Made by a program: the position numbers and the translations under genes. Below, piece after piece: positions 1 through 64,000 of a stretch of DNA of 64,000 nucleotides. Where the stretch lies: positions 5,769-69,768 of the forward strand of contig JBDTFR010000022.1 in the NCBI GenBank assembly GCA_039937835.1. Reading direction: 5' to 3'. The first letter of the stretch is position 1. The number at the start of each line of letters is the position of its first letter. A model generated the notes under the pieces. It saw nothing but the letters and a program-made list of their open reading frames with translations. It did not search any database and was not told the DNA's origin. The DNA is from Bacteroidia bacterium. Lineage in GTDB: Bacteria; Bacteroidota; Bacteroidia; 2-12-FULL-35-15.

Positions 1-244
1 TTCATTTTGCGATGCAGAAGAAAAAGCATACTTGCGTGATATCGAAAAATTAATAGCTAAAAAAATTCCTGTCATAGAAAATCACCCTTTCCCATTGATG
101 GATAACAATCCCGTAAAAGCTCCAAAACAGCAGCAAGGAAGAAGACCAGAAAACCGAAGTAAAACGAGTGCTAGTCCTTCTAACGGCGGCGGTGGTGGTG
201 CGAAACGGAAAAAGTGGTTTGGTAAAACTAAAGCCGCTCGTTAA
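1..244 (+). CDS. 3' end (partial, continues upstream of window) of a DEAD-box ATP-dependent RNA helicase. Gly/Arg/Lys-rich C-terminal tail.
   Basis: Reading frame 2 is open from base 2 with no start in the window. The RGG/K-rich tail (PSNGGGGGAKRKKWFGKTKAAR) is typical of DEAD-box helicase C-terminal extensions. No helicase motifs are in the window, so the call is tentative. Confidence 0.4.
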   Translation, partial: SFCDAEEKAYLRDIEKLIAKKIPVIENHPFPLMDNNPVKAPKQQQGRRPENRSKTSASPSNGGGGGAKRKKWFGKTKAAR

Positions 245-266
245 TATTAGTATACGGAATAGTGCG

Positions 267-1010
267 CTAATTTTTTATTCCAATAACTGCCATCATTCTA
301 CCTGTTTTTCCGTTCTCTTTTCGATGCGAAAAAAATAAGTCATTGTTTGTAACTGTGCAGTAGACGGTAACTTCTATATTTTCTGGAAGCAAACCAAAAT
401 CAAGAAGTTGCAGTTTATTGGTGTTTTTTAAATCGACAAACCATTTTTGTTTTTCACTATTATAACGTTTGAATGTGTTACTGAAAAAAGTAGCGACCTC
501 CACGCCCACTTCAAAATTTTCGTAGCCAATACAAGCACCAATATAGGCTTTACAATCAGCTCCTTTTGTACCATAGTTTTCTTGCATGGTTTGCAAGGTG
601 TTTGTTACAATTTTTGCTACGGTTCCTTTCCACCCAGCATGTATGGCAGCCACTGCATTATTTTTTTCGTCGTAAATTAAAACAGGTGTGCAGTCGGCAA
701 TGGATACGACAGCAAACACATTTTTTTTATTGGTGACAATGGCGTCGTACCCTTCTACAATAGCAGGGGCATTGGCTACATACACTTTATTTCCATGAAC
801 TTGTTTACTTAAAACGAGTTGTTGTGTATTAATTCCTAATGCATCAAAAAACAGAGCTCTGTTTTTAATAACATTCTCTTTTTCATCGTTTACAGAAAGA
901 CCTAAATTCATATAATTAAATGGGGCTTGGCTAACGCCGCCCAGTCGAGTGCTTTGTACTGCAATAACAGTAGTAGAATTCATTACTTTTGGAAAAATAA
1001 TCATTAACAA
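267..1010 (-). CDS. pgeF: Peptidoglycan editing factor PgeF / YfiH (DUF152) family purine nucleoside phosphorylase / laccase-domain protein
   Basis: 247 aa. Conserved YfiH-family blocks: QVHGNKV, SIADCTPVL, AIHAGWKGT, ACIGYENFEVG. Confidence 0.8.
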   Translation of the reverse strand: MLMIIFPKVMNSTTVIAVQSTRLGGVSQAPFNYMNLGLSVNDEKENVIKNRALFFDALGINTQQLVLSKQVHGNKVYVANAPAIVEGYDAIVTNKKNVFAVVSIADCTPVLIYDEKNNAVAAIHAGWKGTVAKIVTNTLQTMQENYGTKGADCKAYIGACIGYENFEVGVEVATFFSNTFKRYNSEKQKWFVDLKNTNKLQLLDFGLLPENIEVTVYCTVTNNDLFFSHRKENGKTGRMMAVIGIKN

Positions 1011-1154
1011 ATATACTCATAAATAAAAGCAATAAGTTGATAACAGCGGTGTAAAGAGGTCTTTAAGAATATTTGCAGATAGAAGAAGAACAGGTTAATT
1101 TTTCGTTTCTTTGCAATGGTTTTTAAACAACAACAAAAATTAAAACGATTAAAA

Positions 1155-2468
1155 ATGAATGTTCTTATTCTGGGTTCTGGTGGTCGTGAGCACGCGTTTG
1201 CATGGAAATTAAAACAAAGCAAAAAACTAAAAAAATTATTTATAGCGCCTGGTAATGCAGGCACTGAAAGCTTGGGGATAAACATTCCGCTAACGGTTAT
1301 CGATTTTGAAGCCATTAAAAAAGCGGTGTTGCAAAATGCGATTGATATGGTAGTAGTGGGGCCAGAAGATCCTTTAGTAAATGGGATTCACGATTTTTTT
1401 TTAACGGATGATGCATTAAAATCAATTTCAGTTATCGGTCCTAAAAAAGATGGTGCTCAACTAGAAGGCAGCAAAGATTTTTCAAAGCAGTTCATGCTTC
1501 GACATAATATACCTACGGCTCGTTACCAAACTTTTACAAAAGAAACCTTACAAAATGGCTTTGCGTTTTTAGAAACATTAAATCCACCTTATGTTTTAAA
1601 GGCAGATGGCTTAGCTGCTGGCAAAGGGGTAATTATACCGAACACTCTTGCAGAAGCAAAAGCCGAATTAACTGAAATGTTAGCCCATGCTAAGTTTGGG
1701 AATGCCTCTACAAAAGTAGTGGTAGAAGAATTTTTGAAGGGTATTGAACTTTCTGTTTTTGTATTAACAGATGGAGAATCCTATAAAATACTTCCAGCGG
1801 CAAAAGATTACAAACGCATTGGAGAAGGCGATACAGGCTTAAATACTGGTGGTATGGGTGCTATTTCTCCCGTACCTTTTGCCAACGAAGCATTTATAAA
1901 AAAAGTAGAAGATCAGGTAATTATACCCACTATTAATGGCTTAAAAAAAGAAGGTATTTTATATAAAGGTTTTATTTTTATTGGATTGATGAATGTAAAT
2001 GAAGAACCATTTGTTATCGAATACAACGTAAGGATGGGCGACCCCGAGACAGAAACAGTGATACCCAGAATAAAGTCAGATTTATTAGATTTATTTGAAG
2101 GGGTAGCAAATTCTACATTGCATGAAAAGAAATTAGAGATAGATAATCGCGTTGTTACAACGGTAATGTTAGTTGCAGGTGGTTATCCTCAAGAGTATAA
2201 AAAAGGAGATGAAATAACGGGCTTAGAAAGTATTGAAGGCAGTATCATATTTCATGCAGGTACTTGCCAACAAATTAGTTCAACTAATCAACAATCCATT
2301 ACTACCAATGGTGGCCGAGTAGTCGCAGTTACTTCTTATGGAGATACCATGGAAGAGTCGTTAAAAAAATCTTTCGCAAACGCCGAACGCATTCAATACA
2401 AAAACAAATATTACAGAAAAGATATTGGACAAGACCTTGTGACGTACTTTAAAAAGGTGGTTGAATAG
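1155..2468 (+). CDS. purD: Phosphoribosylamine--glycine ligase (GAR synthetase)
   Basis: N-terminus MNVLILGSGGREHAFAWKL is the PurD signature. ATP-grasp fold, about 437 aa from the internal ATG at 1155. The ORF-track start at 1116 adds 13 non-conserved residues. Confidence 0.9.
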   Translation: MNVLILGSGGREHAFAWKLKQSKKLKKLFIAPGNAGTESLGINIPLTVIDFEAIKKAVLQNAIDMVVVGPEDPLVNGIHDFFLTDDALKSISVIGPKKDGAQLEGSKDFSKQFMLRHNIPTARYQTFTKETLQNGFAFLETLNPPYVLKADGLAAGKGVIIPNTLAEAKAELTEMLAHAKFGNASTKVVVEEFLKGIELSVFVLTDGESYKILPAAKDYKRIGEGDTGLNTGGMGAISPVPFANEAFIKKVEDQVIIPTINGLKKEGILYKGFIFIGLMNVNEEPFVIEYNVRMGDPETETVIPRIKSDLLDLFEGVANSTLHEKKLEIDNRVVTTVMLVAGGYPQEYKKGDEITGLESIEGSIIFHAGTCQQISSTNQQSITTNGGRVVAVTSYGDTMEESLKKSFANAERIQYKNKYYRKDIGQDLVTYFKKVVE

Positions 2469-2509
2469 AAAAAGGTGGGTATTGCTGAAAAAAATAGTAA
2501 AATAAAAAT

Positions 2510-2542
2510 CTCCAAAGCAAAAATTTGCCTTGGAGGTTTTTG
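2510..2542. terminator. Bidirectional rho-independent terminator between convergent purD and a small minus-strand ORF
   Basis: Perfect 12-bp stem CTCCAAAGCAAA / TTTGCCTTGGAG with a short loop. It is flanked by an A-run upstream and a T-run downstream. Confidence 0.6.
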
Positions 2543-2568
2543 TAAATGTCTCTTTGTAATTTTTGTAA

Positions 2569-2754
2569 TTATTTTAAAGTGCCATTTTCTTCGGCTTCTT
2601 TATTATATTTAGTTTGTTTTCTTAACCACACAATGATTAAACTAACTATTATTACCCAAAAAAATATGTTTGGTATATTCCCTAAAGCTTTAATTGGTCC
2701 AAATGATGATTCAAAAAGACGACCAATACCATTAAAAACATCTGTCATATTCAT
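2569..2754 (-). CDS. Small single-pass membrane protein (hypothetical, 61 aa)
   Basis: Clean hydrophobic helix (IFFWVIIVSLIIVWL) followed by a charged tail. It is convergent with purD and shares the bidirectional terminator. Preferred over the overlapping 84-aa plus-strand ORF, which looks like low-complexity junk. Confidence 0.35.
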   Translation of the reverse strand: MNMTDVFNGIGRLFESSFGPIKALGNIPNIFFWVIIVSLIIVWLRKQTKYNKEAEENGTLK

Positions 2755-2840
2755 GCTGCAAAAATTTATATATTATTTTCAAAAGTACAAATTTTATTAA
2801 CAAAGCATAAATTTTTAACTTATTTTTAAGCACATAAACT

Positions 2841-3830
2841 ATGCTGGTAAGTTTTTTTAAAACAAACAATGCTTCGGCATTTATTTTTATTCCCTTTATT
2901 GCTTTTGCAATATGGGCGTTCGGCTATTTATACCCCTCGCCATTAGTTGTCCACAATGGAATGCCGCTGTATGAATTTATGGCGCAATTAGTTAATCACA
3001 CCAACTGGTTTCCTATCACATTTGGTTTATTAATGATTATTGCGGAAGCTTTCTTATTAAACTTTATTATTAATGAAAACGAAATTTTAAATAGAAAGTT
3101 TTTTTTACCAGGCATTTTTTACATCCTTTTTATGAGTAGTAATAAAATGGGATTATGCTTACACCCTTTGATATTTGCGAACCTGTTTATTTTACTTGCT
3201 ATTCAAAGGCTGCTAAACTCTTACCGGAAAGACAATGCTTTCTCGCATGTATTTGATGCTGCTTTTTTATTTTCAATTGCATCGTTATTTTACTTACCAA
3301 GCCTTGTTTTTTTTCCTTTAATTGCAGTAGCCTTAATTTTATTACGTCCTTTTAATGTAAGAGAATGGCTTATTTCGTTAATAGGTATAGTAGTTCCATA
3401 CACTTTCATTATTACTTTTTATTTTGTAAAAAACATTAATTTCTATTCTATACTTAAAGAAAAATTTCAGTTAACTTTCCGCCAAGCCAACACCAGTATT
3501 GTTTTCTTTAACAATCCATATACCATTACTCTTTGTATCGGTGCAATTATTATTATACTATCCTTTGGCAAATTATTTAACAATATACAAACTGGGTCTC
3601 AAAAAGCTAAAAAAGGTACCTTATTACTACTTTGGCTGTTTGGCCTTTCCTTGTTTTCCATATTAATTACTACAAATTCACTCACTGATTATTTTGCAGC
3701 CATAGCCATACCTGCGGCGGTATTTTCAGCAAATTATGCTGGTAATGTAAAAAAACAATGGTGGATAGAGCTTTTATTTCTATTCTTTTTGCTTTCTATT
3801 TTTATAAATTTAGCCCTACACTACTTTTAA
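2841..3830 (+). CDS. Polytopic integral membrane protein, function unknown
   Basis: 329 aa with at least 8 hydrophobic helices and no recognisable catalytic motif. Confidence 0.55.
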   Translation: MLVSFFKTNNASAFIFIPFIAFAIWAFGYLYPSPLVVHNGMPLYEFMAQLVNHTNWFPITFGLLMIIAEAFLLNFIINENEILNRKFFLPGIFYILFMSSNKMGLCLHPLIFANLFILLAIQRLLNSYRKDNAFSHVFDAAFLFSIASLFYLPSLVFFPLIAVALILLRPFNVREWLISLIGIVVPYTFIITFYFVKNINFYSILKEKFQLTFRQANTSIVFFNNPYTITLCIGAIIIILSFGKLFNNIQTGSQKAKKGTLLLLWLFGLSLFSILITTNSLTDYFAAIAIPAAVFSANYAGNVKKQWWIELLFLFFLLSIFINLALHYF

Positions 3831-3897
3831 ACAATTGCGAATAATTTAAAACGGTTCGACAATAATTTTTTAACTTTACAATATAAAATAATTAGTC

Positions 3898-4596
3898 ATG
3901 AATAAATTTGGAGTTGTTGTTTTTCCTGGATCAAATTGCGATGAAGATATGGTTTACGTATTGCAAAATATCATGGGGCAGGAGGTTGTTAAATTATGGC
4001 ATAAAGATAAAGACTTACAAAATTGTGATTTTATTATTATTCCAGGAGGCTTTTCTTTTGGCGACTATTTGCGTTCAGGGGCCATTGCAAAATTTTCTCC
4101 CATTATGGAGAAAATAATTGAATACGCAAACAAGGGCGGTTATGTACTTGGCGTATGCAATGGTTTTCAGGTATTAACGGAAGCCGGTTTACTTCAGGGT
4201 GCATTACTGCACAACGAAGAGCGTAAATTTGTTTGTAAAAACACGTACATAAAAGCAGAACATACGGATACACTACTAACGGCAGAAGTGCCTTTAAACA
4301 AAGCATTAAAAATACCTGTTGCTCATGGCGAAGGGCGTTACTTTGCCGATGCTGAAACCTTAAAAGAAATGAATGACAACCATCAAATATTATTTAGATA
4401 TTGTGATGAGAACGGTAAGGTTACACCAGCTGCAAACCCGAATGGCGCTATTGATAATATTGCAGGGGTATGTAATGCGAATAAAAATGTATTTGGAATG
4501 ATGCCTCACCCTGAAAGGGCTACCGATGGCGACTTAACTAATATTGATGGTCGATGTATATTCGATTCAATATTAAGTTTAGTGAAACAACAATAA
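3898..4596 (+). CDS. purQ: Phosphoribosylformylglycinamidine synthase subunit PurQ (glutamine amidotransferase)
   Basis: VVVFPGSNCDED, GGFSFGDYL and the catalytic Cys in GVCNGFQVL. C-terminal MPHPER motif. 232 aa. Confidence 0.9.
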   Translation: MNKFGVVVFPGSNCDEDMVYVLQNIMGQEVVKLWHKDKDLQNCDFIIIPGGFSFGDYLRSGAIAKFSPIMEKIIEYANKGGYVLGVCNGFQVLTEAGLLQGALLHNEERKFVCKNTYIKAEHTDTLLTAEVPLNKALKIPVAHGEGRYFADAETLKEMNDNHQILFRYCDENGKVTPAANPNGAIDNIAGVCNANKNVFGMMPHPERATDGDLTNIDGRCIFDSILSLVKQQ

Positions 4597-4639
4597 AAGT
4601 AAAAGACAAGTTTTTTTTAATCTTTTAAATATTAAATCC

Positions 4640-5011
4640 ATGAGCTTTATAAATGAAGATAAGTTAACGGTTTCGATTAAAAAGAAAAACCTTTCATCAT
4701 TAATCGAATATTGCATCGAAAATAAAATAGATTTTACGTTAATGTCAAAATCTACCCATAGCGATGATTTTGAGATGGAATTTATGGTAAAGAACACGAA
4801 GAAAGCAATTGCGCTGGGCATGTGTTTAAAAGAACTTAAATTAGAGTTGAACGGTTTGAATGTAACACCAGTTGCGGCTATTAAGGCCAGTAAAAAACCT
4901 ACCGTTAGCAAAGAAAATGACGTTGCGAAACCTCAACGCATAGTTTCAGAAGGAGATGCAATAATGGCATTTAATGATGCCTTGCCATTTGATTTGGGGG
5001 CATCCAACTAG
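4640..5011 (+). CDS. Hypothetical protein (123 aa)
   Basis: ORF of moderate complexity directly after purQ. No recognisable motif. Confidence 0.4.
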   Translation: MSFINEDKLTVSIKKKNLSSLIEYCIENKIDFTLMSKSTHSDDFEMEFMVKNTKKAIALGMCLKELKLELNGLNVTPVAAIKASKKPTVSKENDVAKPQRIVSEGDAIMAFNDALPFDLGASN

Positions 5012-5447
5012 GGAAGTAATAAATTATTGTTATTTCCCGCGTTATTCCAGAAAACATCTTTTCCTCTCTTCATTTCATTGATCAATTCGAAAACAAGACG
5101 GAGTTGTTTGCTCCTAAAATAATTTGTGAACTAACAGAACAAGTGTATCTCAAAGTGAATAAATTTCGGAAAACAATTATTGAAGGTATTTTGCTTACGG
5201 GGTCAATACAAATATGATGCGCTCTGATTCGAATGCTTAGCTTCACCAAACATTATAGGTGATATTACAACAAAGTGCTAATTGAAGAAAGCTTTTAATT
5301 AGGAAAACTGACGTTGATTGTACTTTTAAAAGTAATTTAAACAACAAACTAGTTAATAAGGAATAAAAAAAATTGCTCGCTTAAAAAATTGTCATATTTT
5401 TACTTTCTATTAAGTCAAAAGGTTACAAAAAACAAAAAATATTTCAA

Positions 5448-6116
5448 ATGAAAAATAAAATCATTTACTTTAATTTAGGTGTTTTACTATGCGGAGCAAT
5501 CTTTATAGCAAGTTGCGCTAAACCGCCAGTTGTTCCCCCAAAACCTTCGGCTCCACCATTAACGTTTCACAATATAGTAGTTAGTGGATTATGTAAAGTA
5601 AATTTAGTAGCTGGTTCAACCAACGCTGTAAAATCTGCGGATGGCGCAATGGTACAAACGATTATAAATGGTACTCTTTTTCTTTCTGGAGCAGGTGTTG
5701 GTGAAATCGAAGTAATTGACGTAGATACTTTAGTTGCAAATGGTGTTACGAGCATTAATGCTAGTACAGCACTTAATTTAGATCGTGTTATTATCGTAGG
5801 AAACGGGGTTTCAACTATGACCTTAGATATTAATGCTGATTCAATCGAATTTATATCGAATGGAGTAGGGCCTTACACTTTAAAAGGAAACACACAAAAA
5901 TTACATTTGCACTCAAACGGAGCAGCGCTTGTAAGTGCTTATAATTTATTATCTAAAAATTGTATAACCTCTATATTAGGAATAGGGATTAGTGAGGTAT
6001 ATGCTACTGAAGAGCTAAAAGCAATCATTGCAGGTAATGGTACTATTTACTATAAAGGTGGAGCAGCGGTTACTAAACAGTTAATCGCTGGTGTAGGTAA
6101 AGTGTTAAAGAAATAA
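5448..6116 (+). CDS. Lipoprotein with DUF2807 / GIN-like putative adhesin head domain
   Basis: Signal peptide with lipobox (FIASCAK). Repetitive G/V/N-rich beta-strand pattern characteristic of DUF2807 proteins. Confidence 0.55.
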   Translation: MKNKIIYFNLGVLLCGAIFIASCAKPPVVPPKPSAPPLTFHNIVVSGLCKVNLVAGSTNAVKSADGAMVQTIINGTLFLSGAGVGEIEVIDVDTLVANGVTSINASTALNLDRVIIVGNGVSTMTLDINADSIEFISNGVGPYTLKGNTQKLHLHSNGAALVSAYNLLSKNCITSILGIGISEVYATEELKAIIAGNGTIYYKGGAAVTKQLIAGVGKVLKK

Positions 6117-6136
6117 AAATCAATTAAATTTTTTTT

Positions 6137-6164
6137 AAAAGCCCCGATTTAGGGGCTTTTTTAT
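6137..6164 (+). terminator. Rho-independent terminator after the lipoprotein gene
   Basis: AAAAGCCCC-GATTT-AGGGGCTTTTTT: GC stem plus U-tract. Confidence 0.7.
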
Positions 6165-6288
6165 TTAAATATCTCTCTGGTCAGCCTTTAAAAGAGGTTA
6201 AAATCAAACCATTATTAATTATAAAACCTGTGAATTTTAAGCATTAAATGTTCTAACAGGTATTGTTTTCTTTTTATAGATTTAACCT

Positions 6289-6296
6289 TTACTTTT
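6289..6296 (+). promoter_or_regulatory. Bacteroidota sigma-A -7 box (TAnnTTTG) upstream of pgk
   Basis: TACTTTTG lies 19 nt upstream of the pgk ATG and matches the Bacteroidota -7 consensus. Confidence 0.4.
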
Positions 6297-6314
6297 GCAG
6301 CTAAATAAATTATT

Positions 6315-7505
6315 ATGAAAACGGTTGATAATTACAATTTCAAAGGACAAAAAGTTTTAATACGAATTGATTTTAATGTACCATTAGATGCAAACTATAA
6401 CATAACAGATGATAGCCGTATGCAAGCGGCAGTGCCAACCATTAATAAAATTTTAAATGATGGCGGTGCTGTAATATTAATGTCTCATTTAGGAAGACCT
6501 AAAGAAGGGCCAGCAGAAAAATATTCATTAAAACATCTTGTCCCACATTTAACAAAACTGTTAAATAAACCAGTTGCTTTTGTTACAGATTGTATAGGAA
6601 TCGAGGCAATAAAAGCGGCAAATGAGTTAAAGCCAATGCAGGTTTTGTTATTAGAAAACTTACGTTTTCACAAACAAGAAGAAAAAGGAGATGTTGATTT
6701 TGCAAAAAAATTAGCAGCGCTAGGAACTTTTTATGTGAATGACGCCTTTGGTACCGCTCATAGAGCACATGCATCTACAGCTGTTATAGCACAGTTTTTT
6801 CCAGAAAATAAATGTTTTGGGTATGTAATGAGTGGTGAATTGAACAGTGTTAACAAAGTATTGAATAACACAGCAAAACCATTTACGGCAATAATGGGTG
6901 GAGCAAAAGTATCTGACAAAATTTTAATATTACAACAACTTATTAATAAAGCTGATAACATTATTATTGGCGGTGGTATGGCATTTACGTTTGTAAAAGC
7001 GCAAGGCGGAAAAATTGGGAAATCGCTTGTAGAAGAAGATAAATTAGAAACCGCACTTGCCATTTTAAAGGATGCTGAAAAAAAGGGTGTGAATATTTAT
7101 ATACCCGTTGATGCGATTGTGGCTGATAATTTTTCAAATGATGCGAATAAACTAACAGTAGCTATTAATGAAATTCCAGACGGTTGGATGGGTTTAGATA
7201 TTGGTCCCGAAACGGAGAAAACGTACGGGGAAGTGATAAAAAAATCCAATACTATTTTATGGAATGGCCCAATGGGGGTATTTGAAATGAGTTCTTTTGA
7301 GCACGGTACTAAAGCAGTTGCTGAAGCCATTGTGGAGGCCACTAAAAAGGGTGCTTATTCCTTAATTGGCGGTGGAGATTCTGTTGCAGCAATAAATAAA
7401 TATAAGTTAGCAAACCAAGTAAGTTATGTTTCTACTGGAGGAGGAGCCCTTTTAGAATATATTGAAAGTGGCAGTTTGCCTGGTGTGGAAGCAATAGGAA
7501 TATAG
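6315..7505 (+). CDS. pgk: Phosphoglycerate kinase
   Basis: 396 aa. [16 protein letters not shown] and GGGMAFTF motifs. Confidence 0.95.
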
Positions 7506-7565
7506 GCAAAATGCTTTACTAAATAGTAACGCGTTCATTTTTAATTTAATTTAATTCTATTGTAG

Positions 7566-8156
7566 TTACTGATAAAAATGCATTTCTTTTACATAATTCC
7601 ATACTGCTAGCGGCATAAAATAACGAACATCTTTTTTGTCTTTAATTGCATTGCGAATAAAAGTGGAGGAGATTTCTAATAACGGCGCATCCACCATTTT
7701 TACTTTAGGGTGTTTTTCTAATAATAACGCTTCACTTGTTGATGAAGCGTTATTATTAATTCGTGGGTATATGTACAATTCATGATGATTTAGTATTTCC
7801 TCATAATTTTTCCATTTATGAAAATTTTCAAGGTTGTCAGCACCCAAAATCAGGGTAAAATTTACATGCGGATATTTTTCTTTTAAATGAGCCAGCGTAT
7901 TAGTGGTGTAGGAGGGGCGCGAAATTTTAAATTCAATATCATTTGCCTTTAACTTTGGGTGATCATCAATGGCTAATCGCACTAACTGTAGCCGATGACG
8001 TTCATCTAGTAATGTTTTCTTTTTTTTAAGCGGGTTTTGAGGAGATACAATAAACCAAACCTCTTCCAGATCAGTAAAACTTAACATATAGTTGGCAAGT
8101 ACAAGGTGACCCACGTGTACTGGATTAAATGATCCAAAAAACAAACCAATTTTCAT
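7566..8156 (-). CDS. nadD: Nicotinate-nucleotide adenylyltransferase
   Basis: GLFFGSFNPVHVGH (HxGH nucleotidyltransferase motif) and ISSTFIRN near the C-terminus. 196 aa. Confidence 0.85.
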   Translation of the reverse strand: MKIGLFFGSFNPVHVGHLVLANYMLSFTDLEEVWFIVSPQNPLKKKKTLLDERHRLQLVRLAIDDHPKLKANDIEFKISRPSYTTNTLAHLKEKYPHVNFTLILGADNLENFHKWKNYEEILNHHELYIYPRINNNASSTSEALLLEKHPKVKMVDAPLLEISSTFIRNAIKDKKDVRYFMPLAVWNYVKEMHFYQ

Positions 8157-8512
8157 AGGAATAAAAAATACTATTAATTGACTATAAAAATAGAAAAAAC
8201 AATCGATTCTTTTTTATTATCATAGTAGTTAAGAGAGGTGATCAAAGAGGGACTAAATTTTTAAGGTAAGAAGTCATTTATTTAGATGCGAAGCAAATTT
8301 TCCAAAACTAGCAGTTTGAAAGAATTTAGATAATGAGAAACGAGAATACTTATTCATGCTTTGAAAATATATTTTTGTTCTTTTAAAGGAATACTAGCAT
8401 AAGCGTCCTCTGTTCGATATACTTAAATCGCTGAATATCAGTTTAATTATATTTATAAAAAGTTGCTTTAGATGAATAGTTAAATATTTCTTTTGTAATT
8501 ATATACATAACT

Positions 8513-8520
8513 ATATCTTT
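8513..8520 (+). promoter_or_regulatory. Bacteroidota -7 box (TATCTTTG) upstream of acpP
   Basis: TAnnTTTG match about 33 nt upstream of the acpP ATG, with TTG upstream at about 8493. Confidence 0.4.
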
Positions 8521-8552
8521 GCAGCAAAATTAACCTTTAAACGAATAAAAAA

Positions 8553-8789
8553 ATGTCAGATATTACAACAAAAGTAAAAGCAATTATTGTTGATAAATTA
8601 GGTGTTGATGAAAAAGAAGTGACTCCAACAGCGAGCTTTACAAATGATTTGGGAGCCGATTCATTAGATACGGTAGAATTAATCATGGAATTTGAAAAGG
8701 AATTTAATATTGCCATTCCTGACGATCAAGCAGAAAAGATTAGTACCGTAGGAGAAGCAATTAGTTACATTGAAGCAAACGCAAAATAA
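8553..8789 (+). CDS. acpP: Acyl carrier protein
   Basis: 78 aa with the [13 protein letters not shown] phosphopantetheine-attachment motif. Confidence 0.95.
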
Positions 8790-8805
8790 TTTCTAAAATA
8801 GTACA

Positions 8806-10062
8806 ATGAAGTTAAGACGAGTAGTAGTTACAGGTCTCGGTGCTATTACACCTATTGGTAACAATATCACTGATTATTGGAACAATTTAATACAAGGTGT
8901 TAGCGGTGCTGCACCTATTACTCGTTTTGACGCCTCTAAATTTAAAACTCGTTTTGCTTGTGAAGTAAAAGGATTTAATCCCGAAGATTATCTTGATCGT
9001 AAAGAAGCACGTAAAATAGATCCCTTTTCGCAATATGGGTTGTGTTCTGCTATTCAAGCAGTGCGTGATGCAGGACTTGATGGCGAAAATGCATTTGATC
9101 CAGACAGAGCTGGAGTTATATGGGGATCAGGTATTGGTGGCTTGCAAACCTTTCAAGATGAATGTTTTAATTTTGCAAAAGGAGATGGAACTCCTCGTTT
9201 TAACCCATTCTTTATTCCCAAAATGATCGCTGATATTTGTTCGGGTCACATCTCTATCATGTTTGGAATGCGAGGACCAAATTTTACAACGGTTTCTGCA
9301 TGTGCATCCTCAACCAACGCATTGATTGATGCTGCCACCTATATTAAATTAGGCAAGGCAGATATTATTGTTAGTGGAGGTTCTGAAGCTGCTGTTTGCG
9401 AAGCAGGTATTGGTGGATTTAATGCCATGCACGCACTCTCTACTCGTAATGACTCACCAGAAACAGCCTCACGTCCTTTTGATGTAGATCGTGATGGGTT
9501 TGTGCTGGGTGAAGGCGCTGGTGCATTAATATTAGAAGATTTAGATCATGCTTTAAAACGCGGAGCCAAAATTTATGCGGAAGTAGTGGGTGGTGGTATG
9601 ACGGCAGATGCAAACCACATTACAGCACCTCATCCGGAAGGGTTAGGAGCAATGAATGTAATGCGTAATGCCTTACAAGATGCAGGAATGACTCCCGATC
9701 AAATAGATTATGTGAATGTTCACGGAACATCTACTCCTTTAGGAGATGTGGCAGAAACAAAAGCTATATTAAAGGTGTTTGGAGACAATGCCTATAAATT
9801 AAATATAAGTTCTACTAAATCAATGACCGGCCATTTATTAGGAGCTGCTGGTGCCATTGAAACAATAGCAAGTATTTTAGCAGTGCAGAACAATATTATT
9901 CCTCCTACCATAAATAATTTTAATGTTGATCCCGCATTAGACAGCAAGCTTAATTTTACTTTTGGAAAAGCCCAAAAGCGGGAAGTACGTGCTGCTCTTA
10001 GCAATACATTTGGCTTTGGTGGTCATAACGCTTCCATTATTGTAAAAAAATATATTGCTTAA
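8806..10062 (+). CDS. fabF: 3-oxoacyl-ACP synthase II
   Basis: 418 aa. Active-site Cys in SACASS, HGTSTPLGD, and the GHLLGAAG / FGFGGHNAS C-terminal motifs. Confidence 0.95.
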   Translation: MKLRRVVVTGLGAITPIGNNITDYWNNLIQGVSGAAPITRFDASKFKTRFACEVKGFNPEDYLDRKEARKIDPFSQYGLCSAIQAVRDAGLDGENAFDPDRAGVIWGSGIGGLQTFQDECFNFAKGDGTPRFNPFFIPKMIADICSGHISIMFGMRGPNFTTVSACASSTNALIDAATYIKLGKADIIVSGGSEAAVCEAGIGGFNAMHALSTRNDSPETASRPFDVDRDGFVLGEGAGALILEDLDHALKRGAKIYAEVVGGGMTADANHITAPHPEGLGAMNVMRNALQDAGMTPDQIDYVNVHGTSTPLGDVAETKAILKVFGDNAYKLNISSTKSMTGHLLGAAGAIETIASILAVQNNIIPPTINNFNVDPALDSKLNFTFGKAQKREVRAALSNTFGFGGHNASIIVKKYIA

Positions 10063-10071
10063 TTAAACAAC

Positions 10072-10797
10072 TTGCAAAAGAATTTTTTTAAATCAATAAA
10101 AATTTTTCTTTCCCCTGACAAACCTTTATATCAATCCTTACACAATATTTTAGGTTTTTACCCTACTAACATTGAGCTGTATAAGTTAGCCCTACGACAC
10201 AGCTCCGCTGCTCAACCCATTAAAAAAGGAATAAAAAATAGTAATGAACGGCTCGAATTTTTGGGAGATTCGATCATTAGTACGATTATTGCAGAATATC
10301 TTTTTAAAAAATTTCCTTATAAAGATGAAGGTTTTTTAACAAAAACCAGATCTAAAATGGTGAGTCGGGCACAACACAATAAAATTGCTTTAAAACTAGG
10401 TTTAGATGAACTTTTGGAGGTAAACACTGATTTTATTGGAAGTAAAACAAGTTCTATTAATGGCGATAGTTACGAAGCCCTAATTGGTGCCATATACTTA
10501 GATAAAGGCTATTGTGCTGCACAAAACTATTTATTAAACCGTATTATTGATGTGCACATTGATATGCATGAGGTAGAAAACAAAGAGGTAGACTTTAAAA
10601 GTAAATTCATTGAGTGGGCTCAGAAAGAAAAAAAAGAATTTAATTATGAGTTAATAAATAATGAAAATGCAGATGATAAACAATATACCATCCGATTAAT
10701 GGTAGAAAATAAAGTACTGGGTTTCGCACAACACATTTCAAAAAAACGAGCAGAACAAATGGTTTCGGAGCAAGCTTGTAATGAATTAAGGATTTAA
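10072..10797 (+). CDS. rnc: Ribonuclease III
   Basis: ERLEFLGDS RNase III signature plus a C-terminal dsRBD. Confidence 0.9.
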   Translation: MQKNFFKSIKIFLSPDKPLYQSLHNILGFYPTNIELYKLALRHSSAAQPIKKGIKNSNERLEFLGDSIISTIIAEYLFKKFPYKDEGFLTKTRSKMVSRAQHNKIALKLGLDELLEVNTDFIGSKTSSINGDSYEALIGAIYLDKGYCAAQNYLLNRIIDVHIDMHEVENKEVDFKSKFIEWAQKEKKEFNYELINNENADDKQYTIRLMVENKVLGFAQHISKKRAEQMVSEQACNELRI

Positions 10798-10878
10798 CAA
10801 TATAAAAATAACGATCTTTTACTGTTTTTTCCTTAATAGATTCCTAATTTTACGGTTGTAAAAATTAATTAAATCGTT

Positions 10879-11367
10879 TTGAGTAAACATACACTTCAGG
10901 TAGAATACGATTTTGATTTTGTATTAATCGGCATTTCATCTCATGAAAAAGATTATCGTATATGTTGGGCGCTTAATAATAAACTGGGGTTTAAACTTAC
11001 TAAAACAAATTCACTTGAAATCAAAGGCAAAAAACAAGAAACCCCCTCCTATTTTTCTTTATACAGTTTCGATCATTCTGAGGCTTTTACAGAGTATAAT
11101 GTTATTGCCAACATAAGTGAGAATAAATTAGCTGTAATTAAACAGCACAATTTGTTTAACAATAAAGAGCTTAAACAGGAATATGTTGAAACGGAATTTT
11201 TGTTACCAGAACAAAAGCAGATGGATTATTTGTTTACTATCAAGGGTGAAATAACCGAATTAGAAATAAAGAAAATAATTAACGATATCAAAGAAATTGA
11301 TATTCTGCTTACCGCTGTTAGAATAGACGTTGCATCATTAAAGTCAAAACACAATTTAATTTTTTAA
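10879..11367 (+). CDS. IPExxxVDY-family protein (Bacteroidota-specific, function unknown)
   Basis: DFDFVLIGISS N-terminal block and LPEQKQMDY (an IPExxxVDY-like motif). It sits at the conserved position between rnc and pyk. Confidence 0.55.
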   Translation: MSKHTLQVEYDFDFVLIGISSHEKDYRICWALNNKLGFKLTKTNSLEIKGKKQETPSYFSLYSFDHSEAFTEYNVIANISENKLAVIKQHNLFNNKELKQEYVETEFLLPEQKQMDYLFTIKGEITELEIKKIINDIKEIDILLTAVRIDVASLKSKHNLIF

Positions 11368-11368
11368 T

Positions 11369-12805
11369 ATGAAAAGAACAAAAATAGTAGCCACCCTTGG
11401 GCCTGCTTCATCATCTTTAGAGGTGTTAGAAAAAATGATAATTGCTGGAGTAGATGTATGCCGCATTAATTTTTCGCACGGATCCTACGAAAACGTGGTA
11501 GAACAAATTAAAAATATTAGAATAATAAATAAAAAATTAGGTACTAACACGGCAATACTTGCAGACTTACAAGGTCCCAAATTACGCATTGGATCTGTTG
11601 AAAATAATAGTGTTACGCTGGTTGCTGGTAAAGATATAATTATTACTACGAAGGAGTGTTTAGGAACAGCAGATCGAGTATACATTACTTATCCAGAATT
11701 TCCGAAAGATGTTAAGGTTGGTGAAAGTATTTTAATAGACGATGGTAAACTATTATTAACGGTATCTGCAACAAATAAAGAGGACGAAGTAAAAGCTAAA
11801 ATTATGCACGGTGGTATTTTATCATCAAAAAAAGGCGTTAATCTTCCCAACACAAAAATTTCTTTACCTTGTTTAACAGAAAAAGATTTAAAAGATTTAG
11901 ATTTTGCATTGATACATAAAGTAGATTGGATAGGACTCTCCTTTGTGCGTTCTGCGGCAGATATCATAGAATTAAAAAATCTCATCAAAAAGTTTGATCA
12001 GCAAGTAAGAACTCGAGTGGTGGCAAAAATCGAAAAGCCAGAAGCGATATTAGAAATAGATGCAATTATTGAAGAAACAGATGCTCTAATGGTTGCGCGT
12101 GGGGATTTAGGGGTGGAGGTGCCCATGCAGGAAGTACCAGTTATTCAGAAAATGCTTGTAAAAAAATGTTTAGAGGCTTCTAAACCTGTTATTATTGCTA
12201 CGCAAATGATGGAAAGCATGATTGTAAACATAAGTCCTACGCGGGCAGAGGTTAACGACGTCGCTAATAGCGTAGTGGATGGTGCAGATGCCGTTATGTT
12301 AAGTGGCGAAACCTCTGTAGGAAATCATCCTGTAAAAGTAATAGAAGCGATGACTAAAATAATTCAATTTGTTGAATCAGAGTTGGATATTTACAATAGA
12401 GATTCTTTACCTGCACCCATGTTAGATTTAAAGAACGAGCGTTTTATTTCTGACTCGATTTGTTTTACAGCCTCTAAAATGGCGCAACGCACAGGTGCGG
12501 CAGCCATCGTAACCATGACCCATTCTGGCTACACGGCTATTAAACTATCGAGTAGCAGACCAAGGGCTAAAATATATGTGTTTACGGATAATCATCACAT
12601 TCTTACCACACTTAATTTAGTTTGGGGAGTAGAAGGGTTTTATTATGATAAAAATATAAGTACAGATCATACCATTGCTGATATTAAAGTAAGGTTAAAA
12701 AAAAGCGGAATGGTAAATACAAATGATCTTATTATAAATATAGCGAGTATTCCACTGGGAGAAAAAGGGATGTCAAATATGATAAAACTTAGTACGGTAG
12801 ATTAG
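11369..12805 (+). CDS. pyk: Pyruvate kinase
   Basis: 478 aa. KIVATLGP, MVARGDLGVE and the C-terminal allosteric domain. Confidence 0.95.
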   Translation: MKRTKIVATLGPASSSLEVLEKMIIAGVDVCRINFSHGSYENVVEQIKNIRIINKKLGTNTAILADLQGPKLRIGSVENNSVTLVAGKDIIITTKECLGTADRVYITYPEFPKDVKVGESILIDDGKLLLTVSATNKEDEVKAKIMHGGILSSKKGVNLPNTKISLPCLTEKDLKDLDFALIHKVDWIGLSFVRSAADIIELKNLIKKFDQQVRTRVVAKIEKPEAILEIDAIIEETDALMVARGDLGVEVPMQEVPVIQKMLVKKCLEASKPVIIATQMMESMIVNISPTRAEVNDVANSVVDGADAVMLSGETSVGNHPVKVIEAMTKIIQFVESELDIYNRDSLPAPMLDLKNERFISDSICFTASKMAQRTGAAAIVTMTHSGYTAIKLSSSRPRAKIYVFTDNHHILTTLNLVWGVEGFYYDKNISTDHTIADIKVRLKKSGMVNTNDLIINIASIPLGEKGMSNMIKLSTVD

Positions 12806-12808
12806 CTC

Positions 12809-13615
12809 ATGCCTTTCGCAGATTTTAGAAAAACAAAAATTAATTATACCGATTCTGGAAAAGGACGAGTAATTGTATTGTTGCATGGCTTTTTGGGTTC
12901 ACATGAAATATGGGCTGATTTTGCGAAAAAGTTATCAAAAAAATATCGAGTAATTATTATCGATCTATTAGGGCATGGAGCAACATCTACTATTGGGTAT
13001 TATCATAGTATGGAATTATTGGCGCAAAGTGTAAAAGCCGTGCTTGATAAAATAGGGGTAAGACGATATGTACTTGCTGGGCACTCCATGGGCGGATATG
13101 TTACACTTGCGTTCGCGGAATTATTTCCTGATAACATAAGTGGCTTGTGTTTATTTAATTCTACAGCCTATTCAGATACTGAAGAAAAAAAGAAAGATAG
13201 GGAACGAGCCGTTCGATTGGTTAAAAAAGGACATAAAAATTACCTATCAGAAGTTTTAGCTTCTTTATTTGCCGAAGAAAACAAAATAAAGTTTAAGTTC
13301 TGCATAGAAAAAGCAAAACGTATTGCATCTCAAATTTCGAGGCAAAGTATCATAAATAATTTAGAGGGGATGAAAGAGCGAAAAAGCCGTGATCTTATTT
13401 TAAGATTTGCCGACTATCCAATACTTTTTATTATCGGCAAAAAAGATACAGTAATCAATTATCAAACTATGTATCCTCAAATAGGCATATGTAAATTCCC
13501 TACAGTATTACTATTGGAAAATTCAGCACACATGAGTTTTTATGAATCACCAGAAGAAACTTTAAAGGAGTTAGAATTATTTTTAAGTAGGTGCTTTAAA
13601 AAGCTGTATTTGTGA
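12809..13615 (+). CDS. Alpha/beta-hydrolase fold protein
   Basis: HGFLGS oxyanion region and the GHSMGG nucleophile elbow. 268 aa. Confidence 0.75.
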   Translation: MPFADFRKTKINYTDSGKGRVIVLLHGFLGSHEIWADFAKKLSKKYRVIIIDLLGHGATSTIGYYHSMELLAQSVKAVLDKIGVRRYVLAGHSMGGYVTLAFAELFPDNISGLCLFNSTAYSDTEEKKKDRERAVRLVKKGHKNYLSEVLASLFAEENKIKFKFCIEKAKRIASQISRQSIINNLEGMKERKSRDLILRFADYPILFIIGKKDTVINYQTMYPQIGICKFPTVLLLENSAHMSFYESPEETLKELELFLSRCFKKLYL

Positions 13616-13695
13616 AATAAATGTTAATAAAAATTAATGAAAAGCGACTACAAATTTTATTAGCTTTGCAGCCTTAAAAGAGAATTTAAAAAAAA

Positions 13696-13763
13696 GTTTG
13701 AAAATTTGCTCATTAACCTAACAACATCCCCATGTGTCAATTAAATGCTGCAAATTCTCAAAC
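13696..13763. repeat. Repeat copy 1 hairpin (core 13714-13744)
   Basis: Arms GTTTGAAAATTTGC / GCAAATTCTCAAAC. Confidence 0.7.
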
Positions 13764-13936
13764 CTTTTTTATTTATTAAAGAAACAAACGTTTCTTTAGT
13801 ATTTCGATAGCAATATTAATACATAAATTGAGGTGTAAAAACCGCATTTAGTAAATGGCAAGGTATCTTTATTGAATGGTTGGAATTTAAACTTAAGTGG
13901 TAAAAACGGATAAGAAATGAACTAACTTAAAAAAAA

Positions 13937-14006
13937 GATCGGAGATTTTATATATTAACCTAACAACATCCCCATGTGCTAATTAATTATTTTAAAATCT
14001 CCGACC
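13937..14006. repeat. Repeat copy 2 hairpin (core 13955-13986)
   Basis: Arms GATCGGAGATTTTA / TAAAATCTCCGACC. The arm sequences differ from copy 1 but stay complementary. Confidence 0.7.
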
Positions 14007-14185
14007 TTTTCTAAACTAAAGAACAAAAAACCCTTTTTATTATTTCTACTGCAATATTAAGCTAAAAGTGAATAGATTAAATCGATCAATTAGTAGAAGG
14101 TAAGAAAATTTTATTGAGCGGTAGAAAACAAATGGTAAACGGTTTTGATGTAACTAAAAAAACGGAACTTCGTTTATAAAAAAAA

Positions 14186-14255
14186 GGTTCGAAAATTTAC
14201 TCATTAACCTAACAACATCCCCATGTGCCAATTAATTTTTGTAAACCTTCGACCC
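14186..14255. repeat. Repeat copy 3 hairpin (core 14204-14235)
   Basis: Arms GGTTCGAAAATTTAC / GTAAACCTTCGACCC, partly complementary. Confidence 0.65.
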
Positions 14256-14392
14256 TTTTTTCTTTTAAAGGAAGGTTGCCCTTCCCTTGTTTCGACAACA
14301 ATGATACGCAAGAAAGTGTTGTACAAATACCGCAAATGAGCCGATGGTGAGAGAATGTTATTAAACGGCAGTAAATTACCAGTAAGCGGCTT

Positions 14393-15142
14393 TTAAATAA
14401 GCGATAATTTTTCTAAAAATTCATTTTTATTTCTTCGAGATACCTCTACTTTAGAATCATCTGACATAACAACGTAACCACCTTCGCCTTTAATATACTT
14501 TTTTGCATGCACTAAATTTATTAGATGAGAGCGATGAACCCGAAAAAAATTATCTTCCGCAAACATTTGCTCATATTCCCCAAGAGTGCGAGAAGCAACT
14601 ATTTTTTTACCCGTTGTGAGGATGAAGAAAGTATAGTTACCATCTGAATCACAACGAATAATATCGGAAAGATTTATAAAAATTAATCCTTCCCCATCAG
14701 GAATCCCTACTTTTTTTAATTTATTTTCTGGACGAACGTTCGAAAGCAAGGCTTTAAACTGTTCATCAAAACCATTGCCTTTATTTAATTTTTTTTCTAG
14801 GCGGTTAACTGCCTCTACAAGTTCTTCAGGGTCTATTGGTTTTAATAGGTAATCAATAGCACTGAATTTAATGGCTTTAATGGCATAATGGTCATAAGCT
14901 GTAGTAAAAATAATACTAAACGTAATATCTTTAAATTTCTCTAATAAGTCAAATGCATTACCGTTGGGCATTTCTATATCTAGAAAAATTAAATCGGGCT
15001 TATGATTGGTAATGGCTTCAAAACCAGTTAACATAGAATCAGCTTTTGCTACAATTTGCAATTGTTTGCAATTTTTTTCAATCATTTTAGACAATGATTC
15101 TCTTGCTCCAGATTCATCATCTATAATTATGGTCTTTATCAT
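14393..15142 (-). CDS. LytTR-family two-component response regulator (REC + LytTR DNA-binding domain)
   Basis: N-terminal receiver (IIIDDE, phospho-acceptor Asp in LIFLDIEMP) and a C-terminal LytTR domain (FFRVHRSHLINL). Confidence 0.9.
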   Translation of the reverse strand: MIKTIIIDDESGARESLSKMIEKNCKQLQIVAKADSMLTGFEAITNHKPDLIFLDIEMPNGNAFDLLEKFKDITFSIIFTTAYDHYAIKAIKFSAIDYLLKPIDPEELVEAVNRLEKKLNKGNGFDEQFKALLSNVRPENKLKKVGIPDGEGLIFINLSDIIRCDSDGNYTFFILTTGKKIVASRTLGEYEQMFAEDNFFRVHRSHLINLVHAKKYIKGEGGYVVMSDDSKVEVSRRNKNEFLEKLSLI

Positions 15143-15156
15143 CTATTTTTTCAAAT

Positions 15157-18120
15157 TTAATTATCATCTACTTCAATCGGAATAACCAGCTGTACTTTTG
15201 TTCCAGCGGTGTTTCCGTTTATATATATATCTGTAATTTCTACATACAAGTTACTATTTAGGCTAGAGTTTAAAACATCCAAACGTTCTTGTGTGATGCT
15301 CATCCCCATGGATTTATGTTGTTGAACTCTATTTTTCTTAAATTCTTCTGCTTTTTTTCGCCCAATTCCATTGTCTTCAATAATACACAAAATTGTATCA
15401 CCTTGACGGTGTAAAGTTATGGTAATTTTACCAGATTCTTTTTTAGGTAGCAGACCGTGAATGATAGCGTTTTCAACATAAGGCTGAATGAGCATTGAAG
15501 GAATTCGGTCGTAATTTTGGTCAACCGTAGCGTCAACTATTATGGAGTATTGAAACTTATTTTCGAAACGCATAACTTCTAACTCCAAATATAGATTTAA
15601 AGCATTTATTTCTTCTGCTACTGGTATCATTTGCTGTTTGGAGTTATCCATTATTCTTCGCATTAGTTTTGCAAATTTTGATAGGTATTTTAGCGCCGCA
15701 TTGGTATCATTATTAGAAATATAATGCTGAATGGAGCTTAATGTATTAAAAATAAAATGAGGGTTCATTTGAGCTCGTAAGGCTTGCGACTCAATGTTAG
15801 CAATTTTTTTATTAAGTTCGGTTTTATTTTTTTCCCGTATTTTTATCTGTCGGATGCGGTATAAAGTAGAAAAGATAGCCGCAATTAAGATAAATGAAGC
15901 CGAGGAGATAATAAATAGCCATGTTTTCCAAAAAGGTTGATCAATGGTAAAACTATATGTTGCAGGCACTTTATTCCAAATACCCTCGTTATTTGAGCTA
16001 ATAACATTGAATGTATAGGAACCTGGAGGCAAATTAAAATATGTTACAGATCGTTCTTTAGACGGTAAAGACCAGTCTTTCTGAAATCCCTCCAAAATGT
16101 ATGAGTAAAGCACTTTATCAGGGTTTGTTAAGCAAATTCCGGAATATGCAAAAGTGATATTATTATCATTGTATTTTAAATGTGCATTATTTAGTAAAAG
16201 AGTATCTGTATACGACAAGAAAAAATCAGTGATACTTATCCTCGCTTCCGTTTTGTTTTCAATATATCCTTTCGGGTCGTATTTTATTAGCCCTTTTACA
16301 GTAGTAAACCAAATGGAGCCATCTTTTTCTAAAAAATGCCCTTCATTGCACTCTACCCCTAAAAATCCTTCTTGTTTCCCAAAAGGAATTATTTTTTTTT
16401 GACCAATTTTTTTAAATTCAGCTAAATTCAATTTATTAACTCCTTGATTGGTGCCAATCCACATTTCATTTTGTGTTTTACCAAAAGTTAAAGAGTAAAT
16501 TAAATCAGAACTCATGCCATCTGCTTGAGTAAAGCGGGTTGGTTTAATTTTTGAATTGTAGGGGTTCATCATCCATAATCCATCCAATGTTCCAAAATAT
16601 AAATTGCCTTCACTATCAACTAATGCTTGTAAAAAGGAGTCACTTTTTAGACCTAACTTTTCACTGCATTCAACAAACGTATTGCCATCGTATTTTATAA
16701 GTCCGCCTAAATAAGTACCAATCCATAATACACCTGTTGTATCTTCAACAAAACAAGCAGTAATAAAATTTTTAGATTTAGTTTTAAAAGTATAAGAGGT
16801 AAAATGATGGCCATCGTACTTGTAGATACATTCTTTGCCTCCAATCCAAATATTATTTTTAGAATCTTTATAAAAGCAATTTATAGACTTGGTAAAAACG
16901 TTTGTAGTGTCTACTTTCTTTATAAACTTTTTACGATTAAAAATGGTTAAGCCTTGGTCGGTAGCAAGCCACAATGAATCTGGAGAGTATTCATAAATAT
17001 TTCTTATTATTTTTGCTTTTAAGCCATTGTTGCTGCCATAAAATACAAATGTATCCTTCACAAATTTATATAATAAGCCTTCTTGTGAGCCTGCCCAAAG
17101 TGTATCTTTAGAATCACGCATTACGGAAGTCATGAAACCATAGCTTAGCCCATCCTTTGGCCCATAACTAATAAAGGGAGTTCCCCTGTATTTGAATAAA
17201 CCAGCTTTAGTGCCTAACCATATATTGTTTTCAAAATCTTCAAACAGGCAGTTAATGATATTGCTGTTAGGACCAAGTTTTATAGGGTATTTTTGAAAAC
17301 GATTATCATAATAACTTATTAACCCAGTAGAGGTGCCTAACCATACTCTGTTTTTGTAGTCTGTAATTACGGTTCGTATATCTACATCCATTAAGCCTTG
17401 CTGTTGTGCTAGCGTAGTAAATTTATTGTTTGCATATTTACATAGACCAGCCGCCGTTGCGATCCAAATATTTTGTTGACGATCTTGTGTTATTCCATTG
17501 ATGCTATTATTAGGTAAGCCGTCTGCAAGCAGATAGTTAGTAAAGCTGTTTCCATCGAATACGGTTATTCCCATATCGGTGCCAATCCATATTTTTCCAC
17601 TAACATCTACATAAAGACATTTAACATTATTGGAAATCATACCATCTTTTGTAGAAAAATTAATAAACGTACCACCAGTTAATTTACTTATACCTTTATT
17701 AGTTCCAAACCAAATATTCCCTCCTTTATCTTTTATACAGGCAGAAATGCTGTCACTTATAAGTCCATTCTTAGAAGTATAGTCTGTAAATTTTTTACCG
17801 TCGAATTTGTTTACTCCATTGATAGTACCTATCCATAAATTGCCTTTATTGTCTTGATTAATGCACGTTACGGAATGATTCAACAAACCATCTTCTGGAC
17901 TATAGTTTGTAAAAGAATGGCCATCGAATTTACTTAGTCCACCGTAACCCCCACTCCATAAATTCCCTTTATCATCTTGAAAAATGGTAGAAACGTATAC
18001 AAACGGTAAACCATCTTCTGCCGAATAATTTCGAAAATAATAGGATTGTGCTATAATTTTTTGAAACAATAATAGCTGTAAACCAATAAAAAGAAATATG
18101 AATTTATTTTTAATTTGCAT
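15157..18120 (-). CDS. Sensor histidine kinase: periplasmic two-component-regulator beta-propeller repeats + Y_Y_Y domain + TM + LytS/YehU-type His_kinase + HATPase
   Basis: 987 aa. Signal peptide, many repeats of the type GLxxxxVxxIxQDxxGNLWIGT, one TM helix, the MNPHFIFNTLSSI histidine-kinase box (PF06580 type that pairs with LytTR regulators), and an ATPase domain. Confidence 0.85.
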   Translation of the reverse strand: MQIKNKFIFLFIGLQLLLFQKIIAQSYYFRNYSAEDGLPFVYVSTIFQDDKGNLWSGGYGGLSKFDGHSFTNYSPEDGLLNHSVTCINQDNKGNLWIGTINGVNKFDGKKFTDYTSKNGLISDSISACIKDKGGNIWFGTNKGISKLTGGTFINFSTKDGMISNNVKCLYVDVSGKIWIGTDMGITVFDGNSFTNYLLADGLPNNSINGITQDRQQNIWIATAAGLCKYANNKFTTLAQQQGLMDVDIRTVITDYKNRVWLGTSTGLISYYDNRFQKYPIKLGPNSNIINCLFEDFENNIWLGTKAGLFKYRGTPFISYGPKDGLSYGFMTSVMRDSKDTLWAGSQEGLLYKFVKDTFVFYGSNNGLKAKIIRNIYEYSPDSLWLATDQGLTIFNRKKFIKKVDTTNVFTKSINCFYKDSKNNIWIGGKECIYKYDGHHFTSYTFKTKSKNFITACFVEDTTGVLWIGTYLGGLIKYDGNTFVECSEKLGLKSDSFLQALVDSEGNLYFGTLDGLWMMNPYNSKIKPTRFTQADGMSSDLIYSLTFGKTQNEMWIGTNQGVNKLNLAEFKKIGQKKIIPFGKQEGFLGVECNEGHFLEKDGSIWFTTVKGLIKYDPKGYIENKTEARISITDFFLSYTDTLLLNNAHLKYNDNNITFAYSGICLTNPDKVLYSYILEGFQKDWSLPSKERSVTYFNLPPGSYTFNVISSNNEGIWNKVPATYSFTIDQPFWKTWLFIISSASFILIAAIFSTLYRIRQIKIREKNKTELNKKIANIESQALRAQMNPHFIFNTLSSIQHYISNNDTNAALKYLSKFAKLMRRIMDNSKQQMIPVAEEINALNLYLELEVMRFENKFQYSIIVDATVDQNYDRIPSMLIQPYVENAIIHGLLPKKESGKITITLHRQGDTILCIIEDNGIGRKKAEEFKKNRVQQHKSMGMSITQERLDVLNSSLNSNLYVEITDIYINGNTAGTKVQLVIPIEVDDN

Positions 18121-19204
18121 CTAACAGATCGCCGTTTCCATTTTTATTTTTAAAAAAAGCATCCCAACCCTGAGCTACCAGTGGAAAGGAGGTTCCAGCA
18201 TTTGTAATTAAATTTACTCCATCTTTTATATTTGTAATATGTCCAATAACCGATATATCTGGATTTGCTTTTATTTTTGAAAAATCAGAAGCGTCAATCG
18301 TAAAAAGTAATTCATAGTCTTCTCCCCCGCTTAATGCACATAGGGTGGGGTCAAGGTTAAATTCGCGAGCCATGTTATAAGTAGAGGGGTCAATTGGAAT
18401 CTTTTCTTCATATAAACTACAACCTACTTCAGATTGTGTGGTCAAATGTAAAATTTCAGAAGCTAAACCATCTGATATATCAATCATCGAAGTAGGTTTT
18501 ACTTCTAATAATTTTAATAAAGGAGGAATGTCTTTACGCGCTTCTGGTTTTAATTGACGTTCTAGTATATAATCATTTCCTCCTAAGTCGGGCTGTACGT
18601 TTGGCGTTTCAATATATATTTGTTTTTCTCGCTCTAATAATTGTAACCCTACGTAAGCACCCCCCAAATCACCAGTAACACAAAGCAAGTTTCCTTCTTT
18701 AGCACCATTGCGATAAACAATATCTTTTTCATCTGCTTCACCAATTGCCGTAATGCTAATAACCAAACCCGATTTGGAAGTGGTGGTGTCTCCTCCAACA
18801 ATATCCACCTGATGTTTTTCACAGGCTAGTAACATTCCTGAATAGAGTTCTTCCATTGCTTCCACCGAAAAACGGTTAGATAAAGCAAAAGAAACCGTTA
18901 TTTGTTTAGGGATTGCATTCATAGCGTAAATATCTGATAAATTGACTGATACAGCCTTATATCCCAAATGTTTCAGAGGTACGTATGTTAAATCAAAGTG
19001 TACTCCTTCTACTAACATATCGGTAGTTATAACGGTTTGTTTGCCTTTATAGTCAATTACCGCAGCATCATCACCCACTCCTTTTAGGCTACTTTCATTT
19101 TTTAATTTTATAAATTGAGTCAGGTGTTTTATCAAACCAAACTCTCCTAAACTACTTAATTCTGTACGTGTTGTATTTTCTAGCATAAACGAATTTTGTT
19201 GCAA
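18110..19204 (-). CDS. thiL: Thiamine-monophosphate kinase
   Basis: ELSSLGEFGLI N-terminal block, AIR-synthase-like fold (GDDAAV, VGGDTT). Overlaps the kinase gene by 11 bp. Confidence 0.8.
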   Translation of the reverse strand: MQQNSFMLENTTRTELSSLGEFGLIKHLTQFIKLKNESSLKGVGDDAAVIDYKGKQTVITTDMLVEGVHFDLTYVPLKHLGYKAVSVNLSDIYAMNAIPKQITVSFALSNRFSVEAMEELYSGMLLACEKHQVDIVGGDTTTSKSGLVISITAIGEADEKDIVYRNGAKEGNLLCVTGDLGGAYVGLQLLEREKQIYIETPNVQPDLGGNDYILERQLKPEARKDIPPLLKLLEVKPTSMIDISDGLASEILHLTTQSEVGCSLYEEKIPIDPSTYNMAREFNLDPTLCALSGGEDYELLFTIDASDFSKIKANPDISVIGHITNIKDGVNLITNAGTSFPLVAQGWDAFFKNKNGNGDLLDAN

Positions 19205-19495
19205 AAATACTTTTTTAAAATGGATTATTAAATAAACGCTAATTATGGAGTAAGTAACTATAAAGGATGCTTCAAGAAATGAATTTATAAGCAGGTATTT
19301 TTTAACAGAATAATTCTTTTAGAATAGTAGTCAAGTATAAATTTATTTAGATGGCTACATAAATAATAATGGTTTATTGTAAAACAGCAGAGAGCAGTAA
19401 GCAGAATAGATTTCGTCTTATTTTTTATACTGTTCGATTTTTTTATAAGGTAAATTAGCTTTATCTTTACTTAAGTATAAACTAGCAAATACCAA

Positions 19496-20833
19496 ATGAA
19501 AATGATTAAAAAAAGCTACGTAACACTTTTTTTCTTAGCAGGGAGTTATTTTTTACAAGCTCAGATAACTACCTCAGAGGAACTGGTTAAGAGGTGCGGA
19601 ACCATGGAACACATGGAGTATTTGAAACAGCAAGATCCTACCTTAGAGAAACAATTAGAAGATTATGATAAAGTGCTTGACCAGTGGGTGGCAAAGCATC
19701 CCAGTGGCGATAAAAGTCGTGCAACAAGAATTATACCCATAGTGTTTCATATTGTTTACAATAAAGACGAAGAAAACATTTCTGATGCAAAAGTTTTATC
19801 ACAGTTAAAAGCGGTTAATGAAGATTTTTCTAGAACCAATGCAGATACAGCACTAACTCCTAAGGAATTTAAAAGCGTTGCGGGCAATCCAAATATCCAA
19901 TTTTGCTTAGCTACCATTGATCCTTCTGGAAAACCTACCACTGGAATTGATCGTGTAAAAACAAGCGCAACGGGATTTAGCACGGATGATAAAATAAAAT
20001 ATACGTCGAGTGGTGGTGCTGATGCGTGGGATGTAACAAAATATTATAATATATGGATTGGTAATTTAACGGGTGGGCTATTAGGTTATGGAGAATTTCC
20101 TACCAGCAGAGCTTCTAAAACGTATGGTTATGTTGGACTTTATAGGAGTACTGGTACTACTTCCGATGTAAAGGCACCTTACAATAAAGGCAGAACAACC
20201 ACCCATGAAATGGGGCACACGTTTAACTTAAGACATATTTGGGGCGATAACGGACAGTGCGGTGGGTCAGATAACGTGATTGATACTCCTCCACAAAAAG
20301 GCGGATCGAAATCCCCTGCTGGCTCTAATTTTGGTAAGCCTGTATATCCTTTAAATAAAGGTGCATGCACTCGACCAGATGGTGCTGGTGGAGCTAATGT
20401 AACTAATGTTAATGGTGATATGTTCATGAATTACATGGATTATTCAGATGATGATGTTATGAATATGTTTACTAAAGGACAAGTTGCTAGAATGGATGCT
20501 GTTATGAATAATGCGCCGTATAATAAGCTATTTCTTTCTAATGCTTGTGCTGTTGCCACTAACGTATCTGGTTTAACAAATGATTTATCTTTTAGTATTT
20601 ACCCTAACCCTAATGAAGGTAATTTTAATTTAATATTTAGCACCTCCGTTAAGGCGTCTTATAAAATAGAAATAAACAATGCCTTGGGTCAATTAGTTTA
20701 TAAAGAAGAATTGAAAGATTTTAATGGTGAATATTCACAAGCATTAAATGTTGCAAAATATGGTAAAGGTGTTTATACAGTGAGTATATTAAACAATCAA
20801 AACCAATCAGTAAAAAAATTAATGGTTTATTAA
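19496..20833 (+). CDS. Secreted M43-family (cytophagalysin/pappalysin-like) zinc metalloprotease with T9SS C-terminal sorting domain
   Basis: Signal peptide, HEMGHTFNLRH zinc-binding motif, and a C-terminal ~80-aa beta-sandwich ending KKLMVY, typical of Por/T9SS CTDs. Confidence 0.7.
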   Translation: MKMIKKSYVTLFFLAGSYFLQAQITTSEELVKRCGTMEHMEYLKQQDPTLEKQLEDYDKVLDQWVAKHPSGDKSRATRIIPIVFHIVYNKDEENISDAKVLSQLKAVNEDFSRTNADTALTPKEFKSVAGNPNIQFCLATIDPSGKPTTGIDRVKTSATGFSTDDKIKYTSSGGADAWDVTKYYNIWIGNLTGGLLGYGEFPTSRASKTYGYVGLYRSTGTTSDVKAPYNKGRTTTHEMGHTFNLRHIWGDNGQCGGSDNVIDTPPQKGGSKSPAGSNFGKPVYPLNKGACTRPDGAGGANVTNVNGDMFMNYMDYSDDDVMNMFTKGQVARMDAVMNNAPYNKLFLSNACAVATNVSGLTNDLSFSIYPNPNEGNFNLIFSTSVKASYKIEINNALGQLVYKEELKDFNGEYSQALNVAKYGKGVYTVSILNNQNQSVKKLMVY

Positions 20834-20851
20834 AACGAGTATTTTTAAATC

Positions 20852-20890
20852 GAGGGGCTATTTCTAATTTTAGAAATAGCCCCTCTTTAT
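20852..20890 (+). terminator. Rho-independent terminator after the protease gene
   Basis: Perfect 16-bp inverted repeat GAGGGGCTATTTCTAA / TTAGAAATAGCCCCTC followed by TTTAT. Confidence 0.7.
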
Positions 20891-21000
20891 TAAATATAAT
20901 AATTTAATAGTTCTGTTTGCCTTTTGTTTATTATATTACTGATATTTAATTATAATCAATCTAAATAGCTTTAGCGCAGTATTTATTAATCTTTTAAATA

Positions 21001-21008
21001 TTAAATTT
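21001..21008 (+). promoter_or_regulatory. Candidate -7 box (TAAATTTG) of the nuo operon promoter
   Basis: TAnnTTTG match about 47 nt upstream of nuoA. Confidence 0.3.
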
Positions 21009-21054
21009 GCATTCTAACCAAGCTTAAGAACTGGTAGATTTAATTTCTATTATT

Positions 21055-21432
21055 ATGTCCGCAGTCGTTTCAAGTACCCCTATAGATTTTTTACCCATCG
21101 TATTAATGTTTATTGTAGCCATGGGGTTTGTATTAACTACTTTGTTTGTAACACACAAATTAGGGCCTCAACGAAAATCAAAAATTAAAACAGATACCTT
21201 TGAGTGCGGTATTGAAGTTCAGGGAAACGCCCGTGTTCCCTTTTCTATAAAATATTTTTTAATAGCCATCTTATTTGTTTTATTTGATGTAGAAGTAATT
21301 TTTATGTACCCATGGGCCGTTAATTTTAAACATTTAGGAGTAAATGGGTTTTTAGGAATGTTAACGTTTGTGGCGTTTTTATTGGTAGGATTTTATTATA
21401 TAATTAAAAAAGGAGCATTAAAGTGGGAATAA
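21055..21432 (+). CDS. nuoA: NADH-quinone oxidoreductase subunit A
   Basis: 125 aa, 3 TM helices, FECG and PWA motifs. First gene of the nuoA-N cluster. Confidence 0.9.
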   Translation: MSAVVSSTPIDFLPIVLMFIVAMGFVLTTLFVTHKLGPQRKSKIKTDTFECGIEVQGNARVPFSIKYFLIAILFVLFDVEVIFMYPWAVNFKHLGVNGFLGMLTFVAFLLVGFYYIIKKGALKWE

Positions 21433-21486
21433 CTATTCACTAAAATATTCTGAAGAATATAATAAAGATGATTAAAAGAATTTAAA

Positions 21487-22044
21487 ATGAGTAAAATAGA
21501 AAAATCAAACATCGATATTATTTCTGCTCCAGCAGGAATAGAAGGACCAGGTTTTTTTGCAACCAGTATTGATAAAGTGGTTGGTATGGCACGTGCAAAT
21601 TCGTTATGGCCATTGCCGTTTGCGACTTCTTGTTGTGGAATAGAATTTATGTCAACCATGTCCTCTACCTATGATTTGGGTCGGTTTGGTTCAGAGCGGT
21701 TAAGTTTTTCACCTCGGCAAGCAGATTTGTTGATGGTGATGGGAACCATAGCCAAAAAAATGGGACCTATTTTGCGTCAAGTATATGAGCAAATGGCTGA
21801 ACCAAGATGGGTTTTGTCAATGGGTGCCTGTGCATCAAGTGGTGGTATTTTTGATACATACAGTGTATTGCAAGGCATAGATAGAATTATTCCAGTAGAT
21901 GTCTACGTTCCTGGATGCCCTCCTAGACCCGAACAAGTGTTGGACGGCATTATGCAAATACAAAGATTAGTAGAAACAGAATCGATCAGACGTAGAGACA
22001 CTCCACAATACAAGGAGATGCTTGCAAAATATAATATAGAGTAA
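21487..22044 (+). CDS. nuoB: NADH-quinone oxidoreductase subunit B
   Basis: CCGIEFM, GACASSGG and VPGCPP motifs (N2 cluster ligands). Confidence 0.95.
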   Translation: MSKIEKSNIDIISAPAGIEGPGFFATSIDKVVGMARANSLWPLPFATSCCGIEFMSTMSSTYDLGRFGSERLSFSPRQADLLMVMGTIAKKMGPILRQVYEQMAEPRWVLSMGACASSGGIFDTYSVLQGIDRIIPVDVYVPGCPPRPEQVLDGIMQIQRLVETESIRRRDTPQYKEMLAKYNIE

Positions 22045-22052
22045 CAAAGGTT

Positions 22053-22559
22053 ATGGATCAAACCCTTTTAGATACAGTAGGCGAAAAGTTAAAAAAAGAA
22101 TTTGGTGGTGGATTAGTTTCCTCAGAAATGCTTCGTGATTACCCAGTATTTACTGTACATAGAGAGATAATAGCAGAAGTTATAAAATTTCTTTATAACA
22201 ATGAAGAATTAGCATTTCAATACTTAACCACCCTTGCTGGGCTTCATTACCCAGACCATAAAGGGCAAGAGTTAGGGATTATGTACCAACTACATAATTT
22301 ACCAAAAAATTTACGCATTCGATTAAAAATATTTTTTAGTATTAATGACCCCTATGTTTCAACAATAACTCCTACTTTTAGTGCCGCAAATTGGATGGAA
22401 CGGGAAGCATTCGATTTCTATGGAATCATTTTTAAAGGTCATCCAAATTTAAAACGCATATTAAACGTAGAAGATATGACCTATCACCCCTTGCGCAAAG
22501 AATATCCATTAGAAGATGGCACAAGGGAAGATAAAGACGATAAAATGTTTGGAAGATAA
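22053..22559 (+). CDS. nuoC: NADH-quinone oxidoreductase subunit C
   Basis: 168 aa, ERE(A/V)FD(F/L)YGI motif. Separate from nuoD. Confidence 0.9.
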   Translation: MDQTLLDTVGEKLKKEFGGGLVSSEMLRDYPVFTVHREIIAEVIKFLYNNEELAFQYLTTLAGLHYPDHKGQELGIMYQLHNLPKNLRIRLKIFFSINDPYVSTITPTFSAANWMEREAFDFYGIIFKGHPNLKRILNVEDMTYHPLRKEYPLEDGTREDKDDKMFGR

Positions 22560-22589
22560 CATACACCAACAGTAGCGTATTATACAATA

Positions 22590-23843
22590 ATGAGCAAAGC
22601 AAATAAAATACAAAAGATAAAGAAAGATTCAAGTACTTCTACTCCTGCAACTATTCAGGATCAGGAAGAAAAGGAATATACAACTCTTAATCTTGGTCCT
22701 ACGCACCCAGCCACCCATGGTATTTTTCAGAATGTATTAAAAATGGATGGTGAAATTATCATGGATTCCGAATCCACTATTGGTTATATTCATCGTGCAT
22801 TTGAAAAAATTGCAGAACGCAGACCATTTTATCAAATTACGACGCTAACCGATCGAATGAACTATTGTTCATCTCCAATCAATAATTTAGCGTGGCACAT
22901 GACCGTTGAAAAACTTATGGAGATTGAATTGCCGAAACGAGTACAATATCTTCGCGTAATAATTATGGAGCTGGCCCGAATTACAGACCATGTAATCTGT
23001 AACAGTGTTATTGGCGTTGATACAGGCGCTATGACAGGCTTTTTATATATTTATCAAATGCGTGAGCGGGTTTATGATATTTATGAAGAAATTTGTGGAG
23101 CTCGCTTAACAACTAATTTGGGGCGTATTGGAGGTTTAGAAAGAGATTTTACTCCAAAAGTATGGAGCTTGTTGGATAAATTTTTAAAAGATTTTATTCC
23201 AGCATTAGACGAGTTTGAGGCACTTTTAGTACGCAATCGAATTTTTATGGATCGCACCATTAAATGCGGACCCATATCTGCTGAAAGAGCTTTAAATTAT
23301 AGTTTTTCAGGCCCTAATTTACGAGCAGCAGGCGTAGATTATGATGTTCGTGTAATGAATCCCTACTCCTCTTATGAAGAATTCGATTTTATAATACCTA
23401 TTGGAACAAATGGAGATACGTATGATCGTTTTATGGTTCGTCAACAAGAGATGAGAGAAAGCGTAAAGATTATTCATCAAGCCATAGAAAAGGTAACGAA
23501 AGAACCAGCAGGAATTTTTCATGCAGATGTTCCTGATTTCTTTTTACCTCCTAAAGAAGAAGTGTACAATAACATGGAAGCCTTAATTTATCATTTTAAA
23601 ATAGTGATGGGTGAAACTGAAATTCCTAAAGGAGAAGTATATCACGCGGTAGAAGGAGGAAACGGAGAACTAGGTTTTTATTTGATTAGCGATGGAGGCA
23701 GAACACCTTATCGTTTACACATGCGTAGACCTTGTTTTATTTATTACCAAGCATACAAAGAAATGATTAAAGGAAGTTACCTCTCAGATGCCATTCTTAC
23801 CATGAGTAGTATGAATGTAATTGCAGGAGAATTAGACGCGTAA
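22590..23843 (+). CDS. nuoD: NADH-quinone oxidoreductase subunit D
   Basis: 417 aa, 49-kDa subunit motifs (LNLGPTHPATHG, RITDHV, final LDA). Confidence 0.95.
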   Translation: MSKANKIQKIKKDSSTSTPATIQDQEEKEYTTLNLGPTHPATHGIFQNVLKMDGEIIMDSESTIGYIHRAFEKIAERRPFYQITTLTDRMNYCSSPINNLAWHMTVEKLMEIELPKRVQYLRVIIMELARITDHVICNSVIGVDTGAMTGFLYIYQMRERVYDIYEEICGARLTTNLGRIGGLERDFTPKVWSLLDKFLKDFIPALDEFEALLVRNRIFMDRTIKCGPISAERALNYSFSGPNLRAAGVDYDVRVMNPYSSYEEFDFIIPIGTNGDTYDRFMVRQQEMRESVKIIHQAIEKVTKEPAGIFHADVPDFFLPPKEEVYNNMEALIYHFKIVMGETEIPKGEVYHAVEGGNGELGFYLISDGGRTPYRLHMRRPCFIYYQAYKEMIKGSYLSDAILTMSSMNVIAGELDA

Positions 23844-23872
23844 AAAATTAAATTAATTTAAAAACAAAATAT

Positions 23873-24514
23873 ATGAAAACAACTTTAAAATTACTTGCCC
23901 TTATTTCCATTTTAACAATTACTTCATGCGGTGTTAAAGATGTAGTAATGAAACGAAAATACAATAAAGGGTATTATGTAGATATAAACAATAATAAACA
24001 AAAGGCGAATAAGAACAACATAGTAGAACAACCTGCTTCAGCTTCACCAATAACAAGTGTTAGCGAAGAGCAGAAATTAACATTCGAGATTGCTCAGCAA
24101 GAACAAAATCAAGTAACTGATGCAGATTTAACTGCTACCGCAGATAAGACCCATCCATATATTAAAACCAAAGCTCCTGTAGACTTTAGTACAAAAAAAA
24201 ATCAAAAAACCAATACAATAAAAACAGATTCGAAAAACAATACTGTTGTTGTAAAAGAAAATTTTAAAACAAAAATTTTAAAACGAATAGTAGGGAAAAA
24301 AATTCAATCAACTGCAAATAACAAAACTACTTCTGCAAATACTTTATTATTAGTTATTTTATCACTTTTCCCTATACTTGCACTAATAGCGATATACATC
24401 AAAGATGGCAATAGAATAACTACCAACTTTTGGGTAGATCTACTTTTACATTTCATATTTTTATATTGGCTATTTGCATTGCTAGTAGTATTAGATGTCA
24501 TTAATTTAGCTTAG
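23873..24514 (+). CDS. Lipoprotein / membrane protein of unknown function embedded in the nuo operon
   Basis: Signal peptide with lipobox (ILTITSCG), a K/T/N-rich low-complexity middle, and two C-terminal TM helices. Gaps to the flanking genes are 29 bp (nuoD) and 2 bp (nuoE). Confidence 0.55.
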   Translation: MKTTLKLLALISILTITSCGVKDVVMKRKYNKGYYVDINNNKQKANKNNIVEQPASASPITSVSEEQKLTFEIAQQEQNQVTDADLTATADKTHPYIKTKAPVDFSTKKNQKTNTIKTDSKNNTVVVKENFKTKILKRIVGKKIQSTANNKTTSANTLLLVILSLFPILALIAIYIKDGNRITTNFWVDLLLHFIFLYWLFALLVVLDVINLA

Positions 24515-24516
24515 AA

Positions 24517-25095
24517 ATGAATCAAGCCACTGACGGAAAGGAAAATAAAGGCAATACCATGCATATGATAGCATTTAACGGAGAAACGATGGAAGTCGTA
24601 AATAAAATTATTTCTCGTTATCCCGAAGGCAAACATAAATCTGCGTTAATACCCATTTTACATATTGCACAAGCAGAATTTGGTGGTTGGTTAAGTCCCG
24701 CAACAATGGATTACGTCGCATCGATCTTAAAGATTAAACCAGTGGAGGTGTATGAAGTAGCTTCCTTTTATTCCATGTATAATTTAAAACCCGTTGGTAA
24801 ATGTGTCTTAGATGTTTGTCGTACTTCTTCTTGTTGGGTGCGGGGAGCGGAGGATGTCATAAACCATTTAGAAAAGAGATTAGGCATTAAAGTAGGAGAA
24901 ACGACTGCTGATGGCATGTTTACTATTAAAACAGTAGAATGTTTAGGTAGTTGCGGAACAGCACCGATGATGCAAGTGGGCGCATCGTACCACGAAAATT
25001 TAACGCTTGAAAAAGTAGATGGCTTAATTGAAAACTATCGTAAAGAAGGAAAACAAAAAAGCTATACAGATTTAGATTATAAAAATACGTTATAA
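24517..25095 (+). CDS. nuoE: NADH-quinone oxidoreductase subunit E (2Fe-2S)
   Basis: Four cysteines of the thioredoxin-like [2Fe-2S] fold (CRTSSC ... CLGSCG). Confidence 0.9.
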   Translation: MNQATDGKENKGNTMHMIAFNGETMEVVNKIISRYPEGKHKSALIPILHIAQAEFGGWLSPATMDYVASILKIKPVEVYEVASFYSMYNLKPVGKCVLDVCRTSSCWVRGAEDVINHLEKRLGIKVGETTADGMFTIKTVECLGSCGTAPMMQVGASYHENLTLEKVDGLIENYRKEGKQKSYTDLDYKNTL

Positions 25096-25121
25096 CGCAA
25101 ATCCTTCTTTCTCTTTAGGAG

Positions 25122-26480
25122 ATGGTGGAGGTGAAGTATATGGGTAAAAAATTATTAATACATAACGTTAACATTCCTGAAATTGAAACGCTTGGAGTAT
25201 ATCGCCAACATGGTGGATATACTTCCGTTGAAAAAGCGTTAAAATCGATGACGCCCGCAGAGGTGGTGGAAGAGGTAAAAAAATCAGGCTTAAGAGGACG
25301 TGGTGGAGCAGGTTTCCCCACAGGAATGAAATGGAGTTTTCTTGCAAAACCAGAAGGCAAAGAGCGTTATCTTGTTTGCAATGCAGATGAATCGGAACCA
25401 GGAACCTTTAAAGATCGTTACTTGATGGAAAAAATTCCTCATGCATTGATTGAAGGAATGATTACTTCTAGCTTTGCATTAGGGGCAAAAACATCTTATA
25501 TCTATATACGTGGAGAATATTTTTATGTGGCGCGCATATTAGAAAAAGCGATTGAAGAGGCTTATGCTGCAGGCTTTTTAGGTAAAAATATTTTGGGTAC
25601 CGATTTTTCTCACGATTGTTATGTGCAAGTGGGTGCAGGTGCCTATATTTGTGGTGAAGAAACAGCACTATTAGAATCATTAGAAGGTAAACGAGGAAAT
25701 CCTCGTATTAAACCGCCATTCCCCGCAATAGCTGGTTTATATGGTTGCCCTACGGTAGTTAATAATGTAGAAACCATTGCAGCTGTTTGCCCTATTATAA
25801 ATATGGGTGGCGAAGAATATGCAAAAATTGGTATTGGTAGAAGCACGGGAACAAAACTCATCTCCGCATCAGGACATATTAATAAACCTGGCGTTTATGA
25901 AATTGAATTAGGTTTACCTGTTGAAGAATTTATTTATTCCGAAGAGTATTGTGGAGGAATTATAAACGGCAGAAAGTTAAAAGCTGTCGTAGCTGGTGGA
26001 TCATCTGTACCGATATTACCTGCAGAATTAATTTTAAAAAATGATAAAGGAGAACCTCGCTTAATGAGCTACGAATCATTAAGTGAAGGAGGCTTTGTAT
26101 CTGGTACGATGCTTGGCTCTGGCGGATTTATTGTATATGACGAAACCACGAGCATCGTGAAAAATTTATACACCTTCGCCCGATTTTATCATCACGAAAG
26201 TTGTGGACAATGTTCTCCTTGTCGCGAAGGAACTGGTTGGATGGATAAAATACTTCATAATATTTTAGAAGGACATGGGAAACCGTCGGATATAGATTTG
26301 CTGTGGGACGTGCAACGGAAGATAGAAGGAAATACTATTTGTCCACTAGGTGACGCTGCTGCATGGCCAGTAGCCAGTGCTATTCGTCATTTTCGTGCAG
26401 AATTTGAAGAGTACGTAAATCATTTTAAAAACATTAAAGAGGTGAAGCACTATTATAGTGTAAATAATATAAGTGTGTAA
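25122..26480 (+). CDS. nuoF: NADH-quinone oxidoreductase subunit F (FMN, NADH-binding, 4Fe-4S)
   Basis: GRGGAGFPTGMKW, the CNADESEPGTFKDR FMN site, and ESCGQCSPCREG. Confidence 0.95.
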   Translation: MVEVKYMGKKLLIHNVNIPEIETLGVYRQHGGYTSVEKALKSMTPAEVVEEVKKSGLRGRGGAGFPTGMKWSFLAKPEGKERYLVCNADESEPGTFKDRYLMEKIPHALIEGMITSSFALGAKTSYIYIRGEYFYVARILEKAIEEAYAAGFLGKNILGTDFSHDCYVQVGAGAYICGEETALLESLEGKRGNPRIKPPFPAIAGLYGCPTVVNNVETIAAVCPIINMGGEEYAKIGIGRSTGTKLISASGHINKPGVYEIELGLPVEEFIYSEEYCGGIINGRKLKAVVAGGSSVPILPAELILKNDKGEPRLMSYESLSEGGFVSGTMLGSGGFIVYDETTSIVKNLYTFARFYHHESCGQCSPCREGTGWMDKILHNILEGHGKPSDIDLLWDVQRKIEGNTICPLGDAAAWPVASAIRHFRAEFEEYVNHFKNIKEVKHYYSVNNISV

Positions 26481-26683
26481 GAGAAGAAACCCAAAAATCA
26501 GAAGAAAAAGAAGTGCAATACTTGATGTAGGTAATTGAAGAAGGTTGTGATTTGAATACGGATTTAATGAAAATTGATAAAAATGAATTACATGAAATTT
26601 CAAAAGTACTTGGTTAAATAATTATTAATTTAAAAAAATAATTTTAATCTTTTGAGTTTTGAATTTCAACTTTTGACTTAAAT

Positions 26684-27673
26684 ATGAAAGTAACAATAGA
26701 CGGACAAACCATTGAAGTGCCTGATGGAACAACCATTTTGCAAGCAGCAAGAATGATTGTTCAAGATTCAAATTATCAGGGCGCAAATGTTGCTCCTCCA
26801 GCAATGTGTTTTTATACAAGTTTAAAAACAAGTGGAGGTTATTGTCGTACCTGCATGGTAAAAGTTACACAAGGTTCTGAAAAAGATCCTCGTCCAATGC
26901 CGAAGCTTGTAGTTTCGTGCCGTACCACTGTAATGGATGGCATGGTGGTAGAAAACATTATGTCGCCCGATGTGTTAGAAGCACGTAAAGGAGTAGTAGA
27001 ATTTTTATTAATTAACCATCCTTTAGACTGCCCTATATGCGACCAAGCTGGAGAGTGCGATTTACAAAATTTATCGTATGAGCATGGATTGGCAAAAACG
27101 CGTTACGAATTTAGACGTAGAACATTTGCTTTAGTTGATATTGGTCCTTACATTAAGTTACACATGACCCGTTGTATACTTTGTTACCGTTGTGTAAAAG
27201 TGGCCGATCAAATTACAAACAATAGAGTTCACGGCGTGATGTATCGTGGTGATGTTTCTGAAATTACTACCTACATAGAGAAAGTGATTGATAATGATTT
27301 TTCGGGGAATGTGATTGATGTTTGCCCTGTTGGCGCATTAACAGACAGAACATACCGTTTCAAAAGTCGGGTATGGTTTTCAAAACCGATGGATGCTCAT
27401 CGCGACTGTAAGAAATGTTGCGGCAAAGTGGCATTATGGTTTAAAGGCGATGAAGTAATAAGAGTAACTGCTCGTAAAGATCAGTGGGGAGAAGTTTCAG
27501 AATGGATTTGTAACGAATGCCGTTTTGAGAAAAAGAAAATGGCTGATTGGGTAATTGAAAGACCAACACACATTGATAGGCATTCTGTTATTTCTGCTAA
27601 TCATTACGAAGTATTGGCTCAATTAAAACTAGATATTAGTAAACATCAAAATCAACTTAAAGATAAAAAATAA
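26684..27673 (+). CDS. nuoG: NADH-quinone oxidoreductase subunit G, short (~330 aa) Bacteroidota form
   Basis: N-terminal 2Fe-2S ferredoxin fold (CRTCMV), the His-ligated 4Fe-4S region (HPLDCPICDQAGECDLQ), and CILCYRCV. It lacks the molybdopterin-like C-terminal half. Confidence 0.85.
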   Translation: MKVTIDGQTIEVPDGTTILQAARMIVQDSNYQGANVAPPAMCFYTSLKTSGGYCRTCMVKVTQGSEKDPRPMPKLVVSCRTTVMDGMVVENIMSPDVLEARKGVVEFLLINHPLDCPICDQAGECDLQNLSYEHGLAKTRYEFRRRTFALVDIGPYIKLHMTRCILCYRCVKVADQITNNRVHGVMYRGDVSEITTYIEKVIDNDFSGNVIDVCPVGALTDRTYRFKSRVWFSKPMDAHRDCKKCCGKVALWFKGDEVIRVTARKDQWGEVSEWICNECRFEKKKMADWVIERPTHIDRHSVISANHYEVLAQLKLDISKHQNQLKDKK

Positions 27674-27727
27674 TTAAGTAAATTTTTCTAAACATCTGAA
27701 TCGAGAAGTTTGGGACTGTAATAAAAT

Positions 27728-28768
27728 ATGACAACAGACTATTTAATATATAAATCAATTTTGGTGGTAGTAATATTTTTAATTACGCTACTAATTGCCA
27801 TGTATAGCACTTACGCAGAACGTAAAGTTGCTGCATTTATTCAAGATAGGGTTGGACCAGATAGGGCAGGACCATTTGGTATTCTTCAACCTTTGGCAGA
27901 TGGAATTAAAATGTTTATGAAAGAAGAAATAATACCCAGCGCTTCTAACAAAGCATTGTTTATTATTGGCCCAGGGGTAGTCATGTTAACGGCTAGCATG
28001 ACGGGAGTGGTTATTCCATGGGGTCCGGCATTAGAAATTAATGGTACTAGCTATCCTTTACAAATTACAGATTTAAATATTGGGATTCTCTATCTGTTCG
28101 GTGTAATATCATTAGGAGTATATGGTATTATGATAGGTGGTTGGGCATCAAACAACAAATTCTCCTTACTAGGAGCGCTTCGTGCGTCGTCACAAATGAT
28201 TAGTTACGAAATAGCAATGGGCTTATCTATTATTGCATTGGTGATGACAACAGGTACCTTGAGCTTAGGCCAAATTGCTGCTCAACAAAATGGATGGCAT
28301 TGGAATGTGCTTATTCAACCATTAGGTTGTTTAATATTTATTATTTGCGCTTTTGCAGAAACCAACCGTGCGCCTTTTGATTTACCAGAATGCGAAACGG
28401 AATTAGTAGGAGGTTATCATACCGAATACAGTTCTATGAAATTGGGATTCTTTTTATTTGCTGAATACATTAACATGTTTATTTCTTCAGCAGTAATAGC
28501 AACATTTTATTTTGGTGGTTATAATATGCCATTTATTGGTCGTTTTGTGCAAGACCCAAATTGGCTAGCCAGTTTAGGCGTAGTGTTTATGTTTGCCAAA
28601 GTGTTTTTCTTTATTTTCTTTTTTATGTGGGTACGATGGACATTGCCTCGTTTTAGATACGATCAATTGATGAACTTAGGCTGGAAAATATTAATACCTT
28701 TGTCCATCTTAAATGTAATAATAACAGGTGCTTGGATGATGCGCCATGAACTAATAAATTTATTTTAG
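27728..28768 (+). CDS. nuoH: NADH-quinone oxidoreductase subunit H
   Basis: 346 aa polytopic protein. AERKVAAFIQDRVGP and ETNRAPFDLPE(C)E motifs. Confidence 0.95.
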   Translation: MTTDYLIYKSILVVVIFLITLLIAMYSTYAERKVAAFIQDRVGPDRAGPFGILQPLADGIKMFMKEEIIPSASNKALFIIGPGVVMLTASMTGVVIPWGPALEINGTSYPLQITDLNIGILYLFGVISLGVYGIMIGGWASNNKFSLLGALRASSQMISYEIAMGLSIIALVMTTGTLSLGQIAAQQNGWHWNVLIQPLGCLIFIICAFAETNRAPFDLPECETELVGGYHTEYSSMKLGFFLFAEYINMFISSAVIATFYFGGYNMPFIGRFVQDPNWLASLGVVFMFAKVFFFIFFFMWVRWTLPRFRYDQLMNLGWKILIPLSILNVIITGAWMMRHELINLF

Positions 28769-28780
28769 CGGCTTAGAATA

Positions 28781-29380
28781 ATGCAATTAACCAATAGATC
28801 AAAAGTAGTTGTTAAAAAAGATATGACCTTCCTAGAACGGTTATATCTACCTGCTATTTTTAGCGGAATGATAATTACCCTTAAACATCTTTTTAAAAAG
28901 TCGGTTACCATAAAATACCCAGAGCAAACACGACCATTCAGTAAAATCTACCGTGGACAACATGTATTAAAACGAGACGATGCAGGAGCAGAGCGTTGCA
29001 CGGCCTGCGGTTTATGTGCAGTTGCATGTCCAGCTGAAGCAATTACCATGACAGCAGCAGAACGTAAACCCGGTGAAGAACATTTATATAGGGAAGAAAA
29101 ATACGCTGCTGTATACGAAATAAATATGCTTCGTTGTATCTTTTGTGGCGATTGTGAAGAAGCTTGTCCTAAAGAAGCCATCTTCTTAACGGATAGAAAA
29201 GTAGATAGTCTTTATAAGCGTAATAAATTTATTTTTGGTAAAAGCATTTTAGTAGAGGGAATGGCAGAAGGAGAAAGGATTGATGTTTCAGCGCGCCAAA
29301 CACCTGAAGTTGCAGAGTTTAAGAAAAATAAAAATATGCAACACAATATATTGTTTGATAAAAAACAACTAAGGAAATAA
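28781..29380 (+). CDS. nuoI: NADH-quinone oxidoreductase subunit I (2x4Fe-4S)
   Basis: Two CxxCxxCxxxCP motifs (CTACGLCAVACP, CIFCGDCEEACP). The true start may be the internal ATG at 28823. Confidence 0.9.
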   Translation: MQLTNRSKVVVKKDMTFLERLYLPAIFSGMIITLKHLFKKSVTIKYPEQTRPFSKIYRGQHVLKRDDAGAERCTACGLCAVACPAEAITMTAAERKPGEEHLYREEKYAAVYEINMLRCIFCGDCEEACPKEAIFLTDRKVDSLYKRNKFIFGKSILVEGMAEGERIDVSARQTPEVAEFKKNKNMQHNILFDKKQLRK

Positions 29381-29427
29381 TTGATAAAGAGCAGTAAGCT
29401 ACTAATCAATAACCAGTAATAATTTAT

Positions 29428-29928
29428 ATGATCACAACATACCTATTCTACCTACTATCTTTTTTAGCGATCATGTTCGCGTTAATGGTAGTCCTTTCAA
29501 AAAACCCTATACACAGTGTATTGTATTTAGTTCTTACCTTTTTTACAATTGCAGGCCATTATGTTTTATTAAATGCACAATTTCTTGCCGCAGTTCATAT
29601 CATTGTATATGCAGGTGCTATTATGGTATTATTTCTTTTTATAATAATGCTTTTAAACTTAAATAAAGAAACAGAACCACATAAAAGTGTTTGGTTAAAA
29701 ACATCAGCAGCTATTGCTTCAGGTTTATTATTAGTAGTATTAGTAGGCTCTTTAAGAGGGGCAGCGGCTATTAATGTGACAACCCCCTTTAACACAAATA
29801 TTGGTTTAATAGAAAATTTAGGGAAAACATTATTTAATGAATTTTTATTGCCGTTTGAAGTCGTGTCTATACTATTGTTATCAGCCATGGTGGGTGCAGT
29901 AATGTTGGGTAAAAAAAGTATAAAATAA
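29428..29928 (+). CDS. nuoJ: NADH-quinone oxidoreductase subunit J
   Basis: 166 aa, 5 TM helices, at the nuoJ position. Confidence 0.85.
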   Translation: MITTYLFYLLSFLAIMFALMVVLSKNPIHSVLYLVLTFFTIAGHYVLLNAQFLAAVHIIVYAGAIMVLFLFIIMLLNLNKETEPHKSVWLKTSAAIASGLLLVVLVGSLRGAAAINVTTPFNTNIGLIENLGKTLFNEFLLPFEVVSILLLSAMVGAVMLGKKSIK

Positions 29929-29937
29929 AATTTAACT

Positions 29938-30255
29938 ATGTCAGCAATTCAAGTAATTCCTATCAATTGGTACCTTTTGTTAAGCACTGTGCTTTTTACA
30001 ATAGGTGTTTTAGGTGTTTTGTTTCGGCGCAATGCCATTATCATTTTTATGTCAATTGAATTAATGTTAAATGCCGTTAACTTATTACTGGTGGCATTTT
30101 CAAGCTACTTATCAGATAGTAAAGGACAAGTTTTTGTGTTTTTTATTATGGCAGTAGCAGCCGCTGAAGTGGCCGTAGGACTGGCTATTTTAATGATGGT
30201 GAATCGCAATACAAAATCATCTGACATTAATATATTGAATAAATTAAAATGGTAA
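29938..30255 (+). CDS. nuoK: NADH-quinone oxidoreductase subunit K
   Basis: 105 aa, 3 TM helices, [12 protein letters not shown] motif. Confidence 0.9.
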
Positions 30256-30308
30256 AAGAAAAGCGCAACGGAATAGGTTACACTTTTTTAATAGATAAAA
30301 AATAAAAT

Positions 30309-32207
30309 ATGATAAATTTAGTTTGGCTGGTTCCTCTTCTTCCCTTAATCGGATTTTTGATTATCGGTTTATTTGGGAAAAATCTTTCAAAAACAATGGC
30401 AGCATTCATTGGCTGTGGTTCAGTAATAATAGCATTTTTAATATCCGTTTTAATATTTGTAGAATTAACCGGTGACACACAAAAAACACACACCATCGAT
30501 TTATTTAGTTGGATTAGTTCGGGCAAACTCTCTATACCCTTCTCTTTTTTAATTGATCCATTGTCGTCTTTATTTTTATTAATTATTACGGGCATTGGTT
30601 CTTTAATCCACATTTATTCTGTAGGGTATATGCATACCGATGAAGGATTTTCTAGATTCTTCGCCTACCTAAACCTCTTTATATTATTTATGTTATTGCT
30701 TGTGTTAGGCTCTAATTACCTTATTATGTTTGTTGGTTGGGAAGGAGTGGGTTTATGCTCTTATTTACTAATTGGTTTTTGGTTTAAGAACATGGAATAT
30801 AACAATGCTGCTAAAAAGGCATTTATTATGAATCGTATTGGTGATTTTGGATTTATTTTAGGGGTTATTTTAATATACATCACCTTTGGTAGTATTTCAT
30901 TTCACGATGTGTTTACACAAGCAGGAAGTATGTCAAGTAATTCAACCACACTAATTACCATCACCTTATTATTATTTGTAGGGGCTATGGGTAAAAGTGC
31001 TCAATTGCCTTTGTATACTTGGTTGCCCGATGCGATGGCAGGTCCAACACCTGTATCTGCATTAATACATGCCGCTACCATGGTAACAGCAGGTATTTAC
31101 ATGATAGCACGATCTAATATTTTATTCACCTTAGCTCCCATTACAATGGAAGTAATTACAGTGATCGGTATTTGTACTGCTTTATTTGCTGCTACGATAG
31201 GCCTTGCACAAAATGATATTAAAAAGGTATTAGCGTATTCAACTGTTTCGCAATTGGGTTATATGTTTGTTGCTTTAGGAGTAGGTGCCTATACTGGAGC
31301 TGTATTCCACGTAATGACACATGCCTTTTTTAAAGCATTATTATTCTTAGGCGCAGGTAGTGTAATACATGCAATGGGTGGAGAACAAGACATTCGTAAA
31401 ATGGGTGGATTAAAAAAATACATTCCAATTACACATTTAACATTTTTAATAGGTACACTTGCAATTGTTGGTTTTCCAGGCTTCTCAGGTTTCTTTTCTA
31501 AAGATGAAATTTTAGCACATGCATTTGAAAAGAGCCCTTTCCTTTGGTTCATCGGTGTAGTAACGGCAGGTTTAACCACCTTTTATATGTTCCGCTTATA
31601 CTTTCTTACGTTTAAAACTTCTTTTAGAGGTACACAAGAACAAGAACATCATTTACATGAATCACCAAAAAGTATGACCATTCCATTAATAGTATTAGCA
31701 GTACTTTCGGCTATTGGTGGCTTTGTTGGTATTCCGGAAGTATTTGGAGGAGGTCACTTTTTAGAAGATTTTTTAAAACCTGTTTTTGCAGATTCTTCTT
31801 ATCGATTAATACATCACCTATCACATAGCACCGAATTAATATTGATGGCGGTAACCGTTTCCATTATGTTTATTTCACTTTATGCTGCATACAAAATGTA
31901 TGTGAAAGATAAAATAGTTCCAGTTGCTGAAGGCGAAAAATTAAGTCCGTTGCATCAGTTAGTTTATAAAAAATATTGGGTGGATGAGTTATATGAAAAC
32001 ATGATTACAAAACCATTAAACGCTATATCTACTGCATTTAGTAAATTTATAGACAATCAATTAATAGATGGTTTTGTAAATGGTATTGGCAGTGTTGTAA
32101 ATTGGGGCAGTCGCACCATTCGTCTTGCACAAACGGGTAACATTGGTTTTTATGTGTTTGTAATGGTTATTAGTATAGTAATTATTTTGTTTACCCAGTT
32201 AAGATAA
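30309..32207 (+). CDS. nuoL: NADH-quinone oxidoreductase subunit L
   Basis: 632 aa antiporter-like subunit. WLPDAMAGPTPVSALIHAATMV motif and a long C-terminal lateral helix. Confidence 0.95.
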   Translation: MINLVWLVPLLPLIGFLIIGLFGKNLSKTMAAFIGCGSVIIAFLISVLIFVELTGDTQKTHTIDLFSWISSGKLSIPFSFLIDPLSSLFLLIITGIGSLIHIYSVGYMHTDEGFSRFFAYLNLFILFMLLLVLGSNYLIMFVGWEGVGLCSYLLIGFWFKNMEYNNAAKKAFIMNRIGDFGFILGVILIYITFGSISFHDVFTQAGSMSSNSTTLITITLLLFVGAMGKSAQLPLYTWLPDAMAGPTPVSALIHAATMVTAGIYMIARSNILFTLAPITMEVITVIGICTALFAATIGLAQNDIKKVLAYSTVSQLGYMFVALGVGAYTGAVFHVMTHAFFKALLFLGAGSVIHAMGGEQDIRKMGGLKKYIPITHLTFLIGTLAIVGFPGFSGFFSKDEILAHAFEKSPFLWFIGVVTAGLTTFYMFRLYFLTFKTSFRGTQEQEHHLHESPKSMTIPLIVLAVLSAIGGFVGIPEVFGGGHFLEDFLKPVFADSSYRLIHHLSHSTELILMAVTVSIMFISLYAAYKMYVKDKIVPVAEGEKLSPLHQLVYKKYWVDELYENMITKPLNAISTAFSKFIDNQLIDGFVNGIGSVVNWGSRTIRLAQTGNIGFYVFVMVISIVIILFTQLR

Positions 32208-32239
32208 ACTTTGTTAGATAATAGAATTTAAATAAAAAT

Positions 32240-33703
32240 ATGATTACGGTACTCTTAATAGTTTTCCCTTTTATTGCGGCAATGCTGTTGTTATTAAGCA
32301 AAGGCGAACAAGTAAAAAAAATAGCGTTAGCGGCAGCTGTTATCGAATTTATTATCGCTCTTTTTGCGCTTAGTCAATTTCAATACACTGCACTTACTCA
32401 GTTTGAAGTAAGTTATAATTGGGTAAGATCATTAAACATTATGTTTCATGTAGGCATAGATGGTATTTCTATGTTAATGGTGTTGCTTACTACTTTTTTA
32501 GTTCCCATTATTATTCTTAGTTCATTTAAAACAGATTATAAAAACCCCTCTGTTTTTTATGCATTAATACTGTTTATGCAAATGGCTTTAATTGGCGTAT
32601 TTGTATCGCTTGATGGATTTTTGTTTTATATATTTTGGGAGTTGGCGCTTATTCCCATCTATTTTATTTGTTTATTATGGGGAGCAGAAAACCGTGTTAA
32701 AATTACCTTCAAGTTCTTTATATATACTACTGCTGGAAGTTTAATAATGTTGGGTGGGTTAATTTATCTCTACTTACACACACCAGGTAGCCATTCTTTT
32801 GCAGTTAACGCATTATATGAAGCGGGTAGAAGTTTAGATACACTTCATCAGAGTTATGTTTTTTGGGCAATGTTTATAGCGTTTGCGGTAAAGATGCCGG
32901 TGTTTCCATTTCATACATGGCAACCAGATACGTATACAACTGCACCAACGCAAGGAACCATGTTACTTTCGGGTATTATGTTAAAAATGGGAACGTACGG
33001 TTTAATCCGTTGGATCTTACCGCTTGTTCCTTTAGGAGTGGAGAAATGGGGACATACCGCAATTGTATTATCGGTAATCGGTATTGTGTACGCCTCTTGT
33101 ATAGCCATTGTGCAAAAAGATTTTAAACGTTTATTGGCTTATTCATCAATTGCCCACGTGGGTTTAATTGCAGCAGGTATTTTAGTAGTAAATGTACAAG
33201 GTGTACAAGGATCACTAATTCAAATGGTGAGCCACGGTGTAAATGTGGTAGGCCTTTTCTTTATTGTGGATATCATACAAAGCAGAACAACAAAAAGAGA
33301 TATTCCCTCATTAGGAGGAATCAGAAATTTAAACCCACAGTTTGCAGTATTATTTTTAATCATAGTAATGGGCAGTATTGCATTACCACTAACCAATGGA
33401 TTTGTTGGTGAGTTTTTAATGTTGAATGGAGTATATCAATACAGTGGTATAATCGCTGCATTCGCTGCATTAACAATGATTTTAAGTGCGGTGTATATGT
33501 TACGCAGTTATCAATTTATTATGTTAGGCCACAATACCGAGTTTACACAATCATTTGCGCCATTAGACGTAACTGAAAAAACGGTTTTATTTATTATTTG
33601 CATTGCGGTGATTGGTATTGGAGTTTATCCAAAACCATTATTAGACATGGTAGAACCATCTGTAATTAATTTATTAGACGGCATAAAAACGATAGCTAAA
33701 TAA
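32240..33703 (+). CDS. nuoM: NADH-quinone oxidoreductase subunit M
   Basis: 487 aa antiporter-like subunit (FHTWQPDTY, SIAHVG). Confidence 0.95.
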   Translation: MITVLLIVFPFIAAMLLLLSKGEQVKKIALAAAVIEFIIALFALSQFQYTALTQFEVSYNWVRSLNIMFHVGIDGISMLMVLLTTFLVPIIILSSFKTDYKNPSVFYALILFMQMALIGVFVSLDGFLFYIFWELALIPIYFICLLWGAENRVKITFKFFIYTTAGSLIMLGGLIYLYLHTPGSHSFAVNALYEAGRSLDTLHQSYVFWAMFIAFAVKMPVFPFHTWQPDTYTTAPTQGTMLLSGIMLKMGTYGLIRWILPLVPLGVEKWGHTAIVLSVIGIVYASCIAIVQKDFKRLLAYSSIAHVGLIAAGILVVNVQGVQGSLIQMVSHGVNVVGLFFIVDIIQSRTTKRDIPSLGGIRNLNPQFAVLFLIIVMGSIALPLTNGFVGEFLMLNGVYQYSGIIAAFAALTMILSAVYMLRSYQFIMLGHNTEFTQSFAPLDVTEKTVLFIICIAVIGIGVYPKPLLDMVEPSVINLLDGIKTIAK

Positions 33704-33773
33704 TACAAAAAGAAATTAAAAACATAATAGTGAAAAGCTCTTTATTAAATTAGGGTATACACATAACAAAAAT

Positions 33774-35141
33774 ATGAAAGCATTAGTATTACTTTCTTCC
33801 TTAGGTGTTGTTACATTACTTGCTGAAATTTTCAGTTTTAAAAAACGATTATACCCCTTTGTTCTATTAGGAATAATAGCCATTTTTATTGTAAATATTT
33901 TTGATTGGAACACCAATCAGTTGTATTTTAATATGCTGAGAACCGATAACTACGCTGTAGCATTTACAGGAGTAATTTTAGGCATTGGGTTTTTATGGTT
34001 TATGATGGCAGATGGTTTTTTTAAAGAAGAATCCAACCAAACAGATCATTACTCACTTATATTATTTGCTTTAGCTGGTGCCGTAATAATGGTTTCATAT
34101 ACCAATATGGCCATGTTGTTTTTAGGTATTGAAATTTTATCGATACCCATGTACATCTTATGTGGAAGTAATAAACTTGATTTATCATCCAACGAAGCGG
34201 CATTCAAATATTTAATAATGGGCGCATTTGCAACTGGATTTTTATTGTTTGGAATTACCTTAATATATGGCGCTACCGGTTCATTTGACTTAAAAGAAAT
34301 AGCAACAGCAGTGGCTTCACAAGCAACTGTTTCTCCTATTTTTTATGTAGGGGTTTTGTTAATGTTAACAGGATTGTCATTTAAAGTGTCGGCAGCGCCT
34401 TTTCATTTTTGGGCGCCAGATGTCTACCAAGGTGCACCAACAGTAATTACTGCATTTATGGCAACCATTGTGAAAATAGCAGGCTTTGGAGCATTTTTAA
34501 AACTGTTTTCAACTACATTTAATAATGCCCATGATACTTGGGGAACTACCATTTGGGTAATTGCTGCACTAAGCATGTTGGTGGGTAATATTACCGCTAT
34601 TTTTCAAACCAGTACCAAACGATTATTAGCCTATTCTAGCATTGCACATGCTGGTTATATTTTATTAGCATTGTTAGCGGGGAATAGTTTTTCTAGCAGC
34701 GCGGTATTGATGTACGCTACCGCATATTCTATTGGCTCTATTGCTACGTTTGGTATAGTTGATATAATTAGTAAAACAAGAGGAAGCGATGGCATTGATC
34801 ACTTTAATGGATTAGGTAAGTCAAACCCGTTTCTTGCATTTGTAATGGCGGTAGCCTTATTTTCATTAGCAGGTATACCACCAACAGCAGGCTTTTTTGC
34901 TAAATATTATATTTTTACTTCCGCATTTATGGCGGGTAATCCAGGCTTGGTATTAATAGCCATTATAGCCTCTTTAATTGGTATTTATTATTATTTTAAA
35001 ATAGTAATTGCCATGTATTTTAAGGAAGGCAATAAAGAACCCATTCAAGTACAGGCCAACCATAAAATACTCTTAATAATTATTGTCTTTGCCATTTTTG
35101 TACTGGGCTTATTTCCTGATTTAATTATTAGTTTGCTTTAA
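33774..35141 (+). CDS. nuoN: NADH-quinone oxidoreductase subunit N
   Basis: 455 aa antiporter-like subunit (FHFWAPDVYQGAP, SIAHAG). Confidence 0.95.
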   Translation: MKALVLLSSLGVVTLLAEIFSFKKRLYPFVLLGIIAIFIVNIFDWNTNQLYFNMLRTDNYAVAFTGVILGIGFLWFMMADGFFKEESNQTDHYSLILFALAGAVIMVSYTNMAMLFLGIEILSIPMYILCGSNKLDLSSNEAAFKYLIMGAFATGFLLFGITLIYGATGSFDLKEIATAVASQATVSPIFYVGVLLMLTGLSFKVSAAPFHFWAPDVYQGAPTVITAFMATIVKIAGFGAFLKLFSTTFNNAHDTWGTTIWVIAALSMLVGNITAIFQTSTKRLLAYSSIAHAGYILLALLAGNSFSSSAVLMYATAYSIGSIATFGIVDIISKTRGSDGIDHFNGLGKSNPFLAFVMAVALFSLAGIPPTAGFFAKYYIFTSAFMAGNPGLVLIAIIASLIGIYYYFKIVIAMYFKEGNKEPIQVQANHKILLIIIVFAIFVLGLFPDLIISLL

Positions 35142-35413
35142 AATATTCTTTTAGAATTAAATCTCATTTAAAACTGTTACTGAGAGGACGACGTTTTATA
35201 GCGGGATTTTTCTCAATTATTTTGAAACCCTAATGCGTTATTTGGACGTATATGCTGCTGTAAATAATAGTAAAGCAATTAGGTTCCGATTGAATTACGA
35301 ACTTTAGCCCAAGCACATCTGCGGTTTGTTGATTTTAGCATAACAGTATTTTTTATCCAATTCAAAAAGCCGAAATAGCAAAAAGGATTTATAATAAACA
35401 AAATTAGATTTAT

Positions 35414-36055
35414 ATGAAATACTTAAAATGTAATAATTGCGGACATCTAAATGAAGTTAAAACGGAGTATTTAATGCTATGCTCTAAATGCAATAAAAAG
35501 TTAGAGAATAATTATAGTGACTGGAAAAAAAGAAATTCGGACAAATCATTCGATGATTATAAGAATTTGATATGTACCACCGAGATAAATGAAGCGTCTC
35601 CAGTTAAGACGAAATCTAATAAAACAAAAGGATTAAAATACTGGATAGGTTTTGCGTTTATTTTTGCAATCTTTTATGCAGTAGGACAATTGGGTGGGGA
35701 GAAAATAGTTGGATTGTTTAGAAAGCCAGTATATGACAAGGCAATGATGAAAATAGCAAATGAGATAAATAAATCTTGCCCTGTTATGGTTGATAGTATT
35801 ACCAGATTAGATAATGCAGTGGCACTTCCAGGCAATGTATTTCAATATAATTACACAGGCATAAACATGGTGAAAGAATCTGTAGATATTGAAGCAATGA
35901 AAAATTATCTTGAACCAACTACTATAAATTTTGTAAAAACAAACCCTGATATGCAAATGGTGAGAGATAATAAGGTGACCGTAAATTATTATTATAAAGA
36001 CAAGAAAGGGGTATATTTATTTACAATTTCTGTTACGCCTGAGAAATACGAATGA
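35414..36055 (+). CDS. Hypothetical membrane-anchored protein with N-terminal zinc-ribbon (CxxC...CxxC)
   Basis: CNNCGH ... CSKCNKK zinc ribbon, one TM helix, then a ~110-aa extracytoplasmic domain. It is the first gene of the accessory islet after nuoN. Confidence 0.5.
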   Translation: MKYLKCNNCGHLNEVKTEYLMLCSKCNKKLENNYSDWKKRNSDKSFDDYKNLICTTEINEASPVKTKSNKTKGLKYWIGFAFIFAIFYAVGQLGGEKIVGLFRKPVYDKAMMKIANEINKSCPVMVDSITRLDNAVALPGNVFQYNYTGINMVKESVDIEAMKNYLEPTTINFVKTNPDMQMVRDNKVTVNYYYKDKKGVYLFTISVTPEKYE

Positions 36056-36292
36056 TAAGCATTTACTGGCAGCACACATAGTATAATGCATTTGACCTCA
36101 TTAGTTTTTCGAGGTTCGTAGTTCGAAAAAAGTCAGTTTAAATTGAAAGGAAAACCGCCTTGTAACCATTCGCGATACCATATCGTCATCCGTTGGTGGT
36201 AATTTTTAAAATTTCACATCTCTAAAAAAATCACTAAAACAATTTGAAATTAAGAACAAATTGTAATTATTTTGTATTAACAAACTAGCAGT

Positions 36293-36541
36293 ATGGAACT
36301 TTCAATTATAAACATAGGAAACTCGAAGGCAATTATACTTTCGAAAACAATTCTTGAGAAATATAGTATTACTGATAAAATAGAAATAATACTAGAAAAA
36401 GGGTATATCATTTTGAAACCCAAAACAGCGCCTCGTAAAGGTTGGGAAAAAGCATTCAAAATAATGCACGAAAAAGGTGATGACCAACTTTTAATGAATG
36501 ATATTTTTGAAGATGAAACTTTTGAAGAGTGGAATAAATAA
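36293..36541 (+). CDS. AbrB/MazE/SpoVT-family antitoxin (MazE-like)
   Basis: 82 aa. N-terminal swapped-hairpin block (GNSKAIILSKTILEKY) and an acidic C-terminus, followed within 10 nt by a PemK/MazF-homologous frame. Confidence 0.75.
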   Translation: MELSIINIGNSKAIILSKTILEKYSITDKIEIILEKGYIILKPKTAPRKGWEKAFKIMHEKGDDQLLMNDIFEDETFEEWNK

Positions 36542-36562
36542 ATCAATCAATATGAAATTGTA

Positions 36563-36859
36563 TTGGTTAATCTTGATCCAACGATAGGAAGCGAAATGAA
36601 AAAGATGAGACCTTGTGTTATAATATCACCAAATGAAATGAACAAATATTTACAAACCAACGTTGTAGCGGCAATGGCAAGTAGTTCGAAGCCATATCCT
36701 ACAAGAGTTGAAGTTAAACATAAAGGTACAAAAGGTTGGATAGCGATTAATCAAATTCGGACAATAGATAGATTAAGAATTGTAAAACGTTTTGAAATTT
36801 TAACCGAGAAGGAAATAGAGAAAGTAAAAGCAGTTATGAAAGAAACGTTTGTTGATTAA
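36563..36859 (+). CDS. PemK/MazF-family type II toxin (mRNA interferase); start codon uncertain
   Basis: LVNLDPTIGSEMKKMRPCVIISPNEMN is a canonical PemK N-terminus. Homology (YEIVLVNLDP) begins at 36551, directly after the antitoxin TAA (36539-41), in the same frame and with no in-frame ATG. Candidate starts are ATT 36557 or TTG 36563. Confidence 0.7.
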   Translation: MVNLDPTIGSEMKKMRPCVIISPNEMNKYLQTNVVAAMASSSKPYPTRVEVKHKGTKGWIAINQIRTIDRLRIVKRFEILTEKEIEKVKAVMKETFVD

Positions 36860-36905
36860 AAAATTTTGCCCAGAAGTGTTTATCGCCTACAGAGTTAAAA
36901 TGAAT

Positions 36906-36961
36906 TAAAAAAACATCAAATCATTTTGACTATCAGAAATTAACTATTATTATAATCAAAA
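36906..36961. promoter_or_regulatory. Perfect 15-bp inverted repeat (ATCAAATCATTTTGA ... TCAAAATGATTTGAT) with 26-bp AT-rich spacer upstream of the VF530 gene
   Basis: Both arms were read directly. It lies 22 nt upstream of the 36983 ATG. Confidence 0.45.
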
Positions 36962-36982
36962 TGATTTGATATTAAACAGCAA

Positions 36983-37228
36983 ATGGATAAAGATAATAGT
37001 CAACAAAAGGAACAAGTCAACAACCCCTTACATGGCTTGAAGCTGGCAACTATTGTAGAGGTGCTTGTGGAAAAGTATGGCTGGGAAAGTTTAGCAATGA
37101 AAATTAATATCAAATGTTTTAAAGACAACCCTTCCATTAAATCTAGCCTAACGTTTTTAAGAAAAACACCATGGGCAAGAGATAAAGTGGAACAGCTTTA
37201 TCTTAATTTAGAAAAGAAAAAGAAATAA
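36983..37228 (+). CDS. VF530 / DUF2132-family small DNA-binding protein
   Basis: 81 aa. The [41 protein letters not shown] block matches the VF530 family signature. Confidence 0.7.
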
Positions 37229-37755
37229 TACTGGATACGACAAATCTTACGTTGTGTTAAACGCAGTTAGCCAAATGCTAATAAAAATAATTACTACCAG
37301 GATTATAAATGAGGCAAAAAGTATATATTTTACTGGGTCGCCTTATCATTATTAAATTCTTGTTATTATAAACCATTCCTTGGTTACGCCGTAAATAAAA
37401 ATAGATTCAAAAAATTTAGTAAGGCAGAAAAAATTTCTGGATACAATTCTAACCCAGCCAAGGATTATAAGGTGACCCGATATGACTGGACAATATCACT
37501 TTTTCCAGACAAAAAAAGGATCTCTGGGAAAATGGATATTTGTTTCACTACTACAACTACTTAAAATGTATTGCTATTTGATCTTCAGAAAATTAAGAGG
37601 ATTTTTTCTTATGTGTGTTCAGAAGGTGAACCTCAAATTAATAGAACGCATTATTTTATATATTTGGAGATAACCGTATCTTAAATCACAACTCAATATA
37701 ACCAACTGTTAATACTTAAAGTGCCGTCTATTCGATTACTTGCAGCTATTTAGTT

Positions 37756-38403
37756 TTAATCTCCTATTTTTTCTAGCGCAGGAATATCGTCCATTTTTTC
37801 TAAACGCTCCGCCAGTTCTTTTTTAAAATCGATTAATTCATTTTCGGTCTTTACTAATTCCTTATATAGTTTTTCTTTACCAGTTTTTGTCTTTTCTATT
37901 TTACGCAAAATCTCATACACTTCTGCTTCCGCTTCCATTACCTGAAGCCGCTTATAATAGGTCAAACTTTCTGTCATGTGCGCCAATGCAATCATTGCTG
38001 TTAAAAATGGATGATTATTAGTAACGTTAACATCTTTTACCTTTCCATGTTCCAACTCCACTTTTAAAGCAAAAGCAAATTCTTTCATATTAAATTCTTC
38101 GTGTTTGCTTTTGGGATTTAAATATGCTTTAATGCACAACACATTATTCATGGTGGATAGATCCACATCAGTATCTATTTTTTGATTTAAGTCTTTGTAA
38201 ATAACATTTCTGATTGCTCTTGCTTCTTCGATTGTGGGATCATTCTTAGGGTTCTCAAAATCTCTTTTCGACCAATCCCAATTTTTTGGATGAACCGATT
38301 TAATATATTTTTCGCAGAAATCAGTAACATCATTTTTTAGACTTACTAATTCTCCATCGCGTTTGATGTAAACATCCTGATAATTTCCACTTTTTGTTGC
38401 CAT
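37756..38403 (-). CDS. Hypothetical protein (215 aa), coiled-coil C-terminus
   Basis: Intact ORF with an ELEHGK-containing central block and a K/E-rich C-terminal helix. No confident family assignment. Confidence 0.5.
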   Translation of the reverse strand: MATKSGNYQDVYIKRDGELVSLKNDVTDFCEKYIKSVHPKNWDWSKRDFENPKNDPTIEEARAIRNVIYKDLNQKIDTDVDLSTMNNVLCIKAYLNPKSKHEEFNMKEFAFALKVELEHGKVKDVNVTNNHPFLTAMIALAHMTESLTYYKRLQVMEAEAEVYEILRKIEKTKTGKEKLYKELVKTENELIDFKKELAERLEKMDDIPALEKIGD

Positions 38404-38479
38404 GTGTTTTTTTTATAAAGGTAAAATTTTAATTACGGTTTTTTAAGAAGTGTTACATCTTTGCCGACGGTACAATTTT

Positions 38480-38989
38480 TTAGTTTAACTCTAAAGTGTA
38501 CAACCAATATTTTTTACCAAACAAAGTAGGTATTTCTTTAAGAATTTTAAAGCCCATGTTTTCATAAATGTGTCTTGCCGCATCCATGAATTCTGAAGTG
38601 TATAATGCAATTGTCGCTTCCTTATTTTGTTTTGCAAAATCAATACACATGTTTGTAAGAGTTTTTGCAATACCTTGTCCCTGATAGTTGGGATTTACAC
38701 CAACCATTCTTATGTATGACCATTCTTTTTTGAAAAGCTCAGTTGGATTGCCGCTTGGGATTATATATGCTGACCCAACGATTTTGTTGTTTTGGATACA
38801 AACAAAACACATTGAAATTTTAAGAATATCAATTAACTTTTGCTTGTTATGCAAATTGCCGTTAAATATTGCCCAATTATCTGGGGTTAATATATTTTGA
38901 AATTGTCCATAAGAAATAATACCAAGATTTTGCAATTGATCTAAGTCATTAATTGTTCCAACGCGATATGTCAATTTCTTTTTTATCAT
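38480..38989 (-). CDS. GNAT-family N-acetyltransferase
   Basis: Acetyl-CoA-binding motif A (VNPNYQGQGIAKTL). Confidence 0.8.
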   Translation of the reverse strand: MIKKKLTYRVGTINDLDQLQNLGIISYGQFQNILTPDNWAIFNGNLHNKQKLIDILKISMCFVCIQNNKIVGSAYIIPSGNPTELFKKEWSYIRMVGVNPNYQGQGIAKTLTNMCIDFAKQNKEATIALYTSEFMDAARHIYENMGFKILKEIPTLFGKKYWLYTLELN

Positions 38990-39127
38990 GATGTCGATTT
39001 TATTTTCGATAGCTCAGCTCCTTGTTACTAGTTCTTAAATGTTAACAACAATACAATTATAATTTTACACTGCAAATTTTTCCTAATCAATTATAGCCAA
39101 GTTTTTCTTACGCATTTTAATTACATT

Positions 39128-40789
39128 TTACTCATCAACAAATTTAAACGCATCCCCATCAAACAATCCTTTATCACTCAACTTAATATGGGGTATTACC
39201 AACAATGCCATGAACGATAAAGTCATAAAAGGTGACTTTAAAGTAGCACCTAACTCTTCTTTTGCCATTTTATCAATAAGGGTATAGGCTTTTGCTACGC
39301 TGTAGCCATCTTCGTTACTCATTAAACCTGCAATGGGTAATGGCAATGCTTGTTGATTACTAATACTCACAGCACTAATGCCCCCTTTTTTTTCAATGAT
39401 CAAATTAACGGCCTTCATTAAACTTCCATCATCCGTTCCTACTGCTACTATATTATGACTATCATGTGCCACTGATGAGGCAATTGCTCCCTGTTTAATT
39501 CCAAAATTCTTAATAAAAGCTTTTGTTATCGGCGCATTGCTGTACCTGTTTACAACCACTATTTTTAAAATATCATTGGCCACATCTGCTACTATCTTAT
39601 TATTTTCAACTTTCGGTATGCCTATTATTTTATTGGTAATTAGCTGGCCATCTAATGCTTCAATAATCGGTATTTCTTTTTCTCCTTTATAATCTATTGA
39701 AAAATCAATCGCGCTTTTTTTAGTACAATTAAATTGATTAATTATTTCAGGTGGCGATGTATTAATTTTTGATTTACCAGCATCAGCAACTAGTTGACCA
39801 TTTATATAGGTTTGTTGTACGTTGAAATGAATAAGATCGTCCACTACAATAAAATCGGCAGGATCGCCCACTCTTAATAACCCCACATTTAATTTATAAT
39901 GTAGTACAGGGTTGATACAAGCGGCTTGCAATATTTTAAAAACATCAATGCCTTTTACAATGGCACGGGCACAAAGCTCATTAATATGCCCTTCTACTAA
40001 ACTATCTGGATGTTTATCATCACTACAAAACATCATATTATCAGAATGCTCGTGCATTAAATAAATTAAGGCATCAAAATTTTTAGCGGCACTGCCTTCT
40101 CTAATTAAAATTTTCATACCGTATTTTAATTTATCTAGTGCTTCTTCCGCTGTAAAGCATTCATGGTCAGTAGCGATAACTACTTGATCTACTTTCCCAG
40201 CTTGTATGTATTTTTTTGCTAAATCACCCATTAGCCCGGGTGCATGACCATCAATAGGCTTATTGTATTTTATGGCCGAGGCTATTTTCTTTATTACTTC
40301 CGCATCACCATTCAATACACCCGGAAAATTCATCACTTCAGTTAAATAAAAAATATCTTCATTTTGTAATAAGGTATTGATATAGGCAGCATTTAAATTT
40401 GCGCCAGCCGTTTCAAAAGTTGTAGCCGGAACGCAACTGGGTGCCCCAAAATAGAATTTAAAGGGTACTGTTTTTCCATTGGCGATCATAAATTTTATGC
40501 CTTCATCGCCACAAACGTTTGCTATTTCGTGAGGGTCGCTGATGGTAGCAACGGTACCATGTACTACTGCCAATTTTGCAAATTCTGCGGGCACCAGCAG
40601 TGCACTTTCTATATGAACATGGCTATCTATAAAGCCAGGCATTAGATAACTAACTTTTTCTGCTTCACTTTCGTTATAAGGGAGTGGCTGAATAGAAACT
40701 ATTTTTTTATTTTTTACTACTACTTCCGCATAAAATACCTTTTTGTTAAAAATATCAACTACATTCCCTTTTATATTCGTTACTTCCAT
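39128..40789 (-). CDS. ade: Adenine deaminase
   Basis: 553 aa amidohydrolase. The metal-binding [11 protein letters not shown] motif and overall length are typical of Ade. Confidence 0.85.
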
Positions 40790-41083
40790 AAGTATTGTTA
40801 TATTTAAAGATCAAAATTTAAACTCGCTATTAATTGATAAAAATATTACATTTGATTTATAAATAGCTAAAAAAAGTTCTAATTGAAATATTGATAATAA
40901 AAAGCAGGAAAAGGGCAGCAAGAAATAAGTAGTAATGAAGCGCATGTAATTTAAGGGTAAAAATAAAATAAACTACCTTATACGTTTAATGTTGTAAATT
41001 ATGAATATGGGAAGCGTGTTGGGAGACAATTTAAAACTAGAATAGGTTGATCTTTAAACGATACTTGAAATACAATAAAAATT

Positions 41084-42007
41084 ATGCAAGCAACAAAACA
41101 TATTTTATTGGTTAAACCCTCCAACTTTGCCTTTAACTCTGAAACAGCAGGTTCTAATGCTTTTCAGAATAATACCAATGAAAATAGTGAATCGATAAAT
41201 AAAAACGTTTCGAAAGAATTTGATGCATTTGCCAATACATTAAAATCAAAAGGGGTAAATGTTACGATAGTTGCAGATACCGCTCAACCTCCCAAACCAG
41301 ACGCTGTTTTTCCTAATAATTGGATTTCTTTTCATGAAGATGGAACCGTAGTGCTTTATCCGATGTTCGCGCCGAATAGAAGATTAGAAAGGCGTTACGA
41401 TATAATAGATTCATTAAAAGAAAGCTTTATTGTATCTACCATAATTGACTTCACGCAATACGAAACCAAAGATAGATTTTTAGAAGGCACCGGCAGTATA
41501 GTTTTTGATCACGAAAATAAAATAGCGTATGCGTGCATTTCACCACGTACCGATAAATTACTTTTTACTGATTTGTGTGGTTATTTACATTATACACCCA
41601 TCTGTTTTTCGGCATATGATAAAACAAAAAAGCAAATTTATCATACCAATGTAATGATGTGTATTGCAGAAAAATTTGCTGTAGTTTGCCTGGAAAGCAT
41701 CACCGACAAAAAAGAAAAAGAATTAGTTCTCAATTCTTTAAAAGCGAGTAAACACGAGGTAATAGAAATTACCATTGATCAAATGAATAATTTTGCTGGG
41801 AATATGCTTGCACTTCAAAACAATGATGATAAAAACATGTTAGTTTTATCACAAAGTGCTTATGATAGTTTAAATGCATCTCAAAAAATACTTATTGAGA
41901 AATATTGTCAATTAGTGCCGCTGGGCATAAAAACAATTGAAACAATAGGAGGTGGTAGTGCAAGGTGTATGATTGCTGAAGTGTTTCTTCCTCTTATTTT
42001 TGAATAG
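41084..42007 (+). CDS. Amidinotransferase-superfamily hydrolase (citrulline utilization hydrolase CtlX / arginine-deiminase-related)
   Basis: 307 aa ending in GGGSARCM (catalytic Cys of the pentein/amidinotransferase fold). Confidence 0.65.
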   Translation: MQATKHILLVKPSNFAFNSETAGSNAFQNNTNENSESINKNVSKEFDAFANTLKSKGVNVTIVADTAQPPKPDAVFPNNWISFHEDGTVVLYPMFAPNRRLERRYDIIDSLKESFIVSTIIDFTQYETKDRFLEGTGSIVFDHENKIAYACISPRTDKLLFTDLCGYLHYTPICFSAYDKTKKQIYHTNVMMCIAEKFAVVCLESITDKKEKELVLNSLKASKHEVIEITIDQMNNFAGNMLALQNNDDKNMLVLSQSAYDSLNASQKILIEKYCQLVPLGIKTIETIGGGSARCMIAEVFLPLIFE

Positions 42008-42017
42008 GTATATAGGT

Positions 42018-42371
42018 CTATTTATTCTCTTCTAATAATGCTATTACATTTTCAGTAGGTCGGCCAATCACCGCTTTATTGTCTTTTACTACAATTGGTC
42101 GCTCTATAAGAACGGGGTTTTCTGATAATACTTTTATCCATTCTAATTCTGTTAATTTTTTATCTGCAAATTTCTCTTTAAATAAATTTTCTTTTTTGCG
42201 AATAATTTCTTGCGCTTTAAGGCCTAATTTTTTTAATAAGTCTGTAATTTGTTTTTGACTTAGCGGTGTTTTTAAATATTCTATTGTTTCAAAAAGAATA
42301 GCTTTTTCTTTTAAAATTGCGTATGCTTCGCGACTTTTAGAACATCTGGAATTATGAATTATTTGTACCAT
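42018..42371 (-). CDS. ArsC/Spx/YffB-family protein (thioredoxin-fold arsenate-reductase-like)
   Basis: 117 aa. N-terminal IIHNSRCSKSR with the CxxS-type active-site cysteine. Confidence 0.75.
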   Translation of the reverse strand: MVQIIHNSRCSKSREAYAILKEKAILFETIEYLKTPLSQKQITDLLKKLGLKAQEIIRKKENLFKEKFADKKLTELEWIKVLSENPVLIERPIVVKDNKAVIGRPTENVIALLEENK

Positions 42372-42391
42372 TTTTATATTTTAAAAAAACA

Positions 42392-43481
42392 TTAACTATT
42401 TCCGTATTCCATTAAATACGCTTTTATAAAATCGTTCAAGTTACCATCCATTATAGCTTGTACGTTAGAGGTTTCGTAACCCGTGCGTATATCTTTTATT
42501 AATTTATAAGGATGAAAAACATAGTTTCTAATTTGTGAACCCCATTCAATTTTCTTTTTATTGCCTTCAATTGCAGCAATGGCCTCATTTTGTTTACGCA
42601 ATTCTACTTCAAACAATTGTGATTTTAAAAGCTTTATGGCATTCTCTTTATTTTGTAGTTGCGATCGCGATTCTTGGTTTTTAATAATAATACCCGATGG
42701 CTTGTGATATAGGCGTACTGCTGTTTCTACTTTATTTACATTTTGTCCACCAGCACCACCTGCCCTAAAGGTTTCAAATTCTAAATCTGCTGGGTTAACA
42801 TCAATTTCAATCGTATCATCAATCAATGGGTAAACATATACGGATGCGAATGAAGTATGTCTTTTTGCATTGGCATCAAAAGGTGAAATTCTTACCAAGC
42901 GATGTACTCCATTCTCTCCTTTTAAATATCCAAAAGCATAATCGCCTTCCATTTCAATGGTTACCGATTTTATACCTACCACATCACCATCCGAACGGTC
43001 TGTTTCTTTTACTTTATATCCATTTTTTTCGGCATACATCAGGTACATGCGCAACAGCATTTCTGCCCAGTCGCAGCTTTCGGTACCACCTGCCCCAGCA
43101 TTTATTTGAACTACACAACTTAAAATATCTTCTTTACCGCTGAGCATATTTTTAAACTCAACTTCTTCTAATAAAATTAAGGTAAGTTCAAATTGCTGTT
43201 GCACCTCTTCTTCCGTTGCTTCCGCTTGTTTATAAAAATCATAAAGCAAAGCAAGGTCATCCATATTGCTATTTAGTTTAGCAAATGATTGTGTCCAATT
43301 CTTTTTTATTTTGGTTTGTTTTAGAAGTTCTTCCGCTTTTTTAGGATCGTCCCAAAAATTAGGAGCAAGAGCTTTTTCTTCTTCTTCGGCTATTTCGCGT
43401 AATTTCTTATCGACGTCAAAGATGCCCCCTTAACGCATCAGTGCGCTCCCGAAGGTCTTTTAGTTGGTCTGTTGTAATCAT
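42392..43481 (-). CDS. prfB: Peptide chain release factor 2, expressed via programmed +1 ribosomal frameshift
   Basis: ORF0 (ATG at 43481): [21 protein letters not shown] then stop, ending in CTT TGA C. The +1 frame continues [24 protein letters not shown] and merges into the 290-aa track ORF, which has the SPF and GGQ motifs. An internal SD-like AGGGGG sits 3 nt before CTT. Confidence 0.9.
43415..43421 (-). other. prfB: prfB +1 frameshift site CUU UGA C (minus strand)
   Basis: Reverse complement of GTCAAAG at 43415-43421. It is preceded by the AGGGGG stimulatory SD-like element. Confidence 0.85.
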
Positions 43482-43624
43482 GCTGCAAAGTTAATAATTG
43501 AAACGGAATGATAGCGATTTTTAAAGTATTTTTGTAGAGGTAATGAAGTGTGCTGGTGCAGTTAATCCATTTCAACTTTAATTACTTTTTACTTTTAATA
43601 CTTCTTTTTTAAATCATACCATAT

Positions 43625-44104
43625 ATGGAAACCAATTATTTCAGAGTTAATAAAAAGGAATATTGCCACATTACAGATGATTTAGTATTTATAATTAACA
43701 GTAAAACCGTAAGTCGTGTACCATTAGAACATGAGCTAGATGAAAGCTGGGGTATTATAAGCGTTTTAAATTACTTGGTGTTTGCGTTTTTATTTATCTA
43801 TACGGCGTTGTCAATTACGCATTATCAATTCGATTTTTTTATTCACCCCATGAATTATGGTGCCATTATTTTATTGCTTATTGCATTTCACAGAGTAAAA
43901 GAAGGGTTTGCAAGTAGTAAAACACCAACCATTCAGCGAAGTAATATTAAATCGGTACACTTTAAATCTCCTAAATTTTCTTATCCCAGATTGATTATTT
44001 ATTTTAAAAATCCACAAAATAAAATAGTGAGAAGAGTTATTCCAATACTTTACAAACAAGAAGCCTTGCCACTATTAAAAGAAAAGGGATTAATTAATAG
44101 CTAA
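43625..44104 (+). CDS. Hypothetical membrane protein (159 aa)
   Basis: Two hydrophobic helices and a basic C-terminal domain. No recognisable motif. Confidence 0.45.
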   Translation: METNYFRVNKKEYCHITDDLVFIINSKTVSRVPLEHELDESWGIISVLNYLVFAFLFIYTALSITHYQFDFFIHPMNYGAIILLLIAFHRVKEGFASSKTPTIQRSNIKSVHFKSPKFSYPRLIIYFKNPQNKIVRRVIPILYKQEALPLLKEKGLINS

Positions 44105-44583
44105 TCTTCTGCTTTTAATACGTCCCAAATTAAACTTTGCTCAAAGCCTTTAGATGCAATGTATTGTACAATTTTATAGGTTCGTACGTGAGGTTTTCCT
44201 CCTTTTATTTCTTTCGATTTTTTTGCTGCAAGTTGTTTAATGGTTAGCAAATAATCATCTTCATTAATTTCTTGTAGCGCCTTTTTTATACAGTAGTCTG
44301 ATAGTTTACGTTTTTTTAATTCTAATTTTATTTTAATGCGACCCCATTTTTTAATTCTAAATTTTCCGCCAGCGTATGCCTTTGCAAATCGCTCTTCGTT
44401 TAAAAAATTAGTAGTAATTAAATCGGCAATAATATTTTCTACGGCATCGGTATATAAACCCCATTCATATAATTTATCACGCATTTCTTGTTGGCAGCGT
44501 TCTTGATACGCACAGGTGGCTTGTGCCTTTAACAAAGCTTGTGCAGGACTGAGTTTTTTTTTTGCTTTTTCCGCTACATCCAT
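44101..44583 (-). CDS. recX: Regulatory protein RecX
   Basis: 160 aa three-helix-repeat protein. The YAGGKFRIKKWGRIKIKLEL pattern is typical of RecX. Confidence 0.75.
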   Translation of the reverse strand: MDVAEKAKKKLSPAQALLKAQATCAYQERCQQEMRDKLYEWGLYTDAVENIIADLITTNFLNEERFAKAYAGGKFRIKKWGRIKIKLELKKRKLSDYCIKKALQEINEDDYLLTIKQLAAKKSKEIKGGKPHVRTYKIVQYIASKGFEQSLIWDVLKAED

Positions 44584-44669
44584 TTAGAAATCATTCTTTT
44601 TTATTTCCATCGATTTCTGTTATCCAAAATAAAACGAATCGGAACAATAGGTATTCTTATTTATTAACA

Positions 44670-45944
44670 TCAGTTATTCTTAACTACTAATTGAACGGTA
44701 TACCTGCTTTTTACTTCTAATAAAATTTGTTTACCAATGGTTACTCTGTCAATGGTTGCTTGATCGTAATAACGAATAGTAATTAGTTCTAGGTTTTCGT
44801 TATACAATACACGGTAGTCTTTTTGAAGAGTTTTTATTAACTCGGGTAATTTACGAGCATCATTATCAATGCTGATAGAAAAGCTAATCGCCGAGTTTTG
44901 CATTACATTTATTTTTACTTGATGCGCCGCAACTAATTTAAAAATATGACTAAAATTTTCCTCTACAATAAAAGAAAAATCTTTTGGAGAAATAGAAAGA
45001 AGTACTTGATTTACTTTAAAAATAAAACAAGGAATAGGTAAGTGCGCTTGCATCTCGTTTATTAATGTCCCTTTTTCATTGGGATGGATAAAGGATTTAA
45101 CATACAATGGTATTTTTTTATTTTGTAAAGGCTTAATAGTTTTGGGGTGAATTACCGTTGCTCCATAATAAGCTAATTCAATCGCATCCTGATAAGAAAG
45201 GTGATCTAATTTTACTGTTTCATCAAACCATTTTGGGTCCGCATTGAGTACACCGGGTACATCTTTCCAAATAACTACCTCTTTTGCATTGGTGGTATAA
45301 GCAAGAATAGCGGCGGTATAATCAGATCCTTCACGACCTAATGTGGTAGTAAAGTTTTCGGATGTACCACCTATAAAACCTTGTGTAATAAATAAAGTAG
45401 AAGCGCTATTTTTTGGCTCCGTTTCTTTAAAAAATTTGTTTACTAAAGTTTGAGTTAGCTCCCAATCTACTTTTCCTTCTCGATACGTATTATCAGTTTG
45501 AATAAAATCTCGAGCATCACACCATTGGCTGTTAATCCCTATTTCTAGCAGGTATGCGTTTACTATTTTAGTAGCAATAATCTCGCCCATGCAAACCACC
45601 TTATCGTATTCATAATTGTAGTTATCGGTAATTTCATCTTCAACGGCCCAGTGCAACTCAACAAGTGTATTCTCAATTTCATTATAAATAGGGTGTTGAG
45701 GTGATGGGAATAATTGCTTAATAATATCGAAATGATAGGATTTGAGTTCATCTAAAATTTGTTGGGGGTCTTCTTTTTTATAAAAAACAGCGTCTGCTAG
45801 TCGTTCTAACTTATCAGTAACTTTTCCCATAGCAGAAATTACTACGATGGTGTTTTCGGTAACAAACTCTTTTAAAATTGCTGCCACATTTTTTACTGCT
45901 GCTGAATCTTTTACCGATGCTCCTCCAAATTTAAATATCTTCAT
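44670..45944 (-). CDS. lysC: Aspartate kinase
   Basis: MKIFKFGGASV N-terminus (amino-acid kinase fold) and C-terminal ACT domains. 424 aa. Confidence 0.85.
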   Translation of the reverse strand: MKIFKFGGASVKDSAAVKNVAAILKEFVTENTIVVISAMGKVTDKLERLADAVFYKKEDPQQILDELKSYHFDIIKQLFPSPQHPIYNEIENTLVELHWAVEDEITDNYNYEYDKVVCMGEIIATKIVNAYLLEIGINSQWCDARDFIQTDNTYREGKVDWELTQTLVNKFFKETEPKNSASTLFITQGFIGGTSENFTTTLGREGSDYTAAILAYTTNAKEVVIWKDVPGVLNADPKWFDETVKLDHLSYQDAIELAYYGATVIHPKTIKPLQNKKIPLYVKSFIHPNEKGTLINEMQAHLPIPCFIFKVNQVLLSISPKDFSFIVEENFSHIFKLVAAHQVKINVMQNSAISFSISIDNDARKLPELIKTLQKDYRVLYNENLELITIRYYDQATIDRVTIGKQILLEVKSRYTVQLVVKNN

Positions 45945-45998
45945 TTATTGTATTTATTATTAAAAAAAATCACTAGCTGTTTTAATCTGCTTTAACAA

Positions 45999-46475
45999 CT
46001 AAAATTTACATTGTTGTATTTGTTCTCCCACTAGTTTACAATTAATCCATTTAGCATCAAAGTGGGTATTAAAACTTTTGTAAAAGTTAATCGCTGGTTC
46101 ATTCCAATCTAGTACTTGCCATTCCATGCGTTCCGCTTTTATTTCTTTGGCCACTTTTACCACTTCGTTGAATAATTTTTTACCTGTGCCGCATTTTCGA
46201 TGAGATTCGTTAACAATCAAATCTTCAAGGAACACACATTTACCTTTCCAAGTAGAATATTTAATGTAATATAAGGCAATGCCAATGATGCTCTGTTCTG
46301 ATTCTGCCACGAAAAAATAAAACAAGGGCTGCGTACCAAAGCCGTCTTTTTCAAGTTCATCAACGGTAACTGTTACTTCTTGTTCTGCCTTTTCATAACT
46401 CGCTAATTCTTTTATTAGCTGTAGCACTTGTGGCAAATCAGATTTTATGCCTTCTCGGATGTTAATTTTAGTCAT
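45999..46475 (-). CDS. GNAT-family N-acetyltransferase (diamine/spermidine acetyltransferase-like)
   Basis: HRKCGTGKKLF acetyl-CoA motif. The start is taken at MTKINIREG (46475) because the longer track ORF (to 46535) overlaps the upstream gene by 68 bp. Confidence 0.7.
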   Translation of the reverse strand: MTKINIREGIKSDLPQVLQLIKELASYEKAEQEVTVTVDELEKDGFGTQPLFYFFVAESEQSIIGIALYYIKYSTWKGKCVFLEDLIVNESHRKCGTGKKLFNEVVKVAKEIKAERMEWQVLDWNEPAINFYKSFNTHFDAKWINCKLVGEQIQQCKF

Positions 46476-47058
46476 TTTTAGTAATCGTTTCTGAAAGTTT
46501 TTGAATGCATTGTTCTCTAATTGCCCATACATCATTAAGGGTATAGTTAATCGAGGGATTTTTTTCTAACCAATCTGTTAATCGTTTTTTATGGTAATCT
46601 ACTTTAAAATCACTTATTTGATAAGGTTGTATAATTATTTCTTCCATTAAATCATTAACAAAATCGGCAGGTTTTGAAGCAATGGTTGTATAATCGAAAA
46701 TACAATTATTAAATTTCAAATAAGTGTGGGCTTCTGGAAAATAGGTTAATTTATTTTTTTGGAGTATTGCCGAAATTTTAGGCGTGTTTTTAGCACTCAT
46801 TTTAAATAAACCCAGCATTAAATCTAACCCTTCAAAATTGTTTTCAGCTGCCAATTCTTTTAATACAGCATGTTTTGTGCTACATGTGCCGCAATTATCT
46901 GTAAAAATGCTTGTTAAATCGTTTTTATTCGCATTTCTGCCGTAAGGTAATTGTTTTATAAATGTGGCTGCATCCTTAAAAGTATTAATATGCTGTTTCA
47001 AAAAGAGTATTGAAAGCGGTGCTGTTGAATTTATTGAAAAATGGGGTTGGTTATTCAT
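46468..47058 (-). CDS. Hypothetical protein (196 aa)
   Basis: Intact ORF with a Cys-containing block (DNCGTCSTKHAV). Unassigned. Confidence 0.5.
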   Translation of the reverse strand: MNNQPHFSINSTAPLSILFLKQHINTFKDAATFIKQLPYGRNANKNDLTSIFTDNCGTCSTKHAVLKELAAENNFEGLDLMLGLFKMSAKNTPKISAILQKNKLTYFPEAHTYLKFNNCIFDYTTIASKPADFVNDLMEEIIIQPYQISDFKVDYHKKRLTDWLEKNPSINYTLNDVWAIREQCIQKLSETITKND

Positions 47059-47149
47059 TTTGATGCATTTGCTAAAATTAGCAAGCTCAAAGATATTTAT
47101 TTCTTTGGCTTGACTTAAAAAGGTCTTTTGAAATAATATTCCGATATTT

Positions 47150-48196
47150 GTGAAAAATCAAAAAGCTATGGTTAAGGTAAAAACATTAGGTCAATTTATT
47201 ATTGAGAAGCAAGCGGATTTTCCATTTGCAAAAGGAGAATTATCTCGATTATTACGCGATATAGCTATTGCATCAAAAATTGTAAACCGAGAAGTAACCA
47301 AAGCTGGCTTAGCTGATATTTTAGGAGAGGCGGGAGAAATTAACATACAAGGAGAAAATGTTCAAAAATTGGATGTTTTTGCAAACGACCAATTTATTGC
47401 CGCATTAAGTATGGGTGGCGAATGTTGTGCCATTGCTTCAGAAGAAAATGAAGAAATTATTACCATTGAAAATGAAGTCTCTAAAAATGCGAGGTACATT
47501 GTGGCAATAGATCCATTAGATGGCTCTTCCAACATTGATGTAAATGTATCGGTAGGTACTATTTTCTCCATTTACCGCAGGATTTCTCTTTCGGGACCGG
47601 GTACTACCGAAGATTTTTTACAACGCGGTACCGAGCAAGTAGCGGCAGGCTATGTTATTTATGGTTCTTCTTGTATGATGGTATACACAACAGGTAAAGG
47701 AGTAAACGGTTTTACACTGGATCCTTCCATTGGAGAATTTTGTTTATCGCACCCAAATATGCAAACCCCTAAAATGGCTAAAACCTATTCCATTAACGAA
47801 GGTAATTATGTTCATTTTCCAGATGGAGTAAAAAAATACATTAAATATTGTCAAGAAGAAGACGAAGCAACTAATCGTCCATATTCATCTAGATATATTG
47901 GCTCTGGTGTTGCGGATATACATCGTAATTTAATTACGGGCGGCGTTTATATTTATCCTACTACATCCAAATCGCCAAAAGGCAAATTGCGCTTATTGTA
48001 TGAATGTAACCCATTGGCATTTATTTTAGAGCAAGCAGGTGGCAAAGCAACGGATGGTTTCAGAAGAATATTGGACATAGATATTAAAGAACTTCACCAA
48101 CGCACTCCCTTATTTATAGGTTCTGAAGAGATGGTAGACCAAGCATGTGAATTAATGAGAAAACATTCAACGATAACAGCATCAGAAAAAGTTTAA
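47150..48196 (+). CDS. fbp: Fructose-1,6-bisphosphatase class 1
   Basis: [13 protein letters not shown] metal-binding motif and the GKLRLLYE block. 348 aa. Confidence 0.9.
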
Positions 48197-48267
48197 TTTA
48201 AAAAAAAGCAACGTTCTGTTAATGAACACGAATAACAGATTATTGTAATTCTATTAGAACGGAATTC

Positions 48268-51200
48268 GTGACAATAACAAAAGAAGATATTTTAAAAAAT
48301 TTCGGCGAATCAAAAAACAATTCGGTGTTAATTCAGGAATTGAAGGGCAATGCTGTGCGCCTTCAATTAAAAGGGGTTATTGGTTCAAGCGCTTCTTTTA
48401 TTGCAGCTACTGCTTTTCAACACCTTCATAAAATTAATTTATTAATACTGGCAGACAAAGAAGAAGCTGCTTATGTTTTAAATGATTTAGAAAATATTTT
48501 AGGGGAAGAGCATGTTTTATTTTTTCCTGCCTCTTACCGAATGCCGTATGAGCACGAAGAAATTGACAATTCCAATATATTATTACGTGCCGAAGTATTA
48601 AATAAAATAAATACGGGTAAAAAGCATATTTGTATTGTAACTTACCCCGAAGCCTTAACTGAGAAGGTGGTTACCAAATCGCACTTAACTAAAAATACCT
48701 TAATACTTAATCAAGGAGAAAAAATCTCGATTGATTTTATTACGGACGTGCTTCTAGAATACGGATTTGAAAGGGTAGAATATGTAATAGAGCCTGGTCA
48801 ATTCTCACTAAGAGGCGGTATTGTCGATATCTTTTCATTCTCTAATGAATACCCTTATCGGATAGAATTTTTAGGAAATGAAGTAGAATCAATTCGTAGT
48901 TTTGATTGTACATCGCAACTCTCTATTAAAAAATTAACGTATTGTACCATCATTCCGAATGTACAAACGAAATTATTACAAGAGAGCCGACAAACATTTT
49001 TTGAATTTATTCCTGAAAATACCACCATTTGGTTTAAGCATTTTCAACTAACCATTGACCGCATAGAAAAAGCATTTGCACTTGCGGAAACCGCTTATTC
49101 AAAATTAAGTTCTGTTATTTCACAATTACCTCCAGAAGAGTTGTATGTACATAAAGATGTTTTTACAAAAGATGTTTTAAAATTTGCGTTGATAGAATTT
49201 GGAAACCATTTTTCATTAACACCTACAAAAACCATTGAGTATAATTTTTCACCACAACCTAACTTTAATAAAAATTTTAGTTACTTAAGGGACAATTTAA
49301 AAAGCAATATTAGAAATGGCTTAAAAAATGTTATTTTTTCTGATGCTGCAAAACAAATTGAGCGGCTCTATAAAATATTTGAAGACATTTCTCCTAACAA
49401 AGAAAATGATCCCGAACTTTTTTCACCCATACTTTTATCAATACACGAAGGGTTTATAGACAATGAGCTAAAAGTTGCTTGTTATACCGATCATCAAATA
49501 TTTAATCGCTATCATCGTTTCCGTTTAAAAAATTCATTTAATAAAAAAAATGAGGCGCTTACTCTAAAAGAGCTGAAAGGCTTAAATCCGGGAGATTACA
49601 TTACCCATATTGATTATGGTGTTGGAAGATACGGCGGCTTAGAAACCATTGAAGTAAATGGTAAAATGCAAGAAACCATTCGATTGGTTTATAAAGATTA
49701 TGATATTTTAAATATCAGTATTCATTCCCTACACCGCATTGCCAAATACTCCGGTAAAGAAGGCGCAGAGCCTAAAATTAATAAATTAGGAACCACTACT
49801 TGGGCTACGCTTAAACAAAAAACCAAGAAAAAGGTTAAAGAAATAGCCTATGACTTAATTCAATTATATGCGAAGCGAAAAGCATTAAAAGGCTTTCAAT
49901 TTGCGCCCGACACGTATTTACAAAATGAGCTAGAAGCTTCTTTCATTTATGAAGATACACCTGATCAAATAAAATCAACGGCAGATGTAAAAAAGGACAT
50001 GGAAAGCGAATTCCCTATGGATAGACTTATTTGTGGCGATGTGGGTTTCGGTAAAACAGAAGTAGCTATTCGTGCTGCTTTTAAAGCGGTATCAGATAGT
50101 AAGCAAGTGGCTATATTAGTACCAACTACTATTCTGGCTTTGCAACATTACAAATCTTTTAAAGAACGGTTTAAAGATTTCCCTTGCACGGTGGATTATA
50201 TAAACAGATATAAATCTGCCAAACAACAAAAAGAAACCATAGAGAAAGTAGCAAAAGGGGAGGTAGATATTTTAATCGGTACGCATGGTATTGTTGGTAA
50301 AGGAGTAAAGTTTAAAGATTTGGGTTTAATGATTATTGATGAAGAGCAAAAATTTGGAGTTTCTGTAAAAGATAAACTAAAGACATTCAAATCTAACATC
50401 GATACCTTAACCCTTACTGCTACGCCTATTCCTCGTACACTGCAATTTTCGATGATGGGTGCGAGAGATTTATCTGTTATTAATACACCGCCTCCTAATC
50501 GCTACCCTGTACAAACAGAATTACATACGTTTAATGAAGAAATAATTAGAGATGCGGTTTCGTTCGAGGTATCACGTGGCGGACAAGTTTTTTTTGTACA
50601 CAATCGGGTACAAAACATAGCTGAAGTTGCGGGTATGATTCAACGCTTATGTCCAGATGTACGTATAGCCATTGGCCATGGACAGCTAGAAGGCGATAAG
50701 CTAGAAAATGTGATGCTGGGTTTTGTGGAAGGCGAGTTTGATGTGTTGGTAGCCACCACTATTATTGAAGCGGGTTTAGATATTTCAAATGCCAATACCA
50801 TCATCATCAACCAAGCACACATGTTTGGTTTAAGTGATTTACACCAAATGCGCGGGCGTGTTGGGCGCTCTAATAAAAAAGCGTTTTGTTATCTATTAAC
50901 TACGCCAGTATCACTACTTACCAATGAAGCACGTAAACGGTTAAAAGCCATTGAAGAATTTTCTGACCTAGGTAGTGGTTTTAATATTGCGATGCGAGAT
51001 TTAGATATACGTGGCGCTGGTAATTTGTTAGGTGGAGAACAAAGTGGTTTTATAAATGAAATAGGTTTTGAAATGTATCAAAAAATATTGAATGAAGCCA
51101 TCTTAGAATTACGCATGGAGCATGAAGAACTAAGCCTTACGGATGTTGGCGGTGCTCATAAATTTACTGGTAATGTACATGCTACCTTTGTGAATGATTG

Positions 51201-51642
51201 TGCCATCGATACAGATATGGAAATATTGATACCAGATAGTTACGTAACCAACATTACAGAACGATTGAATTTATATCGCGAGTTAGATGATTCTACCAAC
51301 GAAGAGGAGCTAATGAATTTTGAAACTCAATTGCTTGATCGATTTGGGCCAGTTCCAGATCAGGCAAAAGAATTAATACACACTATTCGTTTACGTTGGA
51401 TAGCAATGGAATTAGGTTTTGAAAAACTATTACTAAAGAACAATAGACTGTTAGGATATTTTATTGCTAACCAAGAAGCAACCTATTATCAAAGCGAAGT
51501 ATTTACAAAAGTGTTAAAGTTTGTACAGCAAAATCAGCGTATCTGCAAAATGAAAGAAAATAATAAAAAGCTAACGCTTTCCTTCGAAAATATTACATCT
51601 ATTGATGATGCGATCAATGCATTAAAACCAATTCAGGGGTAG
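48268..51642 (+). CDS. mfd: Transcription-repair coupling factor
   Basis: 1124 aa. UvrB-homology N-terminus, CarD/RNAP-interacting domain, superfamily-2 helicase motifs (GDVGFGKTEVA, DEEQKFG), TRG motif. Confidence 0.95.
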   Translation: MTITKEDILKNFGESKNNSVLIQELKGNAVRLQLKGVIGSSASFIAATAFQHLHKINLLILADKEEAAYVLNDLENILGEEHVLFFPASYRMPYEHEEIDNSNILLRAEVLNKINTGKKHICIVTYPEALTEKVVTKSHLTKNTLILNQGEKISIDFITDVLLEYGFERVEYVIEPGQFSLRGGIVDIFSFSNEYPYRIEFLGNEVESIRSFDCTSQLSIKKLTYCTIIPNVQTKLLQESRQTFFEFIPENTTIWFKHFQLTIDRIEKAFALAETAYSKLSSVISQLPPEELYVHKDVFTKDVLKFALIEFGNHFSLTPTKTIEYNFSPQPNFNKNFSYLRDNLKSNIRNGLKNVIFSDAAKQIERLYKIFEDISPNKENDPELFSPILLSIHEGFIDNELKVACYTDHQIFNRYHRFRLKNSFNKKNEALTLKELKGLNPGDYITHIDYGVGRYGGLETIEVNGKMQETIRLVYKDYDILNISIHSLHRIAKYSGKEGAEPKINKLGTTTWATLKQKTKKKVKEIAYDLIQLYAKRKALKGFQFAPDTYLQNELEASFIYEDTPDQIKSTADVKKDMESEFPMDRLICGDVGFGKTEVAIRAAFKAVSDSKQVAILVPTTILALQHYKSFKERFKDFPCTVDYINRYKSAKQQKETIEKVAKGEVDILIGTHGIVGKGVKFKDLGLMIIDEEQKFGVSVKDKLKTFKSNIDTLTLTATPIPRTLQFSMMGARDLSVINTPPPNRYPVQTELHTFNEEIIRDAVSFEVSRGGQVFFVHNRVQNIAEVAGMIQRLCPDVRIAIGHGQLEGDKLENVMLGFVEGEFDVLVATTIIEAGLDISNANTIIINQAHMFGLSDLHQMRGRVGRSNKKAFCYLLTTPVSLLTNEARKRLKAIEEFSDLGSGFNIAMRDLDIRGAGNLLGGEQSGFINEIGFEMYQKILNEAILELRMEHEELSLTDVGGAHKFTGNVHATFVNDCAIDTDMEILIPDSYVTNITERLNLYRELDDSTNEEELMNFETQLLDRFGPVPDQAKELIHTIRLRWIAMELGFEKLLLKNNRLLGYFIANQEATYYQSEVFTKVLKFVQQNQRICKMKENNKKLTLSFENITSIDDAINALKPIQG

Positions 51643-52058
51643 TTTGTTCTATAAAAGAGATAAAACTAGTTAATTCATACAGTTGTTTAGAATGTCTAAT
51701 AAAGACACAAATTTTCTCAAATAGATTAAACATTAGTATTGGTGCGGCTGTAGTCCACGAAAAGAGCGAACCGCCAGTTTCGTAGCAATGAGGTATAAGG
51801 CTTTTGTGTGAAAAACGAAAGCTGGAGGTTGGTTTTTGCGATCGCTTTTTCCTTGTTACTTATTTTGGAGAATCAAAAGAAAGTAAAATCACAATGAAAT
51901 TTCTATTTATAGAGTAATTGAAAAATATAATCGAACTTAGGTAATTTGGGAATTTAAAAACTTCAACGTATTCTATTATTTCCAATTAAAAGCTCAACTC
52001 TAATTTTTAAACATCGCTAAAATAGTTACATTAGTATCTTAAAATTCAAAATTTTAAA

Positions 52059-53612
52059 ATGAAAAATTTAGAAGCATTTAAACAACAGCTTACCGAAGGT
52101 TATACCTTTAAAGGAGATTATATAACTATTGGAGGCGCTATTTATAATAATGAACCGCAACAAAATTGCTTCATAAATATTCCGTTAAAAACACTTAATC
52201 GGCATGGCTTAATAGCGGGCGCAACTGGTACAGGAAAAACAGTAACATTACAAATAATTGCAGAGCAGTTATCGGCAAAAGGTATCCCTGTGCTAATGAT
52301 GGATTTAAAAGGCGATTTAAGTGGCATAGCTGCCGCAGGTACACTCAATCCTAAAATAGAAGAACGTCACAATGAAATTGGTTTACCTTATACTACCCAA
52401 GCTACGCCTATTGAGTTACTTACTTTAAGTAGTGAAAAAGGTGCTAAATTACGTGCAACGGTTTCTGAGTTTGGCCCTGTATTATTTTCTAAAATATTAG
52501 ATTTAAATGATACGCAAGGAGGTATTGTTGCTATTGTTTTTAAATACGCAGATGATCACCAAATGCCGCTTTTAGATTTAAAAGATTTTAAAAGCATACT
52601 TCAATTTTTTACGAATAAAGGGAAAACAGATGTACAAAAAGAGTATGGAAATATTTCACTCGCCTCTATTTCAACCATATTAAGAAAGGTAATAGAATTA
52701 GAATCGCAAGGTGCGGAAGCATTTTTTGGTGAGCGCTCATTTGAGGTAACCGACTTAGTTCGAAAAGAAGGCGAAAAGGGCATCGTATCCATTGTGAGCC
52801 TTACGGATATTCAAGACAAGCCAAAATTATTTTCCACTTTTATGCTTTGCTTGTTGGCAGAAATTTACCACTCTTTTCCAGAAGCAGGCGATTTAGATAA
52901 ACCAAAACTTTGTGTGTTTATTGACGAGGCTCATTTAATTTTTAATGAGGCTCCTGCACCATTACTTAATCAAATAGAATCCATCATTAAATTAATTCGA
53001 TCAAAAGGCATTGGCATATTTTTCTGTACTCAAAATCCGTATGATATACCGGATGTAGTACTTTCTCAATTAGGTTTAAAAGTGCAACACGCCTTGCGCG
53101 CATTTACAGAAAAAGATAGGAAAGCCATTAAAAAAACAGCTGAAAATTATCCCATCTCTGAATTTTATAAAACCGATGAATTGCTTACTTCATTAGGAAT
53201 AGGACAAGCCATTGTAAGTATTTTAAATGAAAAGGGTATACCTACTCCATTGGCAGCAGTTCATTTGAGAGCGCCGATGAGTCGTATGGGTATTTTAACG
53301 GAAGAAGAAATTAAACAAGTTGTTTCTAAATCCACCATTTTAAATAAATACAATGAAGAGATAGATAGAGAAAGCGCCTACGAAATTTTAACTAAAAAAA
53401 TAACGCAAGCCTCAGAAAAAGTAGAAACCTCCCCAGAAAAAAGTAATAGCAAACAACCAGCTACTACAAAAGAAGAACCGAACCTGATAGAACAGTTATC
53501 AAAAAATACCATGGTGCGCCAAGTGGGTAGAACCGTTTTTAAGGAAGTTACAAGAGGTTTATTAGGCGTATTGGGATTAAAAGATAATTCTAAAAAGAAA
53601 GGTTGGTTTTAA
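52059..53612 (+). CDS. DUF853 / HerA-like (YjgR-type) P-loop NTPase
   Basis: Walker A GATGTGKT and the Walker B-like VFIDEAH. 517 aa, with a K/E-rich C-terminal tail. Confidence 0.7.
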   Translation: MKNLEAFKQQLTEGYTFKGDYITIGGAIYNNEPQQNCFINIPLKTLNRHGLIAGATGTGKTVTLQIIAEQLSAKGIPVLMMDLKGDLSGIAAAGTLNPKIEERHNEIGLPYTTQATPIELLTLSSEKGAKLRATVSEFGPVLFSKILDLNDTQGGIVAIVFKYADDHQMPLLDLKDFKSILQFFTNKGKTDVQKEYGNISLASISTILRKVIELESQGAEAFFGERSFEVTDLVRKEGEKGIVSIVSLTDIQDKPKLFSTFMLCLLAEIYHSFPEAGDLDKPKLCVFIDEAHLIFNEAPAPLLNQIESIIKLIRSKGIGIFFCTQNPYDIPDVVLSQLGLKVQHALRAFTEKDRKAIKKTAENYPISEFYKTDELLTSLGIGQAIVSILNEKGIPTPLAAVHLRAPMSRMGILTEEEIKQVVSKSTILNKYNEEIDRESAYEILTKKITQASEKVETSPEKSNSKQPATTKEEPNLIEQLSKNTMVRQVGRTVFKEVTRGLLGVLGLKDNSKKKGWF

Positions 53613-53641
53613 AATTGTATAACCTTTAAAAACAAACTAAT

Positions 53642-54151
53642 TTGAAAACGATATACTTTATTCGACACGCAAAATCAGATTGGTCAAACACGGGTCTAAC
53701 TGATTTTGATCGCCCTCTTAATCTGAGAGGTTATACGGATGCTCATAAAATGAGTTTATCTATGAAAGAGCAAGCTATTTTTCCAGAGTTGATTATTACG
53801 AGCCCCGCAATAAGAGCTATTAGTACGGCCATGATATTTGCGGAAAATTTAGATTTTAATTTTTCAAAAATAACAATCAATAAAAAATTATATGCGTCTA
53901 CAGTAAACGAGTATGTTGATTGTGTTAAAAAAATTAACAATCAGATTAACACCGCTTTTCTTTTTGGCCATAATCCAAGTATTAGTGATTGTGTAAATAG
54001 TTTTACCACTGCTTTTACAGGAGAGTTATCTACTTGTGCCATGGTGGGTTTAGAATTTAAAGTAGAAGACTGGGAAAATATATCCTCTAAAAATGGCTCG
54101 TTTAGCTATTACAATTATCCTAAAAAATTAATTAAAAAAGAAAATAGTTAA
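53642..54151 (+). CDS. sixA: Histidine-phosphatase-superfamily protein, SixA-like phosphohistidine phosphatase (TTG start)
   Basis: IYFIRHAKSDW (RHG-type catalytic His) and FGHNP. There is no in-frame ATG, so the ORF opens with TTG at 53642. Confidence 0.65.
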   Translation: MKTIYFIRHAKSDWSNTGLTDFDRPLNLRGYTDAHKMSLSMKEQAIFPELIITSPAIRAISTAMIFAENLDFNFSKITINKKLYASTVNEYVDCVKKINNQINTAFLFGHNPSISDCVNSFTTAFTGELSTCAMVGLEFKVEDWENISSKNGSFSYYNYPKKLIKKENS

Positions 54152-54265
54152 TTTTAAATAAATGTTAATTAATTGTTACCATTTATTTCAGTAAGATAAC
54201 AGAACCTTTATTTTCCTCATATTTGCAATCAATTAAAATAATTAAATCTCACATAAAATATAAAA

Positions 54266-54559
54266 ATGAGTAAGAAAGACCTCCGTAAAAAGTTAGAAAT
54301 AGAATTAATGAAAATTATCGAAAACTATTTAAACAAAAGTAATGAAGAAGTAGCAGGAAAAATTCGTAAAACCACCTATGAAGCTTCTAAAACAATTGCA
54401 AAAAAGTTTTATAAAACAATAAAGTCTGAGAAAGAAAAACAAACCACTGCCATTGTTTTAAAAAAGATAATTCCAGCTACATTAAAGAAAGTAACAAGAA
54501 AGGTGCCTGAGAAAATAACTAAAAAGCCAGTTGTAAAAGCAGCTATTAAGAAGAAATAA
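54266..54559 (+). CDS. Small lysine-rich basic protein (97 aa), possibly histone-H1-like nucleic-acid binder
   Basis: Extreme K/E/T composition with KK-rich repeats at the C-terminus. Lies between sixA and ppk. Confidence 0.45.
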   Translation: MSKKDLRKKLEIELMKIIENYLNKSNEEVAGKIRKTTYEASKTIAKKFYKTIKSEKEKQTTAIVLKKIIPATLKKVTRKVPEKITKKPVVKAAIKKK

Positions 54560-54584
54560 GAGTGTTGTTGTTAATTGCTGAAGT

Positions 54585-56633
54585 ATGATAAAAAAGAGAA
54601 TAGTTTTAATTAATCGTGAATTAAGTTGGTTGTCTTTTAATGAACGGGTATTACAAGAAGCGCAAGATGCAACAGTACCTTTAATTGAAAGAATAAAATT
54701 TTTAGCAATTTATTCAAATAATTTAGATGAGTTTTTTCGCGTTCGTGTAGCTACTCTTAAACGAGTAATAAAACTTCAAAAAAAAACGAAAAAGTTCCTC
54801 ACCGAAAACCCTCAACAATTACTTTATAAAATTCAGCGAGTAGTTATTGAGCAACAACAAAAGTTTGAAGATACCTATCAAAAACTTTTAAAAGAACTTG
54901 AAAAATTTTCTATTTCTATTATAAATGAAAAACAATTAAGTTCGGAGCAAGGTACATTCGTTACTCAATATTTCCGCGAACAAGTAATGCAGTTCTTGTT
55001 TCCAATAATGATGGAGAAAGAGACTCCTTCTCCTTATTTAAAAGATCATTCTGTTTATTTAGTAATTAAACTGGAATGTAATCGCAAGAAGAAAAAAACG
55101 AAATACGCATTGTTAGAAATATCCGTAGATCCGCTTTCTCGGTTTTTTGTTTTACCCAATAAAAATAAGCAAAGCTATATTATTTTGCTTGATGATGTTA
55201 TTCGGCATAACTTAAATCATGTATTTAGCAATTTTGACTATGATAATATTGAGGCCTATACCATTAAGTTAACTAGAGATGCTGAATTAGATATTGACAA
55301 CGACATCTCGAAAAGCTTTGTAGAAAAAATTTCTAAAGGACTTAAACAACGTAAAAAAGGTTCGGCCGTTAGGTTGGTATATGATCATGAAATACCATCT
55401 GAGATGTTAAGTTTTATTATGAAAAAACTTAATTTAGGCAAAGAAGATACTCCTATTCCCGGTGGACGATACCATAATTTTAAAGATTTTATTTCTTTCC
55501 CCAATATTGGTACACCAGCGTTAAGCTATCAAAAAACAATTCCGCTAAAACACCCTGATTTAAAAGATCAATCTACTTTATTTAAAGTCATCAAACAAAA
55601 AGATGTGTTGATTACTTACCCGTACCAAACGTTTGATCACGTGATCGATTTGTTGCGGGAGGCCTCCATTGATCCTAAAGTAAAAAGCATAAAAATTACC
55701 TTGTATCGCGTTGCTAGAAACTCAAGCATTGTAAAAGCATTAATTAATGCGATAAAAAATGGTAAACAAGTTACAGCAGTGGTAGAGTTACAAGCCCGTT
55801 TTGATGAAGAAGCAAATATGTATTGGGCAGGCAAACTGAAAGAGGAAGGAGCAACCGTTATTTATGGGGTACGAGGATTAAAGGTGCATTCTAAAATGTT
55901 CATCATTTCTCGTCAAGAAGGAAAAGAGCGAATCAATTACGTGCATGTAGGCACAGGCAATTTTAACGGAAAAACAGCACTTATCTATACCGATCATAGT
56001 CTACTCACTTGTGATAAACGGATTACCGGAGAAGTAGAGCGTGTATTTTCTTTTTATACCAATAATTTAAAAAAGGGAACCTATAAACATTTATTGGTTT
56101 CTCCTTTTTTTATGCGGAAAGAATTATTGAAACTTGTTAATAAAGAAATTGCCATAGCGAAAACGGGAAAGCCAGCTTCTATTATTTTAAAAATAAATAA
56201 TTTGGTAGATGAAGAAATGATAAAAAAATTATACGAAGCAAGTACAGCCGGTGTAAAAATAAAATTAATTATAAGAGGCATTTGTTCACTAGTGGCAGGT
56301 GTTAAGGGTTTAAGTGAAAACATTGAAGCCATAAGCATTGTAGATAAATTTTTAGAGCACAGTCGTTTTTTTATATTTCATAACGATGGAAAGGAAAAAT
56401 ATTTTTTATCTTCGGCAGATTGGATGGTACGTAGTTTAGACCATCGCTCTGAAGTGGCGGTTGCCATTTATGATAAAGGTATTCAACAACAACTGCGAAC
56501 TATTTTTGATGCGATGTGGGCAGATAATACAAAGGCAAGAATATTAGGGAGCGAACAAAAAAATGAATACCGAAAAACAAACACGAAAACAAAAATACGC
56601 GCACAAGAAGTTATTTATAATTTATTTCATTAA
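54585..56633 (+). CDS. ppk: Polyphosphate kinase 1
   Basis: 682 aa. N-terminal LINRELSWLSFNERVL, the autophosphorylated His region (KVHSKM), and two PLD-like C-terminal domains. Confidence 0.95.
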   Translation: MIKKRIVLINRELSWLSFNERVLQEAQDATVPLIERIKFLAIYSNNLDEFFRVRVATLKRVIKLQKKTKKFLTENPQQLLYKIQRVVIEQQQKFEDTYQKLLKELEKFSISIINEKQLSSEQGTFVTQYFREQVMQFLFPIMMEKETPSPYLKDHSVYLVIKLECNRKKKKTKYALLEISVDPLSRFFVLPNKNKQSYIILLDDVIRHNLNHVFSNFDYDNIEAYTIKLTRDAELDIDNDISKSFVEKISKGLKQRKKGSAVRLVYDHEIPSEMLSFIMKKLNLGKEDTPIPGGRYHNFKDFISFPNIGTPALSYQKTIPLKHPDLKDQSTLFKVIKQKDVLITYPYQTFDHVIDLLREASIDPKVKSIKITLYRVARNSSIVKALINAIKNGKQVTAVVELQARFDEEANMYWAGKLKEEGATVIYGVRGLKVHSKMFIISRQEGKERINYVHVGTGNFNGKTALIYTDHSLLTCDKRITGEVERVFSFYTNNLKKGTYKHLLVSPFFMRKELLKLVNKEIAIAKTGKPASIILKINNLVDEEMIKKLYEASTAGVKIKLIIRGICSLVAGVKGLSENIEAISIVDKFLEHSRFFIFHNDGKEKYFLSSADWMVRSLDHRSEVAVAIYDKGIQQQLRTIFDAMWADNTKARILGSEQKNEYRKTNTKTKIRAQEVIYNLFH

Positions 56634-56645
56634 ACATACTTACTA

Positions 56646-57548
56646 TTGAAATTTGCAGCAATTGACATTGGTTCTAATGCATTACGATTATTGTTTTGCA
56701 ATGTATATGAAGAGGGGAATGGTAGTGTTTCTTTTAAAAAAGCAGAACTTATTCGAATTCCTTTACGATTGGGAGAAGACTCATTTCTGTTCGGTAAAAT
56801 TTCAGAAGAAAAAACAGAGAAACTCATCGCTTCCATACAAGCATTTAAACAATTAATTAAAATTAATGAGCCGCACAGTTATAGAGCATGCGCTACTTCT
56901 GCCATGCGCGATGCGTCCAATGGATCTGATATTATAAAACGTATTTATGCAGAAACAGGAGTAACCATTGAATTGATAGATGGTAAAACAGAAGCGAGCA
57001 CCATTTATGCAAATCACATTGAAAAGGACTTAAATAGTAAAACAGCTTATTTGTATATTGATATCGGTGGAGGTAGCACGGAGCTTACTTTATTTCATAA
57101 AAAAGAAATAATAGTCTCTCAATCGTTTAATATTGGTACCATACGTATGTTGCACAATCAAATTGATAAAGAGCAATGGAGCGCTTTTAAAAACTGGGTT
57201 GAAAAGAATACAAAAGAGCATAAGCCTATTATAGCAGTGGGCTCAGGTGGCAATATTAATAAGCTTTTTAAAATGTCGGGTAAAAAGCCCAATAAAGCCA
57301 TTACCACCGTAAAGCTAAAAAGTTTGTATGAGCTATTGGCTTCCTACACGTATGAAGAACGCATTAAAATTTTAGCACTCAATCCCGATAGAGCAGATGT
57401 AATTATACCCGCCTCTAAAATTTTACTTACCATTTTAAAAAAAGCAAACATAGAAAAAACCATTGTGCCTCAAATTGGTTTGGCAGATGGAATTGTACAC
57501 CAACTTTATGAATCGTATTTGAAAGAAAAAGAATTGAAAGTGGTTTAA
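56646..57548 (+). CDS. ppx: Exopolyphosphatase / Ppx-GppA family phosphatase (TTG start)
   Basis: AAIDIGSNALRLL actin-like ATPase-fold N-terminus. 13 bp after the ppk stop. The ORF opens with TTG. Confidence 0.85.
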   Translation: MKFAAIDIGSNALRLLFCNVYEEGNGSVSFKKAELIRIPLRLGEDSFLFGKISEEKTEKLIASIQAFKQLIKINEPHSYRACATSAMRDASNGSDIIKRIYAETGVTIELIDGKTEASTIYANHIEKDLNSKTAYLYIDIGGGSTELTLFHKKEIIVSQSFNIGTIRMLHNQIDKEQWSAFKNWVEKNTKEHKPIIAVGSGGNINKLFKMSGKKPNKAITTVKLKSLYELLASYTYEERIKILALNPDRADVIIPASKILLTILKKANIEKTIVPQIGLADGIVHQLYESYLKEKELKVV

Positions 57549-57765
57549 ACTTTCTTTTGTTAGGGCTCAGTTATAAAAATATTAAAGCAATTAAATTAAG
57601 ATTGATTTACTAAATTTGAGGTAGAGATATAATGCGGGTATGTGTAATACATTTATTCGCATGTTATCGGCAACCCTATGACGTTTGAACAGACCAAACA
57701 AGTAAAGAAAAGAAAACACTTAACAACAGACAAAAAATATAACTTTAGCAAATAATTATACGACA

Positions 57766-59154
57766 ATGAAAATAAATTCATTTACAGCAGAAGGGGTTCA
57801 CGACTACTTAAAATTTGACATAAAGTTTTTTCCAGACTTGACTTTTCTTATAGGAATAAATGGTTCAGGTAAAACAAGTGCCCTCAAACTAATTTTGGGA
57901 TTAACATCACCTTCTTACCAATATTTAAATCAATTGAATTATCAGTTTTGCGAAGTTATTTGCAGTAGCAAAAAAGACGAAAAAGATATTGTTCTAAGAG
58001 CAGAACAAAATAAGGCAGACAACACATTTACATTCAGCATAACTCGGAATGGCATTAAGGTTAGTTCCGAACCAATAAAGAGGTTTTCTCGTGGTGAAAA
58101 TATTCAATATGACTTTGAGGAGTTATCGCAAATCGAACAAAGACACAAAGAATCATTTGATGAATTAGAGGTAACACGAAAAATAAGAGAATTAGCTACA
58201 CCTAAATTTTTGGGGTTAGACAGAAGAATCTATGAAGGAGTAAATGCTGACTTTAGATTTAGAAACAGGAGACATCAACAATTTATAAATCCTAAATACC
58301 GTAATAGGAGATATGACGGCTTTCCAGAGCCACAAGCAATTGATTTAAGTCTTGAAGAAGTTCAAATGTTTGTTTTTGATTTTATAAGACAAATTCCTCA
58401 ACAACAATTTCAAATAAGCGATGAATTCAAGGAAAAATTATTTAAGGAATCCTTTAAATTCTACGAAGACTCTACAGTTGGAAAAATCCCCCCCACATCA
58501 GAAATTATCGAAAGAAAAGAAAAGGTTCTAAAAGCAATAGAAGATTTAGGTATTAAATATATCAATTACTCAATTAACGATTTCTTTAGCAAGATTGAAA
58601 AGATTGCCAAGGAATTCGAAAAGATTGACAAAAAAGAAAAGGAAAATATGCTTTCTCCACAGTATCGTGAAATAATTAGTCAATGGTATCTAAATGGAAA
58701 CCAACTTAAACGAATTGATGATATTATTACTTATAGCCAAGAGTATCAAAAGAAAATTATAGAATTAAAGGCACCACTTAAGAAATTGGAAGAACTTACC
58801 TCAAACTTTTTAGGAGAAGGAAAAAAAGTTCTACGAACTGAAACCGATGGTGAATTAAAAATAAAGTTGAAGAATGGACATTCAGCAAATATTTATGAAT
58901 TGTCTTCAGGTGAAAAGCAAATTATTATAATGATTGCTCATTTAATTTTCGAAGAAGCACAGAAGACTTCGGGCATATTTATTATTGATGAGCCTGAACT
59001 TTCTTTACATATTGCTTGGCAAGAGATATTTGTTCAGTCAATAATGCAAGCAAGCCCTAACACACAATTTATTCTGGCGACACATTCTCCTTCAATTATT
59101 GCTAAAGTTGACAAGGAAAAACATTGCCAAGATTTAAACAAATTTAATTTCTAA
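57766..59154 (+). CDS. AAA15/AAA21-type ABC ATPase (SMC/RecF-like) of a two-gene defence module; AriA/OLD-ATPase-like
   Basis: Walker A GINGSGKTSALK at residue ~30. About 330 aa of helical/coiled-coil insertion, then the ABC signature LSSGEKQ, Walker B IFIIDEPELSLH, the D-loop and H-loop ATHSP. 462 aa. Confidence 0.8.
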   Translation: MKINSFTAEGVHDYLKFDIKFFPDLTFLIGINGSGKTSALKLILGLTSPSYQYLNQLNYQFCEVICSSKKDEKDIVLRAEQNKADNTFTFSITRNGIKVSSEPIKRFSRGENIQYDFEELSQIEQRHKESFDELEVTRKIRELATPKFLGLDRRIYEGVNADFRFRNRRHQQFINPKYRNRRYDGFPEPQAIDLSLEEVQMFVFDFIRQIPQQQFQISDEFKEKLFKESFKFYEDSTVGKIPPTSEIIERKEKVLKAIEDLGIKYINYSINDFFSKIEKIAKEFEKIDKKEKENMLSPQYREIISQWYLNGNQLKRIDDIITYSQEYQKKIIELKAPLKKLEELTSNFLGEGKKVLRTETDGELKIKLKNGHSANIYELSSGEKQIIIMIAHLIFEEAQKTSGIFIIDEPELSLHIAWQEIFVQSIMQASPNTQFILATHSPSIIAKVDKEKHCQDLNKFNF

Positions 59155-59157
59155 ATT

Positions 59158-59997
59158 ATGCTTGAATTAAGTGACGAGCCAAAAAGATTGGTATCAACAT
59201 TTTTGACTTACCGCAACGAAATTGATATTTATACCGAAGATGAATTGAAGGACAAAGAATTTTATAAAGTTCTTTTTAGCAGACTTCTTGAAAATAAAAT
59301 AAATATAAATGACATAACTCCTTTGGGAGCGAGAAAAAACGTAATAAAAAGATGTGAAACGGAACCGGATAATGGTAGGAAAAAGATATTTATTATTGAC
59401 GGTGATGTAACTATAATACACGGCAAAAACATTCCAGCTCTTAAAAATCTTTTCGTTTTAGACGCATATTGTATTGAGAATTTTGTTATTGACGAACAAA
59501 GCGTTCTTAATTTTATTTACTTGAATTGTGCCTCTAAACCAAAGGAAGAAATTGCGAACGAATTAAAATTTGAAAATTGGTTAAATGGCTATTCCAATAA
59601 TCTTGTTGACCTTTTTATTCATTTTGGTATAACTGATTTCTTTGGTGGGAAGTTCAAACTATTCAACGCACATAAATTTCACCCGAAGGAAAACTATTCC
59701 GAAGAAATAGTAGAACAAGACATTGTAAAATTGAAGGCTGAAATCTTACTTCTTACTACTCAAGAAAACTATGAACTCAAATATGAGGAGCTAAAAAATC
59801 AATGGACAAATTGTGTTTCAAGTTTAATGACAATTGTATCAGGTAAGGACTACTTAATTCCTATTTTATTATTTAAAACACAATGCTACAAAAAATCAAA
59901 AGCAATGCCGACAGTTGAAGAAGCTAAATTTATGCTCGCTCAAAATTGTAATCTTGACCGACTCTCAAAACTGAAAGAGGCAATTGAAGCACTTTGA
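59158..59997 (+). CDS. DUF4435/TOPRIM-like (OLD-family nuclease-like) partner of the ATPase; AriB-like effector candidate
   Basis: Starts 4 bp after the ATPase stop. Conserved acidic residues in the spacing expected for a TOPRIM fold: Glu in IDIYTEDE (about aa 25-28) and DxD in KIFIIDGD (about aa 78-82). 279 aa. The domain call was made by eye and was not confirmed with an HMM search. Confidence 0.55.
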   Translation: MLELSDEPKRLVSTFLTYRNEIDIYTEDELKDKEFYKVLFSRLLENKININDITPLGARKNVIKRCETEPDNGRKKIFIIDGDVTIIHGKNIPALKNLFVLDAYCIENFVIDEQSVLNFIYLNCASKPKEEIANELKFENWLNGYSNNLVDLFIHFGITDFFGGKFKLFNAHKFHPKENYSEEIVEQDIVKLKAEILLLTTQENYELKYEELKNQWTNCVSSLMTIVSGKDYLIPILLFKTQCYKKSKAMPTVEEAKFMLAQNCNLDRLSKLKEAIEAL

Positions 59998-60756
59998 ACG
60001 TAATAAACCAAATTAGGACTGATAGAAGGGCAGCCGATAACAGCACCTATAAAAAATTGGCGGTTCAGTGGTTAAATGAAGTTTTGTTCTTCGTATCAAG
60101 TTTAGTGGTGGCAGACAGTTTATTGCTTCGAAATCGCCAACTTCTTATAGCTGCCAAAACGTGTGTGTCTTGAATCAGCAACGCATCTGAGTTGTTGAAT
60201 GCTATTTAAAAGATGGAAGACAAAAATGTGAAGGATAAATAATGTAGTGGAGCTCAAGCGAAATGAGTGGCCGTGCAACCAAACAAATTTGAGTGGCCTT
60301 CCAAAGACGGCTGTCAAGAGCAGTCTTTAAACCACCTGATGCTGCATTAAGAGGAAACTATTTTTGTGGTGAACGATTAGGAAAAACAGGAACACGTATT
60401 CCTGTAGGTGCATATATAGGAGCTGAATAAAATGAACTACCTATTAAGCCTCGTAAGCGCAATAGACAGAGCCGAAAACAGATAGCTACGTTTGTATTTG
60501 TGATAAGGGTGTAATGGACGACTTGATTGCTGATTACATGGCTCTCGGGGTAAAGGTAGCAGGAACTATATACAGGCTTTTAAATGGAACAAGAGAAATC
60601 GATACTGCGCTATTAAATTGTAAAAAGGAGCTAGCCATACAATGGATGTATGAAGTATCGGTGGCAGACCAGCTTGTAGTAGTGATAAAGTTACTGAAAG
60701 GTAATGGAGCGAAGAGGCTGGCTAGTTTAACTTTATAAAATGCACAACCGAAAGGG

Positions 60757-61980
60757 ATGATTGATTATTATGAAGTAAAATCACAGCCAATCACCAGGCT
60801 AATGGTTTGGCAGGCATACAGGAAAGTTAGAGCCAACAAAGGAAGTGCTGGCATAGATAATATGAGTTGGGAGTATTTAGACAACAATCTAAACACTGAA
60901 TTATACAAACTATGGAACAGAATGACCTCAGGCAGCTACTTTCCTCAAGCCGTTAAAGAAGTTAGCATTAAGAAAACAGACGGAGGGGAAAGAAAACTAG
61001 GAATTCCTACCTTGCTGGACCGTATAGCACAAGAAGTGGTAAAATCATATTTAGAGCCATTAGTAGAACCAATATTTCATCACAGTAGCTTTGGTTATCG
61101 ACCTAAAAGAAGCAGTCATGATGCAATTGCTCAATCGTGCAAGAATTGTTTCGGACATGATTTTGTGATAGATCTAGACATCAAAAGTTTCTTCGACATG
61201 ATGGATCATGAATTGATGATAAAATCAGTTGCTAACTATTGCAAAGAAAAATGGGTAATACTATACATCACTAGATGGTTAAAAGCAGGTATAGTGCAAA
61301 AAGAGGTTGGCTACGTAGATAGGTTAACAGGTACTCCGCAAGGCGGCGTAATAAGCCCTTTAATAGCCAATTTGTTTATGCATATTAGTTTTGATAAATG
61401 GATGGATAAATATCATTCAGAAAAGCCATTCGAACGTTATGCAGATGATATAGTGGTGCATTGCAAAACAGAGAAACAAGCGCTATTTATGTTAAGACAA
61501 ATAGAGCAACGCTTGACAAAACGCAAACTAGAGTTGCATCCCATTAAAACAAAAATTGTTAACTTACGAGGATCTGCAGTTGCAAACTATAGTAAGTCTT
61601 ACGACTTTCTTGGGTTTACAATACAACCTCACTGGTGCAAGATTAAGGGCAAAGGGATGCTACTTCCAAGTATTTTTATAAGCAAGAAATCTGAAAAGCG
61701 AATATTGTACAAATTTAAATCTATGCAAATACACAAACGGCGCAAACCAATAGAATTGCTAGCAAAAGAATTACGGCCAATTGTTCAAGGCATCATCAAC
61801 TATTATGGTAAATTTTCGACAGGACATCTAAGATTTTTGTGCCATCAAATAAATGTGCGCTTACTTAAATGGGTGAAATGGGAAAAGGGACTATACAAGA
61901 TGAAAGCTTTACAATGGCTAAGAGGAAAATTTCAATCCAACCGAAAACTTTTCCCACACTGGTTATTGGTAAATCCATAA
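60757..61980 (+). CDS. ltrA: Group II intron reverse transcriptase/maturase (RT domains 0-7 + X/thumb, no En domain)
   Basis: 407 aa. RT motifs: QAYRKVRANKGSAGIDNMSWEY (RT0/1), FGYRPKRSSHDA (RT2), GTPQGGVISPLIANLFM (RT4), RYADDIVVH (the YADD catalytic box). The maturase X region ends the protein, with no HNH or Zn domain. Confidence 0.9.
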   Translation: MIDYYEVKSQPITRLMVWQAYRKVRANKGSAGIDNMSWEYLDNNLNTELYKLWNRMTSGSYFPQAVKEVSIKKTDGGERKLGIPTLLDRIAQEVVKSYLEPLVEPIFHHSSFGYRPKRSSHDAIAQSCKNCFGHDFVIDLDIKSFFDMMDHELMIKSVANYCKEKWVILYITRWLKAGIVQKEVGYVDRLTGTPQGGVISPLIANLFMHISFDKWMDKYHSEKPFERYADDIVVHCKTEKQALFMLRQIEQRLTKRKLELHPIKTKIVNLRGSAVANYSKSYDFLGFTIQPHWCKIKGKGMLLPSIFISKKSEKRILYKFKSMQIHKRRKPIELLAKELRPIVQGIINYYGKFSTGHLRFLCHQINVRLLKWVKWEKGLYKMKALQWLRGKFQSNRKLFPHWLLVNP

Positions 61981-62010
61981 CTAATAAATACATTCGTGAT
62001 TGAACTAGAA

Positions 62011-62044
62011 GAGCCGTGTGAAGGGAGACTTTCAAGCACGGTTC
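62011..62044 (+). ncRNA. Group II intron catalytic domain V
   Basis: 34-nt hairpin matching the DV consensus GAGCCGUAUGCGAUGAAAGUCGCACGUACGGUUC, including the AGC triad and the G-U pair. Confidence 0.85.
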
Positions 62045-62102
62045 CGTGGGAACGGAAGGGTGAAACTCCCTTGCGTGACCCGATTAGGGAGCAATATGTG
62101 AT

Positions 62103-62127
62103 GGTCTACACAAAAGACCTTTTTTTA
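62103..62127 (+). terminator. Rho-independent terminator immediately 3' of the intron
   Basis: GGTCT-ACACAAA-AGACC followed by TTTTTTT. Confidence 0.55.
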
Positions 62128-62163
62128 TTTGGAGATGGTTGTCTGATTAGTTAACTTTGTGCT

Positions 62164-62511
62164 GTGAGTTTCGAACGACAAGTAATAGCTTATAAAAAAT
62201 ATTTTCTAGACTTTTATAAGGAACAGTCTGGTAACGTTCAGGCGAAAATTGAGTGGACGTTGGAGTTAATAAGGGTAAATAAACAGATTCCTGAGAAATA
62301 TTTTAAACATATGGCCGGGACGAAAGGACTCTATGAAGTTAGAGTTGAAGTCGGAAGTAATATTTTTAGAATTTTTGCATTCTTCGATAAAGGGAATTTG
62401 GTTGTATTAGGGAACGCTTTTCAAAAGAAAACTCAAAAGACCCCTAAACTTGAAATTGAAAAGGCACTTAAAATAATGGAGGAATATAATTATGAAAAAA
62501 ATAGCAAGTAA
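62164..62511 (+). CDS. higB: HigB-like / Gp49 (PF05973-like) RelE/ParE-superfamily type II toxin (GTG start)
   Basis: GLYEVRVEVGSNIFRIFAFFDKGNLVVLGNAFQKKTQKTPKLEIEKALK is the hallmark block of the phage-related HigB/Gp49 toxin family. The ORF opens with GTG. Confidence 0.75.
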   Translation: MSFERQVIAYKKYFLDFYKEQSGNVQAKIEWTLELIRVNKQIPEKYFKHMAGTKGLYEVRVEVGSNIFRIFAFFDKGNLVVLGNAFQKKTQKTPKLEIEKALKIMEEYNYEKNSK

Positions 62512-62800
62512 AAATATCACGACCTTAGACGAGATTCTTGACAAGAAATACGGAAAGAAAGGCGCTCCGAAACGTGAAAAATGGGAACAAGAGTTTGAAG
62601 CATTTCGACTCGGTGCATTACTTGAAGAAGCGCGCTTGAAAATGGGTTTAACACAAGAGGAACTCGCTGAAAAATGTGGAACAAATAAATCATATATTTC
62701 CCGCATCGAGAATAATGCATCAGACATAAGACTTTCCACACTTATGAAAATTATTCAGCAAGGCCTCGGTGGTCATTTAAAGCTAACACTTCAACTTTAG
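62492..62800 (+). CDS. higA: XRE-family HTH antitoxin (HigA-like)
   Basis: Overlaps the toxin gene by 20 bp. HTH in LTQEELAEKCGTNKSYISRIENN. 102 aa. Toxin-first gene order, as in higBA. Confidence 0.75.
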   Translation: MKKIASKNITTLDEILDKKYGKKGAPKREKWEQEFEAFRLGALLEEARLKMGLTQEELAEKCGTNKSYISRIENNASDIRLSTLMKIIQQGLGGHLKLTLQL

Positions 62801-63022
62801 TTTAAAAATAGCACATACCCGTAGCATCGATTTTACATATTGGCGAGCTAATCGCTTCGTATGAAACTAATCAGTAAATTTGAATGCTGTGTTTAGTAGT
62901 AGACCTATTCCTAAAACACGCCACTATGCAAAGCCCAGTTCGTTCGGCGTAATAAAAAAACGAAACCCGAGAAATAGTTTGAGTATATACTATTAATATA
63001 TACCTTTGTAGAAAATAGCATT

Positions 63023-63253
63023 ATGAAAACTCTATCTTTAAAACTTGACGACAAGATTTTTGACGAGGCCGAGGAAATGACCTCGAAACTGAAACTCGCT
63101 AGAAACCGTTATATTAACGAGGCAGTTAATATATACAACCTGTTTAATAAAAAGAAACTTCTTAAAAATCAATTAATAAAAGAGTCCAAACTAACAAGTA
63201 AAGACTCCATGGATGTTCTGCGTGAATTTGAAAAATTAATAGATGGAGATTAA
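63023..63253 (+). CDS. Putative antitoxin (small, helical) of a MazEF/PemIK-like pair
   Basis: 76 aa. It overlaps the downstream PemK/MazF-family gene by 11 bp and is assigned by position and size only. Confidence 0.5.
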   Translation: MKTLSLKLDDKIFDEAEEMTSKLKLARNRYINEAVNIYNLFNKKKLLKNQLIKESKLTSKDSMDVLREFEKLIDGD

Positions 63254-63578
63254 GCAGTTTGATATTTGGCTTGCTGATCTAAATCCAGCTCGCGGAACAG
63301 AACCAGGAAAAACAAGACCCGTTGTAGTGGTTCAGACAAACTTACTTAATGAAATGCATCCATCTACAATAATTTGCCCGATTGCTTCAAAAGTAAATAA
63401 TGAAATTTTATTGTTGAGAGTTCATTTAAAGAAAAATCAGCTCGATAAACCAAGCGATATTCTTATTGATCAAATACGATCTATAGATAACAAAAGGTTG
63501 CTCAAGAGGCTTGGGAAATTAACAAAAGAGCAAGCTCAAACGCTAAAAACAAATATTAGAATTGTTCTAGACATTTAA
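63243..63578 (+). CDS. PemK/MazF-family type II toxin (mRNA interferase)
   Basis: IWLADLNPARGTEPGKTRPVVVVQ (PemK N-terminal signature) plus the downstream ICPIAS and LIDQIRSIDNKRL blocks. 111 aa. Confidence 0.8.
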   Translation: MEIKQFDIWLADLNPARGTEPGKTRPVVVVQTNLLNEMHPSTIICPIASKVNNEILLLRVHLKKNQLDKPSDILIDQIRSIDNKRLLKRLGKLTKEQAQTLKTNIRIVLDI

Positions 63579-63654
63579 ACACATGCCCTAACATCATTTA
63601 TAGCAGATGCCCTTCGGGACATACACCATACACTTACCGTTCAATACCATTAAA

Positions 63655-64000
63655 ATGAATTCAAACATAATCTATATAAAAAATATGGTTTGCCCACGTT
63701 GCATCGACGTGGTAAGAGATATTTGTGAAGAATTAAACATCTCTATAAAGAAAATTCAATTAGGTAAAATAGAAAGTACTTCAGAAATAAGTGATAATTT
63801 AAAATCTAAACTAAGTGATTACTTAACAGAAAGAGGATTCGAATTACTTCAAGATAAAAATCAAAAAATTATTGAAGAAATTAAAACGATAATCGTAACA
63901 CAAATACACCATTCTAAAGAACAGTTAGCCATTAACTTTTCGGCGCACCTTTCTGAAAAATTACATCAAGAATATTCATCACTTAGCCGTCTCTTTTCAT
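63655..64000 (+). CDS. 5' part (partial, runs off window) of an AraC-family transcriptional regulator with N-terminal MVCxRC-type ligand/metal-associated domain
   Basis: ATG at 63655 (MNSNIIYIKNMVCPRCIDVV...). The N-terminal module is common in Bacteroidota AraC/XylS regulators. The expected C-terminal HTH lies outside the window. Confidence 0.5.
   Translation, partial: MNSNIIYIKNMVCPRCIDVVRDICEELNISIKKIQLGKIESTSEISDNLKSKLSDYLTERGFELLQDKNQKIIEEIKTIIVTQIHHSKEQLAINFSAHLSEKLHQEYSSLSRLFS

What the first reader, a model, noticed from the sequence alone, without database searches (positions are those of the whole stretch)
13688..14390. Triplicated ~245-bp tandem element with an invariant 31-nt core inside a hairpin whose stems covary
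Three tandem units between convergent genes (alpha/beta hydrolase and the LytTR regulator). Each unit reads A-run, 14-15-nt arm, TTAACCTAACAACATCCCCATGTG(T/C)(C/T)AATTAA, complementary arm, T-run. The arm sequences differ between copies (GTTTGAAAATTTGC, GATCGGAGATTTTA, GGTTCGAAAATTTAC), but each pairs with its own partner. That is compensatory change and implies selection on the structure, while the enclosed core stays identical. Each is followed by a second, copy-specific small hairpin and a diverged ~160-bp tail that keeps short shared blocks (GCAATATTAA, GGTAAAAACGG-like). With an A-run and a T-run, each hairpin looks like an intrinsic terminator on either strand. On the minus strand every core encodes the same mini-ORF ATGGGGATGTTGTTAGGTTAA (MGMLLG*). 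Candidate explanations are a tandem family of sRNAs, a MITE/REP-like element, or a leader-peptide attenuator array. It is not a CRISPR array: units are about 245 bp and there are no short spacers. It is one of the least explained stretches in the window.
Basis: seen in the sequence. Interest (0 to 1): 0.7.

Follow-up and report, generated by a model that had tools for sequence, protein, structure and literature searches.

The report
Three tandem regulator-linked small RNA genes
The triplicated element is most likely three copies of a previously undescribed small RNA gene on the minus strand, each apparently switched on by the two-component regulator encoded just upstream, and each carrying a 19-base hairpin tip that is unchanged across more than 20 related uncultured Bacteroidia sequences.

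Summary
Three units (window 13688-14392) share an exact 24-nt core (0 expected by chance).

The functional strand is the minus strand, the same strand as the upstream histidine kinase and LytTR response-regulator genes. Read on that strand, each unit has:
- three phased boxes (ACCGyTTA-like, 21-nt spacing, close to the E. coli BtsR/YehT site)
- a Bacteroidetes-type -33/-7 promoter
- a small variable 5' hairpin
- a long hairpin whose outer stem covaries and whose tip (GGCACAUGGGGAUGUUGUU) is invariant
- a U8 terminator

The same hairpin lies directly downstream of the orthologous regulator gene in every related locus with enough flank (about 20, regulator 79-94% identical). In most relatives it leads into a small membrane-protein gene, which the window lacks. 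The same tip also caps hairpins that flank type IX secretion cargo genes in some relatives.

Rfam 15 has no match, and two literature searches found nothing comparable.

Best reading: regulator-dependent RNAs of about 117-119 nt. Their structured tip is probably a recognition site for an unknown partner; how it acts is unproven. MITE/REP, CRISPR and leader-peptide readings are rejected.

The parts
15157..18120 (-). Sensor histidine kinase (987 aa) with Reg_prop beta-propeller repeats, a Y_Y_Y domain, a LytS-type His_kinase domain and HATPase_c. Its start overlaps the end of thiL (18110-19204).
   Evidence: Pfam; ORFs; thiL assignment.
14393..15142 (-). LytTR-family response regulator (249 aa). 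Its stop codon lies 4 nt before box 1 of unit 3.
   Evidence: Pfam Response_reg + LytTR. The best NCBIfam hit, below its cut-off, is BtsR. Orthologs at 79-94% identity lie upstream of the same hairpin in relatives.
14339..14390 (-). Unit 3 regulator boxes: CCGCTTACT (14389-14381), CCGTTTAAT (14368-14360) and CCATCGGCT (14347-14339), spaced 21 nt apart.
   Evidence: The boxes are in register with conserved boxes in 20 related loci.
14299..14327 (-). Unit 3 core promoter: -33-like TTTG (14327-14324) and -7 box TATCATTG (14306-14299).
   Evidence: Consensus TAnnTTTG at -12 to -5, from PMC9723704.
14178..14294 (-). Unit 3 predicted RNA (about 117 nt): 5' hairpin 14288-14267, long hairpin 14263-14178, invariant tip 14229-14211, U8 at 14185-14178. 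The 5' end is inferred from the promoter; the 3' end from the U-run.
   Evidence: Fold of -42.9 kcal/mol, z -6.8; covariance model 79.9 bits on minus against 28.7 on plus.
14156..14176 (-). Small extra hairpin (AAACG..CGTTT) followed by T7, between unit 3 and unit 2. It is a possible back-up terminator.
   Evidence: Read directly from the sequence.
14092..14143 (-). Unit 2 regulator boxes: CCGTTTACC (14142-14134), CCGCTCAAT (14121-14113) and CCTTCTACT (14100-14092).
14052..14059 (-). Unit 2 -7 box, TAATATTG.
13929..14047 (-). Unit 2 predicted RNA (about 119 nt): 5' hairpin 14045-14018, long hairpin 14012-13931, tip 13980-13962 (AGCACAUGGGGAUGUUGUU), U8 at 13936-13929.
   Evidence: Fold of -33.5 kcal/mol, z -5.6; covariance model 70.3 bits on minus against 19.2 on plus.
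13850..13901 (-). Unit 1 regulator boxes: ACCACTTA (13901-13894), CCATTCAAT (13879-13871) and CCATTTACT (13858-13850).
13811..13818 (-). Unit 1 -7 box, TAATATTG.
13688..13806 (-). Unit 1 predicted RNA (about 119 nt): 5' hairpin 13798-13777, long hairpin 13770-13689, tip 13738-13720 (GACACAUGGGGAUGUUGUU), U8 at 13695-13688. Read on the + strand, the same hairpin could also terminate the convergent hydrolase gene.
   Evidence: Fold of -39.8 kcal/mol, z -7.8; covariance model 71.2 bits on minus against 20.3 on plus.

Best explanation
The array is three diverged tandem copies of a small RNA gene transcribed from the minus strand.

Proposed sequence of events:
1. Inferred: the phosphorylated LytTR response regulator encoded immediately upstream binds three direct repeats spaced 21 bp apart. 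Their consensus is (A/G)CC(G/A)yTTA, at about -95, -74 and -53.
2. Inferred: this activates a slightly suboptimal Bacteroidetes sigma-A promoter (-33 TTTG-like, -7 TAnnATTG).
3. Inferred from the predicted structure and U-runs: transcription gives an RNA of about 117-119 nt. It has a variable 5' stem-loop, an A-rich linker and a long terminator hairpin ending in U8.
4. The working part is the hairpin tip, a 7-bp mini-helix with one bulged U and a GGGG tetraloop (GGCACAU-GGGG-AUGUUGUU). Its sequence is frozen while everything around it changes.

The RNA descends from the 5' leader of a small membrane-protein gene that follows it in most relatives. In this lineage the protein gene is gone, the hairpin has acquired a strong U-tract, and the gene has been triplicated.

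Most likely mode of action (inference, roughly 0.3 on its own): the tip is a sequence-specific docking site for an unknown trans-acting factor, most simply an RNA-binding protein. The same factor would read the identical tip on hairpins in the untranslated and intergenic regions of type IX secretion cargo mRNAs in related genomes. The regulator-induced RNAs would then compete for that factor, and three gene copies would raise the dose.
For: Repeat and strand:
- The core occurs three times exactly, with 0 expected by chance.
- The minus strand folds better (-40/-33/-43 against -30/-20/-25 kcal/mol).
- The covariance model scores 70-80 bits on the minus strand against 19-29 bits on the plus strand, with no other hit in the window.
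- Constant G-U pairs at alignment columns 41-59 and 42-58, and U-G variants at columns 39-63 and 40-62, make sense only on this strand.

Linkage to the regulator:
- The upstream genes are a Reg_prop/Y_Y_Y/His_kinase sensor and a LytTR regulator.
- In about 20 related loci (six fetched through regulator orthologs, the rest through the exact 17-mer), every hairpin with enough upstream flank has the orthologous regulator (79-94% identity) directly upstream on the same strand.

Promoter:
- An ungapped stack of 23 promoters, anchored on the -7 box, shows three conserved boxes spaced 21 nt apart, a -33-like block and CGTAATATTGT.
- Within the window, this box arrangement occurs only in the three units.
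- The E. coli YehT/BtsR site oligo reads GCCGCTCA-N12-ACCGCTTA-N13-ACCACTCA. LytTR sites in general are repeats of 9-11 nt separated by 11-13 nt (PMC4847170).
- The regulator's best NCBIfam hit, below its cut-off, is BtsR.

RNA structure:
- In the outer helix, 8 of 12 pairs show changes on both sides.
- 26 doubly changed cells were observed against 7.5 in shuffles; 0 of 500 shuffles reached the observed value.

Selection after duplication:
- The units are 67-69% identical overall, while the 35-nt core region is 91-100% identical.

Nature of the tip:
- Only GGGG and one bulged U are predicted to be unpaired.
- Both strands of the mini-helix are invariant rather than covarying. This points to sequence-specific readout of a structured element.

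Shared tip elsewhere:
- The identical 19-mer caps different hairpins placed behind perfect TAnnTTTG boxes, 2-30 nt upstream of type IX secretion cargo genes. It also appears just after their stop codons in relatives.
Against: - There are no expression data. The 5' ends are only predicted.
- Regulator binding to the boxes is inferred by analogy.
- In most relatives the hairpin is followed by a weak U-tract and a small ORF. The ancestral element may therefore act only in cis, and the window copies could be leftovers.
- No candidate binding protein was identified.
- Each RNA carries only one copy of the motif, unlike classic protein-sponge RNAs.
- The window contains no cargo-type hairpin, so the proposed competition cannot be seen in this 64 kb.
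- Most metagenome members were retrieved with the exact 17-mer, so their core identity follows from the search. Only the six lineages found through protein synteny, plus the window, test invariance independently.
Confidence: 0.65

Rival explanations
1. These are base-pairing sibling small RNAs. The three RNAs would be regulator-induced trans-acting RNAs of the LhrC/OmrAB/Qrr type. The conserved tip would be a seed that pairs with mRNAs elsewhere in the genome, for example through the GGGG loop with a C-rich site or, after the mini-helix opens, through UGUUGUU.
For: - The genes are multicopy and tandem, each with its own promoter and terminator and a shared invariant region. This is the classic sibling small-RNA layout (LhrC: PMC4132741).
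- In relatives, an invariant GGCAACA element at the start of the downstream small ORF could pair with the core's UGUUGUU, using two G-U pairs.
Against: - Only 4-5 nt of the core are predicted to be accessible.
- Complementary 9-mers in the window are not enriched: 11 found against 20 +/- 6 expected. No convincing complementary site was seen in about 200 kb of related loci.
- The cargo-gene hairpins carry the same sequence as the RNA, not the complementary one.
Confidence: 0.2
2. The units are orphaned cis-leader remnants that now serve only as terminators. The hairpin would be a cis-acting 5'-leader element (attenuator, or stability or translation element) for the small membrane-protein gene. 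After that gene was lost, the window copies would persist as bidirectional terminators between convergent genes and have no trans function.
For: - In 19 of 20 related loci the hairpin is followed within 80-190 nt by the conserved small ORF, with no obvious promoter of its own.
- The window hairpins have an A-run and a U-run, and they sit between convergent genes.
Against: - A terminator needs no particular loop sequence. Yet the 35-nt core region is 91-100% identical in three copies whose remaining parts are 51-88% identical.
- Each copy also keeps the three boxes and the -7 box.
- Triplication of a whole promoter-plus-RNA unit is hard to explain by a need for termination alone.
Confidence: 0.1
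3. The array is a DNA-level or mobile element (MITE/REP-like, or a recombination or protein-binding site), or an array of leader-peptide (MGMLLG) attenuators.
For: Palindromic units with a conserved centre superficially resemble REP or MITE elements. A 6-codon ORF sits in every window core.
Against: - There is no other copy in the 64 kb.
- The position next to the regulator gene is syntenic in about 20 lineages.
- G-U pairs and model scores are specific to one strand.
- No transposase, terminal repeat or target-site duplication was seen.
- The mini-ORF's stop position and length change in relatives, while synonymous positions stay frozen.
- No gene follows the units in the window.
Confidence: 0.03

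Closest known systems
Listeria monocytogenes LhrC1-5 (LisRK-dependent multicopy small RNA; lhrC1-4 in tandem)
   Same: Several sibling small RNA genes lie side by side, each with its own promoter and terminator. They are induced through a two-component response regulator and share conserved motifs in stem-loops (PMC4132741; the tandem arrangement is from my own knowledge).
   Different: - LisR is an OmpR-type regulator, not a LytTR type.
- LhrC acts through accessible C-rich loops that pair with ribosome-binding sites. Here the conserved part is a closed mini-helix with a GGGG loop, and no targets are known.
- The phylum is different, and there is no sequence similarity.
Staphylococcus aureus AgrA (LytTR) driving the P3 promoter and RNAIII
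   Same: A LytTR response regulator binds phased direct repeats upstream of a regulatory RNA gene that sits next to its own two-component operon. The general LytTR site architecture is given in PMC4847170; the agr details are from my own knowledge.
   Different: - RNAIII is about 514 nt, is transcribed divergently, encodes delta-haemolysin and is a single copy.
- No AgrB/AgrD-type peptide system is present here.
- The sensor here is a periplasmic beta-propeller kinase.
E. coli BtsS/BtsR (YehU/YehT) acting on the yjiY (btsT) promoter
   Same: The half-site and phasing are nearly the same. The yjiY promoter has GCCGCTCA-N12-ACCGCTTA-N13-ACCACTCA; this array has ACCGyTTA / ACCGtTAA / GCCAyTTA spaced 21 nt apart. 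The window regulator's best NCBIfam hit is BtsR.
   Different: - That hit is far below the BtsR cut-off (134.6 against 246 bits), so the regulator is not an ortholog.
- The BtsR target is a transporter gene, not an RNA.
- The BtsS sensor domain is unrelated.
GacS/GacA driving RsmX/Y/Z, and BarA/UvrY driving CsrB/C (protein-sponge RNAs)
   Same: This comparison concerns mechanism only. In those systems, two-component-induced and often multicopy RNAs display the same hairpin-loop motif that is found in the 5' untranslated regions of regulated mRNAs, and they compete for the factor that binds it.
   Different: - No CsrA/RsmA homolog is known or was tested here.
- There is one motif per RNA rather than 5-20.
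- The motif is GGGG in a tetraloop, not A(N)GGA.
- The competition itself is hypothetical.
Flavobacterium psychrophilum Rfp18
   Same: It is a Bacteroidetes small RNA linked to the expression of secreted (type IX secretion) proteases, acting in an intergenic region of tandem cargo genes (PMC9723704).
   Different: - The Rfp18 sequence shows no resemblance.
- Rfp18 is predicted to pair with its targets. Here the RNA and the cargo-gene hairpins carry the same sequence, not complementary ones.

Membership tests
Any Rfam 15 family | A covariance-model match at or near the family's gathering score | tested here: not met
   - The whole window at gathering thresholds gives only two group II intron hits.
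- The region at E<=10 gives only weak hits, mostly to microRNA-precursor and sRNA models, all far below their gathering scores.
- Seven related loci at E<=0.1 give nothing.
Intrinsic (Rho-independent) terminator | A stable stem-loop followed directly by a U-tract | tested here: met
   All three long hairpins end in U8. The simple scanner missed them because it allows loops of only 3-8 nt. In most relatives the U-tract is weak.
LytTR-regulator-dependent promoter | Two or more direct repeats of about 8-11 nt separated by 11-13 nt, upstream of the core promoter | tested here: met
   Three boxes spaced 21 nt apart, conserved in register in 23 promoters. The definition comes from PMC4847170.
LytTR-regulator-dependent promoter | A cognate LytTR regulator is present and linked | tested here: met
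   The regulator gene ends 4 nt before box 1. The linkage is conserved in relatives.
LytTR-regulator-dependent promoter | Demonstrated regulator binding and activation | not testable with these tools
   This needs gel-shift or footprinting assays and reporter assays.
Bacteroidetes sigma-A promoter | A -7 box TAnnTTTG and a -33 TTTG at the right spacing | tested here: inconclusive
   - The units have TAATATTG or TATCATTG, with A instead of T at position 5.
- They also have a TTTG/TTTAC block about 20 nt upstream.
- The consensus is taken from PMC9723704.
- A near-consensus box fits an activator-dependent promoter, but no transcription start site data exist.
Sibling (multicopy) regulator-dependent small RNAs (LhrC/OmrAB/Qrr kind) | Two or more paralogous RNA genes, each with its own promoter and terminator, sharing a conserved functional region | tested here: met
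Sibling (multicopy) regulator-dependent small RNAs (LhrC/OmrAB/Qrr kind) | Base-pairing targets complementary to the conserved region | tested here: inconclusive
   No enrichment in the window or in about 200 kb of related loci. The complete genome is not available.
Csr/Rsm-type protein-sponge RNA | Multiple GGA-loop motifs per RNA and a CsrA/RsmA protein in the genome | tested here: not met
   There is one GGGG-loop motif per RNA. The presence of CsrA could not be tested. Only the logic of competition is borrowed, not family membership.
MITE / REP element | Many dispersed copies, terminal inverted repeats, target-site duplications | tested here: not met
   Only the three adjacent copies exist in 64 kb. 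The position is fixed and syntenic in relatives.
CRISPR array | Short (about 25-40 nt) identical repeats separated by unique spacers of similar length | tested here: not met
   The units are 242-249 nt long and contain promoters.
Leader-peptide attenuator | A conserved short ORF with regulatory codons, alternative hairpins and a regulated downstream gene | tested here: not met
   - The mini-ORF's length is not conserved: MGMLLG* in the window, longer reading frames in relatives.
- Conservation is at the nucleotide level and includes bases upstream of the ATG.
- No gene follows the units in the window.
Rfp18 (Flavobacterium small RNA) | Sequence or structure similarity to Rfp18 | tested here: not met
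   The Rfp18 sequence from the supplement of PMC9723704 shares neither the core nor the architecture.

The most novel reading that the evidence does not exclude
An uncharacterised post-transcriptional circuit may exist in a phylum generally thought to lack Hfq, ProQ and CsrA. In it, a LytTR two-component system would induce decoy RNAs. Their invariant GGGG-tipped stem-loop would mimic the identical stem-loops that flank type IX secretion cargo mRNAs and that sit in the leader of a small membrane-protein gene. The decoys would titrate an undiscovered sequence-specific RNA-binding factor, making this a functional analogue of Gac/Rsm in Bacteroidota, with gene triplication as dosage tuning.
Probability: 0.2. 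Interest if true: 0.8.

Novelty: new member of a known kind. Interest (0 to 1): 0.6.

Why it matters
Few regulatory RNAs of Bacteroidota are understood, and the phylum is generally thought to lack the usual RNA chaperones. Three features make this candidate useful:

- **A predicted input.** The adjacent beta-propeller kinase and LytTR regulator, acting through BtsR-like boxes, are the likely switch.
- **A defined functional module.** It is a 19-nt stem-loop that stays unchanged while the rest of the RNA diverges beyond alignment.
- **A possible link to secreted-protein genes.** The same module is found on hairpins flanking type IX secretion cargo genes in related genomes.

Together these give a concrete bait for finding the partner that reads the stem-loop. 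The locus also shows how a 5' leader can become a free-standing, amplified small RNA. If it turns out to be only a terminator relic, it is still a clean example of a conserved LytTR regulon promoter in uncultured Bacteroidia.

Tried and rejected
1. **Genome-collection scan.** I scanned with ATGGGGATGTTGTTAGGT. That pattern extended into a part of the core (AGGT) that differs in relatives.
2. **Metagenome scan.** The 17-mer CACATGGGGATGTTGTT gave 105 hits. About 22 are genuine; the rest are chance matches in coding regions or rRNA.
3. **Rfam.** No match in the window or in relatives.
4. **Target search by complementarity.** No enrichment in the window or in related loci.
5. **Small membrane ORF and the 516-aa neighbour gene of relatives.** Neither is present in the window. 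Neither has a Pfam domain. A homology search with the small ORF found only 9 close relatives, so it gave no route to more distant lineages.
6. **Rfp18.** The sequence is unrelated.
7. **Literature.** Two full-text searches (LytTR, Bacteroidetes, small RNA, two-component; and type IX secretion, sRNA, LytTR) found nothing relevant.
8. **Kraxenberger et al. 2012 (YehT motif).** The paper is not held. The site was taken instead from the oligo sequence in PMC4847170.
9. **L090/L120.** The core occurs there without flanking stems, and I judged it a chance match.
10. **Self-pairing of the tip with a downstream CAUCCC.** This is seen in two cargo loci but is not conserved (sequences).
11. **CsrA-like site.** The tip resembles RUACARGGAUGU (recalled from memory), but it has two extra G residues and no CsrA is known in this group.
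Full report
**1. Observation.**
- The region 13688-14392 holds three units with the exact core TTAACCTAACAACATCCCCATGTG at 13713, 13955 and 14204 on the + strand. No other match exists in the 64 kb even with 3 mismatches, and none is expected by chance.
- The arms around the core differ between units, but each pairs with its own partner.
- The units lie between a convergent alpha/beta hydrolase gene (12809-13615, +) and a LytTR response-regulator gene (14393-15142, -).
- Overall the units are only 67-69% identical, while the 35-nt core region is 91-100% identical.

**2. Strand and anatomy.**
- As RNA, the minus strand folds better than the plus strand: -39.8, -33.5 and -42.9 against -29.7, -20.3 and -25.5 kcal/mol.
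- A covariance model built from 23 family members scores the window units at 70-80 bits on the minus strand and 19-29 bits on the plus strand. It finds nothing else in the window.
- Several helix positions are constant G-U pairs or U-A/U-G variants. These would be mismatches on the other strand.
- Read on the minus strand, each unit runs: three short boxes, a promoter, a small variable stem-loop, an A-rich linker, a long hairpin and U8.
- From the position of the -7 box (-12 to -5 in flavobacteria, PMC9723704), the RNAs should start near 14294, 14047 and 13806. They should end in the U-runs at 14178-14185, 13929-13936 and 13688-13695, giving about 117-119 nt. These ends are inferred, not measured.

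**3. The promoter looks LytTR-dependent.**
- The genes upstream on the same strand are thiL, a 987-aa sensor kinase (Reg_prop beta-propeller, Y_Y_Y, LytS-type His_kinase) and a 249-aa Response_reg + LytTR regulator.
- The regulator's stop codon is 4 nt from box 1 of unit 3.
- I stacked 23 promoters without gaps on the -7 box (20 related loci plus the three window units). The stack shows conserved blocks at fixed positions:
  - ACCGyTTA at -82, relative to the start of the -7 box
  - ACCGtTAAATAA at -61
  - GCCAyTTACTCATT at -41
  - a GGGTtTACTT block at the -33 position
  - CGTAATATTGT
- The three boxes are direct repeats spaced 21 nt apart. This matches the general LytTR architecture of 9-11-nt repeats separated by 11-13 nt (PMC4847170).
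- The E. coli YehT/BtsR site printed in that paper is GCCGCTCA-N12-ACCGCTTA-N13-ACCACTCA, which has almost the same half-site and phasing. BtsR is also the window regulator's best NCBIfam hit, though well below the cut-off.
- Within the window, the box arrangement occurs only in the three units.
- Regulator binding is inferred, not shown.

**4. Comparative evidence.**
- The regulator has many orthologs at 80-94% identity in uncultured Bacteroidia.
- In six lineages fetched through the protein alone (L011, L012, L017, L022, L023, L026), the stretch just downstream of the regulator gene, on the same strand, contains GGCACATGGGGATGTTGTT unchanged inside a long hairpin. The hairpin's arms and the whole 5' part have diverged.
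- A metagenome scan with the 17-mer added about 16 more such loci among roughly 80 chance hits.
- Wherever enough flank is present, the orthologous regulator (79-94% identity) and kinase (54-82% identity) lie directly upstream.
- On the 23-sequence alignment, 8 of the 12 outer-helix pairs have changes on both sides. There are 26 doubly changed cells against 7.5 in shuffles, and none of 500 shuffles reaches the observed values for paired cells, doubly changed cells or covariation score.
- The inner helix and the tip never vary, apart from U-A/U-G wobble changes in the inner helix and an A for G at the two tip positions in window units 1 and 2. The tip is under sequence constraint, not merely structural constraint.
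- Rfam 15 has no matching family in the window or in relatives. Two literature searches found nothing comparable. The flavobacterial small RNA Rfp18 is unrelated in sequence.

**5. What the relatives add.**
- In 19 of 20 related loci, a conserved small membrane protein gene of 41-63 aa starts 80-190 nt after the hairpin. There the U-tract is weak and no separate promoter is evident. The ancestral transcription unit is therefore probably regulator-box promoter, then leader with hairpin, then small membrane protein.
- The window and its closest relative L011 (regulator 94% identical, one unit) lack that gene and have U7-U8 after the hairpin. The window has three units, each as far from the others as from the L011 unit.
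- In a subset of relatives, the same 19-mer (with variants GAAACAUGGGGAUGUUGUU and GGCACAUAGGGAUGUUGUU) caps a different covarying hairpin about 2.3 kb further on. That hairpin sits about 15 nt behind a perfect TAnnTTTG box and 2-30 nt before type IX secretion cargo genes.
- It appears again just after their stop codons, and it fills the roughly 80-nt spacer between tandem cargo genes.
- The window has no such copy.

**6. How it most likely works.**
- Well supported in silico: these are RNA genes on the minus strand, under purifying selection on the hairpin tip. Each has a promoter built like a LytTR target, next to a LytTR two-component system.
- Inferred: the phosphorylated regulator activates all three promoters and yields three RNAs of about 120 nt.
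- The step after that is open.
- In the predicted ensembles, only the GGGG tetraloop and one bulged U are unpaired.
- Both strands of the mini-helix are frozen rather than covarying.
- The identical element, not its complement, occurs on mRNA hairpins in relatives.
- No complementary sites are enriched.
- Together this favours a structured docking site for a trans-acting factor, with the induced RNAs competing with mRNA or leader hairpins for it. I put this at about 0.3.
- A base-pairing seed is at about 0.2.
- A relic that now only terminates transcription is at about 0.1. The preserved boxes and core in all three copies argue against it.
- DNA-level, mobile-element and leader-peptide readings are effectively excluded, for four reasons:
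  - the position is syntenic;
  - the pairing is strand-specific;
  - the mini-ORF is not conserved;
  - no gene follows the units in the window.

**7. Comparison with known systems.**
- In layout, the array is closest to regulator-dependent sibling small RNAs such as Listeria LhrC1-4 (PMC4132741).
- In its regulator class, it is closest to AgrA-P3-RNAIII.
- In box sequence, it is closest to E. coli BtsR-yjiY.
- The proposed competition would work like Gac/Rsm or Csr. Membership of that family is not claimed, because there is one motif per RNA, no GGA loop and no known CsrA.
- It is not a member of any Rfam family.

**8. Verdict.**
- The feature is real and is best filed as a new small RNA family: a new member of the known kind "two-component-regulated multicopy small RNAs".
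- One feature is unexplained and interesting: an invariant stem-loop shared with the hairpins that flank secretion cargo genes.
- The main weaknesses are the absence of expression data, the unknown partner of the tip, and the fact that the organisms are uncultured.
- Interest is 0.6.

Noticed in passing
window 60291-60409 and 62009-62084 (+): Rfam hits to group II intron domains (group-II-D1D4-2 at 68.6 bits; Intron_gpII at 58.3 bits). A group II intron sits near the right end of the window.
   Followed up: no
L012 6157-6290; L023 5166-5336; L069 5078-5248 (-); 19 of 20 related loci: A conserved small membrane protein of 41-63 aa (..MN(K/R)K..H.YHEEGIGTVTILLA.ATVAIIFYSIY..) starts 80-190 nt downstream of the regulator-linked hairpin. 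It has no Pfam domain. It is absent from the window and from L011. It may be a small feedback protein of the two-component system.
   Followed up: partly
L022 about 5280-5335; L023 about 5165-5215; and equivalent positions in other loci: An invariant AUGGCAACA ... GCCAUGAAC element lies just upstream of the small ORF. Its reading frame relative to the MN(K/R)K start is broken in L044 and L047. It is therefore conserved as RNA or as an upstream ORF. GGCAACA could pair with the core's UGUUGUU.
   Followed up: partly
L070 651-724 and 3661-3739; L126 1257-1336 and 4259-4338; L022 7477-7551; L023 7352-7426; L026 7546-7619; L069 2973-3055 (-): Hairpins with the same 19-nt tip but different arms lie behind perfect TAnnTTTG boxes. 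They flank type IX secretion cargo genes (LRR/DUF7619/Por_Secre_tail, PKD, CHU_C), both before the start codon and just after the stop codon.
   Followed up: partly
L069 3450-3100 (- strand reading); L070 455-600: A motif like TTTGACATGTATATAATTGG is repeated two or three times upstream of the cargo-gene promoter, next to a divergent conserved gene of about 516 aa with no Pfam domain. It may be an operator for an unknown regulator.
   Followed up: no
L022 4990-5140; L026 5047-5196: The long 5' domain of the RNA in these lineages contains a 46-50-aa ORF with a signal-peptide-like start and a shared C-terminus (VTTGWIF.DTGNC..TVS). The frame is interrupted in L023, where two local hairpins show compensatory changes instead. 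It is either a dual-function region or a spurious ORF.
   Followed up: partly
window 14156-14176 (-): A small extra hairpin (AAACG..CGTTT) followed by T7 lies between the unit 3 terminator and the unit 2 boxes.
   Followed up: no
window 18110-19204 (-): thiL (thiamine-phosphate kinase, TIGR01379, 311.8 bits) overlaps the start of the sensor kinase gene by 11 nt. The order AIRS-family (thiL-like) gene, kinase, regulator is conserved in relatives.
   Followed up: partly
L010 6819-6881: The only public contig that encodes the identical regulator protein (Logan SRR26386580) ends inside unit 3. The break is probably an assembly artefact caused by the repeated core.
   Followed up: no
L090 7422-7444 (-); L120 435-455: The 17-mer core also occurs without flanking arms, just after a GC-rich hairpin in an unrelated intergenic region. 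I judged it a chance match.
   Followed up: partly

What the first reader, a model, noticed from the sequence alone, without database searches (positions are those of the whole stretch)
57549..63654. Compact ~6 kb defence/mobile island inserted between ppx and an AraC regulator
Contiguous accessory content: the ATPase+TOPRIM pair, a group IIC intron, a HigB/HigA-like toxin-antitoxin pair and a MazE/MazF-like toxin-antitoxin pair. All lie on the plus strand between the conserved ppk1-ppx genes and an AraC-type regulator. Defence systems, TA modules and retroelements are known to co-localise in defence islands. The same neighbourhood logic can be used to flag the uncharacterised small ORFs here as candidates. 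No integrase or tRNA flank was seen, so the insertion mechanism is unknown.
Basis: partly seen in the sequence, partly recalled or inferred. Interest (0 to 1): 0.6.

Follow-up and report, generated by a model that had tools for sequence, protein, structure and literature searches.

The report
Integron-like defence cassettes plus homing intron
The 6 kb after ppx is a real patch of accessory DNA (a PARIS anti-phage pair, two toxin-antitoxin pairs and a group II intron), and its modules are bounded by hairpin recombination sites like integron gene cassettes, a system barely recorded in Bacteroidota, with the intron sitting inside one of those sites.

Summary
Window 57549-63654 carries, all on the + strand, an AriA/AriB (PARIS) pair, an intact ORF-bearing group IIC-type intron (60163-62084), a Gp49/HigB + HTH/HigA pair and an RHH-like + PemK/MazF pair, downstream of ppk1-ppx.

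"Defence island, mechanism unknown" can be made more specific. The AriAB module recurs at 76-83% nucleotide identity in three unrelated genomic contexts, whereas Ppx has no relative above 71% amino-acid identity. AriAB starts with G|TTATCGGCAACCCT and ends with the complementary AGGGCAGCCGATAAC. A ~125-nt hairpin and a second G|TT box follow.

This hairpin belongs to a covarying family (14 of 18 stem pairs change on both sides). Elsewhere the family follows unrelated gene modules. In three loci it lies next to Xer/IntI-like tyrosine recombinases. In 8 cassettes the first 8 nt complement the cassette's own box 8/8, which is the integron-cassette signature.

The intron and its relatives, wherever the 5' flank is readable (8 sites), sit at the same spot in this site (…AAAACGT|intron|TAGGG). 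They are on the sense strand, unlike classical IIC-attC introns.

No recombinase, tRNA or empty site is available for the window itself, so the insertion event is inferred. Composition gives no signal. Verdict: a new variant of a known kind, moderately to highly interesting.

The parts
57549..57663 (+). ORF-less leader between the ppx stop and the AriAB module. It contains a G|TTAGGGC box (G57559|T57560) and a short hairpin at 57632-57662 that abuts G57663|TT.
   Evidence: Read from the sequence. TGTTAGGGC 57558-66 is the reverse complement of GCCCTAACA 63585-93. A similar short hairpin with a TAATAC loop precedes AriAB in L162 and L164. Its status (native intergenic DNA, a remnant site or an ORF-less cassette) is unresolved.
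57664..60161 (+). AriAB (PARIS) cassette. It runs from TTATCGGCAACCCT through ariA, ariB and its own box AGGGCAGCCGATAAC (60027-60041) and hairpin to G60161.
   Evidence: DNA homology to L162/L163 (83%, 57722-60091), L164 (82%, 57733-60041) and L173 (76%) is confined to this module. Start and own box are complementary 8/8 (12/14), with a compensatory T>G / A>C change in L173.
57766..59154 (+). ariA: ABC/AAA_15-type ATPase, 462 aa.
   Evidence: Pfam AAA_21 1.4e-22 and AAA_15 1.4e-21. PADLOC AriA 2.9e-27. Full-length match (residues 8-446) to solved E. coli AriA 8ux9_B/8v45, 1e-13. Walker A GINGSGKTS, signature LSSGEKQ, Walker B IFIIDEPE and H-loop ATHSP are readable in the translation.
59158..59997 (+). 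ariB: DUF4435/TOPRIM nuclease, 279 aa.
   Evidence: Pfam DUF4435 1.2e-19. PADLOC AriB 4.4e-20. AF2 model pLDDT 89.7; the best Foldseek PDB hits are PARIS AriB chains 8ux9_A and 8v46_D (prob 1.0, TM 0.43-0.52), followed by OLD TOPRIM domains. E27 and D81-x-D83 are invariant in 25 homologs.
60025..60162 (+). attC-like hairpin recombination site. R'' box CGATAAC 60035-41; stem 60047-60062 pairs with 60135-60150; spacer CTGCCAAAAC; G60161 T60162. The rest of the R' box (TAGGG) resumes at 62085.
   Evidence: Covariance model R1 scores 120.7 bits, the only strong hit in 64 kb. In the family alignment A3, 93% of cells are paired, against 27-42% when the partner is slid, and 14/18 stem pairs change on both sides. 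There was one marginal hit in 1.5 Mb of control loci.
60163..62084 (+). Group II intron (class C-like), 1922 nt, GUGUGUC...GACCCGAU, inserted in the R' box (GT|T) of the hairpin site, in the same orientation as the cassette genes.
   Evidence: Rfam RF01999 and RF00029. Boundaries come from homologous copies in L165-L172: homology runs from 60153/60162 to 62086. 3' exons begin TAGGC, TATGC, TAGGT, TATAG or TAGGG. The uninterrupted L162 and L173 sites read ...ACGTTAG....
60757..61980 (+). Intron-encoded reverse transcriptase/maturase, 407 aa, with a YADD motif and no endonuclease domain.
   Evidence: RVT_1 3.7e-38 and GIIM 8e-07. NCBIfam group_II_RT_mat 380 bits, cutoff 300. The closest solved proteins are GsI-IIC RT 6ar1, then three further group II intron RT/maturase entries (7uim, 5hhj, 5hhl) that I recall as class C proteins. 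A 100% identical protein is recorded from an NCBI Bacteroidia MAG contig of 75 kb (P0121).
62085..62957 (+). HigBA-type cassette. It starts T(60162)+TAGGGAGC, carries toxin 62164-62511 and antitoxin 62492-62800, and ends in a decayed hairpin site at 62809-62957.
   Evidence: Gp49 7.5e-20 and HTH_3 4.2e-14. R1 scores 12.6 bits at 62809-62957, E 0.007 within the 921-nt local search and 0.49 window-wide. The box reads CCCGTAGC in place of CCCTAAC. Tentative.
62958..63639 (+). MazEF-type cassette: RHH-like 76-aa antitoxin candidate 63023-63253, PemK/MazF toxin 63243-63578, and a short terminal site (box GCCCTAAC 63585-92 ... CCG63639|TTCAAT).
   Evidence: PemK 8.3e-29. Homologs of both genes (58% and 54% aa) lie directly after AriAB in L173, with nt homology to 62962-63439. 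The terminal site was read by eye and is not detected by R1, so it is tentative.
63655..64000 (+).
   Evidence: ORF from ATG 63655. The 115 aa available match no Pfam family. It is not part of the feature.

Best explanation
The interval is a short array of site-specific-recombination gene cassettes of an integron-like system, with no recombinase nearby (CALIN-like).

Cassette 1 is a PARIS anti-phage system. AriA is an ABC ATPase that holds the AriB TOPRIM nuclease inactive. On sensing a phage trigger, AriB is released and cleaves host tRNA, aborting infection. Cassettes 2 and 3 are HigBA-like and MazEF-like toxin-antitoxin modules. They probably stabilise the array or add abortive-infection capacity.

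Each cassette begins just after a G|TT crossover point. Each ends with a box complementary to its own first bases, then an imperfect hairpin, then the next G|TT. An excised circle would therefore carry one complete folded site.

A tyrosine recombinase encoded elsewhere in the genome would integrate and excise the cassettes. It is most likely of the ~475-490-aa Xer-like family that sits at the head of such arrays in other Bacteroidota. The array probably arose by integration at a secondary G|TT site downstream of ppx.

A class-C group II intron whose lineage homes specifically to the 3' base of this hairpin family retro-inserted at GT|T of the AriAB site. It lies in the sense strand. It can be spliced from read-through transcripts, and it physically splits the recombination box.

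Shown:
- gene identities;
- modular recurrence of AriAB;
- hairpin covariation;
- the own-start/own-box rule;
- constant intron position at every site with a readable 5' flank;
- recombinase adjacency in other loci.

Inferred:
- recombination activity;
- the trans-acting recombinase in this genome;
- the insertion site;
- the roles of the TA modules.
For: 1. Gene identities.
2. AriAB as a bounded mobile module. It has 76-83% nt identity to L162/L163, L164 (Kapabacteria MAG) and L173 in unrelated neighbourhoods. Homology is limited to 57722-60091, and in L164 it stops at 60041, at the box. The best Ppx relative anywhere is 71% aa.
3. Hairpin family. Covariation is shown. CM R1 finds non-training members in L169, L178 (two), L165b, L175, L182, L174c3 and L165a. 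It finds one marginal hit in 1.5 Mb of control DNA.
4. Cassette rule. The first 8 nt after G| are complementary to the cassette's own box 8/8 in 8 cassettes. Five of these are unrelated: L174 c1-c3, L178 c1 and L182 c1. Cross-control comparisons average 4.4/8 with a maximum of 7. L173 carries a compensatory change.
5. Recombinase link. In L174, L178 and L182 (Pedobacter cryophilus isolate) a Xer/IntI-like recombinase is followed by a box-and-G|TT junction, shared in sequence by L174, L178 and L180, and then by same-strand cassettes. In L182 the cassettes include ParE and MNT/HepT TA pairs. L178 and L182 were fetched through the recombinase alone and then showed the predicted site.
6. Shuffling. 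L166 and L167 are 100% identical over the intron plus 3.2 kb downstream, but only 59% identical in the hairpin upstream.
7. The intron lies at the same position at all 8 sites whose 5' flank is readable.
8. Literature. Integron arrays are rich in TA and defence cassettes (10.1101/2024.07.02.601686). The CALIN concept and secondary-site integration are described in PMC4889954.
Against: - The window has only one intact family member. The HigA-MazE site is decayed (12.6 bits) and the terminal site is short, read by eye and not found by R1. A strict CALIN definition (at least 2 attC sites) is therefore only marginally met.
- There is no recombinase within 64 kb and no empty-site comparison.
- The associated recombinases lack the IntI-specific insertion. 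Recombination of folded single-stranded sites by them is unproven.
- The left boundary is ambiguous (57559/60 or 57663/64). A short hairpin left of AriAB is shared with L162 and L164, which the simple cassette model does not predict.
- In L164 and L173 the sequence after the AriAB box is not a family hairpin.
- I could not run IntegronFinder's attC model.
- GC and codon usage give no sign of foreign origin.
Confidence: 0.55

Rival explanations
1. Generic defence island. Unrelated mobile and defence modules accumulated next to ppx by unspecified horizontal transfer. The hairpin is merely the ariAB transcription terminator, which class C introns habitually use as a target.
For: Class C introns are known to insert after terminator-like stem-loops (PMC3001079 introduction). 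The window has a single intact hairpin and no recombinase. Defence and TA genes co-localise generally.
Against: - The hairpin has no T-tract.
- It carries conserved AAC/GTT boxes and conserved mismatches.
- It recurs behind unrelated genes with covariation.
- Cassette starts complement their own boxes 8/8.
- It lies beside tyrosine recombinases in three loci.

A terminator would need none of these.
Confidence: 0.2
2. Canonical integron remnant (true CALIN). The sites are ordinary attC sites served by a classical IntI encoded elsewhere. The Xer-like recombinases seen next to sites in other loci are coincidental neighbours.
For: The sites show the R''/R' boxes (GCCTAAC, GCATAAC / GTTAGGC, GTTATGC), a length of 60-135 nt and the cassette rule. 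CALINs without a nearby intI are common (PMC4889954). Integrons have been listed for Bacteroidota (PMC8618304).
Against: - In L174, L178 and L182 the Xer-like recombinase directly abuts the first crossover site, and the first cassette obeys the rule.
- IntegronFinder 2.0 found almost no complete integrons in Bacteroidetes (PMC9024848).
- The spacer geometry (1 nt on the 5' side against 5-10 nt on the 3' side) differs from textbook attC, as far as I recall it.
Confidence: 0.12
3. AriAB is a non-autonomous transposon (MITE-like cargo element) defined by the 16-bp terminal inverted repeats TGTTATCGGCAACCCT / AGGGCAGCCGATAACA. The outer TGTTAGGGC / GCCCTAACA pair marks a larger element into which it nested.
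For: Nested inverted boxes with TG...CA-type ends are present. L164 homology ends exactly at the right repeat.
Against: - There are no target-site duplications.
- No transposase is associated in any of the four AriAB contexts.
- The same rule holds for unrelated cassettes that are always followed by the hairpin and a G|TT.
- Compensatory changes preserve complementarity, which fits a folded site.
Confidence: 0.05
4. Not an acquisition. The gene order ppx-ariAB-...-mazEF is ancestral and vertically inherited in this lineage.
For: GC, GC3 and codon usage of the island genes match the host. No close relative is available to show absence.
Against: AriB homologs of 87-93% identity occur in other lineages, including a Kapabacteria MAG (87%, P0012). 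Housekeeping Ppx peaks at 71%. None of 160 ppk1-ppx loci has these genes. The contexts of AriAB differ completely.
Confidence: 0.05

Closest known systems
Sedentary chromosomal integrons / CALIN arrays carrying toxin-antitoxin and anti-phage cassettes (e.g. the Vibrio superintegron; Darracq et al. preprint 10.1101/2024.07.02.601686; Cury et al. PMC4889954)
   Same: - Co-oriented, promoter-bearing small modules.
- Each ends in an imperfect hairpin with AAC...GTT boxes.
- Crossover at G|TT.
- The cassette start is complementary to its own box.
- TA and defence content.
- An array without an adjacent integrase.
   Different: - The host phylum is one where complete integrons are almost unrecorded (PMC9024848).
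- The recombinases found beside such sites are Xer-like. They lack the IntI-specific insertion, carry a ~215-aa N-terminal extension or are 308 aa long, and are often co-oriented with the array.
- The site family has its own geometry and a conserved ~123-nt form.
- Only one site in this window is intact.
Group IIC-attC introns (S.ma.I2 lineage; Leon et al., PMC3001079)
   Same: A class C-type intron without an endonuclease domain. It homes to the cassette recombination hairpin at the GTT box, using the stem-loop as the 5' exon.
   Different: The classical members insert in the bottom strand, antisense to the cassette genes, between the gene and its attC. This intron lies in the sense (top) strand at the R' box, between the site and the next cassette, one base from the crossover point. 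Its IEP is only 44-47% identical to its best plasmid-borne matches.
PARIS (AriA/AriB) of E. coli P4-like satellites (Rousset et al. PMC9122126; Burman et al. PMC11464382; Deep et al. PMC10802264)
   Same: The same two-gene architecture and sizes (462 and 279 aa). ABC ATPase motifs are present. AriB has the DUF4435/TOPRIM fold with E...DxD. The best structural match is solved AriB.
   Different: Sequence is very divergent. AriB has no phmmer hit to PDB AriB and shows 9-12% identity in the structural alignment. The system is carried in a cassette in a free-living Bacteroidia genome rather than in a phage satellite hotspot. Trigger and tRNA target are unknown.
Type II toxin-antitoxin modules HigBA and MazEF
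   Same: HigBA has the toxin-first order, with Gp49/RelE-fold toxin and HTH_3 antitoxin. MazEF has the antitoxin-first order, with overlapping ORFs and a PemK toxin.
   Different: The MazE-position protein has no family hit. From its sequence pattern it looks like a ribbon-helix-helix protein rather than an AbrB-type MazE (inference).

Membership tests
PARIS (AriA/AriB) | Adjacent co-oriented genes for an AAA_15/AAA_21 ABC ATPase and a DUF4435 protein | tested here: met
   The genes are 3 nt apart. PADLOC AriA 2.9e-27 and AriB 4.4e-20.
PARIS (AriA/AriB) | AriB TOPRIM fold with a catalytic Glu and a DxD motif | tested here: met
   E27, D81 and D83 are invariant in 25 homologs. The top Foldseek hits are 8ux9_A and 8v46_D, followed by OLD TOPRIM domains.
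PARIS (AriA/AriB) | AriA homologous over its full length to characterised AriA, with ABC motifs | tested here: met
   Residues 8-446 align to 8ux9_B at 1e-13. The motifs are readable in the translation. PtuA models score equally well on the C-terminal part, so the assignment also rests on the AriB partner.
PARIS (AriA/AriB) | Anti-phage activity triggered by anti-restriction proteins; tRNA cleavage | not testable with these tools
   Needs phage challenge and tRNA sequencing.
Group II intron, class C | Ribozyme domains, including the catalytic D5 and D6, and an ORF in domain IV | tested here: met
   RF01999 68.6 bits and RF00029 58.3 bits. The IEP lies between them.
Group II intron, class C | IEP with RT and maturase (X) domains but no DNA endonuclease domain; related to class C IEPs | tested here: met
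   Pfam finds RVT_1 + GIIM only. The best solved relative is GsI-IIC RT; I recall the next three (7uim, 5hhj, 5hhl) as class C proteins too. No phylogeny was made.
Group II intron, class C | Insertion just downstream of a DNA stem-loop | tested here: met
   The hairpin at 60047-60150 ends 12 nt before the intron. The same holds at the 8 homologous sites with a readable 5' flank.
Group IIC-attC intron lineage | Inserted in the bottom strand of attC, antisense to the cassette genes | tested here: not met
   The intron is co-oriented with ariAB, higBA and mazEF, and with the cassettes and recombinase of L174. The classical rule is taken from PMC3001079.
Group IIC-attC intron lineage | IEP inside the monophyletic IIC-attC clade | not tested
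   No reference tree was built. Identity to the best plasmid-borne matches is 44-47%.
Integron / CALIN | attC sites: imperfect palindromes of about 57-141 nt with R'' ...AAC and R' GTT... boxes and crossover at G|TT | tested here: inconclusive
   The boxes, length, covariation and cassette rule are met. The spacer geometry differs, and the curated attC model (IntegronFinder) could not be run.
Integron / CALIN | At least two attC sites in a cluster (CALIN definition, PMC4889954) | tested here: inconclusive
   There is one intact site (120.7 bits), one decayed site (12.6 bits) and one short candidate.
Integron / CALIN | Integron integrase with the IntI-specific additional domain | tested here: not met
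   tblastn of the associated Xer-like recombinase family finds no homolog in the window. Recombinases next to sites elsewhere score below the TIGR02249 cutoff (167-197 against 265). They align to IntI models and to 2a3v in two stretches that skip the insertion.
Integron / CALIN | Cassettes excise as circles and integrate at attI or attC | not testable with these tools
   Indirect evidence only: the same cassette occurs in different arrays.
HigBA type II TA | RelE/Gp49-fold toxin gene upstream of an HTH-XRE antitoxin gene, overlapping | tested here: met
   PF05973 7.5e-20 and PF01381 4.2e-14, with a 20-nt overlap. NCBIfam HigA is only 6.5e-4.
MazEF type II TA | PemK/MazF toxin preceded by a small overlapping antitoxin gene | tested here: met
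   PF02452 8.3e-29, with an 11-nt overlap. The antitoxin family is unassigned. The pair is conserved in L173.

The most novel reading that the evidence does not exclude
Bacteroidota possess their own integron analogue. Its parts would be:
- a Xer-like tyrosine recombinase that lacks the IntI insertion (475-490 aa with a novel N-terminal domain, plus a 308-aa relative), often paired with a small Cys-rich protein;
- a junction of an ATAAC box and a G|TT crossover directly after the recombinase gene, shared in sequence by L174, L178 and L180;
- a covarying ~60-135-nt hairpin site family.

This system would capture and shuffle cassettes that include whole defence systems (here PARIS; BrxC-like ATPase/helicase, SMC-like and NERD-helicase genes and a DNA methyltransferase in other loci) and TA modules. 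A dedicated class C intron lineage has evolved to home into the sense strand at the crossover box of these sites. The window shows an orphan three-cassette outpost of this system.
Probability: 0.35. Interest if true: 0.85.

Novelty: new variant of a known kind. Interest (0 to 1): 0.65.

Why it matters
- If the cassette reading is right, it explains how a complete PARIS system and TA modules move between distant Bacteroidota lineages without phage, plasmid or transposase genes nearby.
- It extends the 'integrons as defence biobanks' idea to a phylum where integrons were thought almost absent, with a different recombinase type.
- It supplies a searchable marker for finding cassette arrays, and therefore new defence genes, in Bacteroidota metagenomes. 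The marker is the hairpin covariance model plus the own-start/own-box rule.
- The sense-strand, crossover-box homing of the intron is a new target mode for class C introns. It raises a testable question: does the intron freeze cassette junctions, or travel with the downstream cassette?
- Taken only as a list of genes (PARIS, HigBA, MazEF, group II intron), the island is ordinary.

Tried and rejected
None beyond chance.
- **GC, GC3 and codon-usage deviation.** Island 0.344 against host 0.334±0.016. Only the intron is higher (0.383). Codon distances are confounded by gene length. Uninformative.
- **Presence/absence in relatives.** Both large scans (genome contigs, metagenome contigs) with Ppx gave nothing closer than 71%, and synteny is lost after ppx. 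The empty site therefore could not be found.
- **Exact-protein look-ups.** Ppx gave only a 2.7-kb Logan contig. The IEP (P0121) and MazF are not on record, so the right flank and the full 'AraC' gene were not recovered.
- **Generic AAC...GTT hairpin scan and a stem-matching scan.** As many hits in shuffled as in real sequence. Abandoned in favour of the covariance model.
- **Minus-strand reading of the array** (which would make the intron a classical bottom-strand IIC-attC). Considered seriously because L164 homology stops at the box and the 3' arm is longer. Rejected after L174, L178 and L182 showed recombinase, then crossover site, then cassettes obeying the own-box rule in the gene orientation.
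- **Top- versus bottom-strand folding energies.** No consistent bias.
- **AAAACGTTAGGC at 37157.** It lies inside an ORF, so it is chance.
- **AraC genes after arrays.** The AraC next to the array end in L174 is not homologous to the window's flanking gene.
- **IMG/VR scan with the recombinase.** One distant partial homolog without hairpins.
- **Direct phmmer of AriB against the PDB.** No hit. Resolved by structure prediction.

Full report
**What is there**

The window is AT-rich (33.5% GC) Bacteroidota DNA. Its closest Ppx relatives are freshwater and soil Bacteroidia MAGs at no more than 71% amino-acid identity.

Between the ppx stop (57548) and an ORF starting at 63655, every gene lies on the + strand:
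- a 462-aa AAA_15/AAA_21 ABC ATPase;
- a 279-aa DUF4435 protein;
- a group II intron with a 407-aa RT/maturase;
- a Gp49/HigB-like toxin with an overlapping HTH_3 antitoxin;
- a 76-aa ORF overlapping a PemK/MazF toxin.

Rfam finds only the two intron families in the whole window. There is no tRNA gene. tblastn of the Xer-like recombinase family linked to these sites finds no homolog in the window.

Three details are not:
- The flanking 'AraC' gene cannot be verified. Its 115 N-terminal residues match no Pfam family.
- The small unannotated ORFs fall inside the intron RNA or the hairpin site described below.
- There are no flanking direct repeats.

**The ATPase/TOPRIM pair is a PARIS-type system**

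- AriA aligns over its full length (residues 8-446) with solved E. coli AriA (8ux9, 8v45) at 1e-13. It shows Walker A, signature, Walker B and H-loop motifs.
- AriB has no direct sequence hit in the PDB. It matches Pfam DUF4435 and the PADLOC AriB model.
- AriB keeps E27 and D81-x-D83 invariant across 25 homologs.
- Its AlphaFold model (pLDDT 89.7) finds the two solved AriB chains as best hits (prob 1.0, TM 0.43-0.52). OLD-nuclease TOPRIM domains come next.

The published mechanism is that an AriA scaffold holds AriB and releases it on sensing phage proteins, after which AriB degrades tRNA (PMC11464382, PMC10802454, PMC9122126). This is the most likely function here. It was not tested.

**The island is accessory, but its insertion cannot be shown directly**

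In 160 ppk1-ppx loci from species-representative genomes and metagenomes, the upstream block (SixA, small protein, ppk1, ppx) is conserved. None has any island gene within 10 kb. Downstream of ppx these relatives carry other, partly variable genes. No genome close enough to show an empty site exists in the collections. Exact-protein look-ups recovered only a 2.7-kb contig with ppx and ariA. GC, GC3 and codon usage of the island genes match the host. Only the intron is GC-richer.

**AriAB is a bounded mobile module**

AriB homologs of 87-93% identity occur in other lineages.

Three contexts were read:
- L162/L163, on a 1.26-Mb JGI contig;
- L164, from a Kapabacteria MAG;
- L173.

All three carry ariA and ariB of the same lengths among unrelated neighbours. 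Nucleotide homology to the window is 83%, 82% and 76%. It is confined to 57722-60091, and in L164 it ends at 60041.

The module begins G57663|TTATCGGCAACCCT. Thirty bases after the ariB stop it ends with AGGGCAGCCGATAAC, the reverse complement of its start. In L173 the pair reads TTAGCGGCAACCCT / AGGGCAGCCGCTAA, a compensatory T>G / A>C change.

**The hairpin site**

After the box comes an imperfect hairpin. The stem 60047-60062 pairs with 60135-60150. A spacer CTGCCAAAAC follows, and then G60161 T60162.

The same architecture lies upstream of every homologous intron copy whose 5' flank is readable. It also occurs uninterrupted in L162, L173 and L174. The stems differ in sequence and sometimes the loops do too.

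In an alignment of seven sites:
- 93% of cells pair, against 27-42% when the 3' partner is slid by 1-3 columns;
- 14 of 18 stem pairs change on both sides;
- none of 500 shuffles reaches any of these measures.

A covariance model built from the alignment (R1) gives one strong hit in the window (120.7 bits). It gives strong hits to sites not used in training: L169 at 104 bits, L178 at 116 and 105, L165b at 52.7, L175 at 39.4, L182 at 37.5, L174c3 at 31 and L165a at 28.6. It gives a single marginal hit in 1.5 Mb of unrelated Bacteroidota loci.

The 5' boxes read nnnTAAC, for example GCCTAAC and GCATAAC. The 3' boxes read GTTAGGC, GTTATGC and GTTAGGT. These are the textbook integron attC core sequences (from my own knowledge of attC).

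**Cassette logic and recombinase association**

L174 was reached through an intron homolog. A 491-aa tyrosine recombinase there is followed on the same strand by a run of unrelated genes separated by such sites.

Each module's first 8 nt after G| are the exact complement of the box before its own hairpin:
- TTATGGGC / GCCCATAA;
- TTAGCGTT / AACGCTAA;
- TTGTACGC / GCGTACAA.

As a prediction test, I fetched loci only through recombinase homologs.
- L178 has TTATGCGT…ACGCATAAC directly after the recombinase.
- L182 (Pedobacter cryophilus isolate) has TTAGCAGC…GCTGCTAAC followed by a family hairpin (37.5 bits). After that comes a co-oriented run of small genes including two ParE pairs and an MNT/HepT pair.
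- L180 ends just after the recombinase. It shows the same sequence at the box and G|TT junction.

Over 8 cassettes the rule holds 8/8. Mismatched cassette/box pairs average 4.4/8, with a maximum of 7.

L166 and L167 are 100% identical across the intron and 3.2 kb downstream, but only 59% identical in the hairpin upstream. This is a breakpoint exactly at the site.

This is the anatomy of integron gene cassettes. However, the recombinases score below the integron-integrase cutoffs. They align to IntI models and to VchIntIA (2a3v) in two stretches that skip the IntI-specific insertion. Their best structural relatives are XerA/XerC-like proteins.

IntegronFinder 2.0 reported essentially no complete integrons in Bacteroidetes (PMC9024848). 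I found no paper in the held library describing such arrays in Pedobacter or its relatives.

**The intron**

Homology with eight other copies (IEP 80% identical) runs from 60153/60162 to 62086. The intron is 60163-62084, from GUGUGUC to GACCCGAU. The alternative start at 60161 would leave no GTT.

The 5' exon always ends …AAAMCGT. One L174 copy carries an extra G. The 3' exon begins TAGGG, TAGGC, TATGC, TAGGT, TATAG or TAGCG. The intron therefore splits the R' box GT|TRRRY, one base from the crossover.

The IEP has the YADD motif and no endonuclease domain. Its closest solved relative is GsI-IIC RT; I recall the next three PDB hits (7uim, 5hhj, 5hhl) as class C proteins as well. The stem-loop target is the class C hallmark.

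Classical IIC-attC introns insert in the bottom strand, antisense to the cassettes (PMC3001079). This lineage is co-oriented with the cassette genes and with the L174 recombinase. It works like a IIC-attC intron but fails that lineage's defining orientation.

**The remaining modules**

The sequence after the intron starts (T)TAGGGAGC.
- A decayed family member follows higA at 62809-62957. It scores 12.6 bits, with E 0.007 in the local 921-nt search and 0.49 window-wide. Its box reads CCCGTAGC instead of CCCTAAC.
- Homology to the MazEF pair of L173 begins at 62962. In L173 that pair lies directly after AriAB, without HigBA or an intron.
- After mazF there is a short candidate site: box GCCCTAAC at 63585-92, then CCG63639|TTCAAT. 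It complements both (T)TAGGG at 62085 and TTAGGGC at 57560.

I read the interval as three cassettes (AriAB, HigBA, MazEF), of which only the first has an intact site.

The left boundary is uncertain, at 57559/60 or 57663/64. The 105-nt leader with its short hairpin, which resembles the sequence left of AriAB in L162 and L164, is not explained.

**Verdict**

The 'defence island' interpretation is right in spirit but too vague. The best-supported reading (about 0.55) is an orphan, CALIN-like array of integron-type cassettes, with a sense-strand site-homing class C intron.

Main rivals:
- a generic island whose hairpin is only a terminator (0.2);
- a canonical IntI-dependent CALIN (0.12).

The gene content is ordinary. 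The cassette system, its non-IntI recombinases in Bacteroidota and the intron's target mode are what make it worth following up.

Noticed in passing
window 36293-36859: A second MazEF-like pair elsewhere in the window: an 82-aa ORF (no Pfam hit) followed by a 98-aa PemK toxin (3.3e-24). A small 81-aa ORF lies downstream. No hairpin site was detected beside it.
   Followed up: partly
window 60107-60116 and 60660-60669: The 10-mer GGTGGCAGAC occurs both in the loop of the target hairpin and in intron domain IV upstream of the IEP start. This gave two look-alike pseudo-ORFs (KKLAVQW..VVAD). The chance expectation is about 0.08, and the motif is not conserved in the L174 hairpins.
   Followed up: partly
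L178 13920-15037 and 18381-19512: Two identical copies of a 308-aa Xer/IntI-like recombinase, one beside an IS91-like Y2 transposase. Each is divergently oriented from a strong hairpin site (105 and 116 bits). The second site is followed by an N6/N4 DNA methyltransferase cassette. This looks like a second recombinase type linked to the same sites.
   Followed up: partly
L174 6025-6402(-), L178 9524-9901(-), L180 9506-9892(-), L181 40-426(-): A conserved 125-128-aa Cys-rich ORF (50-75% identical, no significant Pfam family) is transcribed divergently from the large recombinase gene in four loci. It could be a partner or regulator.
   Followed up: no
L166 vs L167: The two contigs are 100% identical over the intron and 3196 nt downstream, but only 59% identical in the 130 nt of hairpin upstream. 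The breakpoint lies exactly at the hairpin/intron junction.
   Followed up: yes
L182 14099-17330 (Pedobacter cryophilus GCA_005116455.1): Beyond the first cassette, the array uses a second ~90-nt repeat family (…CCAATCTGGTTTC…TTCCTTTTTCAGG.TCACTGAAA…AATGAAGA…AAGTTG.C.GGC) after ParE and other cassettes. This may be another site family.
   Followed up: no
L165 1-3107, L175 1935-6105 and 12273-13982: Other hairpin- and intron-bearing loci carry defence-type genes next to the sites: BrxC/BrxD-like ATPase plus DEAD helicase, Metallophos plus a 993-aa SMC-like ATPase, and a NERD plus SLFN-like helicase.
   Followed up: no
L002-L024, L082-L089 downstream of ppx: In the ~70% relatives the region just after ppx is itself variable. 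A semi-conserved block (clusters C0-C3-C6-C4-C7) is separated from ppx by differing sets of small genes. The 3' side of ppx may be a recurrent variable spot.
   Followed up: partly
window 57735-57765: About 25 nt upstream of the ariA start, window, L162 and L164 share an AT-rich stretch (ATATAACTTTAGC / ATATAACTTAAGC / TTCAACTTTGCC). It resembles the Bacteroidota -7 promoter element TAnnTTTG, which suggests the cassette carries its own promoter. This is an inference from memory of the consensus.
   Followed up: no

What the first reader, a model, noticed from the sequence alone, without database searches (positions are those of the whole stretch)
57766..59997. Two-gene ABC-ATPase + TOPRIM/DUF4435-like module: candidate PARIS-/OLD-type anti-phage system in a Bacteroidota genome
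Seen directly: a 462-aa protein with Walker A (GINGSGKT) and ABC signature/Walker B/H-loop (LSSGEKQ, IFIIDEPELSLH, ATHSP), the two halves separated by ~330 aa of helical insertion. A 279-aa protein starts 4 bp downstream. Its only conserved acidic constellation (E in YTEDE, DxD in IIDGD about 50 aa later) fits a TOPRIM-type metal site. Established knowledge: split AAA15/AAA21 ATPase plus DUF4435/TOPRIM is the architecture of PARIS (AriA/AriB), whose AriB effector cleaves tRNA-Lys after the ATPase senses phage anti-restriction proteins. OLD-family and Gabija systems fuse the two parts or add a UvrD helicase, which is absent here. Inference: the pair sits in a mobile/defence island with an intron and two TA loci, so a defence role is more likely than housekeeping. 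The second gene is short and divergent, so it could be a new variant rather than a textbook AriB.
Basis: partly seen in the sequence, partly recalled or inferred. Interest (0 to 1): 0.8.

Follow-up and report, generated by a model that had tools for sequence, protein, structure and literature searches.

The report
PARIS anti-phage pair on integron cassette
The two genes are a divergent but intact member of the known PARIS (AriA/AriB) anti-phage system, ordinary in itself; it is carried, here and across Bacteroidota, as an integron-type gene cassette whose recombination site has been invaded by a group II intron.

The parts
57663..57674 (+). Cassette 5' boundary box GTTATCGGCAAC. This is the distal half of the cassette's own R' site. 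GTTATCGGC is the exact reverse complement of the R'' box at 60033-60041.
   Evidence: It is the only exact copy in the 64-kb window. Homology with L003, L005 and L006 starts exactly here. Complementarity rule.
57740..57747 (+). TAACTTTA, a possible Bacteroidota-type -7 promoter element (consensus TAnnTTTG, from my own knowledge), 19 nt upstream of the ariA ATG. This is inference only.
   Evidence: Conserved in the upstream alignment of window, L003, L005 and L007; sequence read. The sigma-70 scan shows no enrichment.
57766..59154 (+). ariA: ABC-type (AAA_15/AAA_21) ATPase, 462 aa. Walker A K36, signature LSSGEKQ 379, Walker B D408/E409, H-loop H440. A variable basic loop lies at about 160-186.
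59158..59997 (+). ariB: DUF4435/TOPRIM nuclease effector, 279 aa. Invariant residues are E27, D28, D81, D83, Y104, E107, N108 and K230.
60030..60162 (+). attC-like recombination site of the ariAB cassette. R'' box GCAGCCGATAAC is at 60030-60041. The long imperfect stem runs 60044-60153. Spacer CCAAAAC is at 60154-60160. The first two bases (GT) of the R' core are at 60161-60162.
   Evidence: CM hits of 186 and 118 bits. Covariation at 19 of 21 stem pairs. Invariant TAACA...CGT(T).
60163..62084 (+). Group II intron (1,922 nt; starts GTGTG, ends CGAT) inserted at GT|T of the attC R' core, in the same orientation as the cassette genes. Its RT/maturase ORF is at 60757-61980.
   Evidence: Rfam hits; Pfam RVT_1+GIIM. 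Boundaries come from the end of homology at 60162 and comparison with uninterrupted copies and with L026.
62085..62094 (+). Remainder of the R' core and the 5' box of the next cassette (T|AGGGAGCAA). Joined to 60162 it restores ...AACGTTAGGGAGC, as in uninterrupted L005 (AACCGTTAGGGGC).
62164..62800 (+). Neighbouring toxin-antitoxin pair in the same attC cluster: Gp49/HigB-like toxin (62164-62511) and HTH_3 antitoxin (62492-62800).
62814..62950 (+). Weak second attC-like site after higA. It has the conserved TGGCG...CGCCA stem core, but its R'' box is degenerate.
   Evidence: CM R2 gives 22.7 bits, E 0.06; sequence.
63023..63578 (+). Second toxin-antitoxin pair: a 76-aa ORF with no Pfam hit, and a PemK/MazF toxin (63243-63578).
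63584..63641 (+). Putative short (58-nt) attC-like site, found by eye. R'' is TGCCCTAAC and the R' core GTT is at 63639-63641. It is the probable right edge of the cassette cluster.
   Evidence: Sequence. It gives a 7/9 match to the box expected from 62085. No model supports it.

Best explanation
The two genes are a PARIS (phage anti-restriction-induced system; class 4 OLD-like) abortive-infection module. The mechanism below is taken from the E. coli B185 system and is inferred here, not shown. AriA, an ABC ATPase, assembles into a hexameric scaffold that holds the TOPRIM nuclease AriB inactive. A phage-encoded trigger binds AriA in an ATP-dependent way; in E. coli the triggers are acidic anti-restriction proteins such as Ocr. 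AriB is then released, dimerises, and uses a two-metal site to nick specific host tRNAs in the anticodon stem-loop, which stops translation and phage production. In this protein the metal site would be E27, D81, D83 and E107. What is shown here is the domain composition, fold, catalytic and ATPase residues, gene order, co-evolution and purifying selection. The trigger and the RNA target are unknown. They may differ from E. coli, because the AriA regions corresponding to the E. coli trigger pores are the least conserved parts of the protein, and AriB is only 9-14% identical to E. coli AriB. The module is packaged as an integron-type gene cassette of about 2.5 kb (57663 to the attC core at 60161-60162/62085). 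It lies in a small attC cluster without a local integrase (CALIN type) between ppx and a downstream gene, together with two toxin-antitoxin pairs. This explains how the same pair appears in unrelated chromosomal contexts across Bacteroidota. A group II intron has inserted at the GT|T crossover point of its attC. Sub-confidences: PARIS identity about 0.9; integron-type cassette about 0.8.
For: PARIS identity.
- Pfam gives AAA_21 1.4e-22, AAA_15 1.4e-21 (full profile, 1-374) and DUF4435 1.2e-19. All three exceed the thresholds of the published detection rule (32, 27 and 27 bits; PMC9122126).
- PADLOC gives AriA models at 2.9e-27 and 5.5e-26 and the AriB model at 4.4e-20.
- AriA aligns over residues 8-446 to residues 11-430 of solved AriA 8ux9_B (E 1e-13). 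K36 matches K39, E409 matches E393, LSSGEKQ matches LSSGERQ and THSPS matches THSPS.
- E27, D28, D81, D83, Y104, E107, N108 and K230 are invariant in 39 sequences down to 22% identity. They sit at the ends of strands beta1, beta3 and beta4, as in TOPRIM. Their order and spacing match E. coli E26, D88, E90 and E122 (PMC11464382).
- AriA and AriB identities co-vary (r 0.95, 120 pairs). dN/dS is 0.03-0.09.

Cassette.
- A covariance model of the hairpin finds copies in 13 sources (12 loci plus the window), all on the gene strand, with arrays of 5 (L012), 4 (L024) and 2 (L005) sites.
- 19 of 21 stem pairs show compensatory changes; 92.6% of cells are paired versus about 40% in the slid controls, and 0 of 500 shuffles reach this.
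- TAACA...CGT(T) is invariant.
- The R'' box is the exact 9-nt reverse complement of the cassette's own 5' box in the window, L003, L006, L005 (x2), L012 (x2), L023, L024 (x3) and L029.
- The flanks of the pair are unrelated between loci.
- Two unrelated introns are inserted at GT|T, on the top strand in the window and on the bottom strand in L026. This matches the published IIC-attC target TTGT/T (PMC7923331).
Against: - No sequence-level link exists between this AriB clade and solved AriB, whether by single sequence or by two profiles. The residue correspondence with E26/D88/E90/E122 therefore rests on order, spacing and secondary-structure position, not on a printed structural alignment.
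- Foldseek global TM is only 0.44 and E 4.9e-3.
- AriA also scores equally well against PtuA (Septu/retron) models over its C-terminal half, so the ATPase alone does not define the system.
- No function was tested.
- For the cassette: no integron integrase, attI or Pc is present within the flanks, and IntegronFinder's attC model could not be run.
- The reconstructed attC is not thermodynamically exceptional (z -0.94).
- Some junctions break the box rule: L012 site 2, L024 site 1 to 2, and window site 62814.
- The covariation alignment was fitted to the model.
Confidence: 0.8

Rival explanations
1. The pair is a different ABC-ATPase + TOPRIM defence system (class 1 OLD, Gabija, AbiL/RloB, MADS3-4 or a retron/Septu PtuA-type effector) and not PARIS.
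Confidence: 0.05
2. The pair is a housekeeping or DNA-repair ATPase-nuclease (RecF/SMC-like), or a plain toxin-antitoxin addiction module, with no role in phage defence.
For: There is an SMC_N hit at 51 bits. The AAA_21 family is named after a type IV TA toxin. The cassette sits next to two TA pairs, and integron arrays are known to be stabilised by TA cassettes (bioRxiv 10.1101/2024.07.02.601686). No phenotype is available.
Against: There is no synteny with any housekeeping gene across 30+ loci. Distribution is patchy and each genome has a different insertion context. Co-resident cassettes are defence-type: an Mrr_cat nuclease, an Eco57I-like RM enzyme and ParE. Homologous pairs sit in phage accessory regions, namely the gpV-gpS region of an E. 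coli P2-like phage and the left end of Sinorhizobium phage Aussie. A PARIS system is itself formally toxin-antitoxin-like (PDB names AriA 'antitoxin'), so an addiction effect would not contradict a defence role.
Confidence: 0.07
3. The conserved 3' hairpin is not an integron attC. It could be a terminator or REP-like element, or the end of a transposon-like element with terminal inverted repeats. In that case the pair moves by another mechanism.
For: No IntI, attI or Pc lies nearby. At 134-146 nt the sites are at or above the usual attC upper size, and their sequences are unusually similar between genera (76% mean column identity). The thermodynamic z-score is unremarkable.
Against: There is no T-run, and the terminator scan does not flag the hairpin. 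The 6 variable nucleotides of the boxes differ from cassette to cassette but always match within a cassette (12 exact cases). That is the opposite of transposase-recognised inverted repeats and is what R'/R'' pairing in a circular cassette predicts. Head-to-tail arrays have one ORF or operon per site. The AAC...GTT cores are invariant. Group II introns sit at the published attC target GT/T on either strand. Integrons and CALINs are already documented in Bacteroidota (PMC8618304).
Confidence: 0.15

Closest known systems
PARIS (AriA/AriB) of E. coli B185 P4-like satellite (PDB 8ux9, 8v45-8v49; Rousset 2022; Burman 2024; Deep 2024; Belukhina 2025)
   Different: AriB is 9-14% identical and cannot be linked by HMM profiles, and it is about 26 aa shorter. 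The E. coli pore arginines R116 and R119 align to S121 and E124. The corresponding region (residues 61-120), residues 271-300 and a basic loop (160-186) are the most variable parts in this clade, so the trigger probably differs. The vehicle also differs: an integron-type cassette in Bacteroidia rather than a P4 satellite hotspot. The clade is nearly absent from viral contigs. The tRNA target is unknown.
Brc59 (Gcu59), an AriAB homologue carried as a cassette of class 1 mobile integrons (Kieffer et al., bioRxiv 10.1101/2024.07.02.601719)
   Same: It is a PARIS-type system packaged as an integron gene cassette and shown there to block phage production.
   Different: Brc59 comes from clinical mobile integrons of Pseudomonadota with IntI1, attI and Pc. 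Here the system is a two-gene cassette with a long (~140-nt) attC in chromosomal attC clusters of Bacteroidota that lack a local integrase. It recurs across many genera. No sequence comparison with Brc59 was possible.
Defence cassettes of sedentary chromosomal integrons (Darracq et al., bioRxiv 10.1101/2024.07.02.601686)
   Same: Arrays mix defence and toxin-antitoxin cassettes, with one system per cassette. Here ariAB sits with HigBA-like and PemK pairs, and in relatives with Mrr_cat, ParE and RM-like genes.
   Different: Those systems are mostly single small 'streamlined' genes in Vibrio and other Pseudomonadota. This cassette is large (about 2.5 kb, two full-length genes) and is not noticeably streamlined.
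Group IIC-attC introns (e.g. S.ma.I2; PMC3001079, PMC7923331)
   Same: The intron is inserted directly after the attC stem at xxGT/T. The RT has no endonuclease domain, only RVT_1+GIIM. The L026 copy has the canonical bottom-strand orientation.
   Different: The window's copy is on the top strand, co-oriented with the cassette genes. The literature describes this as rare. The intron class was not determined, and the two RTs are only 31% identical.
Class 1 OLD and Gabija (GajA) ABC-ATPase/TOPRIM nucleases
   Different: Here the domains are on separate polypeptides. The effector is a DUF4435-type protein with a helical C-terminal half. There is no UvrD-like GajB.

Membership tests
PARIS (AriA/AriB) | ATPase gene matching Pfam AAA_15 (>=32 bits) or AAA_21 (>=27 bits), per the published MacSyFinder rule | tested here: met
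   AAA_15 78.0 bits and AAA_21 81.6 bits. Rule quoted from PMC9122126.
PARIS (AriA/AriB) | Adjacent gene matching DUF4435 (PF14491, >=27 bits) | tested here: met
   71.5 bits, profile positions 2-230 of 238. PADLOC AriB PDLC02983 at 4.4e-20. The genes are 3 nt apart.
PARIS (AriA/AriB) | AriA homologous over its full length to solved AriA, with the ATPase catalytic residues shown to be required (K39, E393) | tested here: met
   Residues 8-446 align to 11-430 of 8ux9_B, E 1e-13. K36 matches K39 and E409 matches E393. Mutant data come from PMC11464382.
PARIS (AriA/AriB) | AriB fold: N-terminal TOPRIM plus helical dimerisation region of DUF4435 | tested here: met
PARIS (AriA/AriB) | TOPRIM two-metal acidic residues (E. 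coli E26, D30, D88, E90, E122) | tested here: met
   E27, D28, D81, D83 and E107 are invariant in 39 sequences. They lie at strand ends in the model. The mapping to E. coli residues is by order and spacing only; no residue-level alignment was obtained.
PARIS (AriA/AriB) | AriA and AriB co-evolve within a system | tested here: met
   r = 0.95 between pairwise AriA and AriB identities in 16 loci. L006 and L008 are partial exceptions.
PARIS (AriA/AriB) | AriA6:AriB3 complex that releases AriB on trigger binding | not testable with these tools
   No multimer prediction or biochemistry is available here.
PARIS (AriA/AriB) | Activation by a phage anti-restriction protein, and tRNA cleavage by AriB | not testable with these tools
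   This needs phage challenge and tRNA sequencing. The pore residues R116 and R119 are not conserved.
Integron gene cassette / attC site | Imperfect inverted repeat (57-141 nt) at the 3' end of the cassette, with R''...AAC and GTT...R' cores | tested here: met
   The sites are 134-146 nt with invariant TAACA and CGT(T). They lie directly after the last ORF of each unit. Their length is at or slightly above the usual upper bound.
Integron gene cassette / attC site | Structure conserved while sequence varies | tested here: met
   19 of 21 pairs of the main stem have changes on both sides. 85% of cells are paired, against 32-46% when slid, and 0 of 500 shuffles reach this. Caveats: the alignment was fitted to the model, and the thermodynamic z-score is only -0.94.
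Integron gene cassette / attC site | Cassette boundary inside R' (G|TT), so that R'' pairs with the box at the cassette's own 5' end | tested here: met
   12 exact 9-nt reverse-complement matches, each unique in the region searched. There are three exceptions.
Integron gene cassette / attC site | Tandem, co-oriented arrays of cassettes | tested here: met
   L012 has 5 sites, L024 has 4 and L005 has 2. The window has 1 strong site, 1 weak site and 1 found by eye.
Integron gene cassette / attC site | Integron platform: intI, attI and Pc next to the first cassette | tested here: not met
   Upstream of the window's cassette is ppx. No integrase-like ORF lies within +-10 kb in the loci inspected. 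[quoted passage not shown]
Integron gene cassette / attC site | Recognition by IntegronFinder's attC model, and extrahelical bases on the recombinogenic bottom strand | not testable with these tools
The stem does contain conserved single-base bulges, but their role is untested.
Group II intron (attC-targeting) | Ribozyme domains, RT/maturase ORF, GUGYG...AY ends, insertion after the attC stem at TTGT/T | tested here: met
   RF01999 68.6 bits and RF00029 58.3 bits. RVT_1+GIIM. The intron starts GTGTG and ends CGAT, with insertion at AACGT|T. The published consensus is in PMC7923331. Class (IIC or other) was not determined.
Gabija / class 1 OLD | ATPase and TOPRIM fused in one protein (OLD, GajA), plus a UvrD-like helicase GajB for Gabija | tested here: not met
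   There are two separate ORFs, no TOPRIM_OLD hit and no helicase in the cassette.

The most novel reading that the evidence does not exclude
Bacteroidota may possess a widespread integron-type cassette system with unusually long (~140 nt) attC sites that are conserved in sequence between genera. These sites would shuttle complete multi-gene defence systems between chromosomes, using an integrase supplied in trans. PARIS is a recurrent cargo, alongside Mrr-like nucleases, RM-like genes and toxin-antitoxin pairs. In this reading the PARIS clade is a cassette-borne lineage whose AriA sensor region is diversified by recombination (L006 is mosaic). Its highly divergent AriB may recognise a trigger and an RNA target different from those in E. 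coli. Two unrelated group II intron lineages parasitise the attC crossover point on either strand, which could lock cassettes in place.
Probability: 0.35. Interest if true: 0.55.

Novelty: new member of a known kind. Interest (0 to 1): 0.35.

Why it matters
The gene pair itself would be called PARIS by standard tools, so the defence call adds a divergent member and no new biology. In the source MAG it is annotated only as 'AAA family ATPase' plus a DUF4435 protein. The value lies in three places.

1. The clade has a solved-structure relative only at the fold level. It is therefore a good test of which parts of PARIS are universal (the ATPase core and the TOPRIM site) and which are tuned to the host (the pore and loop regions, and tRNA specificity).
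2. The cassette structure gives a concrete mechanism for how a complete two-gene abortive-infection system spreads among Bacteroidota chromosomes. It extends the recent 'integrons as defence biobanks' idea beyond Vibrio and other Pseudomonadota, and to a large, non-streamlined cassette.
3. The precise cassette boundaries define a ready-to-clone unit, and the attC model can be used to mine neighbouring cassettes for new defence genes.

Tried and rejected
- Sequence link from gene 2 to solved AriB failed three ways: single sequence, a 29-sequence profile and a 39-sequence profile. I could not obtain the E. coli B185 AriB sequence for a residue-level alignment.
- The E. coli P2-like phage AriB that I fetched also does not hit solved AriB. 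This shows that such distance is normal between PARIS clades.
- NCBIfam has no model for gene 2.
- One PDB search was wasted on a too-strict cut-off, one DNA search was malformed, one paper reading used an illegal term, and one translation was out of frame.
I trimmed the alignment and rebuilt it.
- I looked for strain variants of the ppx locus without the island. Only the same genome is on record.
- Permissive Rfam scans found no known RNA family for the hairpin.
- The sigma-70 promoter and terminator scans were uninformative: 11 promoter-like sites against 11.5 expected.
- I considered a transposon with terminal inverted repeats, a terminator and a REP element for the hairpin, and rejected them (see rivals).
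- I considered the 57559 GTTAGGGCT box as the original cluster boundary. That remains unresolved.
Full report
**1. Observation**

The window holds two co-oriented ORFs at exactly the reported coordinates: 57766-59154 (462 aa) and 59158-59997 (279 aa), separated by 3 nt.
- Gene 1: GINGSGKT at 30-37 (K36), LSSGEKQ at 379, IFIIDEPELSLH at 404 (D408/E409), ATHSP at 438.
- Gene 2: YTEDE at 25 (E27) and IIDGD at 79 (D81, D83).

The neighbours are as described. mfd, a herA-like ATPase, a histidine phosphatase, ppk1 and ppx lie upstream. Downstream are a group II intron, a Gp49/HigB-like + HTH pair and a PemK/MazF pair. The window comes from an NCBI MAG labelled 'Bacteroidia bacterium', in which gene 1 is annotated only as 'AAA family ATPase'.

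**2. What the proteins are**

Gene 1:
- It matches AAA_21 (81.6 bits) and AAA_15 (78 bits, whole profile), and PADLOC AriA models at about 1e-26 to 1e-27.
- PtuA and retron ATPase models score similarly, but only over the C-terminal ~100 residues.
- Against the PDB, only AriA aligns end to end (residues 8-446 to 11-430 of 8ux9_B, E 1e-13).
- In that alignment K36 falls on K39 (Walker A) and E409 on E393 (Walker B). Both are residues whose mutation abolishes PARIS function (PMC11464382). The signature and H-loop motifs are near-identical.

Gene 2:
- It matches only DUF4435 (71.5 bits, cut-off 27) and PADLOC AriB (4.4e-20).
- It has no sequence-level hit to any solved chain, alone or as a profile of 29 or 39 family members.
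- I therefore predicted its structure from the family alignment (pLDDT 91.6, pTM 0.86).
- Foldseek against the PDB ranks the two solved AriB chains first and second (probability 0.99 and 0.93, but TM only 0.44 and 14% identity).
- Across 39 relatives down to 22% identity the invariant residues are E27, D28, D81, D83, Y104, E107, N108 and K230.
- The acidic residues sit at the C-terminal ends of strands 1, 3 and 4 of the model. They follow the same order and similar spacing as the E. coli metal ligands E26, D88, E90 and E122. That mapping is by order and position; I could not obtain a residue-level alignment.

**3. Family and selection**

The DUF4435 subfamily is large: 792 representatives at 50% clustering with E<=1e-3. 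Almost all of the 150 best are 275-300 aa.

In 30 reference-genome loci from many Bacteroidota genera, the ATPase lies immediately upstream in every locus that has upstream DNA. The genera include Terrimonas, Mucilaginibacter, Chitinophaga, Cellulophaga, Ravibacter, Lunatimonas, Barnesiella, Muribaculaceae and Kapaibacterium.

AriA and AriB identities co-vary (r 0.95), as published for PARIS. dN/dS against three relatives is 0.03-0.09 for both genes.

Within AriA the nucleotide-binding motifs stay 83-100% identical. Residues ~61-120 and ~271-300 fall to 20-50% identity. A basic loop at ~160-186 (8 Arg/Lys) keeps its position and charge but not its sequence. The E. coli pore arginines R116 and R119 align to S121 and E124. 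This fits the published statement that pore residues are poorly conserved and tuned to different triggers.

**4. Membership**

The pair passes the published detection rule for PARIS: AAA_15 >=32 or AAA_21 >=27 bits, plus an adjacent DUF4435 >=27 bits (PMC9122126). It also meets every structural feature I could test.

Gabija and class 1 OLD are excluded, because the domains are not fused and there is no UvrD-like gene.

The sequence distance to E. coli B185 AriB is not exceptional. The DUF4435 partner of a PARIS pair in an E. coli P2-like phage also fails to hit solved AriB. A Mu-like Sinorhizobium phage carries a pair 25-28% identical to this one.

I conclude that this is a PARIS system of a Bacteroidota clade. 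Its mechanism is inferred by homology, not shown here: AriA sequesters AriB, ATP-dependent trigger binding releases it, and the AriB dimer nicks tRNAs. The trigger and target are unknown.

**5. The surroundings: an integron-type cassette**

Comparing DNA with the closest relatives showed that only about 2.4 kb is shared. None of the window's flanking genes recurs next to the pair elsewhere. Annotated contexts differ in every genome.

Directly after ariB lies a ~140-nt element that also occurs at other positions in L012 and L026. It is a long imperfect hairpin.

A covariance model found copies in 13 sources (12 loci plus the window), all on the gene strand. There are arrays of five sites in L012, four in L024 (each after an ORF, then ariAB) and two in L005. 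A weak second site lies after higA in the window.

The main stem shows compensatory changes at 19 of 21 pairs (85% of all cells paired versus 32-46% in the slid controls; 0 of 500 shuffles). The caveat is that this alignment was fitted to the model. Only TAACA at the 5' side and CGT(T) at the 3' side are invariant. These are the AAC/GTT cores of attC R''/R' boxes.

The decisive test is this. In an integron, recombination within R' (G|TT) leaves the distal half of a cassette's own R' at its 5' end. The R'' box of each attC should therefore be complementary to the box at the start of its own cassette, not to the one that follows it.
- In the window, the homology boundary is GTTATCGGCAAC at 57663, the only exact copy in 64 kb. 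R'' at 60033-60041 is GCCGATAAC, its exact reverse complement.
- The same exact 9-nt relation holds in L003, L006, L005 (twice), L012 (twice), L023, L024 (three times) and L029. The six variable bases differ in each cassette.
- Three junctions do not fit: L012 site 2, L024 site 1 to 2, and window site 62814.
- The reconstructed circular attC folds into an R-box helix, an internal loop and a long stem. Its free energy is not exceptional (z -0.94). The support therefore comes from covariation and the box rule, not from stability.
- No integrase lies within the flanks, so these are CALIN-type clusters.

Co-resident cassettes encode an Mrr_cat nuclease and a ParE pair. In L012 an Eco57I-like enzyme and a HATPase_c_3 protein lie just upstream of the array.

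**6. The intron**

Homology with uninterrupted copies stops at 60162. The intron starts GTGTG at 60163 and ends ...CGAT at 62084. Joining the exons restores ...AACGT|TAGGGAGC, as in L005.

In L026 a different intron (RT 31% identical) sits on the opposite strand, between ariB and the hairpin. It too is at GT|T, of the bottom-strand core. This is the published target of IIC-attC introns (TTGT/T). Bottom-strand insertion is the rule, and co-oriented insertion is a rare exception. This independently supports the attC reading.

**7. Novelty and score**

- PARIS occurs in about 5% of genomes, so its presence in Bacteroidia is unsurprising.
- Integrons are documented in Bacteroidota.
- Defence systems in integron cassettes are established.
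- One AriAB homologue (Brc59) has been described in a class 1 mobile integron.

What appears new is that a whole two-gene PARIS clade travels as large cassettes with long attC sites in Bacteroidota attC clusters, and that its attC is targeted by group II introns on either strand. I rate this a new member of a known kind, with interest 0.35. Confidence is about 0.9 for PARIS identity and about 0.8 for the integron-type cassette.

Noticed in passing
window 60163-62084; L026 1706-3573: Group II introns inserted at GT|T of attC cores: on the top strand (co-oriented with the cassette genes) in the window, and on the bottom strand in L026. The RTs are only 31% identical, so two lineages share the same target.
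   Followed up: yes
L006 2866-4257 versus window 57766-59151: AriA of L006 looks mosaic. The first ~60 aa, the last ~100 aa and all of AriB are 83-93% identical to the window, but the central ~270 aa are only 30-67% identical and match no sampled lineage. This suggests recombination or fast divergence in the sensor region. L008 shows the opposite imbalance (AriA 82%, AriB 67%).
   Followed up: partly
window 57766-59997 versus L003, L005, L007: Synonymous divergence of ariA (dS 1.3-2.0) is about twice that of ariB (0.78-0.86) within the same cassettes. This may reflect saturation, or different histories for the two genes.
   Followed up: no
window 57559-57567: GTTAGGGCT lies 11 nt after the ppx stop. 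It is an 8/9 match to the reverse complement of the R'' box (TGCCCTAAC) of the putative third site at 63584. It may mark the original left edge of the cassette cluster. The 104 nt between it and the ariAB 5' box contain a small hairpin.
   Followed up: partly
L012 34-5739 and 5988-11085: A Bacteroidales MAG locus carries a DNA methylase, an Eco57I-like 968-aa enzyme and a HATPase_c_3 protein. These are followed by five attC-like sites bracketing ariAB, two short ORF-less units, a ParE toxin pair and then a DUF6557 gene. Site 2 (8848-8987) has a degenerate R'' box.
   Followed up: partly
L041 566-2775 (Sinorhizobium phage Aussie) and L040 2035-4138 (Escherichia phage vB_EcoM-813R9): Phage-borne AAA_15/21 + DUF4435 pairs are annotated only as hypothetical proteins or as an ATPase. 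One is at the left end of a Mu-like phage next to the c repressor and ner. The other lies between gpV and gpS of a P2-like phage.
   Followed up: partly
L003 7443-8609; L035 7693-8609: About 0.9-1.2 kb without a called gene lies upstream of ariA in two relatives. These stretches could hold further ORF-less cassettes or degenerate attC sites. I did not examine them.
   Followed up: no
window 63655-64000: An ORF runs off the window end (MNSNIIYIKNMVCPRC...), with a CxxC motif, no significant Pfam hit and a homologue in L020. It lies immediately after the putative last attC site, so it is either the first gene outside the cluster or another cassette.
   Followed up: no
window 1-64000: The only Rfam families reaching the gathering threshold in the whole 64-kb window are the two group II intron models. 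No tRNA, rRNA or riboswitch hit was found.
   Followed up: no
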